From the NCBI GenBank assembly GCA_023229615.1, contig JALNYX010000004.1, positions 1 through 34,873 on the forward strand: a DNA stretch of 34,873 nt, given 5' to 3'. Positions 1 to 34,873 of this stretch are shown piece after piece. The position numbers and the translations under genes are program-made. The first letter of the stretch is position 1, and each line of letters begins with the position of its first letter. The stretch is from Candidatus Moraniibacteriota bacterium (GTDB lineage Bacteria; Patescibacteriota; Minisyncoccia; Moranbacterales; UBA9337). The notes beneath the pieces are model-generated. The model worked only from the letters and a program-made list of their open reading frames with translations. It did no database searches and had not been told where the DNA came from.

Positions 1-1248
1 GACGTAATTGTCATTGGTGGAGGGCCGGCGGGAATGATGGCGGCGGGAAAGGCAGGAGAAGCTGGCGCGCGGGTTTTACTTGTGGAAAAAAACGATCGAT
101 TGGGTAGGAAATTATTACTCACCGGAGAAGGACGTTGCAATATTACGCACGCGGAGTTTGACAATAATGAGCTGGTGAAAAGTTTGGGCAAAAAAGGAAA
201 ATTTCTTTTTTCTTCACTCAATGCGTTTAATCCCGAGAACGTGATGGAATTTTTTTCCGATTTGGGAGTGGCGACTAAAATTGAAAAAGGCGGAAAAGTT
301 TTTCCAGTGAGCGACAACGCTCTGGATGTTTTGCAAGCGCTGGAAAAAAACTTGAAAAAAAATGCAGTAGAGGTGATGACATGCGCTAATGTTTTGGGAT
401 TTGAAACGGAAGAAGCTAATAATGAAAAAAAAATCAAAGGAGTGCAATTAATCGACAGGATTATTTATGCGGATAAATTCATTTTAGCTACAGGCGGAAA
501 ATCCTATCCGGCAACCGGTTCGACGGGCGATGGATATGTTTGGGCGCGCGCATTTGGACATAAGATAATCATTCCGCAACCGTCTTTGGTTCCTTTGAAG
601 ATCGAAGAAGATTGGGCAAAGGAGTTGCAAGGCGTAAGTTTGAAAAATGTCAAAATTAGCTTGATGCAAGATGATGAGTCAGTGGTGTGTGTTTCCAGAG
701 GGGATTTGATCTTTACACATTTTGGTGTGAGCGGTCCGGTCATCCTGAATCTCAGTCGAACACTGGCGGAATTGGAAAAAAAAGATGATCAATTTTTTCT
801 CTCCATAGATTTGAAACCGGAAATAGACAGAAGGGAATTAGATGCGAGCATACAAAAAGATTTTGCACGTAATATTAATAAAGATATTGCTAACTATTTG
901 CCGGAACTTGTGCCGCAAAAAATGGCGAAAATTATTTTGCGTTTAGCTGAGATTTCGGGTGAGAAAAAAATAAACACCATCACTAAAAAAGATCGTCTGC
1001 GTATGATAAATCTGCTTAAAGATATGCGCCTTACAGTCATTGGCAATACCGGTTTTGCGCAAGCAATGGTAACCAAAGGAGGTGTGAATTTGAAAGAAGT
1101 TAATCCGAAAAATATGCAATCCAAAATCGTGCCAAATCTTTTTTTGACCGGAGAAGTACTTGATCTAGATGGTCCGACTGGCGGATATAATTTGCAAATT
1201 GCTTGGAGTACAGGATATGTAGCCGGAATTGGTTGCGTGAACTCTTGA
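1..1248 (+). CDS. HI0933/BaiN-family NAD(P)/FAD-dependent oxidoreductase (5'-partial, runs off window edge)
   Basis: Frame is open from base 1 (DVIVIGGGPAGMMAA, Rossmann GxGxxG). Family motifs GRKLLLTGEGRCNITH, ATGGKSYPATGSTGDGY, FTHFGVSGP, VTKGGV, GEVLDLDGPTGGYNLQIAWSTG. Confidence 0.92.
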   Translation, partial: DVIVIGGGPAGMMAAGKAGEAGARVLLVEKNDRLGRKLLLTGEGRCNITHAEFDNNELVKSLGKKGKFLFSSLNAFNPENVMEFFSDLGVATKIEKGGKVFPVSDNALDVLQALEKNLKKNAVEVMTCANVLGFETEEANNEKKIKGVQLIDRIIYADKFILATGGKSYPATGSTGDGYVWARAFGHKIIIPQPSLVPLKIEEDWAKELQGVSLKNVKISLMQDDESVVCVSRGDLIFTHFGVSGPVILNLSRTLAELEKKDDQFFLSIDLKPEIDRRELDASIQKDFARNINKDIANYLPELVPQKMAKIILRLAEISGEKKINTITKKDRLRMINLLKDMRLTVIGNTGFAQAMVTKGGVNLKEVNPKNMQSKIVPNLFLTGEVLDLDGPTGGYNLQIAWSTGYVAGIGCVNS

Positions 1249-1273
1249 CAGGATTTATTTTGATTGATATTAT
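1245..1273 (+). promoter_or_regulatory. sigma70-type promoter candidate P1 upstream of tuf
   Basis: TTGACA(1245-1250)-17 nt-TATTAT(1268-1273). Confidence 0.55.
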
Positions 1274-1313
1274 GAACAAGTTGAATTTTTTGTTTATACA
1301 CAGACGGAAGGGG

Positions 1314-1341
1314 TTGACAGTTGACGAGATTCTGTTAAAAT
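1314..1341 (+). promoter_or_regulatory. sigma70-type promoter candidate P2 upstream of tuf
   Basis: TTGACA(1314-1319)-16 nt-TAAAAT(1336-1341). Confidence 0.5.
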
Positions 1342-1465
1342 AGAAATACGTTAAAAAACGGAGTTAAAACATTATTATTTAAGTAATTAACAAGTTCGCA
1401 AGAATGCGGGGATTGTTTTGGCGCTTTGGTCGAAACCCCCTGTAATACTTGCAAAAAATAAAACT

Positions 1466-2656
1466 ATGGCAGAGAAATTTAATCGCGACAAGACCCATGT
1501 TAATGTAGGAACAATCGGACACGTTGATCATGGAAAAACAACTTTGACTGCTGCTATCCTTCATGTTTTGAGTTTGAAGGGAATGGCAAAAGAAAAAAAT
1601 GTTAGCGAAATCGACAATGCTCCTGAAGAGAGAGAACGTGGAATCACTATCGCTACTTCCCACTGTGAATATCAATCAGACAAGAGACACTATGCTCACG
1701 TTGACTGTCCTGGACATGCTGATTACATCAAGAATATGATTACCGGAGCAGCGCAGATGGATGGAGCTGTATTGGTTGTGAGCGCGACTGATGGTCCTAT
1801 GCCACAAACCAGAGAGCATATCCTTTTGGCTCGTCAGGTTGGAGTGCCTGCAATCGTTGTTTTTATCAACAAGATTGATATGGTTGATGATCTTGAGTTG
1901 ATTGACTTGGTTGAGGCTGAGGTTCGAGAACTTTTGTCAAAATATGAATTTGACGGTGATAATGCGACTGTTGTTCGAGGTAGCGCTGTTAAGGCATTGG
2001 AAACTACTTCTGTTGATGATGAAGCTGCAAAGCCGATCATTGATTTGATTGCCGCTTTGGATGAAAAAATTCCTGATCCGGTTCGAGATATTAAAAAACC
2101 TTTACTTATGCCGATCGAAGACATTTTCTCAATTGAAGGTCGCGGAACTGTTGCTACAGGAAGAATTGAAAGAGGAATTCTTAATTTGAATGATGAAGTT
2201 GAAATTATCGGTATTAGAGATACTCAAAAAACAGTTGTAACTGGAATTGAAATGTTTAACAAATCCTTGGATCGTGGTGAAGCTGGAGATAATGCTGGAA
2301 TCCTTTTGCGAGGAATCAAAAAGGAAGATATTGAAAGAGGTCAAGTTATTGCGAAACCAGGTTCGATTACTCCACACACTGAATTCGAAGGAGAGATTTA
2401 TATCCTTTCCAAAGAAGAAGGCGGACGACATACTCCATTCTTCAAAGGATACAAGCCTCAATTTTATATCCGAACAACTGATGTTACTGGAGAGGTTGAA
2501 CTTCCTGAAGGAACTGAAATGGTTATGCCTGGAGACACTGTTAATTTGAAAATTAAATTAGGATCTCCTGTGGCTATGGAAGAAGGAATGAGATTTGCTA
2601 TTCGCGAAGGTGGAAGAACTGTAGGAGCTGGTATTGCTACTAAGATCATTAAGTAA
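1466..2656 (+). CDS. tuf: elongation factor Tu
   Basis: [69 protein letters not shown]. Start moved to ATG 1466. Confidence 0.99.
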
Positions 2657-2666
2657 ATTTGATGTT

Positions 2667-2704
2667 GCTTTGGGAGCGGATTGCTCTGCTCCCTAAAGCG
2701 TTTA
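2667..2704 (+). terminator. stem-loop after tuf (weak terminator or processing hairpin)
   Basis: GCTTTGGGAGCGGA-TTGC-TCTGCTCCCTAAAGC followed by only a short T run. Confidence 0.4.
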
Positions 2705-2727
2705 ATTACAAAATTTGAAAATTCAAG

Positions 2728-3051
2728 ATGACGAACAAACCCGAAGAACAATCAAGAATAAGGATCAAGATTAAGGCTTATGATAACAAGGTAATCGATC
2801 AAACTGCTAAGCAGATTGTCGAAACTGCTTTGCGCAGTGGGTCTGAAATTTCTGGTCCAGTACCGCTTCCGACTGAAATCCATAAGGTTACAGTAAACAA
2901 ATCGACATTTGTACATAAAGATGCCAGGGATCAATATGAAATGCGGGTTCACAAGAGATTGATTGATATTATCAATCCGAAGCCAAAAACGATCGATGAT
3001 CTGACCAATCTTGATTTGCCGGCAGGAGTAGACATTGAAATTAAGATGTGA
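2728..3051 (+). CDS. rpsJ: 30S ribosomal protein S10
   Basis: [46 protein letters not shown]. Confidence 0.98.
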
Positions 3052-3060
3052 TAATATAAA

Positions 3061-3141
3061 TCTCTAATCTTCACTAATTCCTCTCGAATATTCACAAATA
3101 AATCAGCAACAATTCGAGTCAAATTAGTGCAGGTTAGCGGA
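3061..3141. repeat. short-period (~11 nt) imperfect palindromic repeat in the rpsJ-rplC spacer
   Basis: Left arm units ctctaat/cactaat/ctcgaat/cacaaat; right arm units attcgag/attagtg/gttagcg (reverse complements). Confidence 0.6.
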
Positions 3142-3151
3142 TAATATCATT

Positions 3152-3239
3152 ACTGGTTAAAGTCCCGATTTATTTTCCGGGATACTCAACTAGCCAATTC
3201 GAAAGAATTAAAACTGGCTTTGGGTAAAGCAGTTTTTTT
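3152..3239 (+). promoter_or_regulatory. structured leader candidate immediately upstream of rplC
   Basis: Hairpins tcccg...cggga, aattc-gaaa-gaatt and aaaactggcttt-gggt-aaagcagtttt followed by a T run. Confidence 0.4.
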
Positions 3240-3252
3240 ATTGAAAAAGATT

Positions 3253-3813
3253 ATGAAATTTATTTTAGGAAAAAAAATTGGAATGACAACCATTTATGAT
3301 GCGGAAAAAGGCGCATTGAATGTGACATTGGTTGAATGTATCCCGAACGAAGTGAGTTGTATTCGCAGTCAAGAAAAAGACGGATACACAGCTGTTCAGG
3401 TTAAGACTGAAAAAACTCAAAACAAATCATTATGTCGCGAGATTAGAACTGCTGATGCAGAGATTAAAAAAGACGACAAGATTTCAGTTGAAGTATTTGT
3501 AATTGGAGATAATGTTGATGTACGGGGAACAACAAAAGGAAAGGGATTTCAAGGGGTAATGAAACGACATGGATTTCACGGATCACCAGCCACTCATGGA
3601 CACAGACATGATCATCGCGCTCCTGGTTCGATTGGAAGTGCTTTTCCTCAGCATGTTATCAAAGGAAAGAAAATGGCCGGAAGAATGGGAGGAAATAATT
3701 TTACAGTAAAAAATTTGGAAGTAGTTTTTATTGATAAGGAAAAGAATATGCTTGGACTTCGTGGAGCAGTTCCTGGAGTGCAAGGAAGAGTTGTTGAAAT
3801 TTCAGGAAAATAA
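3253..3813 (+). CDS. rplC: 50S ribosomal protein L3
   Basis: MKFILGKKIGMT, DGYTAVQ, GTTKGKGFQGVMKRHGF, HRAPGSIG, KGKKMAGRMG. Start at ATG 3253. Confidence 0.97.
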   Translation: MKFILGKKIGMTTIYDAEKGALNVTLVECIPNEVSCIRSQEKDGYTAVQVKTEKTQNKSLCREIRTADAEIKKDDKISVEVFVIGDNVDVRGTTKGKGFQGVMKRHGFHGSPATHGHRHDHRAPGSIGSAFPQHVIKGKKMAGRMGGNNFTVKNLEVVFIDKEKNMLGLRGAVPGVQGRVVEISGK

Positions 3814-3852
3814 TGGATTAAGCATTGTAAATGTTTTAATTAATGATTCAAT

Positions 3853-4494
3853 ATGGCAAAGATAACCGTTCAGAATTTAAAAGGTGAAACAGTCAGAGAG
3901 CTTGATCTTTCAGATAAGGTTTTTGGATTGCCGGCTAATGATAAATTAGTTCATCAGGTTTTTGTTTCTATGTCTGGAAATCGAAGGCAAGTGATTGCTC
4001 ATACAAAAGACCGCGGAGAACGATCTGGATCGGGAAAGAAACCTTGGAAGCAGAAAGGAACTGGACGAGCACGTGCGGGAAGTGTCAGAAGTCCTATTTG
4101 GAGAGGTGGAGGTGTGACTTTTGGTCCGACAAAGGATAGAAATTTCAAAACCAAGATTAATAAGAAGGTGAATCAAAAAGCAATAATGATTGTTCTTAGC
4201 GGGAAAGTTGCTGATAAATCTTTGATTGTTGTGGATAAATTAGCATTGTCTGATAAAAAAACCAAACTGGCTGCGAGCGGATTGAAGAAGCTTGGAATGA
4301 AAGGAAATATTTTGATGGGATTTTCAGAAAAGGAGCAGGATTTCAGATTGTATTTTCGAAATATTGAAGGAGTATCAAGTCTCCCGGTGGACGGATTAAA
4401 TGTATTTGATATGCTTTCTCGAAAAAATTTGATTATAAGCGAGGATTCAGTGAAATATTTGGAGAAAAAGTATTCTAAAGAAGAAATTAACTAA
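3853..4494 (+). CDS. rplD: 50S ribosomal protein L4
   Basis: HTKDRGERSGSGKKPWKQKGTGRARAGSVRSPIWRGGGVTFGP. Confidence 0.98.
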   Translation: MAKITVQNLKGETVRELDLSDKVFGLPANDKLVHQVFVSMSGNRRQVIAHTKDRGERSGSGKKPWKQKGTGRARAGSVRSPIWRGGGVTFGPTKDRNFKTKINKKVNQKAIMIVLSGKVADKSLIVVDKLALSDKKTKLAASGLKKLGMKGNILMGFSEKEQDFRLYFRNIEGVSSLPVDGLNVFDMLSRKNLIISEDSVKYLEKKYSKEEIN

Positions 4495-4502
4495 AGAAAA
4501 AT

Positions 4503-4901
4503 ATGGCTTTATCTGAAGATATTAAAAATGATGACAAAAAGGAAGTTGTTGCCGAAGGGAAGAAGCCTGTTTTAGAGGTGAAAAGTATCAAATCTGAAGA
4601 GAAGAAAGATGGTGGATATTTGGCTTATCGTCATTTGATTCAGCCATGGATTACAGAAAAATCCCATTCTCAAATGGCTTCAGGCAAATATATTTTCAAA
4701 GTTTTGAAAGATTCAGATAAGAAAAAGGTTGCAATGGCAGTAGAAACATTATATGGAGTTAAAGTTATTGATGTGAATATGGTTACTATCCCTGCCAAGA
4801 GTCGCCGATATGGGAAAAGTGTTGGAAAGAAAGCTGGATTTAAAAAGGCGATAGTATCATTGAAAGAGGGCGATAGAATTGAGATTTTTGAGGGAGTATA
4901 A
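4503..4901 (+). CDS. rplW: 50S ribosomal protein L23 with charged N-terminal extension
   Basis: PWITEKS, YIFKV, VETLYGVKVIDVN, GFKKAIVSLKEG. Confidence 0.95.
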   Translation: MALSEDIKNDDKKEVVAEGKKPVLEVKSIKSEEKKDGGYLAYRHLIQPWITEKSHSQMASGKYIFKVLKDSDKKKVAMAVETLYGVKVIDVNMVTIPAKSRRYGKSVGKKAGFKKAIVSLKEGDRIEIFEGV

Positions 4902-4932
4902 TGTTAAAAATTATTAATTTAAGAGTTAAAAT

Positions 4933-5277
4933 ATGTCACGAAGTTTAAAAAAAGGACCCTATGTGGATGAAAGAATTTTGAAAAAGGTTTCTAATCGACC
5001 GGCTGGGGATAATTCAAAAATAAAGACATGGTCCAGGTCATGTACGGTAATTCCGGAAATGGTTGGTATTACGTTTGAAATCCACAATGGTAAGGTTTTT
5101 GTTCCTGTTTTTATTACTGAGGATATGGTAGGGCATAAGCTCGGAGAATTTGCACCAACAAGAACATTCTTCCGACATGGAGGAAAGATGCAGAAAGAAC
5201 AAGAGCTTGCTGCAAAGCAAAAAGAAATTGATGCCGCTAAGGCTTCAAAAGTCGACACTACTAATAAGAAAAAATAA
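4933..5277 (+). CDS. rpsS: 30S ribosomal protein S19
   Basis: [35 protein letters not shown]. Confidence 0.98.
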
Positions 5278-5312
5278 GACGTAAGGCATAAGAAGCAATA
5301 TATATAAACCCA

Positions 5313-5900
5313 ATGAAAGTTAACGTAAAATTGAAAAATTTAAGAATATCTCCAAGAAAGGTCCGATTGACCGCTGATTTAGTAAAGGGAATGGAGGTTA
5401 ATGATGCCCTCGATCAGATAAATGCCAATGTGAAACGGGCGAACGATTCATTGGCGAAGTTGATTAAAAGTGCCGTTGCTAGTGCTGAAAATGATTTTGG
5501 ATTGGATCGAGATAATTTATATATTTCCGATATTCGAGTAGATGCAGGATTGACTTTGAAAAGATGGATGCCAAGAGCGTATGGAAGAGCTACTCAAATT
5601 TTAAAAAGAAGTTCTCAAGTAAGTCTTACTTTGGATGAAATCGTTGAAGGAAAGAACAGGAAGTCCAAAGAACAAATTGAAAAAGAAAAGAAGGCGAGAG
5701 AAGATGCCAGAAAAAAGGAAGAAAAAGAGATGAAAAAGCAAATGACCGAAGGAACAAAGGAGACAAGTGAAAAAATTGATGATAAAAATGATGTTATCCC
5801 AGTTGATACCAAGAAAGAACATCATGAAGTTGAAGGAAAGAGAAAAGAAAGCAGACAGTCAGGGTGGACGAATAAAATATTTAGAAGAAAATCATCATAA
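5313..5900 (+). CDS. rplV: 50S ribosomal protein L22 with long charged C-terminal tail
   Basis: RISPRKVRL, KLIKSAVASAEN, LKRWMPRAYGRATQILKRSS, then a K/E-rich tail of about 85 aa. Confidence 0.96.
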   Translation: MKVNVKLKNLRISPRKVRLTADLVKGMEVNDALDQINANVKRANDSLAKLIKSAVASAENDFGLDRDNLYISDIRVDAGLTLKRWMPRAYGRATQILKRSSQVSLTLDEIVEGKNRKSKEQIEKEKKAREDARKKEEKEMKKQMTEGTKETSEKIDDKNDVIPVDTKKEHHEVEGKRKESRQSGWTNKIFRRKSS

Positions 5901-6004
5901 TCCGTTCGGATTTATCCTAAATATTCAAACCGTTATAAATAATTAATTCAGTTTCGGTGAATGAAGAGATAGAACGAGTATAAAGATTATAAATAAGCAT
6001 AAAT

Positions 6005-6832
6005 ATGGCGATTAAAGTATACAAACGAAATACGGCAGGGCGAAGAAATATGTCTATCGTGAAGCCCGATAATCTTACGGATAAAAAACCGGAGAAGTCT
6101 TTGCTGGCGAAAAAAAGCAAAAAATCAGGACGATCTCATGGAAAAATTTCCGTCAGGCATATGGGAGGCGGACACAAGCAGAAATATCGAATTATTGATT
6201 TTAAACAAGGAAAAATTGGAATCCCTGGACGAGTTGATGCAATTGAAAAAGACCCAAACAGAAGCGCGCTGATTGCTTTGATTGTGTATAAAGATGGAGA
6301 GAAGCGATATGTTATCGCAACTGAAAATATGAAAAAAGGATTGGAGATAATTACAGATGAAAATGCTCCTTTGAAAGAGGGAAATAGACTAAAATTGAAA
6401 AATATTCTTCCAGGAACTGTTATCTCTAATATTGAAATGATTCCAGGAAAGGGAGGACAAATGATTCGAAGTGCTGGTAGTGAAGCGACATTGATGGGTG
6501 TTGATGGCGATATGGCACAAATTAAACTTTCTTCTGGTGAAATAAGATTGATTAATAAAGAATGTTATGCGACAATAGGAAAGGTTAGTAATTTTGAACA
6601 TAATGCAATTAGAATAGGAAAGGCCGGAAAGAGTAGATGGTTAGGAAAGCGCCCAGCAGTAAGAGGTAGCGCAATGAACCCAGTTGATCATCCTCATGGA
6701 GGAGGAGAAGGTCGACAAGGAATCGGACTTAAATATCCGAAAACTCCTTGGGGAAAACCAGCGTTAGGAAAGAAGACTCGAAAGCAAAAGAAACACAGCA
6801 GTAAGTATATAATTAAGCGAAGAAAGAAATAA
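6005..6832 (+). CDS. rplB: 50S ribosomal protein L2
   Basis: [57 protein letters not shown]. Confidence 0.99.
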
Positions 6833-6836
6833 GGAT

Positions 6837-7478
6837 ATGGGAAAAAAAGTCAATCCAATAGCAATAAGATTAGGAATTACCACTTCTTGGAAATCTAAAT
6901 GGTTTGGTGGAAGAAATTTTGCCAAAAATTTAAAAGAAGATATTCAAATTCGAGAGGCGATAATGAAGCAATGGAAGACCGCTGCAATTGCCGATGTTAG
7001 TTTTGAACGAAGATCTGGAATGACCAAGGTTGTTATTCTTACTTCTCGACCAGGAATGTTGATCGGACGAGGAGGAACTGGAATTGAAGATATAAATCGA
7101 TTAGTTAAGAATAAATTTTTTGCCGGAAAGAAGGTTGACCTAAAGGTTGAAGTGAAAGAAATCAGACAATTCGAGGAAAATGCTCAGCTAGTTGCTCAGC
7201 AAGTGGCAGAACAATTGGAAAAAAGAATGCCGTTTCGTCGAGTTTTGAAATCAACATTGGAGCAGGTTCAGAAAAATAATAAGATTAAAGGGGTAAAGAT
7301 TGAAGTGTCGGGACGATTGGGAGGCGCAGAGATGTCCAGAAGAGAATGGCTTGCAAAGGGAACAATTCCATTGCACACTCTTCGAGCGGATATTGATTTT
7401 TCCAGAGCAACTGCCAGAACTACCTATGGAGCAATTGGAATAAAGGTTTGGATATATAAAGGGGAAGTATTTGAATAA
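6837..7478 (+). CDS. rpsC: 30S ribosomal protein S3
   Basis: MGKKVNPIAIRLG, RPGMLIGRGG (KH domain), SGRLGGAEM, PLHTLRADID, GIKVWIYKGE. Confidence 0.98.
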   Translation: MGKKVNPIAIRLGITTSWKSKWFGGRNFAKNLKEDIQIREAIMKQWKTAAIADVSFERRSGMTKVVILTSRPGMLIGRGGTGIEDINRLVKNKFFAGKKVDLKVEVKEIRQFEENAQLVAQQVAEQLEKRMPFRRVLKSTLEQVQKNNKIKGVKIEVSGRLGGAEMSRREWLAKGTIPLHTLRADIDFSRATARTTYGAIGIKVWIYKGEVFE

Positions 7479-7580
7479 TGTTTAATTGGTTATAATCGTT
7501 CAAAGCGTTCTAAATGAAGATAATAAAAGAACAATTGGAATATTTTGAACGATTATAATATTTAGAACATTTAGAACAAT
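7479..7580. repeat. 9-nt-period palindromic repeat, copy A (rpsC-rplP spacer)
   Basis: Perfect 15-bp inverted repeat TTATAATCGTTCAAA(7490-7504)/TTTGAACGATTATAA(7544-7558), plus GTTCTAAAT versus tandem ATTTAGAAC. Confidence 0.75.
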
Positions 7581-7584
7581 TATT

Positions 7585-7998
7585 ATGTTAATGATGCCAA
7601 GAAAAGTTAAACACCGAAAGATACACCGAGGAGGAGCGATCAAAGGATTAGCTACTCGCGGAGGTAGTGTTAGTTATGGAAAATTTGGATTGAAAGCTTT
7701 GAGTAGCGGGTTGATTTCTGCTCGTCAGATTGAATCAGCCAGACGCGCAATGACTCGATATGTGCAAAGAGGTGGAAAGATTTGGATTAGAATTTTCCCA
7801 AGTAAACCGATGACGAAAAAAGGAGATGAAACTCCTATGGGAAAGGGAAAAGGAAGTGTAGATCATTTTGTTTCCAAAGTCAGAGCCGGAAGAGTGATGT
7901 TTGAGATGGATGGAGTGGAAAAAGATATCGCAAAAAAAGCAATGAAATTGGCGGCATATAAATTGAGCATTAAGACTAAGTTTGTTGAAAGAGATTAA
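7585..7998 (+). CDS. rplP: 50S ribosomal protein L16
   Basis: MLMMPRKVKHRK, RQIESARR, GKIWIRIFP, MGKGKG. Confidence 0.98.
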   Translation: MLMMPRKVKHRKIHRGGAIKGLATRGGSVSYGKFGLKALSSGLISARQIESARRAMTRYVQRGGKIWIRIFPSKPMTKKGDETPMGKGKGSVDHFVSKVRAGRVMFEMDGVEKDIAKKAMKLAAYKLSIKTKFVERD

Positions 7999-8022
7999 TA
8001 TTTCGTAAAGCTGAAAAAAATC

Positions 8023-8214
8023 ATGAAGATTAATGAGATTAAAGAAAAAAATTCAAAGGAACTCGAAAAACTTTTAGCTGAAAAGCGAAATGAAGTTCGA
8101 GAGTTGCGTTTTAATATTTTCTCCAAGCAAGCAAAAGATCACAGAAAATATTTCAATTGCAAGAAAGAAGTTGCTCAAATTTTAACAGTTTTAAATAGTG
8201 GTGAATCAAAATAA
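8023..8214 (+). CDS. rpmC: 50S ribosomal protein L29
   Basis: Position between rplP and rpsQ; ELRF, KKEVAQILTVL; 63 aa. Confidence 0.9.
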   Translation: MKINEIKEKNSKELEKLLAEKRNEVRELRFNIFSKQAKDHRKYFNCKKEVAQILTVLNSGESK

Positions 8215-8239
8215 TATTTTTGTGTAAATTATAAATAAT

Positions 8240-8506
8240 ATGGCAAAAGTTACCGATAAACAAATTAAAAAAGTAGAAACTCTAACCAAGAGTACTATTA
8301 CTGGGATTGTTTTGAGCGACAAGATGGACAAGACGATTGTTATCGCGGTTAATACATTGAAAACTCATCCAAAATATTTGAAAAAATACCGATCAACAAA
8401 GAAATATAAAGTGCATGATGAGAAGAATGAAAAGAAAGTTGGAGATAAAGTTGAATTTGTTGCTTGTCGGCCAATGAGTGGTGGAAAAAAGTTTCGCATT
8501 CTCTAA
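8240..8506 (+). CDS. rpsQ: 30S ribosomal protein S17
   Basis: GIVLSDKMDKTIVI, HPKYLK, KYKVHDE, VGDKVE, RPMS. Confidence 0.97.
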   Translation: MAKVTDKQIKKVETLTKSTITGIVLSDKMDKTIVIAVNTLKTHPKYLKKYRSTKKYKVHDEKNEKKVGDKVEFVACRPMSGGKKFRIL

Positions 8507-8535
8507 AAGTTTATTTAGAATAAGTATAATCTATT

Positions 8536-8901
8536 ATGATACAATCAGAAACAAAATTGAAGGTAGCCGATAATTCAGGTGCGAAAGTCATCGAATGTTT
8601 TAAGGTTTTGGGCGGAAGCCGAAGAAGATATGCTTATGTTGGTGATGTGATTGTGGCATCCGTAAAATCTGCTGAGCCGAGAGGTAGCGTGAAGAAAGGA
8701 GATAAAGTTAAGGCGCTTATCGTCAGACAGAAGCAGGCATTACGAAGAAGAGATGGGTCACATATTAGATTTGATGAAAATGCCGCTGTGATTGTTGATG
8801 GAACTGAGCCAAAAGGAACACGTGTATTTGGTCCAATTGCCAGAGAAGTAAAAGAGAAGGGATTTAATAAAATAGCCTCATTAGCACCAGAAGTATTGTA
8901 A
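8536..8901 (+). CDS. rplN: 50S ribosomal protein L14
   Basis: [43 protein letters not shown]. Confidence 0.99.
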
Positions 8902-8924
8902 ATTATTGTAAGTATTAGAATATT

Positions 8925-9233
8925 ATGAAAATTAAAAAAGGCGACAAAGTTCAAATAATTTCCGGAAAGGATAAGGGAAAAAAAGGTGTTGTTTTGCGTG
9001 CTGTTCCGAGCCGAGAAAAGGTTGTTGTTGAGGGATTGAATATTGTCAAAAAAAATTCTCGACCTAAAAAAGAAGGAGAAAAAGGACAAAGAATTGAAAT
9101 TCCCGTCCCGATTCAAATTTCGAATGTTATGCTGGTTTGTCCGAAATGTGACAAAACAACGAGAATTGAATATAAATTAACAAATAATAAGAAATTGAGA
9201 ATATGTAAGAAGTGTAAGGAAGAAATACAATGA
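8925..9233 (+). CDS. rplX: 50S ribosomal protein L24
   Basis: MKIKKGDKVQIISGKDKGKKG (KOW), VVVEGLN, ISNV, CPKC...CKKC. Confidence 0.97.
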   Translation: MKIKKGDKVQIISGKDKGKKGVVLRAVPSREKVVVEGLNIVKKNSRPKKEGEKGQRIEIPVPIQISNVMLVCPKCDKTTRIEYKLTNNKKLRICKKCKEEIQ

Positions 9234-9778
9234 AAATAACATCACTCAAAACTAAATATGAGGAAATAATTCCCGAATTGAAAAATGAGTTTGGATGCCC
9301 TAATATTATGGCAGTTGCCAAGATTCAGAAAGTTGTTGTTAATGTTGGAACGGGGAAAATAAACAAGGAGGCAGAAAAGATTGAAGAATTGCTTCAAATT
9401 TTTGAAACAATAACCGGACAAAAGCCTGTGAAAACCCGGGGCAAGAATTCAAGTGCCGGTTTTAAGACAAGAAAGGGAATGGAAATCGGAGTGAAAGTTA
9501 CTTTGCGAGGAGCGCGAATGTGGAGTTTCTTGGATCGATTAGTGAATGTGGCATTTCCCCGAACTCGAGATTTTCAAGGAATAAAAATAAGCGGTGTTGA
9601 TGATCATGGAGATTTCAGCATTGGACTCAAAGAGCATTTGGTTTTTCCGGAGATTTCCGCAGAGAAGACTAAAAATTTATTTGGAATGCAGATTAGTATT
9701 CAGACAAGCGCCAAAACAAAGAAAGAAGGAGAAAGATTGTTCCAATTATTAAAATTTCCGTTTCGAAAAGAGCAATAA
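9230..9778 (+). CDS. rplE: 50S ribosomal protein L5
   Basis: KVVVNVG, ITGQKP, GVKVTLRG, PRTRDFQG, VFPEI. Confidence 0.97.
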   Translation: MKITSLKTKYEEIIPELKNEFGCPNIMAVAKIQKVVVNVGTGKINKEAEKIEELLQIFETITGQKPVKTRGKNSSAGFKTRKGMEIGVKVTLRGARMWSFLDRLVNVAFPRTRDFQGIKISGVDDHGDFSIGLKEHLVFPEISAEKTKNLFGMQISIQTSAKTKKEGERLFQLLKFPFRKEQ

Positions 9779-9816
9779 TAATTTTTTCAATAATTAAGGA
9801 AGTATAAGCTAAAAAA

Positions 9817-10002
9817 ATGGCAAAAAAATCGACAGAAGCAAGAGCAAATAAGAAACCTAAATTTTCCACTCGAGAAGTGAGACGCTGTTGGAAGTGCGGA
9901 AGAAAGCATGGATATATGAGAAAATTTGATATTTGCCGAATTTGTTTTCGAGAATTGGCAAGTAAGGGAGAAATTCCAGGAGTTACAAAAAGTAGCTGGT
10001 AA
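9817..10002 (+). CDS. rpsN: 30S ribosomal protein S14, short zinc-binding type (S14 type Z)
   Basis: 61 aa; RCWKCGR...[20 protein letters not shown]. Confidence 0.97.
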
Positions 10003-10005
10003 TAT

Positions 10006-10088
10006 AAAGTTATAAATGTTAAATACGTTCAAGGCGTTCAATTTGCAAGAAGCGATGGAACGATTAGAACAATATAGAACGATTAGAA
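10006..10088. repeat. 9-nt-period palindromic repeat, copy B (rpsN-rpsH spacer), same family as 7479-7580
   Basis: Left units tacgttcaa/ggcgttcaa; right units gaacgatta/gaacaatat/gaacgatta. Confidence 0.65.
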
Positions 10089-10095
10089 AAAATTT

Positions 10096-10506
10096 ATGTT
10101 AGATCCAATTAGCGACATGTTAACAAGAATCAGAAATGCTCAGGTGGCTAAGCACCGAGTTGTAAAGATGCCTTTTTCTAAGGTTAAGCTTGCGGTTGCA
10201 AAAATTTTAAGAGAAGAAGGTTTTGTTGATGCGGTTGAGAGGGTAAAAACTGAAAGAAAAATTGATTTTATGGAAATATCTCTAAAATACGATTTTGATC
10301 GGGAAAAGAATTCCAAAGTTCCCGTGATAAGTGGTATCAAGAGAGTGAGTAAAGAGGGACAGAGAATTTATGTTAAAAAAGGTGAAATTCGAAAAGTGAA
10401 GAATGGTTTGGGAATTTCCATCGTTTCGACATCGAAGGGTGTTGTCACAGGAGAAAGTGCTCGAAAAGAAGGATTGGGAGGAGAATTAATTTGTGAAGTT
10501 TGGTAG
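10096..10506 (+). CDS. rpsH: 30S ribosomal protein S8
   Basis: DPISDMLTRIRNA, ILREEGFV, IVSTSKGV, GGELICEVW. Confidence 0.98.
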   Translation: MLDPISDMLTRIRNAQVAKHRVVKMPFSKVKLAVAKILREEGFVDAVERVKTERKIDFMEISLKYDFDREKNSKVPVISGIKRVSKEGQRIYVKKGEIRKVKNGLGISIVSTSKGVVTGESARKEGLGGELICEVW

Positions 10507-10511
10507 ATAAT

Positions 10512-10538
10512 ACGGGACAAATAAGTCCAATAAGACAT
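10512..10538 (+). repeat. degenerate 9-mer tandem repeat (ATAAGACAT-like)
   Basis: acgggacaa ataagtcca ataagacat; related to 29319-29354. Confidence 0.5.
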
Positions 10539-10548
10539 ATCTAAAACT

Positions 10549-11088
10549 ATGAGTAGAATAGGTAAAAAACCAGTTGAAATCAGTGCAGGAGTCGAAGTTA
10601 AAGTCGAATCCAATGTTATTTCGGTGAAAGGACCAAAAGGAAATTTGGAGTTTGTTTTCCGTCCAGAAGTTGTTGTTAAAGTTGAGGAGAATATGGTTAA
10701 GGTTGAAAAGAAAACCAATTCAAAACTTGGAGCTTCTTTGTGGGGAACAACCAGTCGAATTATTGAGAATATGATTAAGGGTGTTTCTGAAGGATTTGAA
10801 AAAAAGTTAGAATTGAATGGAGTTGGATATAGAATGGAAGTACAGGGAAAGAAAATGAAATTAGCCCTTGGTTTTTCTCATCCAGTAGAGGTTGAAATTC
10901 CTGAAGGAATTAGCGCTGTTGTGGAAAAGAATACTTTGACTATCAACGGAATTGATAAGCAAAAAGTTGGACAATTTGCAACCGATATTCGTTTTCTTAA
11001 GCCAGTTGAGCCGTATAAAGGTAAAGGATTTAAATATACCAATGAGATTGTCCGTCGCAAAGAGGGAAAGAAGGCGTCATCTGATTAA
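10549..11088 (+). CDS. rplF: 50S ribosomal protein L6
   Basis: MSRIGKKPV, VKGPKG, GVGYR, LGFSHPV, EPYKGKG, RKEGK. Confidence 0.98.
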   Translation: MSRIGKKPVEISAGVEVKVESNVISVKGPKGNLEFVFRPEVVVKVEENMVKVEKKTNSKLGASLWGTTSRIIENMIKGVSEGFEKKLELNGVGYRMEVQGKKMKLALGFSHPVEVEIPEGISAVVEKNTLTINGIDKQKVGQFATDIRFLKPVEPYKGKGFKYTNEIVRRKEGKKASSD

Positions 11089-11183
11089 AATTTAAAATAG
11101 TTGTTAGCCTATAGTTGCACTAGTCATTTTATTGAGAGAAAAGTATGCGCTGGTGAATCTAGAAGCAATTGAAGTTAAAAAAT

Positions 11184-11534
11184 ATGAACAATAAAAGAGC
11201 ATTAAGATATCAAAGAGGGAAACGCGTAAGAGCGAAGATTTCTGGAACGGCAGAGCGTCCGAGACTTTCAGTTTTTCGAAGTTTGCGCGGAGTTTATGCG
11301 CAGGCAATTGATGATGTGAATGGAAAAACTGTAGCGTCATCAAATTGGAAAGAGGCATCAAAGACGACCAAAAAGAACGATATCGAAAGAGCAAAGGAAG
11401 TTGGAAAGTTGCTTGCAGATAAATGCATTAAATTGAAAATAACGGAAGCGGTTTTTGACCGAAATGGATACAAGTATCACGGAAAGGTAAAGGCGATGGC
11501 TGAAGGAGCTCGAGAAGGTGGATTGAAATTTTAA
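11184..11534 (+). CDS. rplR: 50S ribosomal protein L18
   Basis: [45 protein letters not shown]. Start at ATG 11184. Confidence 0.97.
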
Positions 11535-11536
11535 TT

Positions 11537-11587
11537 TACTAATTACTAATTAAGTACTAATATACTAATTACGAATATTACGAATTT
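11537..11587 (+). repeat. TACTAAT/TACGAAT short tandem repeat (rplR-rpsE spacer)
   Basis: tactaat tactaat taag tactaat a tactaat tacgaat at tacgaat. Confidence 0.65.
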
Positions 11588-11597
11588 TTAATAGCTT

Positions 11598-12116
11598 ATG
11601 GAAAATAATAAGGAAAAAAGAGGGAATAAGTTTGGTGGCAGAAAACCAAGAAGGGAAAAGCCTGAATTCGAGCAAAAGCTTTTGGATCTAGCTAGGGTTA
11701 CCCGTGTGGTTAAAGGAGGACGACGTTTTCGTTTTCGTGCCACTTTGGTTATCGGCGATCGAAAAGGGCGAGTTGGAGTTGGAGTAGCCAAAGGATCGGA
11801 TGTGTCTGATGCCATTGCTAAAGCGCTTAATGATGCTAAAAAAGAAATCATTAATGTGCAATTGGTTGGCGGAACCCTTCCTCATGATGTTTTCTTCAAG
11901 CAGGGAAGTGCCAAGGTGCTTTTGAAGCCAGCTTCAAAGGGACGAGGAGTTGTTGCCGGAGGTGCAGTGCGAGCGGTTATGGAATTGGCAGGAGTGAGTG
12001 ATGTTGTGTCGAAATCATTAGGAACTTCAAATAAGTTAAATGTGGCGCGAGCTGCTATTGAAGCTTTGAAGCAATTAAAGAAAGTTCCGATGAGAAAGAT
12101 ATCTGTTAAGAAATAA
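11598..12116 (+). CDS. rpsE: 30S ribosomal protein S5
   Basis: [42 protein letters not shown]. Confidence 0.98.
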
Positions 12117-12161
12117 ATTTTTATCAAATAGAATTTTTAGAATTTTGTAAAACCTAAAGCC

Positions 12162-12737
12162 ATGCAAATACACGAATTAAAAGTTAAGAGTAAGAAAAAT
12201 CGAAAGCGAATTGGACGCGGAGGAAAAAGAGGAACATATTCCGGAAAAGGAAATAATGGACAGAAAGCGCGTTCAGGAGCTAAACGAGATTATATCTTCG
12301 AGGGAGGAAAGTCCACGTTGATTGAGCGTTTAAAGAAAGTTCGCGGGTTCAAATCTATCGCGCCTAAGAAATTGGTTTTGAGTTTGGATATGTTGGAAAA
12401 GAAATTTGCCAATGGCGAGACTGTTAATTTTGAAACTTTAGTAGCGAAAAAAGTTTTCCGAAAAAATGAAATTTCCAGCGGAGTAAAGATTTTGGGGACT
12501 GGAAAGATAACCAAGAAAATTTCAGTAGACAAGGAAATTTTGACATCTGATTCGGCTAGAATTGCTATCGAAAAAGCTGGAGGAAAAGTTGTGGGAGCAT
12601 CAAAGAGAGGAAGAGAAAGGAAAGCGGATATGATGCGAGATGAGAAGAAAGTGGAAAAAGTTGAGAAGGCTGAAGAGATTGAAAAAACTGAAAAGCCAAA
12701 AAAGAAAGAGGTAAAAAAAGCGACTAGCAAGAAATAA
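12162..12737 (+). CDS. rplO: 50S ribosomal protein L15 with K/E-rich C-terminal tail
   Basis: RIGRGG, SGKGNNGQKARSG, FEGG, VKILGTG, AIEKAGG. Confidence 0.96.
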   Translation: MQIHELKVKSKKNRKRIGRGGKRGTYSGKGNNGQKARSGAKRDYIFEGGKSTLIERLKKVRGFKSIAPKKLVLSLDMLEKKFANGETVNFETLVAKKVFRKNEISSGVKILGTGKITKKISVDKEILTSDSARIAIEKAGGKVVGASKRGRERKADMMRDEKKVEKVEKAEEIEKTEKPKKKEVKKATSKK

Positions 12738-12753
12738 ATAGAACTTCAAATAG

Positions 12754-12786
12754 AAAAAATCCTTGGCGTAAGCTGAGGATTTTTTT
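12754..12786 (+). terminator. intrinsic terminator ending the S10-spc transcript after rplO
   Basis: AAAAAATCCTTGGC-GTAA-GCTGAGGATTTTTTT. Confidence 0.8.
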
Positions 12787-12899
12787 GTTTGTTTATTTTG
12801 ATAATTTTGAGTGTAAGGGTTTTTTTATGTAAAATTCTATGTAAGTTCCTTTTGTATTTTCAAGGAGGATTATTTTTTAGATCGTGTATTACGAGGGGG

Positions 12900-12928
12900 T
12901 TGACATTTTGACGATTTGGTTATATATT
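12900..12928 (+). promoter_or_regulatory. sigma70-type promoter candidate for typA
   Basis: TTGACA-17 nt-TATATT. Confidence 0.5.
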
Positions 12929-12998
12929 TATTAGGTTATAGCTATTCTGCTTTTGAACAGGCAGTTTTTTATTCAGTAATAATTTTAAAATAAATTTT

Positions 12999-14780
12999 AT
13001 GGAAATTCGAAATATTGCAATTATTGCTCATGTGGATCATGGAAAAACAACCATTACTGATGCTATTTTGCGTCAAACTGGAATGGTTAGCGACGAAGGA
13101 GTGACGATGGATAGCAATGCGTTGGAAAAAGAAAGAGGAATTACGATTTATTCAAAAAATACCTCTATTTTTTATAAAGATACAAAGATAAATATTGTTG
13201 ATACGCCTGGGCATGCTGATTTCGGAAGTGAAGTTGAGCGTGTTTTGCGTTCCATTGACAGTGTTATTTTGGTAGTGGACGCGCAAGAGGGTCCAATGCC
13301 TCAAACACGTTTTGTGCTCAAAAAATCCTTGGAATTGGGATTAAAACCTATTGTGGTTCTCAATAAAATAGACAAACCTGCTGCTCAACCGGAAATTGCT
13401 AAGGAGCAAGTTTTTGAGTTGTTTTTGGATTTGGGAGCCAGTGATGAACAATTGGAATTTACAACTGTATATGCGATTGGAAGAGAGGGAATTGCAAAAA
13501 TGAATTTGGAGGATGATTCGAAAGATTTGACTCCACTTTTAGATACGATTTTAAAAGAAGTTGCTCCGGCCAAATCAGATACTTCCGTTCCTTTTCGTAT
13601 GCAACCTTTTTCTTTGGGATATGATAATTTCTTGGGACGTTTGGCGATTGGAAGAGTATATGAAGGAAAGGTGAAGAGCGGAGAGGTGATAATCAAGAAG
13701 CCGGATGGAGAGGTTCGCAAAGGAAAAATTATCAAGATTCAAACTTTCAAAGGATTAGTAAAAGAAGATGTTTCCGAGGCGATTGCCGGAGATATTGTGA
13801 TGGTGGCAGGACTTCCGGATATTTTTATCGGAGAAACAATTTGTGAAAATGAAGGACAGGAACCACTTCCAGCAATTAAAGTTGATGAGCCAACAATTTC
13901 TTTGAATTTTATGGTTAATGATTCTCCTTTTGCCGGACGCGAGGGAAAGTTTGTGACAAATAAGCAAATTCGCGAGAGATTAGAAAAAGAACTTGAGGTG
14001 AACGTAGGACTTCGGATTGATTTTTCTTCCGATTCATATAAGGTTTATGGACGCGGGGAATTGCATATTGCCGTATTGCTTGAAAATATGAGAAGAGAAG
14101 GATTTGAAATTCAAGCTTCTCAGCCACAGGTTATTATTAAGGAGGAGGATGGTCAGAAAATGGAACCTTTTGAAGAGGTAACTGTGGATGTTCCTGAAGC
14201 ATTGTCCGGATCGGTGATTGAAAAAATTGGAAAACGACAGGGAATAATGACAGAAATGAAGCAACGCAATGGACAAACGAGGATGATTTTTGCCGCTCCG
14301 ACAAGAGGAATTTTGGGTTATCGAAGTCAATTTATCGTTGATACGAAAGGAGAGGGAATATTTTCTAGTCGATTTTTGGAATTTCGTCCATATGTCGGAG
14401 AAATCAAGAAGCGTAATGTTGGTTCAATGATTTCGATGATTGGAGGAAAGGCGTTGGGATTTTCTTTGGCGAATCTTCAAGAGCGTGGGGTTTTGTATAT
14501 TGGAGCGGGAACTGAGGTGTATGAAGGAATGGTTATTGGTAATGTTTCTAAAGGTGAGGATATGTCTGTAAATCCAATTAAGGGAAAACAGCTTACTAAT
14601 ATGCGTGCCAGTGGTACGGATGATGCAATTCAGCTTGTTCCTCCGACGAAATTGGATATTGAGAAGGGAATGGAATTGATGGCTGAGGATGAATATTTGG
14701 AAGTGACTCCGCAAAGTGTTCGTTTGCGAAAACAATATTTAACTGAGAATGATAGAATAAGAGCAAAGAGGAAGAAATAA
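12999..14780 (+). CDS. typA: translational GTPase TypA/BipA
   Basis: [79 protein letters not shown]. Confidence 0.97.
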
Positions 14781-14872
14781 CCTTTACATTTTTTGAGATT
14801 GTTGTATTTTTATATTCAGTTGTTTTATGGTTCTTTTTTTATTTTATTCTTTTCTTAAAAGGAGGGGGAAGA

Positions 14873-15163
14873 ATGAAAATATGTATCACTAGCGAGAGCA
14901 ATGAGGCAAAAAGATTAAAGGAAATTGCTGGCTCAACTGAGGGCATTGAGCTTTGTGATGTGGAAAAAATATATGAAGCAGACGTGGTCATATATTTTTC
15001 TTTAAACGATATGAAAAAATATTTCGTCCATCCGGATGGAAGAATTATTTTTTTTGTTTATTGCGAATCTCCGATATGGTATTATACTCAGGTTTTCAAA
15101 TGCGTAACCATTGAAGATTTGGAAAATAATTTTCCTAAATTCATCGCCGATTGTTGCGCGTGA
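14873..15163 (+). CDS. hypothetical protein (96 aa)
   Basis: Strong RBS AAAGGAGG upstream and its own terminator downstream; no recognised motif. Confidence 0.55.
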   Translation: MKICITSESNEAKRLKEIAGSTEGIELCDVEKIYEADVVIYFSLNDMKKYFVHPDGRIIFFVYCESPIWYYTQVFKCVTIEDLENNFPKFIADCCA

Positions 15164-15174
15164 TGATAGTTTTA

Positions 15175-15212
15175 ACAGGGAGGTACTCACGTAGTGTCTC
15201 CCTGTATTTTTT
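15175..15212 (+). terminator. intrinsic terminator
   Basis: ACAGGGAGGTACT-CACGT-AGTGTCTCCCTGT-ATTTTTT. Confidence 0.7.
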
Positions 15213-15293
15213 ACATACTCTTGAAATAATATCGCTTTTGATGTATATTTATATAAGAAATGAAAGGATAATTTGAGATAATAAAAAGAAATT

Positions 15294-16564
15294 ATGATTG
15301 ATAAAATAATGCAAGTTTTTAAGGTGAGGGAATTGCGTAATAAAATCCTGTTTATTGTCGGTCTTTTGGTGGTTTTTCGCTTGGCGGCCAATATTCCAGT
15401 TCCAGGAGTGGATGTGGCGCAATTGAAAAACTTTTTTGACAGCAATCAACTGTTTGGACTTCTTAATATGTTTTCCGGAGGAGGATTGGCGAATATTTCT
15501 ATTGTTCTTTTGGGGGTTGGACCATATATTACTGCTTCGATTATTATGCAACTATTAACGATGATTATCCCTCGATTGGAACAAATTTACAAAGAAGAGG
15601 GAGAAGCAGGACGACAGAAATTCAATATGTGGACTCGCTGGATTACTGTTCCGCTTGCGGCAATGCAAACCTTTGCGATGATTAGTCTTTTGCGCAGTCA
15701 GCAAGTTTTGGGAGAATTATCTCCTTTTAATATGTTTGTGATTATTGTGGTGGCGACGGCCGGGACGATATTTTGATGTGGCTGGGAGAGTTAATCACGG
15801 AAAAAGGAATTGGCAATGGAGTTTCTTTGATAATTTTTGCCGGAATTGTGGCTAGTATTCCCAGCTCTTTTTCTCGCTTAATTGCAACTTTTGATTCAAC
15901 AGATTTTTTCAGTTATCTCATTTTTTTGGCGATTGGACTGGCAACAATTGCTGGTGTGGTTTTGGTTAATGAGGGACAGAGAAATATTCCAGTGTCCTAT
16001 GCCAAGAGAATTCGCGGAAATCAGACGTTGGGCGGGACTTCTACTCATTTGCCACTTCGAGTTAATCAGGCAGGAGTTATTCCAATTATCTTTGCAATTT
16101 CGATTATGCTTTTTCCGGGAGTAGTAGCTAGTTTTTTCGCCAATTCATCAAATGAGATGGTGGCTAATTCCGCTCAATTCGTGAGTTCTCTTTTCCAAAA
16201 CCAAATTTTTTATGGAGCGGCTTATTTTCTGATGGTAGTTTTGTTTACTTATTTTTACACAGCAGTTGTTTTTGATCCATATAAAATATCGGAGAATTTG
16301 CAAAAGCAAGGAGGATATATTCCAGGTATTCGACCAGGAGAATCAACCGCAGTATATTTGAATAAGATTATTAACCGTATTACTCTTTCCGGATCTTTGT
16401 TCTTGGGATTGATTGCCATTCTTCCGTTGGTGGTTCAGGGCGTGACAAAGATTGGAGCGATGACAATTGGAGGTACTAGTATTTTGATTGCAGTTTCTGT
16501 GGTTATCGAGATGATCAAACAAATCGAAAGCCAAATGGTGATGAGGGATTATGAGGGATTTTAA
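15294..16564 (+). CDS. secY: preprotein translocase SecY, interrupted by a 1-nt frameshift at ~15771-15775 (ORFs 15294-15776 and 15773-16564)
   Basis: N-half LGVGPYITASIIMQLL, EEGEAGRQK; C-half WLGELITEKGIGNGVSLIIFAGI, NQAGVIPIIFA, IPGIRPG, GGTSILI. One extra T in ATATTTTGATGTGG restores AGTIFLMWLGE. Confidence 0.95.
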
Positions 16565-16589
16565 ATCTTTATAATGACTAAATTTTAAG

Positions 16590-17360
16590 ATGACTATTTC
16601 GATTAAAAATGATAATGAAATAAAGTTAATGAGAGAGAGTGGTCGAAGGCTGGCTCAGGTTATGGTTGAATTGGAAAAAGCGGTACATCCGGGAATATCA
16701 ACATTGATACTAGACAAGCTCGCCGAGGAGCTTGTTTTGCGAAAAGGAGGAATTCCGGCTTTTAAGGGCTATGGAAAAGAAACCGGCAATCCATTCCCGG
16801 CTACTATTTGTGCGTCGATTAATGATGAAGTTGTACACGGAATTCCTTCTGAGAATGTTGTTTTGAAGGAAGGCGATATTTTGAAAATTGATATTGGAAT
16901 GAAATATCAAGGATTTTTTTCAGATATGGCGCGCAGTTTTGGGGTGGGGAATATTGGCGAAAAGGAAAAAAGAATAATTGAAACAGTGAAAAATGCTCTT
17001 TCTGAAGGAATAAAGAAAATTAAAAATGGTGGAAAATTGAGCGAGTATTCAAAAGCGGTTCAGACGTACGTTGAGGATAATGGATATTCAGTGATTCGAA
17101 ATTTGGTCGGTCATGGTATTGGCAAGAAACTGCATGAAGATCCTCAAATCCCCAATTATTACAACCGAAGAATGGGGGATTTGAAATTAGAAGTAGGAAT
17201 GACGCTGGCGTTGGAGCCAATGATAAACGAAGGAGGATATGAAACGCGTCTGGGAGATGATGGTTGGGTTTTCAAGACTAAAGATGGAAAACTTAGCGCT
17301 CACTGGGAAGACACAATTCTTATTACGGAAAAAGGAGTGGAGATTTTGACGATATTATGA
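16590..17360 (+). CDS. map: methionine aminopeptidase type I
   Basis: CASINDEVVHGIP, DIG, SDMARS, GHGIGKKLHEDP, LEPMIN, SAHWEDT. Confidence 0.96.
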   Translation: MTISIKNDNEIKLMRESGRRLAQVMVELEKAVHPGISTLILDKLAEELVLRKGGIPAFKGYGKETGNPFPATICASINDEVVHGIPSENVVLKEGDILKIDIGMKYQGFFSDMARSFGVGNIGEKEKRIIETVKNALSEGIKKIKNGGKLSEYSKAVQTYVEDNGYSVIRNLVGHGIGKKLHEDPQIPNYYNRRMGDLKLEVGMTLALEPMINEGGYETRLGDDGWVFKTKDGKLSAHWEDTILITEKGVEILTIL

Positions 17361-17397
17361 TCAAGAAATAATTATAAAGACTGTTTGTTTGAATTTT

Positions 17398-17820
17398 ATG
17401 AATAAGAATGACAAGAAATATTTGGGGATTGATTGGGGGAGCGCCAAAATCGGATTGGCGGTTGCTGATGAAGAAACGAAGATTTCTTTTGGGTATGGAA
17501 AAATTGAAAATGACAGAAATTTATTGGAAAATTTGATAAAAATAATTACCAAAGAAGAAATTGATGCGGTTGTAATTGGAATTCCTGAGCATATTGTTCG
17601 GCAAGGAGAAGATTTTGAAGGAAAACTGCTAGGAGATGAAATTGAAAAAAAAACAAAGATACAGGTGTACTATCAAAATGAAATGTTTACCACGAAAATG
17701 GCAGAAGCGAATTTGATCGAGCGGGGAACTAAAAAAATCAAGAATTTTGATGATGAAGAATCCGCCAGAATAATATTGCAAGAATGGATGGATTGCAAGA
17801 GTATTGAAAGCAGGGCTTAG
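17398..17820 (+). CDS. ruvX: YqgF/RuvX-family RNase H-fold nuclease (pre-16S rRNA processing)
   Basis: YLGIDWGSAKIGLA, VVIGIP, NEMFTT, DEESARIILQ. Confidence 0.88.
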   Translation: MNKNDKKYLGIDWGSAKIGLAVADEETKISFGYGKIENDRNLLENLIKIITKEEIDAVVIGIPEHIVRQGEDFEGKLLGDEIEKKTKIQVYYQNEMFTTKMAEANLIERGTKKIKNFDDEESARIILQEWMDCKSIESRA

Positions 17821-17924
17821 TATTTTGGAAAAAGATGAGGTTGTTTGTTTATGTTGAATATTTCGTTTTTTTGTAGTATAGTTAAAATGGATGTGGGGTA
17901 TGAGTTCTTGAATAAAAATTCAAA

Positions 17925-18473
17925 ATGCAAAATAAAAAATATCAAAAAGGATTTACATTGATCGAGCTTTTAATTACCATTGCAATCATTGGTATTTTGT
18001 CGAGTGTGATTTTGGTAAGCCTGAATAGTTCTAGGGATAAGGCAAGGAAGGCGAATGCCATTTCGATGGCAAAGAGTATCCAAACGGTAATGGAGATGTG
18101 TATGATTAATTATACAGTTGCCGATGATGTCGGAAACGGAAGTTTTGTTGCTGGTTGTGATCCTGACAACGGAAGAGCTCTTTGCGATTTTGTACATATA
18201 TTAAATGATGGTGTTCCTGACGCAGGACTGCCTATTTGTGATAATTTGGAAACGCAATGGGTTTGGCCTGATTTTTCCTCAACCGGTTATGAATATGTCA
18301 ATTCTGCTTTTGCGCAGACTGATACGCAATTTTTTTATTTCGAGATTCACAAACCAGGAGAGGCAACATCGATTTGCTGTCATCAGAAAGGATGCAATAC
18401 GTCAACATATAGAGCAGATGGAGGCACATGTTATTCAAGGATTATAATTCCTCATATTGTTCCCGCTCGTTAA
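17925..18473 (+). CDS. type IV pilin-like protein with prepilin N-terminal methylation motif
   Basis: KKYQKG|FTLIELLITIAIIGILSSVILVSL..SRDKAR; Cys-rich variable C-terminus. Confidence 0.9.
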   Translation: MQNKKYQKGFTLIELLITIAIIGILSSVILVSLNSSRDKARKANAISMAKSIQTVMEMCMINYTVADDVGNGSFVAGCDPDNGRALCDFVHILNDGVPDAGLPICDNLETQWVWPDFSSTGYEYVNSAFAQTDTQFFYFEIHKPGEATSICCHQKGCNTSTYRADGGTCYSRIIIPHIVPAR

Positions 18474-18520
18474 TTTTTTTGTCGTGTGATTTTTATTTAA
18501 TAATTTTTAAAAAAAAAGAG

Positions 18521-19273
18521 ATGGAAAATAAATTGCATTTGTCCGTTATTATTCCGGCATATAAAGAAGAAGAGAGAATTGGAAGAAATTTGTTGGAGAT
18601 TGAAAAATATCTCAAAGGAAAAAATTTCGAGTATGAAATTTTGGTTGTTGTTGATGGTTCGCCGGATAACACTGCCGAAGTGGCAAGAAATTATTCTCAG
18701 CAGATTGACAATTTGAGAGTGATTGATAATCCGGAAAATCACGGAAAGGGTTATGTTGTCAGGCAGGGACTTCTGGAAGCGAAAGGAAAATATCGTCTTT
18801 TTCTGGATGCTGATGGATCAACCTCAATTAATCATTTGGATAAATTTTTGCCAGAAATCGAAAAAGAAGGTAATGATGTCGTGATTGGATCACGAGATAT
18901 TGACGGTGCGTTTATTCAAATTCATCAACCAAAGCACCGAGAGTTTATGGGAAACGCCGGAAATTGGCTAATTCGAATTGTTTTGGGATTGTGGTCATAT
19001 CCGGATACTCAATGTGGATTTAAGATGCTTAGTGAAAAAGCGGCCAATGAGGTGGCAAGTCGAATGGTAGTAGACCGTTTCGGATTTGATTTTGAATTGA
19101 TTATTTTAGCAAAGAAATTGGGATTTGAAATTAAGCAACTTCCTGTTCGTTGGATGAACGAAGAAGGTTCAACGGTCGGTCTTACGGGACCAAATGGTTT
19201 TATTCAGGTGTTGATTGATTTGTTTAAAACGAAGTGGAGATTAATTTCCGGAAAGTATAATATAAAAAAATAA
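18521..19273 (+). CDS. GT2 polyprenyl-phosphate glycosyltransferase (dolichyl-phosphate beta-glucosyltransferase/ALG5-like)
   Basis: LSVIIPAYKEE, VVDGSPDNT, NHGKG, FLDADGST, IGSR, DTQCGFK, FGFDFE. Start at ATG 18521. Confidence 0.88.
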   Translation: MENKLHLSVIIPAYKEEERIGRNLLEIEKYLKGKNFEYEILVVVDGSPDNTAEVARNYSQQIDNLRVIDNPENHGKGYVVRQGLLEAKGKYRLFLDADGSTSINHLDKFLPEIEKEGNDVVIGSRDIDGAFIQIHQPKHREFMGNAGNWLIRIVLGLWSYPDTQCGFKMLSEKAANEVASRMVVDRFGFDFELIILAKKLGFEIKQLPVRWMNEEGSTVGLTGPNGFIQVLIDLFKTKWRLISGKYNIKK

Positions 19274-19278
19274 TCTTT

Positions 19279-20340
19279 ATGGAAATAGAAATATCCGCTT
19301 CGGGCGGAAAAAAATCAAAAGAAAATCAAGAAGAGTGTAAAAAAGATAACAATGCTTCTGAATTGCGTCAGGATTTGGTGACAGGAGATTGGGTGGTGAT
19401 TGCGACAGGAAGAGCCAAGCGTCCGGAAGATTTTTCCAAGAATGTCCGCCAAACTTCTGATGATGATGTGAGTAAATGTCTTTTTTGTGACCCGGAAAAA
19501 ACTGGACAGGAAAAAGACGTGCTGATTTATCGTCAAGATGATGGGCAGTGGACACTGCGAGTTTTTCCAAATAAATATCCAGCCTTTTCTTATGCCTGTT
19601 CCCCTGAGTCTTTGTCAGAAGGTCCGTATTTTGCAATGACCGGATTTGGATATCATGAAGTTCTTGTGACGCGAGATCACAGACGGCATATGGCGCTTTT
19701 GAATGAAATGGAAATTGCCGAGGTTTTCGATGCTTATCAAGACCGTTATCTCTCCTTGATGAAGGAAAAAAATGTAAATTATATCAGTATTTTCCACAAT
19801 CACGGAAAAGAAGCGGGAGCATCAATCGCTCATCCTCATTCACAATTAATGGCGATTCCGGCTATTTCTCCTTATGTGAAATCGGAATTGGATGGAGCGG
19901 AAAATTATTTTCGTTCGAATGGAAATTTTGTTTATGGAATAATGGTGGAATATGAAAGTCAGGAAAAAACCCGAGTGATTTTTGAAAACGACCGGTTTAT
20001 TGCATTTTGCCCTTTTTCAAGTCGCGCCGCATTTGAAGTTTGGGTGATGCCGAAATATCAGCAACCTTATTTTGAAAGAACCAATAACGAAGATAAGTTG
20101 AAATTAGCTGAGGTTTTCAAAAAGGCTATGCAAGGAATATATGAAGCGTTGAAAGACCCGGCGTATAATTTTTATATTCATACTGCTCCGTGTGATGGAC
20201 GAGATTATCCTTCATATCGTTGGCATATTGAAATTTTGCCACATACGGCAAATTGGGCGGGATTTGAATTAGAGACCGGAATTGAAATTTCCACCATTCA
20301 ACCGGAAGTGGCGGCGGAATATATAAGAAAACAATTTTAA
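19279..20340 (+). CDS. galT: galactose-1-phosphate uridylyltransferase family (GalT/HIT superfamily)
   Basis: ELRQDLVTGDWVVIATGRAKRP, CLFC, RVFPNKYPA, GYHEV, NHGKEAGASIAHPHSQ, WHIEILP, AGFELETG. Confidence 0.88.
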   Translation: MEIEISASGGKKSKENQEECKKDNNASELRQDLVTGDWVVIATGRAKRPEDFSKNVRQTSDDDVSKCLFCDPEKTGQEKDVLIYRQDDGQWTLRVFPNKYPAFSYACSPESLSEGPYFAMTGFGYHEVLVTRDHRRHMALLNEMEIAEVFDAYQDRYLSLMKEKNVNYISIFHNHGKEAGASIAHPHSQLMAIPAISPYVKSELDGAENYFRSNGNFVYGIMVEYESQEKTRVIFENDRFIAFCPFSSRAAFEVWVMPKYQQPYFERTNNEDKLKLAEVFKKAMQGIYEALKDPAYNFYIHTAPCDGRDYPSYRWHIEILPHTANWAGFELETGIEISTIQPEVAAEYIRKQF

Positions 20341-20348
20341 TTTTAAAT

Positions 20349-20969
20349 ATGATTGCAGAAATTATTTCATTTTTAGCGCAGTTTATAATTTGGGGGATTG
20401 ATTATTTGGGTTATTCCGGAGTGGCTTTGATGATGGCGATTGAATCCGCTTGTATTCCGCTTCCATCTGAAATTATTATGCCATTTTCCGGATACTTGGT
20501 GTCAATTGGAGAATTCTCTTTGTGGGGTGTTTCTTTTGCTGGAGCAATTGGGTGCGTAATTGGAAGTGCGGTGGCTTATTGGGTGGGTTATTACGGAGGA
20601 AGACCAGCAGCGGAAAAATATGGAAAATATATTTTGGTTACGCGCCACGATTTGGATATTGCGGATAATTTTTTCAAAAAATATGGAAATACTGCGGTAT
20701 TTATTTCCCGGATGCTTCCGGTGGTACGAACTTTCATTTCACTTCCAGCAGGAATTGCCAAGATGAATTTTCCCAAGTTTATTGCGTACACTTTTGCCGG
20801 ATCGTTGCCATTTTGCTATATTTTGGCGTATATCGGAAAAGAGTTGGGTGATAATTGGGATACGCTCGGAGTGTATTTTCACAAATTTGATGCAATAATA
20901 GGCATATTGATTGTGGTTGGAATTGTTTGGTTTGTACGTCGGCATATAAATATAAAAAATCTCGCGTAA
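20349..20969 (+). CDS. dedA: DedA-family membrane protein
   Basis: ESACIPLPSEIIMPFSG, FISRMLPVVRTFISLPAG. Confidence 0.92.
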   Translation: MIAEIISFLAQFIIWGIDYLGYSGVALMMAIESACIPLPSEIIMPFSGYLVSIGEFSLWGVSFAGAIGCVIGSAVAYWVGYYGGRPAAEKYGKYILVTRHDLDIADNFFKKYGNTAVFISRMLPVVRTFISLPAGIAKMNFPKFIAYTFAGSLPFCYILAYIGKELGDNWDTLGVYFHKFDAIIGILIVVGIVWFVRRHINIKNLA

Positions 20970-20974
20970 ATAAT

Positions 20975-21748
20975 ATGACTACAAAAATAATAGTTGGAAA
21001 TTTGAAGATGAATCTCATAACCCTCTCCGAAAGAGATGGTTATTTGAAATTGTTAAAAAGCGAGATTAAAAAACTGAAAAATGACGGGAGTTGGGAATTG
21101 ATTTTGTGTGTTCCTTTTGTGCATTTGGATTTTTTTTCCAAAAATCTGAAAGGAAAAAATATCTACTTGGGAGTGCAAAATATTTTTTGGGATGAGCGAG
21201 GTTCGTTTACGGGAGAAATTTCTCCGGTTATGGCAAGAGAATGTGGGGCGAAATATTCGATTGTCGGACACAGCGAAAGGCGGAGATATTTCAAGGAAAA
21301 TGATCAGGAAGTGAATAAAAAAATAAAAGTAGCGATTCAAAGTCAAATAACCCCGATTATGTGTATCGGAGAAACTTCTGATGAAAGAAAAGAGGGGCTA
21401 ACCAAGGATGTTATTTCTCGTCAATTATTGGATGGACTTGAAGGAATTTTGCCATTGCAGTCGGAAAAAATAATTATTGCATATGAACCTGTTTGGTCAG
21501 TAGGTTCTGACATTGAACCTGAAAGCAATGAAATAATGGAAGTACGGATACTTGTTCGCAAGCTTTTGACTCAAAAATACGGGGAAGCGGTTGCTGGAAA
21601 AGTGAAAGTTTTATATGGAGGATCGGTGAAATCAAAATTGATAAAAAAGGTTTGTTTTAATCCGCAAATGGATGGAGTGCTTGTTGGAAGAGAGAGTTTG
21701 GTGCCGGTTAATTTGATCGAGATAGTTCAAAGTTTTTCTCAATGTTAA
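20975..21748 (+). CDS. tpiA: triosephosphate isomerase (divergent phosphate-binding loops)
   Basis: GNLKMN, GSFTGEISP, VGHSERR, CIGET, AYEPVW, LYGGSV. Start at ATG 20975. Confidence 0.92.
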   Translation: MTTKIIVGNLKMNLITLSERDGYLKLLKSEIKKLKNDGSWELILCVPFVHLDFFSKNLKGKNIYLGVQNIFWDERGSFTGEISPVMARECGAKYSIVGHSERRRYFKENDQEVNKKIKVAIQSQITPIMCIGETSDERKEGLTKDVISRQLLDGLEGILPLQSEKIIIAYEPVWSVGSDIEPESNEIMEVRILVRKLLTQKYGEAVAGKVKVLYGGSVKSKLIKKVCFNPQMDGVLVGRESLVPVNLIEIVQSFSQC

Positions 21749-21770
21749 AAATAAAATAAAAAATAAAAAT

Positions 21771-22643
21771 ATGATTGTTGGAGTAAATGAAATTTTGAGA
21801 AAAGCCAAAGAAGGCGGATATGCTGTCGGAGCTTTTAATGTTGTGAATATGGAAACTGTTCAGGCGATTTTGCAAGCCGCATCAGAAGCTCGTTCTCCTG
21901 TGATACTTCAAGTGACGGAAAAAACAATGGATTATGCAGGAGGAAGGAATATTTTTCAGATTATCAAGAATACAGCTGAATTTTATTATAGTGAAGTTCC
22001 GGTAGGAATTCATTTGGATCATGGAAAAAGTTTTGAGGTTGTTCAGCGGGCGGTAGAAATTGGTTTTGATTCTGTGATGTATGACGGGTCGCGAAGGGAA
22101 TATGAAGACAATTTGGCTATGACAAAAAAAGTTGTGGATTTCTGCCAGAAAAATGCATCAGGGGGAGTGAGCGTTCAGGCTGAGTTGGGGAGTGTTCCAT
22201 ATCTTGGGGAAGTTGATATGAATGATATTGAAGGGGAGAAATATATGACTGATCCGGGACAGGCTGAGGAATTTGTGAGAGAAACCGGAATTTCCGCTTT
22301 GGCAGTGGCAATTGGAAATGCTCATGGATTTGCCAAGGAACGCAAGGAGCCGGATTATGCGCGATTGGAAATGATTAACAAGGTGGTGAATGTTCCTTTG
22401 ATTTTGCACGGAGCTTCTGATTGGGAAAATGGGAAAGTAAAAGAGGTTATTAAGCGAGGAATTTGTTGTTTCAATGTGGATACTGCCACCAGAATGGCGT
22501 TTATCAATAATATTATGCTGGCGATAAAAGATGAGGGTGGAGGTTCGTTTGATATGCGTCGGCTTTTGGGAAATGCCAGGGAGGCGATTAAGGAGGTTGT
22601 GAAAACTAAAATGAAATATTTCGGAAGTGATGGAAAGATATAA
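21771..22643 (+). CDS. fba: class II fructose-bisphosphate aldolase
   Basis: YAVGAFN, HLDHG, SVMYDGS, AELG, AVAIGNAHG, LILHGAS, NVDT. Confidence 0.92.
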   Translation: MIVGVNEILRKAKEGGYAVGAFNVVNMETVQAILQAASEARSPVILQVTEKTMDYAGGRNIFQIIKNTAEFYYSEVPVGIHLDHGKSFEVVQRAVEIGFDSVMYDGSRREYEDNLAMTKKVVDFCQKNASGGVSVQAELGSVPYLGEVDMNDIEGEKYMTDPGQAEEFVRETGISALAVAIGNAHGFAKERKEPDYARLEMINKVVNVPLILHGASDWENGKVKEVIKRGICCFNVDTATRMAFINNIMLAIKDEGGGSFDMRRLLGNAREAIKEVVKTKMKYFGSDGKI

Positions 22644-22658
22644 GTATAATTTTAATAT

Positions 22659-22883
22659 ATGTGTTTGGCATATCCTGGGAAAATTAAAAATGTAAAAGGA
22701 AAGACCGCCGAAGTGGATTTTGGCGGTATTTTAAAAGAGGTTAATATTTCTCTGATTGATGCTAAGAAGGGGGATTATGTCATTGTTCATGCCGGATTTG
22801 CGATTGAGGTTATGAGTGAAAAGGAGGGATTGATTGGTCAAAAAATGTTTAAGTTGGAAAAAAATGATACAGGGATTGATTGA
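22659..22883 (+). CDS. hypC: hydrogenase assembly chaperone HypC
   Basis: MCLAYPG, AEVDFGG, GDYVIVHAGFA. Confidence 0.95.
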   Translation: MCLAYPGKIKNVKGKTAEVDFGGILKEVNISLIDAKKGDYVIVHAGFAIEVMSEKEGLIGQKMFKLEKNDTGID

Positions 22884-23901
22884 AGAAATTCAAAAAATAG
22901 CAAGAGAAATCGGCAGAAAGGTGAATTTGATGGAGGTTTGTGGGACGCATACGCAGGCGATTAGCCGAAGTGGTATCCGCGGAATTTTGCCGAAAAATAT
23001 CAACTTGATTACCGGACCGGGATGTCCGGTTTGTGTTACGGCGCAAAAGGATATTGATGCGATCGTGAGTTTGGCGCTGGCGGGAATTCCAGTGGCGACT
23101 TATGGCGATATGTTGAGAGTGCCGGGAAGGTTTGGAAGTTTGAATGAGGCGCGCGAAAAAGGGGCCGCGGTTTTTGATGTTTATTCGACCGAAGACGCTT
23201 TGAAATTGCAAGAAAAACATCAGGATTTGGTTTTTTTTGGACTAGGATTTGACACAACGGCGCCGATGACAGCGTGGGCGATCAAAAAAGGATTAACAAC
23301 ATATTCTACACACAAAACTTTTCTTCCGGCGATGAAAGCTTTACTCGAGATGGGAGAAATAAAAATAGATGGATTTATTGATCCCGGGCACGTAAGCGCG
23401 ATAATCGGAAGTGAACCGTATGAAGTTCTCGACACGGCGCAGGTGATAACCGGATTTGAGGTGCAAGATATTTTGAAAGGAATTTTGATGTTACTGAGTC
23501 AAATAAAAGATGAGAGAAAAGATGTCGAAAATCAATATTCCAGAGTAGTGAAAAAGAATGGAAATAAAAAAGCGCGCGATTTGATTTTTGAGGTTTTTGA
23601 AATTGGGGATGGGGATTGGCGCGGGTTTGGAATAATTCCCGGATCGGGATTGGAAATAAAAAATGAATTTTCAAAATATGACGCGAAGAAAAAATACAAA
23701 AATATCCTGGATAAAATTGATTTTGAAAAATCAAAAGACCCCGTTGGTTGTGCGTGCGGAGAGGTGATCCGGGGCTTGAAAACGCCAGAAAAATGCCCGA
23801 TGTTCGGAAAAAGATGCACCCCGGAAAATCCGGTCGGACCGTGTATGGTATCAATCGAAGGCGCTTGTAATAATTTTTTCAAAGAAAATAAAAAATTATG
23901 A
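22864..23901 (+). CDS. hypD: hydrogenase maturation protein HypD
   Basis: MEVCGTH, GPGCPVCV, GFDTT, PGHVS, C-terminal Fe-S Cys cluster CACGE...CPMFG.RCTP..PVGPCMVSIEGAC. Start at ATG 22864. Confidence 0.96.
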   Translation: MIQGLIEEIQKIAREIGRKVNLMEVCGTHTQAISRSGIRGILPKNINLITGPGCPVCVTAQKDIDAIVSLALAGIPVATYGDMLRVPGRFGSLNEAREKGAAVFDVYSTEDALKLQEKHQDLVFFGLGFDTTAPMTAWAIKKGLTTYSTHKTFLPAMKALLEMGEIKIDGFIDPGHVSAIIGSEPYEVLDTAQVITGFEVQDILKGILMLLSQIKDERKDVENQYSRVVKKNGNKKARDLIFEVFEIGDGDWRGFGIIPGSGLEIKNEFSKYDAKKKYKNILDKIDFEKSKDPVGCACGEVIRGLKTPEKCPMFGKRCTPENPVGPCMVSIEGACNNFFKENKKL

Positions 23902-24929
23902 AAAATGAAAATATTACTTTGGATGAAGGCGGGGGTGGGTATAAATCAGGGGAGTTGATTTCCGGGATTCGGAAGATTTTGGGTGTGGCAGGAAAAAATA
24001 AAAAGTGGAAAAATTGCGAGGATGATGGCGCGGTGTTTTCGCTGGGCAGGGAAAAATTGGTATTTACGACGGATGCATATATCGTTGATCCGATATTTTT
24101 TCCAGGCGGAGATATTGGGAAAATCGCGATGAGCGGTACAATTAATGATCTTTCGGTGATGGGCGCGCGTCCGATTGGAATTTCGCTTAGCATCGTGATG
24201 GAAGAAGGTTTTCCCAAAAGCGATCTGGAAAAAATAATCCGATCGATTGCGACGGTTTCCAAAGAATCGGGCGTGCCGGTAGTAACGGGCGATACGAAAG
24301 TGACGGAGAAGGGGAAAATAGACAAGATTGAAATAACCACGGCCGGAGTGGGTTTGGCGGAAAATGTTATTTCAAATAACGGGGTAAAACCCGGGGATTT
24401 CATCATAGCCAGTGGGGATTTGGGCGAGCATGCGGTGGCACTTCTGGCGAAAAGGTTTAATTATAAAACGAGAATAAAAAGCGACAGCAAACCGCTTGAC
24501 AAGGAAATTGAAAAAGTCGGAAAGTGGCTGAGTGCCTGTAAGGACCCAACACGCGGAGGATTGGCGGCGATATTGAATGAAATGGCGGAAAAATCCCGCG
24601 TGAAAATTATTCTTGACGAGGAAACTTTGCCATACAAAAAAGAGGTGGTGGCGGTGACGGAACTTTTGGGCTTGGATATTTTTTCACTGGCAAGTGAAGG
24701 AAGATTCGTCGCTAGCGTTTTGCCGGAAAATGTGGAGAAAGTTTTAAAAATATTGAAAAAGTTCAATCCGGAAGCGAAAATTATCGGAAGGGCAGAAAAT
24801 GGGAAGAAAAAGGGAGATAAAAGGGAAGAAGAAAAAAAGGGAAAACCTGGCGTTTATTTGAAAACTAATCTCGGAAGTCTGCGTCCGATCGAAATGCCGA
24901 AAGGGAAGTTAGTGCCGAGAATTTGCTAG
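23898..24929 (+). CDS. hypE: carbamoyl dehydratase HypE
   Basis: FTTDAYIVDPIFFPGGDIG, GTINDL, VTGDTKV, DPTRGG, ASEG, C-terminal PRIC. Confidence 0.96.
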   Translation: MKNENITLDEGGGGYKSGELISGIRKILGVAGKNKKWKNCEDDGAVFSLGREKLVFTTDAYIVDPIFFPGGDIGKIAMSGTINDLSVMGARPIGISLSIVMEEGFPKSDLEKIIRSIATVSKESGVPVVTGDTKVTEKGKIDKIEITTAGVGLAENVISNNGVKPGDFIIASGDLGEHAVALLAKRFNYKTRIKSDSKPLDKEIEKVGKWLSACKDPTRGGLAAILNEMAEKSRVKIILDEETLPYKKEVVAVTELLGLDIFSLASEGRFVASVLPENVEKVLKILKKFNPEAKIIGRAENGKKKGDKREEEKKGKPGVYLKTNLGSLRPIEMPKGKLVPRIC

Positions 24930-25002
24930 ATATTATTTTTAGTGCTAGTATTTTTTTAGTTGTTTCTGTGGGCTAAAAAATACAAAATAGAGGAGGTATC
25001 AA

Positions 25003-25275
25003 ATGTATTTTAATTGGGTTGATTTCGTAGCTCTTTGGTTAGGTAGGGGTATTATTTATGCGTCTTTGGCAGTTTTTATATATTTATCTCTGTATTGGGC
25101 GTATATTGATTTTTTTCGAAAAAGACCATATTGTCCGAAATGTGGTTCGCGAAAATTGGCGACGGTCTGTGGAAATTCTTCAGGAGGTTATAGGTGTGCG
25201 GATTGTAGTACTCATTATTGGTGGATAAGTGGATTGTGGTGGAGAGGAAAAAGCACACTTCAAAAACCCAAGTAA
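25003..25275 (+). CDS. small membrane-anchored zinc-ribbon hypothetical protein
   Basis: RBS GAGGAGG; hydrophobic N-terminal helix then CPKC-x14-CADC. Confidence 0.6.
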   Translation: MYFNWVDFVALWLGRGIIYASLAVFIYLSLYWAYIDFFRKRPYCPKCGSRKLATVCGNSSGGYRCADCSTHYWWISGLWWRGKSTLQKPK

Positions 25276-26528
25276 TAAACAATTTGCCCAAAACTTATTC
25301 CGGCGTCGCCTCGGGGGATGGTCGGTGTTTCCGAAATGGAGATGCCGGCTTTTTTATTTTGTTTGGAGAAATATTGCGAGATTATTTTGTTATTGGAAAT
25401 TCCGCCAGAGATGACGATGGGTTGTGATTTGGCGGCGGAATTTTTTTCTTGATTCATAATTCTTGATTCATAATTCCTGATTATTTCTTCCAATCCTTCG
25501 GCGATGTAAAGTTGCGCGGTGGCGGCGAGGCGTTTTTTGTCTTTGTTTATGTTTTTAATCAGGTATTCAAATAAAAAAGTTGTATTTAAAATTGAATTGT
25601 TTTTTATAATATTGATTTTCGGTTTTAGATCCGTGTATGGCGCGGAAGAATTAATTTCCAATAGATGTGTTGCCTGATGTTTTGATTTTCTTTCATTTTT
25701 GCAAAAACCCAAAAGCAATGACACGGCGTCCAAAATCCTGCCCGTGCCGGAAGTTTCTATACAGTTGAAATTTTGCTCAAGTTGGTTATATAAAAGTTCA
25801 AACTGATTTCGCGAGTAATATTTTTTAACGAAGTGAAATATGAAATCTTTTTTGTTTTTAAATTTATAAATTTTGTCATTGTTTGAAAATTTAAAATTGA
25901 AAATTGAAAATTTATCCAAAATTGATATCAATATTCTCGCCGGTTCCCGAATCGCCAATTCCCCTCCAATCATCGTTTGATTTTCGAGATGCCCGATTCT
26001 TTCAATCCGCATTTTTTGTTTGGAAATTGGAAATTTGGAATTGGAAATTTGAAATATTTCTCCGCCCCAAATTTTCCCGTCTGTTCCGAGTCCGGTTCCA
26101 TCTAAAACGATACCATAAAAATAATTTTTAATTTGGTTATTTGAATTTGAAAATTGTTTGGAAATTGGAAATTGGAAATTGGAAATTCTCATATTTTTTC
26201 CCAGCTGGGAAAAAATATGAGCTATGTGGTGCTGGACTTGGATGTGTTTCGCTTTGTATTTTTTGGAAAGTTCGATTCCCAGTCGCGTGGTTTTGAAATC
26301 CGGATGCAGGTCAGTTAGGATGATATCCGGTTGTATTTTTTCATTTTTAAGATATTTATTTAATTCTGTTTTGTATTTATTAAAATTCACTTCTTCCAGG
26401 AGGTCGCTGAAGTCTTTGGAGGAATATATTTTCCCATTTTGAAAAATTGAAAAATTCCCGGCGGATTCGGCACCGAGGGCGAGGATGGTTTTTTCCGATT
26501 GGATGTTCGGAGCGCTGAATGTTTGCAT
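25260..26528 (-). CDS. hypF: truncated carbamoyltransferase HypF (Kae1-like C-terminal domains only) with in-frame repeat insertions
   Basis: ILALGAE, DLHPDF, VQHHIAH, LDGTGLGTDGKIWGGE, GGELAIREP, TSGTGRILDAVS, SGG, PRGDAGISFGQ. No acylphosphatase, zinc-finger or YrdC segments. Confidence 0.88.
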   Translation of the reverse strand: MQTFSAPNIQSEKTILALGAESAGNFSIFQNGKIYSSKDFSDLLEEVNFNKYKTELNKYLKNEKIQPDIILTDLHPDFKTTRLGIELSKKYKAKHIQVQHHIAHIFSQLGKNMRISNFQFPISKQFSNSNNQIKNYFYGIVLDGTGLGTDGKIWGGEIFQISNSKFPISKQKMRIERIGHLENQTMIGGELAIREPARILISILDKFSIFNFKFSNNDKIYKFKNKKDFIFHFVKKYYSRNQFELLYNQLEQNFNCIETSGTGRILDAVSLLLGFCKNERKSKHQATHLLEINSSAPYTDLKPKINIIKNNSILNTTFLFEYLIKNINKDKKRLAATAQLYIAEGLEEIIRNYESRIMNQEKNSAAKSQPIVISGGISNNKIISQYFSKQNKKAGISISETPTIPRGDAGISFGQIVYYLGF

Positions 26529-26593
26529 AAGTTTGCGGAGGTCAAATCTCCATATTTTGGATATTTTAAGTATATCAGTATTTTTTCCAATTT

Positions 26594-26715
26594 AAAAAGC
26601 CCTCAATTCAAGACGGCTCATGAATCCCGTTTAAGATAATATCGGAAAAAAATAAATTTTTTCCCTGGTAATCCAGGTGGGTTTCAACGTTTTTACCGCC
26701 TATCCTGAAGGCTTT
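26594..26715 (-). ncRNA. candidate structured ncRNA (~120 nt; 6S-like rod or cis-regulatory leader of hypF)
   Basis: On the minus strand: closing stem AAAGCCUUCA/UGAGGGCUUU, stem AGGCGGU/GCCGUCU, stem UGAAACCC/GGGAUUCA, hairpins CCUGG-AUUA-CCAGG and GGAAAAAA/UUUUUUCC. Starts at the predicted TSS of an adjacent promoter and ends in a U run. Confidence 0.55.
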
Positions 26716-26721
26716 GCTTCT

Positions 26722-26750
26722 AGTATACCGCAATTTTTGAAATTTGTCAT
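26722..26750 (-). promoter_or_regulatory. sigma70-type promoter for the ncRNA candidate / hypF
   Basis: Minus strand ATGACA-17 nt-TATACT; predicted +1 near 26715. Confidence 0.6.
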
Positions 26751-26756
26751 AATTAT

Positions 26757-26843
26757 TAGATTTACGCATTTTTATTATTCTGGTATGTTTTCCAAAAAAT
26801 AATAATTTTTTGGAAACCGATATTTATTTAAATGCGCAGGTTA
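26757..26843. repeat. palindromic MITE/REP-like element, short copy
   Basis: TAGATTTACGCATTT...GTTTTCCAAAAAAT-AATA-ATTTTTTGGAAACCGA...AAATGCGCAGGTTA; aligns by eye with 30935-31078. Confidence 0.65.
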
Positions 26844-26907
26844 TAAATAATTTACTTGGTGGAGTTTTTGAGGTAGAATAGGAAAGTAATTCTTCAAAAA
26901 AATAAAA

Positions 26908-27642
26908 ATGAATAAATCAAAGTTGGTATTTTTAGATACAGAGACGACGGGAAACGACTCGGAAGCGCGTCTTTGCCAAGTAGCATATAAATTTGATGGA
27001 AAAGAGGTTGAAGGTTTTTTCAAGCCCCCGATTCCAATTTCCATTGAAGCGATGTCTATTTCTCATATTACCAATAAGATGGTAGCAGATAAAGAATCTT
27101 TTTTCGATTCAAAAATGAAAAAAGATTTGGAAAGGATTTTTTCTGAGGGAAATATTCTAGTGGCTCACAATGCGGATTTTGATTCAAATATACTCAAAAA
27201 TGATGGGGTAATTATTGGAAAGAAAATTGATACTGTAAAAATTGCCCAGTATTTGGATGAGAAAGGGGATATTCCGCGATACAGCTTGCAATATTTGCGA
27301 TATTATTTCGATCTTGATCTTGATCCAAAAAATGCTCCGGCGCACAATGCGTTGGGAGATATCCGCGTTTTGGAAAAACTTTTTGATTACCTTTTTGAAA
27401 AGATGGAGGAAAATCTCATTAGTGAAGAGGAGGTTTTGGAAAAAATGCTGGAGATTTCCGCTTTGCCGGTTTTGATGAAAAAATTTGGGTTCGGAAAATA
27501 TAAGGGGGAAAAAGTGGAAGATGTTTATCAGAAAGATCCAGGATATTTGAAGTGGCTTTGGGAGCAAAAGAAAAAAGCCCAACAGCAAGGAGAGGAAAAT
27601 GATGAAAATTGGATTTATACTTTGGGATATTATTTAAAGTAG
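26908..27642 (+). CDS. DEDDh 3'-5' exonuclease, ExoX-like, with C-terminal FGKYKG domain
   Basis: FLDTETTG (ExoI), VAHNADFD (ExoII), AHNALGD (ExoIII), FGFGKYKGEK....DPGYLKWL. Confidence 0.88.
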   Translation: MNKSKLVFLDTETTGNDSEARLCQVAYKFDGKEVEGFFKPPIPISIEAMSISHITNKMVADKESFFDSKMKKDLERIFSEGNILVAHNADFDSNILKNDGVIIGKKIDTVKIAQYLDEKGDIPRYSLQYLRYYFDLDLDPKNAPAHNALGDIRVLEKLFDYLFEKMEENLISEEEVLEKMLEISALPVLMKKFGFGKYKGEKVEDVYQKDPGYLKWLWEQKKKAQQQGEENDENWIYTLGYYLK

Positions 27643-27679
27643 GTTTTATTGGGGGGGTATTATTTTGCAGTTAAAAAGC

Positions 27680-27708
27680 TTGACAAAAGGGTGGGTTTTG
27701 TTTATGAT
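27680..27708 (+). promoter_or_regulatory. sigma70-type promoter for the VPLPA-CTERM gene
   Basis: TTGACA-17 nt-TATGAT. Confidence 0.7.
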
Positions 27709-27794
27709 TGCTGGCAGTAATGAGTCGCGCCTAGAGGAGGCGCTTATAGTTGTTTCAAAAAAATAGGAGGCAGATGCCTCCAAGGAGCGAGAAA

Positions 27795-28358
27795 ATGAAA
27801 AGAGTGATTGTTGGTTTGGGTTGTTTACTTGCAGTTGTTTTTTTTGCTGGCCAAGCTGTGGCTAGTACGGTAATTGACTTCAATGATGGCAGTCTTGAAC
27901 TGCCAATGGTCGTTGATGGCTATCTGATCCTGTCTCCGTTGGATGCACCGGAAGACAGGATTGTATATGACCCTGCCACGGGAGAGGGATACCTTGAGGC
28001 TGGCTTCTGGGTTGGGGTTGAGCGTCTCGATGGAAACGCTTTCGTTCTCGGAGGATTTGATGGCAGATCCCCGTCCGGGACAATAGCCGTGTGGACGGAG
28101 GAACATCAAGTAGCCTTTGCCGTTGGAACGGATTCGTTCCAACCAGCAGTGGCTCCCACGGAAGGATGGGACCCAAATGAGTCTTTTTTCTCCCTTTCCT
28201 TTTGGGCGGGGGATGTTGACAATTTGGAATTGAGGGAGAAGATCTTGATTCCAAAGCCGCCAATTGACAGGACGTCAGCAGTTCCGCTTCCTGGAGCCGT
28301 GTGGCTTCTTGGGGCAGGAATCTCAGTGTTGTTGGCGACTAATCGTCGTCGGAAATAG
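27795..28358 (+). CDS. secreted protein with VPLPA-CTERM (PEP-CTERM-like) sorting signal
   Basis: RBS AAGGAG; signal peptide MKRVIVGLGCLLAVVFFAGQAVA; C-terminus AVPLPGAVWLLGAGISVLLATNRRRK. Confidence 0.85.
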   Translation: MKRVIVGLGCLLAVVFFAGQAVASTVIDFNDGSLELPMVVDGYLILSPLDAPEDRIVYDPATGEGYLEAGFWVGVERLDGNAFVLGGFDGRSPSGTIAVWTEEHQVAFAVGTDSFQPAVAPTEGWDPNESFFSLSFWAGDVDNLELREKILIPKPPIDRTSAVPLPGAVWLLGAGISVLLATNRRRK

Positions 28359-28373
28359 ACTGGGAATGTTCAG

Positions 28374-28427
28374 AGCGAGCGTTCTTTTGATGGTAATTTT
28401 TACCAAAGAAAGGACCTCGCTTTTTTT
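28374..28427 (+). terminator. probable intrinsic terminator
   Basis: AGCGAG...TGGTAA-TTT-TTACCA...CTCGCT followed by a T run. Confidence 0.55.
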
Positions 28428-28548
28428 ATTTTTTCAAATGTAAGATTTAGGTTTTATTTTTTCATTTTTTGTGTTATATTTATTTTAGTTTGATGAATAA
28501 GAAATCCATCTTTATTTTTGATGTTTAAAATGAGAAAAGTAAACTTGT

Positions 28549-29322
28549 ATGCAGAAACAAAAAATTGCTATTGTTAGTTTGACTTCTTGTGAAGGTTGTC
28601 AGTTTGCGCTTTTGGATTTGGGACAGAGGTTTTTGGATTTGATGAACCAGGTGGAAATGGTGGATTTCCGTCTTTTGGAGGATGAAGAAGATGCGGGAGG
28701 AAAATTGGATATCGGAATTGTGGAGGGAAATCCAACTACCAAAGAAAATATTGAAACGCTCAAGAAGCTTCGCAAACGGAGTAAACTTTTGGTAGTACTT
28801 GGAAACTGCGCGGCAATGGGAGGAGTTCCGGAAATCAAAAATTATCAACAACAGAAAAATACAATCAAACACGTGTATAAATATATTCAAGGAATTGAAA
28901 ATCCGGAAATTAGAGAGGTGGATAATTTCGTGAAAGTTGATTTTGTTTTTCCCGGATGCCCGATTAATGGTGAGGAATTTGTAAAATATTTTCCAGAATT
29001 ATTGAAGGCTTGCTTGCCGGAAGGAGCGGGTAAAATTCCAGTTATTCCCGATCAGCCGGTTTGCGTGGAATGTAAGAAAAATGGAAACAAATGTTTGTTG
29101 CTTGAGAAAAAACCTTGTTTTGGTCCGATGATTCAGGGTGGGTGCAATGCCGTTTGTCCGAGTTCAAGAATGATGTGCCAAGGTTGTCGCGGACTTCGTC
29201 CAACTGGAAACGTGAAAGCAATGCGAGCAACACTCAAAAATTTTATGACTGATGAAGAATTTGAAAATACAACGGAGATTTTCGGACTCAGAGATGATAT
29301 TGAAGATAGGGGAAGGAAATAA
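28549..29322 (+). CDS. [NiFe]-hydrogenase small subunit, group 3 (3b delta-like)
   Basis: TSCEGC, VEG, LGNCAAMGG, PGCP, distal CVEC..CLL..PCFGP..GCNAVCP..CQGCRG; no Tat signal. Confidence 0.88.
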   Translation: MQKQKIAIVSLTSCEGCQFALLDLGQRFLDLMNQVEMVDFRLLEDEEDAGGKLDIGIVEGNPTTKENIETLKKLRKRSKLLVVLGNCAAMGGVPEIKNYQQQKNTIKHVYKYIQGIENPEIREVDNFVKVDFVFPGCPINGEEFVKYFPELLKACLPEGAGKIPVIPDQPVCVECKKNGNKCLLLEKKPCFGPMIQGGCNAVCPSSRMMCQGCRGLRPTGNVKAMRATLKNFMTDEEFENTTEIFGLRDDIEDRGRK

Positions 29323-29354
29323 GACAAATCAGGCACATAAGACTTATTGGACAT
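29319..29354 (+). repeat. degenerate 9-mer tandem repeat between the hydrogenase subunit genes
   Basis: ataagacaa atcaggcac ataagactt attggacat; same family as 10512-10538. Confidence 0.55.
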
Positions 29355-29364
29355 ATAAAAAATT

Positions 29365-30627
29365 ATGCAAATAAAACTGAATCATATAAATAAAATTGAG
29401 GGACACGCCGGGTTTATGGCGAGTGTTCTTAATGGAGATGTGAAGTCGGCAAAGATTGAAGTAAAAGAGGGGATTCGCTTGATTGAAGGAATTTTGATTG
29501 GACGGCATTATGCCGATATGCCGGTGGTGGCGCAAAGAATTTGTGGGATATGCCCAGTAGTGCATAATCTCACTTCAATCAAATCTATTGAGAACGCTAT
29601 GGGGGTGAAAGTTTCACAGGAAACAATCAATTTGAGAAAGGCTTTGGAATGGGGGCAAATTATTCACTCCCATTCGCTCCACCTTTTCTTTTTGTCGTTG
29701 GCTGATTTTTTGGATATTGATAATGATTTGAAATTGGTGGAAAAGTATCCCGAGGAAACTCAAAAGGCGATTGCGCTTCGAGAATATGGGATGGCGATTG
29801 TGAAAATAATCGGCGGGCGCGTGGTACATCCGCTTACCAATGAAGTTGGAGGTTTCAAAAAAGTTCCTCGATTGGAAGAGATTCAAACTTTAATAAAACA
29901 AGGAGAGGCTACGCTTTTGACAGCTTTTGAAGTAGCGGAATTTTTCAAAGGAATAAAATTGCCAAAATTCGAAAGAGAAACTGAATATGTTTGCTTGGAC
30001 GCGCGTGGTGAGTATGCGATTTATGACGGAGATTTGGTTTCCAATCGCGGACTCAATGTTCCAGTTTTGGAATTTGAAAAGAATTTTCATGAAGTTCAAC
30101 GTCCAAGGGAAATTATCAAAAGAGTGGAGTCGGACGGAAAAACCAGTTATATGGTCGGCGCAATTGCGAGAATAAATAATCATCACAAAAAACTTCATTC
30201 CAGAGCCACACAATATCTTGATTCGCTCGGATTTTCTTTGCCGGATTACAACCCATTTCACAATGTTTTGTATCAAATGGTGGAGGTTATCCATGGAATT
30301 GAAGAGTCGTTGCGGATTTTGCACATTTTAGCTAACAGTAATTTGGAAAATGCTATCACGAAAGAGTATCAGGTGCGAGAGGGGTTTGGAGTTGCCGCTG
30401 TGGAAGCGCCGCGCGGAACACTTTATTACCACGTTGATATTGATAGTAAAGGTTATATTAAAGATGTAAATATCATATCGCCGACAGCTCAATTTTTGAG
30501 CCATCTGGAAGACGATATCAAGAAATATTTGCCGGAAATTTTAAATATTTCAGATAAGGATAAAGAAAAAAAAATGCGCGCTTTTATACGGGCATATGAC
30601 CCGTGTATAAGTTGCGCAGTACACTAA
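29365..30627 (+). CDS. [NiFe]-hydrogenase large subunit, group 3 (3b alpha-like), no C-terminal extension
   Basis: KIEGH, L1 RICGICPVVH, HSHSLHLFFL, GGRVVHP, MVGAIAR, EAPRGTLYYH, L2 RAYDPCISCAVH then stop. Confidence 0.92.
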   Translation: MQIKLNHINKIEGHAGFMASVLNGDVKSAKIEVKEGIRLIEGILIGRHYADMPVVAQRICGICPVVHNLTSIKSIENAMGVKVSQETINLRKALEWGQIIHSHSLHLFFLSLADFLDIDNDLKLVEKYPEETQKAIALREYGMAIVKIIGGRVVHPLTNEVGGFKKVPRLEEIQTLIKQGEATLLTAFEVAEFFKGIKLPKFERETEYVCLDARGEYAIYDGDLVSNRGLNVPVLEFEKNFHEVQRPREIIKRVESDGKTSYMVGAIARINNHHKKLHSRATQYLDSLGFSLPDYNPFHNVLYQMVEVIHGIEESLRILHILANSNLENAITKEYQVREGFGVAAVEAPRGTLYYHVDIDSKGYIKDVNIISPTAQFLSHLEDDIKKYLPEILNISDKDKEKKMRAFIRAYDPCISCAVH

Positions 30628-30631
30628 ATTT

Positions 30632-30907
30632 ATGCATGATTTTTTGCTTGCTAAGGAGATAGTTGATGAGGTTTTGAAAATTGTCGGGGAAAAAAAATTG
30701 AAAAAAGTTTCTCGAGTTGATGTCGAGATTGGTCAGATTGCGATGGCGCACGACGGACACGATGAGCATATTGAAGATATTTCGATTGAAAATTTGAAGT
30801 TTGGATTGGAAGGAATTTCGAGAAATACCATTTTGAAGGATGCGGAATTTGGTATAAAAAAAATTGAAGGCGAACATTGGAAAATTGTTTTAATTGAAGG
30901 GGAATAG
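30632..30907 (+). CDS. hypA: HypA-like nickel metallochaperone lacking the zinc-binding domain
   Basis: MHDFLLAKEIV, KVSRVDVEIG, ENLKFGLE, terminal KIVLIEGE; 4 nt downstream of the large subunit; contains no Cys. Confidence 0.75.
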   Translation: MHDFLLAKEIVDEVLKIVGEKKLKKVSRVDVEIGQIAMAHDGHDEHIEDISIENLKFGLEGISRNTILKDAEFGIKKIEGEHWKIVLIEGE

Positions 30908-30934
30908 AGTGTTTTTTTAATTGATTATTATAAA

Positions 30935-31078
30935 TAGGACTTACGCATTTAGATAATTTTCGTATGGTTTTCCGAAAAAATATTTTTTTCTCCGGTCCTT
31001 TCGAGAGACACGGACAGCTGCGAAAAAAACATTTTTCCGGGAAACCGAGAGTTTTGTTATCTAATTACGCAAGTCTTA
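30935..31078. repeat. palindromic MITE/REP-like element, long copy (~144 bp)
   Basis: Outer IR GACTTACGCATTTAGATAA / TTATCTAATTACGCAAGTC; inner IR GGTTTTCCGAAAAAATATTTTTTTC / GAAAAAAACATTTTTCCGGGAAACC. Confidence 0.75.
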
Positions 31079-31088
31079 AATAAAAAAT

Positions 31089-32096
31089 ATGTTTGGAAAA
31101 AAGAAAGTTAAAATTGCAATTAATGGGTTTGGGAGAATTGGGCGGCCGTCGCTTAAGATTGCTTTGGAAAAAGGAATCGAAGTTGTCGCAATCAATGATT
31201 TGACTGATATTGAAACTGTCGCGCATCTGCTCAAATATGATTCATCATATGGAGTGTATGCAAAAAATGTGGAAGTGGACAAGGAAAAAAGCGAGCTTGT
31301 TGTTGATGGAAAAAGAATTAAATATTTTTCTGAGATGGATCCGAAAAATCTTCCCTGGGAAAAGTTGCAGGTGGACGTGGTTTTGGAGTGTACAGGAGCG
31401 TTTCTCACGAAAGAAAAGGTGCAAGCGCATCTCGATGCGGGAGCGAAGAAAGTTTTGATGTCCGCTCCTCCCAAGGATGATGTCCCGGTATATCTTTTGG
31501 GTGTGAATGAAAAAGAATATCAAGGCGAAGCGGTGGTTTCCAATGGATCTTGCACGACCAATTGTTTGGCGCCGATGATAAAGGTGTTGGACGAACTTTG
31601 CGGAATTGAAAAAGGGTTTATGACCACCACTCATTCATATACCAATGATCAAAGAGTTCTTGATCTTCCGCACAAAGATTTGCGACGAGCCAGAGCGGCT
31701 GCGCTTAATATCATTCCGACTTCTACCGGAGCGGCAAAAACAGTAGGAAAGGTAATCAAACATTTGGAGGGAAAAATTGATGGAATTTCACTCCGCGTTC
31801 CGACGCCAGTTGTTTCGATTGTTGATTTTGTTTGTACAGTAAAAAATCCGAAATCAGCTGAAGAAATTAACGTTGTTTTCCGCGAGGCATCCAAGGGGGA
31901 ATTGGCGGGAATATTGGATGCGACTGACAAAGAATTGGTGTCGATGGATTACAAAATGAATCCGATGAGTGCAATTGTGGATCTTCCGCTCACGATGTCG
32001 CAGGATAATATGGTGAAAATTGTAGGATGGTATGATAATGAATGGGGGTATTCAAACCGTTTAGTGGAAATGGCAGAATATATCTCGAAATTGTAA
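31089..32096 (+). CDS. gap: type I glyceraldehyde-3-phosphate dehydrogenase
   Basis: AINGFGRIGR, SNGSCTTNCLAP, HSYTNDQ, DLRRARAAALNIIPTSTGAAK, RVPT, WYDNEWGYS. Confidence 0.98.
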   Translation: MFGKKKVKIAINGFGRIGRPSLKIALEKGIEVVAINDLTDIETVAHLLKYDSSYGVYAKNVEVDKEKSELVVDGKRIKYFSEMDPKNLPWEKLQVDVVLECTGAFLTKEKVQAHLDAGAKKVLMSAPPKDDVPVYLLGVNEKEYQGEAVVSNGSCTTNCLAPMIKVLDELCGIEKGFMTTTHSYTNDQRVLDLPHKDLRRARAAALNIIPTSTGAAKTVGKVIKHLEGKIDGISLRVPTPVVSIVDFVCTVKNPKSAEEINVVFREASKGELAGILDATDKELVSMDYKMNPMSAIVDLPLTMSQDNMVKIVGWYDNEWGYSNRLVEMAEYISKL

Positions 32097-32109
32097 AATT
32101 ATTTTTTCC

Positions 32110-32160
32110 AAAAAACCGCCTCGATTTTTCGAAGCGGTTTTTTATTTGCTAAAATATTGA
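32110..32160 (+). terminator. intrinsic terminator after gap; copy 1 of a 4-copy junction repeat
   Basis: AAAAAACCGCCTCGA-TTTT-TCGAAGCGGTTTTTT then ATTTGCTAAAATATT. Confidence 0.8.
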
Positions 32161-32185
32161 CAGAAATATTTAGTTGATATATACT
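32157..32185 (+). promoter_or_regulatory. sigma70-type promoter for marR
   Basis: TTGACA-17 nt-TATACT. Confidence 0.7.
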
Positions 32186-32222
32186 TGATATGTAAAGTAT
32201 TAAGCAACTAATTATCAATATT

Positions 32223-32651
32223 ATGAAATCTGTTAATTTATCATTAAAAGTATTTATTAATTTATCTAAGATTTTAACTGAAAATAGTCGCCGATTTAAT
32301 GGCGGTTTGGATGGGCTTGGTTTTAATGAGTTTGTAATCTTGCTTCATTTGAATCAATCTCCTGATAAAAAAATTCGTAGAATAGACTTGGCGGAGAAGA
32401 TGGGCCTTACCGCTTCAGGAGTAACTAGGATACTGGCTCCAATGGAAAAAATAGGTTTGATTAAAAAAGAGACTGCCTCAAGAGATGCGCGAGTTAGTTA
32501 TGTCACGATAACTTCCAGCGGACAGCGTAATTTAACTGAAACATTAGAAAATACTCAATCATTTTTTGAAGAAATATTTCCTCCCAGTAAACTCAAAGAA
32601 TTAACCAAATTATCAGATTTACTCATTGAGCTTGGTGGAGTTATAAAATAA
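32223..32651 (+). CDS. MarR-family winged-helix transcriptional regulator
   Basis: DLAEKMGLTASGVTRILAPMEKIGLI, DAR, ITSSG. Confidence 0.9.
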   Translation: MKSVNLSLKVFINLSKILTENSRRFNGGLDGLGFNEFVILLHLNQSPDKKIRRIDLAEKMGLTASGVTRILAPMEKIGLIKKETASRDARVSYVTITSSGQRNLTETLENTQSFFEEIFPPSKLKELTKLSDLLIELGGVIK

Positions 32652-32705
32652 AATTCTTTAAATAGTTTCGCGCCTCTGATAGTGCGCTGATATAATATAT
32701 GTTAT

Positions 32706-32776
32706 AAAAAAACCGCTTCGATGAATTGAAGCGGTTTTTTTATTTGTCAAAATACTAGAGGGGATGTAAAATTGAG
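32706..32776 (+). repeat. terminator+promoter junction repeat, copy 2
   Basis: AAAAAAACCGCTTCGATGAATTGAAGCGGTTTTTTT then TTGTCA-17 nt-TAAAAT (32744-32772). Confidence 0.75.
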
Positions 32777-32913
32777 ACACGGATAGAGAAATTTAAATTT
32801 TTGAATAATGTGGACTTTTGTGGTGGAAATAAATATGACAATTTTACCTTTGTAAATTTAAGAGGGAAGGAGTGCTTTTAATATATAATAAAAAAAATAA
32901 AATATTTAAAAAT

Positions 32914-33687
32914 ATGAACAAAAGAATGCTAATCATTTTCATAGTAACAGTTGCGCTGGTCTTGGGAATAATAGTAGTCTTATTTGAGAACAGTAAAAAC
33001 CAAGACAAAAACAAATCAGCTGCAATAGTGTCATCATCAGCAGAACAAGCGTTTTTATTTTCAGATTCTGTCTTAACTGGAATGCGCAAAAGCTATACCG
33101 GAGATACTTTTGTGACATATGAAACACGTAGCGGTAAAGTTCATGAATATTATCAAGAAAAATTAAGTAAAGATGGGTGGAGGAAAATTGAAGATTTAGG
33201 AGAAGAAGATATGACAGAATGCGGAGGTGATTGGGGTGGGGTTTATGAAAAATCGGAAATGAAAATTAAAATACATATTTGCGGAGATGAAGCCGAAGGA
33301 ATTTCTAAGGATGTTAGCTTCACCTTTTATAACATTGAGCCGGAAAAAGTTTTAGGCAATAATTTTTTAGGCGCTGGACCAAATTGCGCTGTTGATGCAG
33401 AAATTAAATCTATAGAAGCTTGTGACACTGGCTCGAGTATTAAATTTAAATTAGTTATGGCAAGCGATAGGATTAATAGTTTTAGGGCAAATCTTGGTAG
33501 TTATGCTTGGAAAGAGGCATATGATATTCAAAATTTAAAGGGTAATGTTGAATTTGAAATGCTATACGAAAAAGGATGGGAGTATCACATTGAAAACGCA
33601 CTTGTTCTTCCTGTTGTTGTTTCAGGAAATGATCATTTTGATTGCTCCTCTGCAAAAAAGAATGTTGAGATAACTAGATGTAGGTAA
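32914..33687 (+). CDS. hypothetical membrane-anchored/secreted protein
   Basis: MNKRMLIIFIVTVALVLGIIVVLF N-terminal TM helix; extracellular part with paired Cys. Start at ATG 32914. Confidence 0.65.
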   Translation: MNKRMLIIFIVTVALVLGIIVVLFENSKNQDKNKSAAIVSSSAEQAFLFSDSVLTGMRKSYTGDTFVTYETRSGKVHEYYQEKLSKDGWRKIEDLGEEDMTECGGDWGGVYEKSEMKIKIHICGDEAEGISKDVSFTFYNIEPEKVLGNNFLGAGPNCAVDAEIKSIEACDTGSSIKFKLVMASDRINSFRANLGSYAWKEAYDIQNLKGNVEFEMLYEKGWEYHIENALVLPVVVSGNDHFDCSSAKKNVEITRCR

Positions 33688-33778
33688 ATAAATTGTTTTA
33701 CGATAAGCTATCTATCGCAGAGTATTACTTGGTGAAAGAAAAATTTTAGTTTATGCGATTTCATAGACTTGCATTATG

Positions 33779-33847
33779 AAAAATTTTACCTCGATTCATT
33801 TAGTCTTTTTTGTTTGCAAAAATATTAGGGGGAAGGTAAAATTAAGG
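33779..33847 (+). repeat. junction repeat, copy 3 (decayed hairpin, intact promoter)
   Basis: AAATTTTACCTCGATT...TTTTTTGT then TTGCAA-17 nt-TAAAAT (33814-33842) TAAGG. Confidence 0.65.
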
Positions 33848-33996
33848 CAGAAGTGATGCAATAATTTTCGAGGTAGAGAATGCGTGTTATGAGTAGAATT
33901 TTTTTTAATTTATTTATAGCGGAGGGAAATATAAAATTTTATCCATTATCGTTACAAAAATGATTTAATTTTACAATTATAATAAACCAGTATATC

Positions 33997-34221
33997 ATGA
34001 AAAAATATATTAAAAAAATTATCTTAGGTTTTATTTTATTATTAGCAGTAATAGTCGTTTTTAAAATTGTTCAAAATTCAGCGTGCCCAAAATACAAAGA
34101 TTGTATGCCGCAGTCATGTCCTTATCTAGATGAAGCTAATTGTCAAAAATGGGCCTGGAGCGAGGAAGGATGTAAAAAAATCGATTGGTACTGCAAGGGA
34201 AGAACTGAAATAGTTGAGTAA
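33997..34221 (+). CDS. small membrane-anchored Cys-rich hypothetical protein
   Basis: Basic N-terminus, TM helix, then six Cys in about 37 aa. Confidence 0.6.
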   Translation: MKKYIKKIILGFILLLAVIVVFKIVQNSACPKYKDCMPQSCPYLDEANCQKWAWSEEGCKKIDWYCKGRTEIVE

Positions 34222-34428
34222 TAGCCGTATCATTAAATACCGAATAATTAAAATTACATTACATGAAAAGAAAGGTTTAAATTTTACGTTGCCGCCTATC
34301 TTGTACTAATTAAAGATGGAAAAATTTTCGAATAATAATTTGAAAAAAATATTAAGTCAACAAATCATTTGGTAATTTTTTAGCTCGAAAAATAAATTGA
34401 AATAAAAATAATTTAAACTATTAAAAAT

Positions 34429-34671
34429 ATGTATCATTTAAAATATCTATATATCGTTGGGTCTGTTGTTGGCGCAGTTGTTGGAGGGATATCTTCGTTC
34501 GCAACTCATTATATTGGTAATTTTAATACCGTAAAATCAATGTCCTTAGTTATGATTAAGGTGGGTTATATATTATCAATAACATCAGCGGTAGTCGGTG
34601 CTTTAATAGGATTAATAGTAGCGCTTGTTGTTCATAGGATTATAAAGCTGCAAAAACTACCAAAAAATTAA
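34429..34671 (+). CDS. small two-helix membrane hypothetical protein
   Basis: Two Gly-rich hydrophobic segments (GSVVGAVVGG; AVVGALIGLIVALVV). Confidence 0.5.
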   Translation: MYHLKYLYIVGSVVGAVVGGISSFATHYIGNFNTVKSMSLVMIKVGYILSITSAVVGALIGLIVALVVHRIIKLQKLPKN

Positions 34672-34788
34672 ATTTATTTTTAATAAAGAAAGGGATTCTT
34701 GATTATGTCTAATAAGAATCTTCAAGGGGAAATATGATTAGGAAAAGTATTATCTAAAAGTGAGCACTTATCTTGTCAAATTGTGGTG

Positions 34789-34859
34789 AAAATTTCCGTC
34801 TTGATTTATCTGGGTGGTTTTTCATTTGCCAAAATATTAATGAGGGGGTAAAATTAAGG
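34789..34859 (+). repeat. junction repeat, copy 4
   Basis: AAAATTTCCGTCTTGATTTATCTGGGTGGTTTTTCAT then TTGCCA-17 nt-TAAAAT (34826-34854) TAAGG. Confidence 0.7.
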
Positions 34860-34873
34860 TAAGGAAAAAAAGT

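Follow-up and report, generated by a model that had tools for sequence, protein, structure and literature searches.

Our results point to a maturation system that is functional, lineage-wide and streamlined, and that serves a group-3b-like [NiFe]-hydrogenase of two subunits in a Candidatus Moraniibacteriota bacterium (GTDB lineage Bacteria; Patescibacteriota; Minisyncoccia; Moranbacterales; UBA9337), a reading that rests on sequence and to which we assign a probability of roughly 0.7. Canonical, E. coli-type maturation uses HypA to HypF plus a specific endopeptidase. The genes at issue lie in a window of 34,873 nt, by which we mean the whole stretch of DNA analyzed (assembly GCA_023229615.1, contig JALNYX010000004.1, positions 1 to 34,873 of the forward strand), and were assigned from open reading frame (ORF) calls together with Pfam and NCBIfam profile matches. 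The host, an ultra-small groundwater bacterium (Candidatus Moranbacteria, CPR), has an assembled genome of 0.91 Mb, in 63 contigs and 86% complete. It was compared with 40 relatives of its order (41 genomes in all, 0.6 to 1.4 Mb, many of the relatives 96 to 100% complete) and with 20 further genomes from the wider phylum, and synteny was followed across 20 loci, drawn from the 27 relatives in which PF00374 was matched. The observations on which we draw are which genes are present, how their domains are arranged, which motifs are retained, how far the set is conserved, the purifying selection acting on it, and the way in which the reductions co-vary. A lineage-wide hydrogenase with such a pared-down helper set makes the supply of cyanide ligands and nickel with few parts testable.

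The cluster retains a conserved order across the 20 loci, namely class II fructose-bisphosphate aldolase (FBA), hypCDE, hypF, small subunit, large subunit, hypA and type I GAPDH, with hypF in 17 and a short hypA in 19 of them. In the window, triosephosphate isomerase (TIM; 20927-21748, +) and FBA (21771-22643, +), both Pfam matches, form a flank that recurs in 5/20 relatives' loci, and GAPDH (31089-32096, +; TIGR01534, 412.8 bits) directly follows hypA, as it lies 3' of hypA in 10/20. Three unrelated ORFs within the span, along with the minus strand of hypF, had been left out of the preliminary description. First, a 90-aa ORF between hypE and hypF (25003-25275, +) encodes a membrane helix plus a CxxC...CxxC zinc ribbon and matches no Pfam family above cut-off. 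Counting the window, it occupies this position in 3 of 18 clusters, the other two being those of G002 (97% identity) and G010 (E 2e-8); it is probably outside the maturation system. Second, a DnaQ/ExoX-like exonuclease (26908-27642, +) and a PEP-CTERM-like secreted protein (27750-28358, +), both with Pfam and NCBIfam matches, are unrelated insertions present in this genus only, the exonuclease being limited to three same-genus loci (L053, L054 and L055) and the PEP-CTERM-like match to L053. The gaps of the 20 clusters hold PD-(D/E)XK nucleases, IS200 transposases, a reverse transcriptase and lineage-specific ORFs.

HypC, HypD and HypE are intact, as had been claimed, with their NCBIfam cut-offs exceeded and their motifs in place. 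Specifically, hypC (22659-22883, +; 74 aa; PF01455, 81.3 bits; TIGR00074, 62.8 versus a cut-off of 48) encodes the Fe(CN)2CO chaperone, begins with MCLAYPG, including Cys2, and has orthologues in the relatives' clusters. The hypD ORF (22834-23901, +; 355 aa; TIGR00075, 400.4 bits versus 192.8) carries the GPGCPVC motif and C-terminal Fe-S cysteine motifs; since HypD in the relatives measures 343 to 346 aa, translation probably begins at the ATG at position 22864, for a product of some 345 aa. Finally, hypE (23898-24929, +; 343 aa; TIGR02124, 337.2 bits versus 251.6) ends in PRIC, whose Cys is the carbamoylated one, and shows a dN/dS of 0.09 against G002.

HypF, by contrast with these three, is cut down to its Kae1-like carbamoyl-transfer domain, in line with the earlier claim. 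The 422-aa protein (25260-26528, - strand) matches PF17788 and PF22521 only, covers positions 383-739 of the 741 in TIGR00143 (216.9 bits, below the 466.1 cut-off) and lacks, by Pfam, the acylphosphatase, zinc-finger and YrdC-like domains. It aligns with the HypF structures 4g9i (residues 397-754) and 3vth (400-743) with motifs kept, and the best 9 PDB fold matches of its AF2 model (pLDDT 83) are all HypF. Residues H75, H100, H101, H104, D143-G146, W154-E157, R264, D267, G375, G376 and D408 are invariant in 17 orthologues, across which the Kae1 metal and nucleotide motifs are kept. Short HypF matches occur in 22 of the 40 relatives (frames of 362-478 aa), and public data hold 624 short-form clusters at 90% identity. 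The short forms are polyphyletic, with at least 5 changes forced by well-supported branches of a FastTree phylogeny of 73 representatives, in which the window's HypF falls in a separate clade made up of 10 short forms. A Kae1-only HypF has several independent origins, as well as a precedent in C. necator HypF1, which, according to the available text of PMC9100943, has one of the three canonical HypF domains and "likely requires carbamoyl adenylate", and which is described there and in the accessible part of PMC5350229 as not active in E. coli.

A comparable reduction is seen in HypA (30632-30907, +), which is indeed a Cys-free protein of 91 aa with a His/Asp loop. It matches PF01155 (32.3 bits versus 28.9; profile positions 1-70 of 112), falls below the TIGR00100 cut-off (28.4 versus 88.1 bits), begins with MHD and contains the His/acid loop AHDGHDEHIED (H40, H46, E48 and D49); M1, H2, D3, H40 and H46 are invariant in the 19 sequences of alignment A1. 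The CxxC...CxxC insert is cleanly deleted in alignment A4, so that the zinc-finger domain is gone, and Cys is absent from 67 of 71 complete short-HypA orthologues among species representatives. All nine PDB fold matches of the AF2 model (pLDDT 80) at E<=1e-3 are HypA, with 3a43_B the best. Judged by its sequence and predicted structure, this HypA is the nickel-binding domain alone. Public data hold 612 clusters of the short form at 90% identity; we found no published description of a zinc-free HypA. In H. pylori HypA, zinc-site residues matter for hydrogenase activity, as reported in the available portion of PMC5557546.

These two reductions raise the question of how the carbamoyl group and nickel are supplied. 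With HypF limited to the last, transfer step, an activated carbamoyl donor, such as carbamoyl-adenylate, would be needed. The YrdC/Sua5 domain PF01300 was found neither in this genome nor in any of the 4 genomes of the genus, and is missing from 11 of the 22 relatives with a short HypF; the carbamoyl-phosphate-binding transferases (PF02729) occur in 0/22 genomes of the family and 3/41 of the order, and this genome has no carbamate kinase. These absences favor a possible, if unlikely, alternative, in which these genes do not suffice by themselves and carbamoyl activation and nickel loading come from non-homologous, unrecognised proteins of the same cell or from small molecules obtained from a host cell or a community that these bacteria rely on. 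The genomes, at just 0.6 to 1.4 Mb, fit such a dependence, as do two relatives, G031 (99% complete) and G034, which retain conserved hydrogenase structural genes, HypC and HypA without HypD, HypE and HypF. However, no extra gene recurs across the 20 clusters, no His-rich ORF was found, and the only candidate for an Mrp-type ATPase, the sole PF10609 match, is Soj/ParA and was rejected. Further, we know of no precedent for the import of a labile carbamoyl donor.

The hydrogenase itself consists of a group 3b delta-like small subunit (28549-29322, +; 257 aa; PF01058, 85.2 bits) and a group-3b-like large subunit (29365-30627, +; 420 aa; PF00374). The small subunit has the delta subunits of sulfhydrogenases as its top NCBIfam matches (158 and 148.7 bits, below cut-offs), and its 4 + 8 Cys suffice for three Fe-S clusters. 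The large subunit has all four metal-binding Cys and no cleavable tail, as previously noted: it carries RICGICPVVH and a terminal DPCISCAVH-stop, and ends at His420, precisely the His that marks the cleavage point in other precursors. RICGICPVVH is kept, with the end DPCISC(A/S)VH-stop, in 19/19 3b-type orthologues. The top PDB sequence matches are P. furiosus sulfhydrogenase I alpha and T. kodakarensis HyhL (E ~1e-57), residue 420 aligning with residue 424 of the 428 in HyhL. It seems very improbable to us that this subunit is non-catalytic and so dispenses with canonical maturation, acting perhaps as a sensor of H2 or as a redox protein that uses a different cofactor. Sensory hydrogenases are tailless, the gamma-subunit Fe-S domain of a diaphorase partner is absent from this genome (it was recovered in 0/22 genomes of the family and in 3/41 of the order, on other contigs), and the large subunit persists in the two genomes without HypD, HypE and HypF. 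Against this, its nearest relative is the alpha subunit of a catalytic sulfhydrogenase; the four Cys, EGH and PRG positions are invariant in 15 orthologues; it stands beside a three-cluster small subunit and, in most genomes, hypCDEF; and no signalling partner occurs in the cluster.

The window lacks hypB, endopeptidase and diaphorase genes, as had been stated, none being found by Pfam or NCBIfam. The suggestion that the missing genes lie outside the window did not hold: HypB, HycI, a second HypF piece or HypF N-terminal domains, and another HypA were not found anywhere in this 0.91-Mb, 86%-complete genome, and HypB and HycI were above cut-off in 0/41 genomes. Weak HypB candidates in this genome were Obg-type GTPases and were rejected. 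That full-length hypF, hypA, hypB and protease genes simply sit on unassembled parts is an artefact that we consider close to discounted, even given the 86% completeness and 63 contigs. The SecY gene of this genome is frameshifted, showing that assembly or sequence errors exist in it. Nevertheless, the absences are the same in the same-genus G001 (6 contigs, 96% complete) and the 39 other relatives, each short gene is an intact ORF with a start and a stop codon of its own, and a closed one-contig genome (G091) is likewise free of HypB, HycI and the HypA zinc domain.

Beyond the order, the reductions co-vary. Among the 20 phylum comparison genomes, HypB, HycI and a CxxC-bearing HypA are confined to G322 and family f46 (above cut-off, HypB in G322, G087 and G157, and HycI in G322, G135 and G157), and G322 has a tailed large subunit beside HypA; the f46 loci retrieved contained no large-subunit end. 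In families f65, which includes a closed one-contig genome, and f39, HypA is 80-86 aa long and Cys-free (one Cys in G150), HypB and HycI are absent, and in 5/6 genomes HypA has a tailless large subunit as its neighbour, the G150 locus retrieved containing none. Across short-HypA loci of species representatives, a tailless large-subunit end lies within 2.5 kb in 68/72 and a tailed one in 0. The sole relative in the order with a tailed large subunit (G024; 7 aa) is also the sole one with a HycI-like neighbour (21.6 bits). Phylum-wide, then, tail, protease, HypB and zinc-HypA co-occur, as do the tailless subunit and zinc-free HypA.

Substitution patterns contradict neutral evolution of the reduced genes; together with the absences in this genome and its relatives, they mean that the finding withstood the refutation proposed in the preliminary description. 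Within the genus, dN/dS is 0.11-0.32 for hypF and 0.11 for hypA, compared with 0.04-0.05 for the large and 0.05-0.06 for the small subunit; beyond the genus, dS is saturated and pN is 0.16-0.32. We give very little credence to the idea that these are decaying remnants, with hydrogenase and helpers being lost and the truncations marking steps of pseudogenisation. It would account for the faster evolution of hypF and hypA relative to the structural genes, the absence of the [NiFe]-hydrogenase from 13/40 relatives, the loss of hypD, hypE and hypF in two, and the mobile elements between cluster genes. However, the truncated lengths recur and the motifs stay intact order-wide although synonymous sites are saturated, no gene of the window has an internal stop, and the short forms populate hundreds of the public clusters given above (624 for HypF, 612 for HypA). 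Because catalytic motifs are kept and substitutions show purifying selection, lineage-wide streamlining is favored over decay. The preliminary description had proposed a streamlined working pathway; the streamlining is borne out, whereas "working" is something we infer.

The pathway we infer for the streamlined system runs as follows. The Kae1-only HypF would carbamoylate HypE at its C-terminal PRIC; HypE would dehydrate the adduct to a thiocyanate, with the CN passed to iron on HypC-HypD; and the large subunit would receive its Fe(CN)2CO from HypC. Nickel would be inserted by the nickel-domain-only HypA, using MHD and a conserved, putatively newly acquired His/acid loop, without the HypB NTPase. 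The large subunit, made at its "mature" length (His420), may pair directly with the small subunit, and a protease checkpoint would thus not be needed. Without beta and gamma diaphorase subunits, and encoded between glycolysis genes, the enzyme most likely vents fermentative reducing equivalents as H2 via a carrier. Several points count against this reading, namely the absences of PF01300, PF02729 and carbamate kinase, the inactivity of HypF1, the H. pylori zinc site, the 86% completeness, and G031 and G034. The last two make the account incomplete, in that the Hyp proteins may not be strictly required here, or else the structural genes may persist unmatured.

Tailless large subunits that need no protease are known from HoxC (the regulatory hydrogenase) and the Ech- and CooH-type enzymes, which belong to groups 2 and 4 and whose hosts, as far as is known, keep HypB and zinc-HypA. 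The window enzyme resembles them in having no C-terminal extension but is group-3b-like. The accessible text of PMC6769069 places such an extension in "almost all" large subunits. The nearest sequence relatives, the group 3b P. furiosus sulfhydrogenase I and T. kodakarensis Hyh, share the active-site motifs and three-cluster small subunit. Their beta and gamma (diaphorase) subunits are absent from the window organism's genome and family, HyhL extends 4 residues further C-terminally than the tailless window subunit, and the window subunits score far below the group 3b NCBIfam equivalog cut-offs. Relative to E. coli-type maturation, HypC, HypD and HypE are shared as bona fide equivalogs, and the same order of steps is presumed, whereas HypB and the endopeptidase are absent, HypF retains one domain out of four and HypA one out of two. 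In the text available, a 2025 review (PMC12134894) holds all six Hyp proteins to be necessary, attributes a zinc domain to HypA, presents the protease as a key step in nickel specificity, and does not use the word "truncated".

Two comparisons bear on the reduced proteins themselves. First, HypF1 of C. necator (Ralstonia eutropha) H16, at about 40 kDa, consists like the window HypF of one Kae1-like carbamoyl-transfer domain only and is encoded in a hyp operon; as the available parts of PMC9100943 and PMC5350229 describe, C. necator also carries a full-length HypF2, whereas the window genome and its lineage have the short form only. Second, canonical HypA/HybF (T. kodakarensis 3A43 and 5YXY; H. 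pylori 6G81 and 2KDX) has a zinc domain with two CxxC pairs and a HypB partner, and in the window both the domain and the partner are missing, with no Cys left. The two forms nevertheless have in common the nickel-domain fold (TMq 0.81 to 3a43_B and 0.73 to 6g81), the N-terminal Met-His-acid motif and a gene adjoining the hydrogenase genes, and to these the window HypA adds a loop with invariant H40 and H46.

The hydrogenase genes of this contig are accompanied by a natural, conserved maturation set that is smaller than the canon, comprising three intact Hyp proteins, one HypF domain and one HypA domain, where the canon holds six Hyp proteins and a protease, with a HypA that carries a zinc domain (2025 review, PMC12134894). 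On the forward strand, hypC (22659-22883), hypD (22834-23901, likely start 22864) and hypE (23898-24929) encode proteins that pass their curated family cut-offs (62.8 bits against 48 for the TIGR family of HypC, 400.4 against 192.8, and 337.2 against 251.6, respectively) and keep their key motifs, namely MCLAYPG with Cys2 in HypC, the Fe-S cysteines and GPGCPVC in HypD, and PRIC at the C-terminus of HypE. The preliminary description had called these three intact, and scores and motifs bear it out. Beyond them lie a 90-aa membrane Zn-ribbon ORF (25003-25275, forward), hypF on the reverse strand (25260-26528) and, again forward, a DnaQ/ExoX-like exonuclease gene (26908-27642), a PEP-CTERM-like ORF (27750-28358), the genes for the hydrogenase small (28549-29322) and large (29365-30627) subunits, and a HypA-like gene of 91 aa (30632-30907).

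The cluster sits in a core chromosomal region, with a ribosomal-protein operon and the genes for SecY, triosephosphate isomerase and class II fructose-bisphosphate aldolase (FBA) upstream, and the GAPDH gene directly downstream. The assembly spans 911 kb in 63 contigs (an estimated 86% complete), of which this is contig 47, and the DNA data sets containing the sequence are groundwater metagenomes, with no RNA data set among them. Within the same window, a frameshift in a run of T (near 15770-15776) breaks secY (15294-16564) into ORFs of 160 and 263 aa, and the conserved LMWLGE..GIGNG motif is read further downstream in the next frame; the probable cause is a homopolymer error in the assembly of this essential gene. 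A MarR regulator follows GAPDH here, and in six relatives (loci L054, L055, L057, L058, L070 and L071) that place is taken by an Amidohydro_3 protein with a urease-alpha-like N-terminus (267-542 aa, mostly about 523).

The 422-aa HypF is one of the reduced components, and the proposal that it amounts to the Kae1-like part of the enzyme stands. It matches positions 383-739 only of the 741-position HypF model (TIGR00143; 216.9 bits, below the cut-off of 466.1) and carries the two Kae1-like domains PF17788 and PF22521 and no other Pfam domain. The N-terminal acylphosphatase domain is not in the protein, and no other HypF piece was found in the genome at E<=1 by a search method that does detect standalone acylphosphatase-like ORFs in other candidate phyla radiation (CPR) genomes. 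The two Zn-finger motifs were found neither in the protein nor as a separate genome piece, and the YrdC-like domain, which makes the carbamoyl adenylate, is missing from the protein, as is its family (PF01300) from the genome. What is retained is the transfer domain, with its His-His-Asp and nucleotide motifs. It aligns to residues 397-754 of Thermococcus kodakarensis HypF (4g9i) and 400-743 of the Caldanaerobacter enzyme (3vth), shares with both the motifs DLHP, QHHxAH, DGTGxGxDGxxWGGE, GRxLDA, SGG and PRGDxGxSxGQ, and is unchanged at the motif positions in 17 orthologues. In its AF2 model (pLDDT 83), the best nine PDB fold matches are all HypF (TMq 0.72-0.76), followed by TsaD/Kae1 at 0.40-0.48. 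A low-complexity insert at residues 111-134 (and 165-171; window 26030-26200), with a repeated FPISKQ, varies among orthologues and is modelled with low confidence.

This short HypF is not peculiar to one assembly. It was matched in 22 of 40 relatives, with frame lengths that all fall within 362-478 aa, and forms 624 clusters at 90% identity in public data (E<=1e-10, over the range of lengths searched). The best 120 of these 624 all carry the two Kae1 Pfam domains alone, and those among them named to taxon are mostly Moranbacteria or the Parcubacteria/Patescibacteria group, with some Kuenenbacteria and Terrybacteria. Among the best 150 matches to representatives at 50% identity, 76 have the Kae1 domain in one stretch (28 short, 13 intermediate and 35 full-length). 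A FastTree phylogeny of 73 rows, 72 of those 76 plus the query, groups the window HypF with other short forms in a supported clade that has 10 members, all short, and the label 'short' changes at least five times on well-supported branches of that tree. Some of its short entries may be fragments of genes. The 90-aa Zn-ribbon ORF between hypE and hypF was considered as a leftover of the HypF fingers and ruled out, given that it matches no HypF-finger family and is found in 3 of 18 clusters only. It matches no known family and also occurs in two relatives, G002 (L054:5491-5763) and G010 (L060:6960-7292, E 2e-8).

The second reduced component, HypA, was described beforehand as a Cys-free protein of 91 aa with a His/Asp loop, and so it proved. 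Its Pfam match (PF01155) passes the gathering score (32.3 bits against 28.9) over positions 1-70 of 112 only, and it falls below the cut-off of TIGR00100 (28.4 bits against 88.1). The Zn-binding domain with its two CxxC pairs is absent, and there is no Cys in the protein. In an alignment with the CxxC-bearing HypAs of other CPR bacteria, the zinc insert of 35-40 residues is cleanly excised, and the Moranbacteria proteins have an extra loop, AHDG..EH. Across 19 orthologues, M1, H2, D3, F4, A7, K8, G34, H40, H46, F57, G58, F73, K77 and W83 are unchanged, so that the N-terminal Met-His-Glu/Asp nickel motif of HypA proteins is kept throughout, as MHD. Sequence searches were weak, the protein alone finding no HypA among PDB sequences and a profile of the 19-sequence alignment finding T. 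kodakarensis HypA as its best match at E 0.041; it was the fold search that settled the identity. The AF2 model (pLDDT 80, with loop 38-48 below 50) superposes on T. kodakarensis HypA with TMq 0.81 and an rmsd of 1.9 A, and all nine PDB fold matches at E<=1e-3 are HypA, in keeping with the alpha/beta fold of the HypA nickel domain.

In public data, the short HypA forms 612 clusters, often labelled 'hypothetical' or 'Zn finger protein HypA/HybF'. It was found in 72 species-representative loci, of which those labelled to taxon are almost all Moranbacteria/Moraniibacteriota and, more broadly, the Parcubacteria/Patescibacteria group; 67 of 71 complete copies have no Cys. Several records of this lineage are titled 'uncultured Bdellovibrionales', probably an automatic mislabel, with close relatives titled Moranbacteria. 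In Helicobacter pylori HypA, zinc-site residues were found to be important (PMC5557546), and our search of the main texts of mainly open-access papers returned no description of a zinc-free HypA.

The large subunit holds both metal-binding motifs, RICGICPVVH (RxCGxCxxxH) and a terminal DPCISCAVH-stop (DPCxxCxxH), and ends at His420, in agreement with the earlier claim that it has no cleavable tail. It is closest to the alpha subunit of Pyrococcus furiosus sulfhydrogenase I and to T. kodakarensis HyhL (E about 1e-57). HyhL runs four residues past the aligned His, whereas the window protein stops there and thus lacks the C-terminal tail that a protease removes from group 3b precursors. All 19 orthologues of 3b type share the tailless ending DPCISC(A/S)VH-stop. 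Group 3b heterotetramers also have NAD(P)-linked beta and gamma subunits, whereas none was found here. The gamma-subunit Fe-S domain (PF10418) is missing from the genome and from all 22 genomes of the family, and occurs in 3 of 41 genomes of the order, in frames of 592-610 aa on other contigs; the sole match to the beta-subunit domain (PF17179) in the genome is a PorD-like ferredoxin ORF of 96 aa. Group 3b hydrogenases are well known in CPR bacteria (PMC10811913, PMC10945355). One of these studies likened Berkelbacteria and Moranbacteria gene arrangements to that of P. furiosus and modelled a four-subunit complex from Berkelbacteria; the word 'maturation' does not occur in it (PMC10811913).

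The preliminary description allowed that the missing genes might lie outside the window, which the genome-wide search does not bear out, as it returned no HypB, no HycI-family protease, no second HypA and no full-length HypF. Because a genome that is 86% complete is weak ground for such absences, the same searches were run in the 40 relatives, whose relatedness ranges from genus to order level and most of which are 90-100% complete. Across all 41 genomes, neither HypB (TIGR00073) nor HycI exceeded its cut-off; the best HypB matches in the own genome reached 16 and 12.7 bits, and the one HycI match, in the relative G024, reached 21.8 bits. Candidate substitutes fared no better. Of the two weak HypB matches, the one examined turned out to be an Obg GTPase. 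The only PF10609 match in the genome, which might have pointed to a Mrp/MinD-type HypB, is a Soj/ParA-like protein. His-rich nickel-storage proteins were not found, the matches being spurious short ORFs only. An extra conserved gene replacing HypB or the YrdC domain was also ruled out: ORFs of the 20 fetched relatives' loci were clustered, a Pfam scan covered 68 ORFs that were unassigned or recurrent, and hypF neighbours were compared by phmmer, and nothing recurs beyond one or two genera.

The reduced set is conserved across the order. A large subunit (PF00374) occurs in 27 of the 40 relatives, 24 of 3b type by manual reading, and the loci of 20 of these 27 were compared. The recurring order is FBA, hypC, hypD, hypE, hypF, small subunit, large subunit, hypA and GAPDH, with hypF in 17 of the 20, short hypA and a 3b-type large subunit in 19 each, and GAPDH adjoining hypA in 10; the gaps vary and hold PD-(D/E)XK nucleases, IS200 transposases, a 23S-IVS protein, a reverse transcriptase, pilin-like genes and singletons. 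Pairwise Nei-Gojobori estimates of dN/dS, a check put forward with the first description, gave for hypF 0.32 (dS 0.26), 0.15 and 0.11 against G002, G001 and G003, respectively, and for hypA 0.11 against G001 (the comparison with G002 is uninformative, at pN 0.009, and that with G003 not computable, at pS 0.76). Against G002, hypD and hypE gave 0.12 and 0.09, and the large subunit gave 0.04, 0.05 and 0.05 against G002, G001 and G003. Beyond the genus, pS is saturated (0.68-0.91), with pN at 0.16-0.32. The reduced genes are under weaker constraint than the structural genes, yet far from neutral.

Full-length HypF exceeded the cut-off in 15 of 400 evenly sampled Patescibacteria genomes, and Kae1-only forms occur in a few lineages. 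In 20 comparison genomes, the reductions co-vary. The genome G322 and the family f46 have a full-length HypF, although the f46 genome G059 has a Kae1-part match only; they also have a CxxC-bearing HypA (no match in G059), HypB in G322, G087 and G157 and HycI in G322, G135 and G157 (neither in G059), and G322 has a large-subunit tail (...THFLEVEFI), whereas no large-subunit end was seen for f46. The families f65, which includes a closed one-contig genome, and f39 keep a full-length HypF and have no HypB or HycI; their HypA of 80-86 aa is Cys-free (one Cys in G150), and the large subunit is tailless in five of the six genomes, with no large-subunit end seen for G150. Family f89 has a full-length HypF with no HypB, HycI or HypA, and f80 has a Kae1-only HypF with neither HypB nor HycI and no HypA match; a large-subunit end was seen in neither family. 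Among the 72 short-HypA loci, a tailless large-subunit end lies within 2.5 kb in 68 and a tailed one in none. In the order to which the window belongs, G024 is exceptional on two counts, as its large subunit is tailed (...ASHFLRVKWV) and has a HycI-like neighbour (131 aa, 21.6 bits). From this co-occurrence by lineage, together with G024, we infer that the large-subunit tail, HypB, the zinc domain of HypA and the protease are lost together; judged by gene content, the HypF N-terminal domains are lost separately, in an additional step. Conservation throughout the lineage and co-variation together support the suggestion that these genes represent a streamlined pathway rather than decay.

Several relatives carry further genes of note. 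The tailed enzyme of G024 (L067:7272-9599) is a different [NiFe] hydrogenase, with a large subunit of 455 aa (30% identity, 7-aa tail) and a small subunit of 155 aa; a reverse transcriptase lies upstream, and the same short HypF and hypCDE are used. In G029 and G039 (L068:8949-11789 and matching L071 ORFs), an [FeFe]-hydrogenase-like protein with 2Fe-2S, NuoG-type and Fe_hyd_lg_C domains and a NuoF-like flavoprotein adjoin hypC, and in G039 hypA is separated from the large-subunit gene by one for a desulfoferrodoxin (superoxide reductase; L071:4743-5117). A second ORF class, in frames of 520-542 aa, matches the large-subunit Pfam model over its first 67 positions only; it occurs in about 10 relatives (e.g., G003:C4:7984-8184, G026:C8:9292-9492 and G039:C17:83026-83226) and not in the own genome.

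A working minimal pathway is the best-supported reading of these data, with each biochemical step drawn from what is known of the protein families. The Kae1-only HypF would pass an activated carbamoyl group to HypE, and HypE, HypC and HypD would build the Fe(CN)2CO group; nickel would be put in directly by the zinc-free HypA, and the proteolytic step would be left out. Two observations do not fit comfortably with this reading. The first is the carbamoyl donor, for which no recognised source was found. The genome has no detectable carbamate kinase, carbamoyl-phosphate-binding transferases were found in none of the 22 genomes of the family, and none of the four genomes in the genus encodes PF01300 (YrdC/Sua5, TsaC), which is also lacking in 11 of the 22 short-HypF relatives. 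No TsaD exceeded the cut-off in the genome, the top weak match being a MurA-like enzyme, and the genus may lack the t6A pathway of tRNA modification, which is otherwise universal. The second is the state of two relatives, G031 (99% complete; L069) and G034 (94%; L070), in which the interval from FBA to GAPDH still encodes the small subunit, the zinc-free HypA and a large subunit that has no tail and keeps its motifs intact; a HypC-family ORF was confirmed in the G031 interval. HypD, HypE and HypF were not detectable anywhere in either genome, and the structural genes are no more diverged than in hyp-bearing relatives (e.g., pN 0.116 and pS 0.80 for the large subunits of G034 and G023).

Since no YrdC domain, carbamoyl-phosphate enzymes or t6A machinery were found, the cyanide ligands might instead derive from a carbamoyl (or other one-carbon-nitrogen) donor outside the known routes, either as a new HypF substrate or by import from a host; at the extreme, G031 and G034 would mature or use their large subunit with HypC and zinc-free HypA only. 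We regard this as unlikely, at roughly one chance in four. If the minimal pathway works, it would show which maturation parts are dispensable and would provide a small set of genes with which to produce hydrogenase in heterologous hosts. A carbamoyl or cyanide source without HypF activation, and faithful nickel insertion in a system that has neither HypB nor a zinc switch nor a proteolytic checkpoint, would then become testable at the bench with small proteins. The system also bears on H2 handling by CPR bacteria, which make up a large share of the life in groundwater.

No description of reduced Hyp sets in CPR bacteria was found in the main texts of mainly open-access papers, and the closest known counterpart of the window HypF comes from elsewhere. 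A Kae1-only HypF is already known in Cupriavidus necator, whose HypF1 has been described as having 'only one of three domains' and as one that 'likely requires carbamoyl adenylate' (PMC9100943), and has been termed 'unusually truncated' and found inactive in E. coli (PMC5350229). By described architecture, the two proteins are alike, each consisting of the Kae1-like C-terminal domain alone and encoded among hyp genes. However, C. necator has a full-length HypF2 beside HypF1, whereas the short HypF of the Moranbacteria stands alone.
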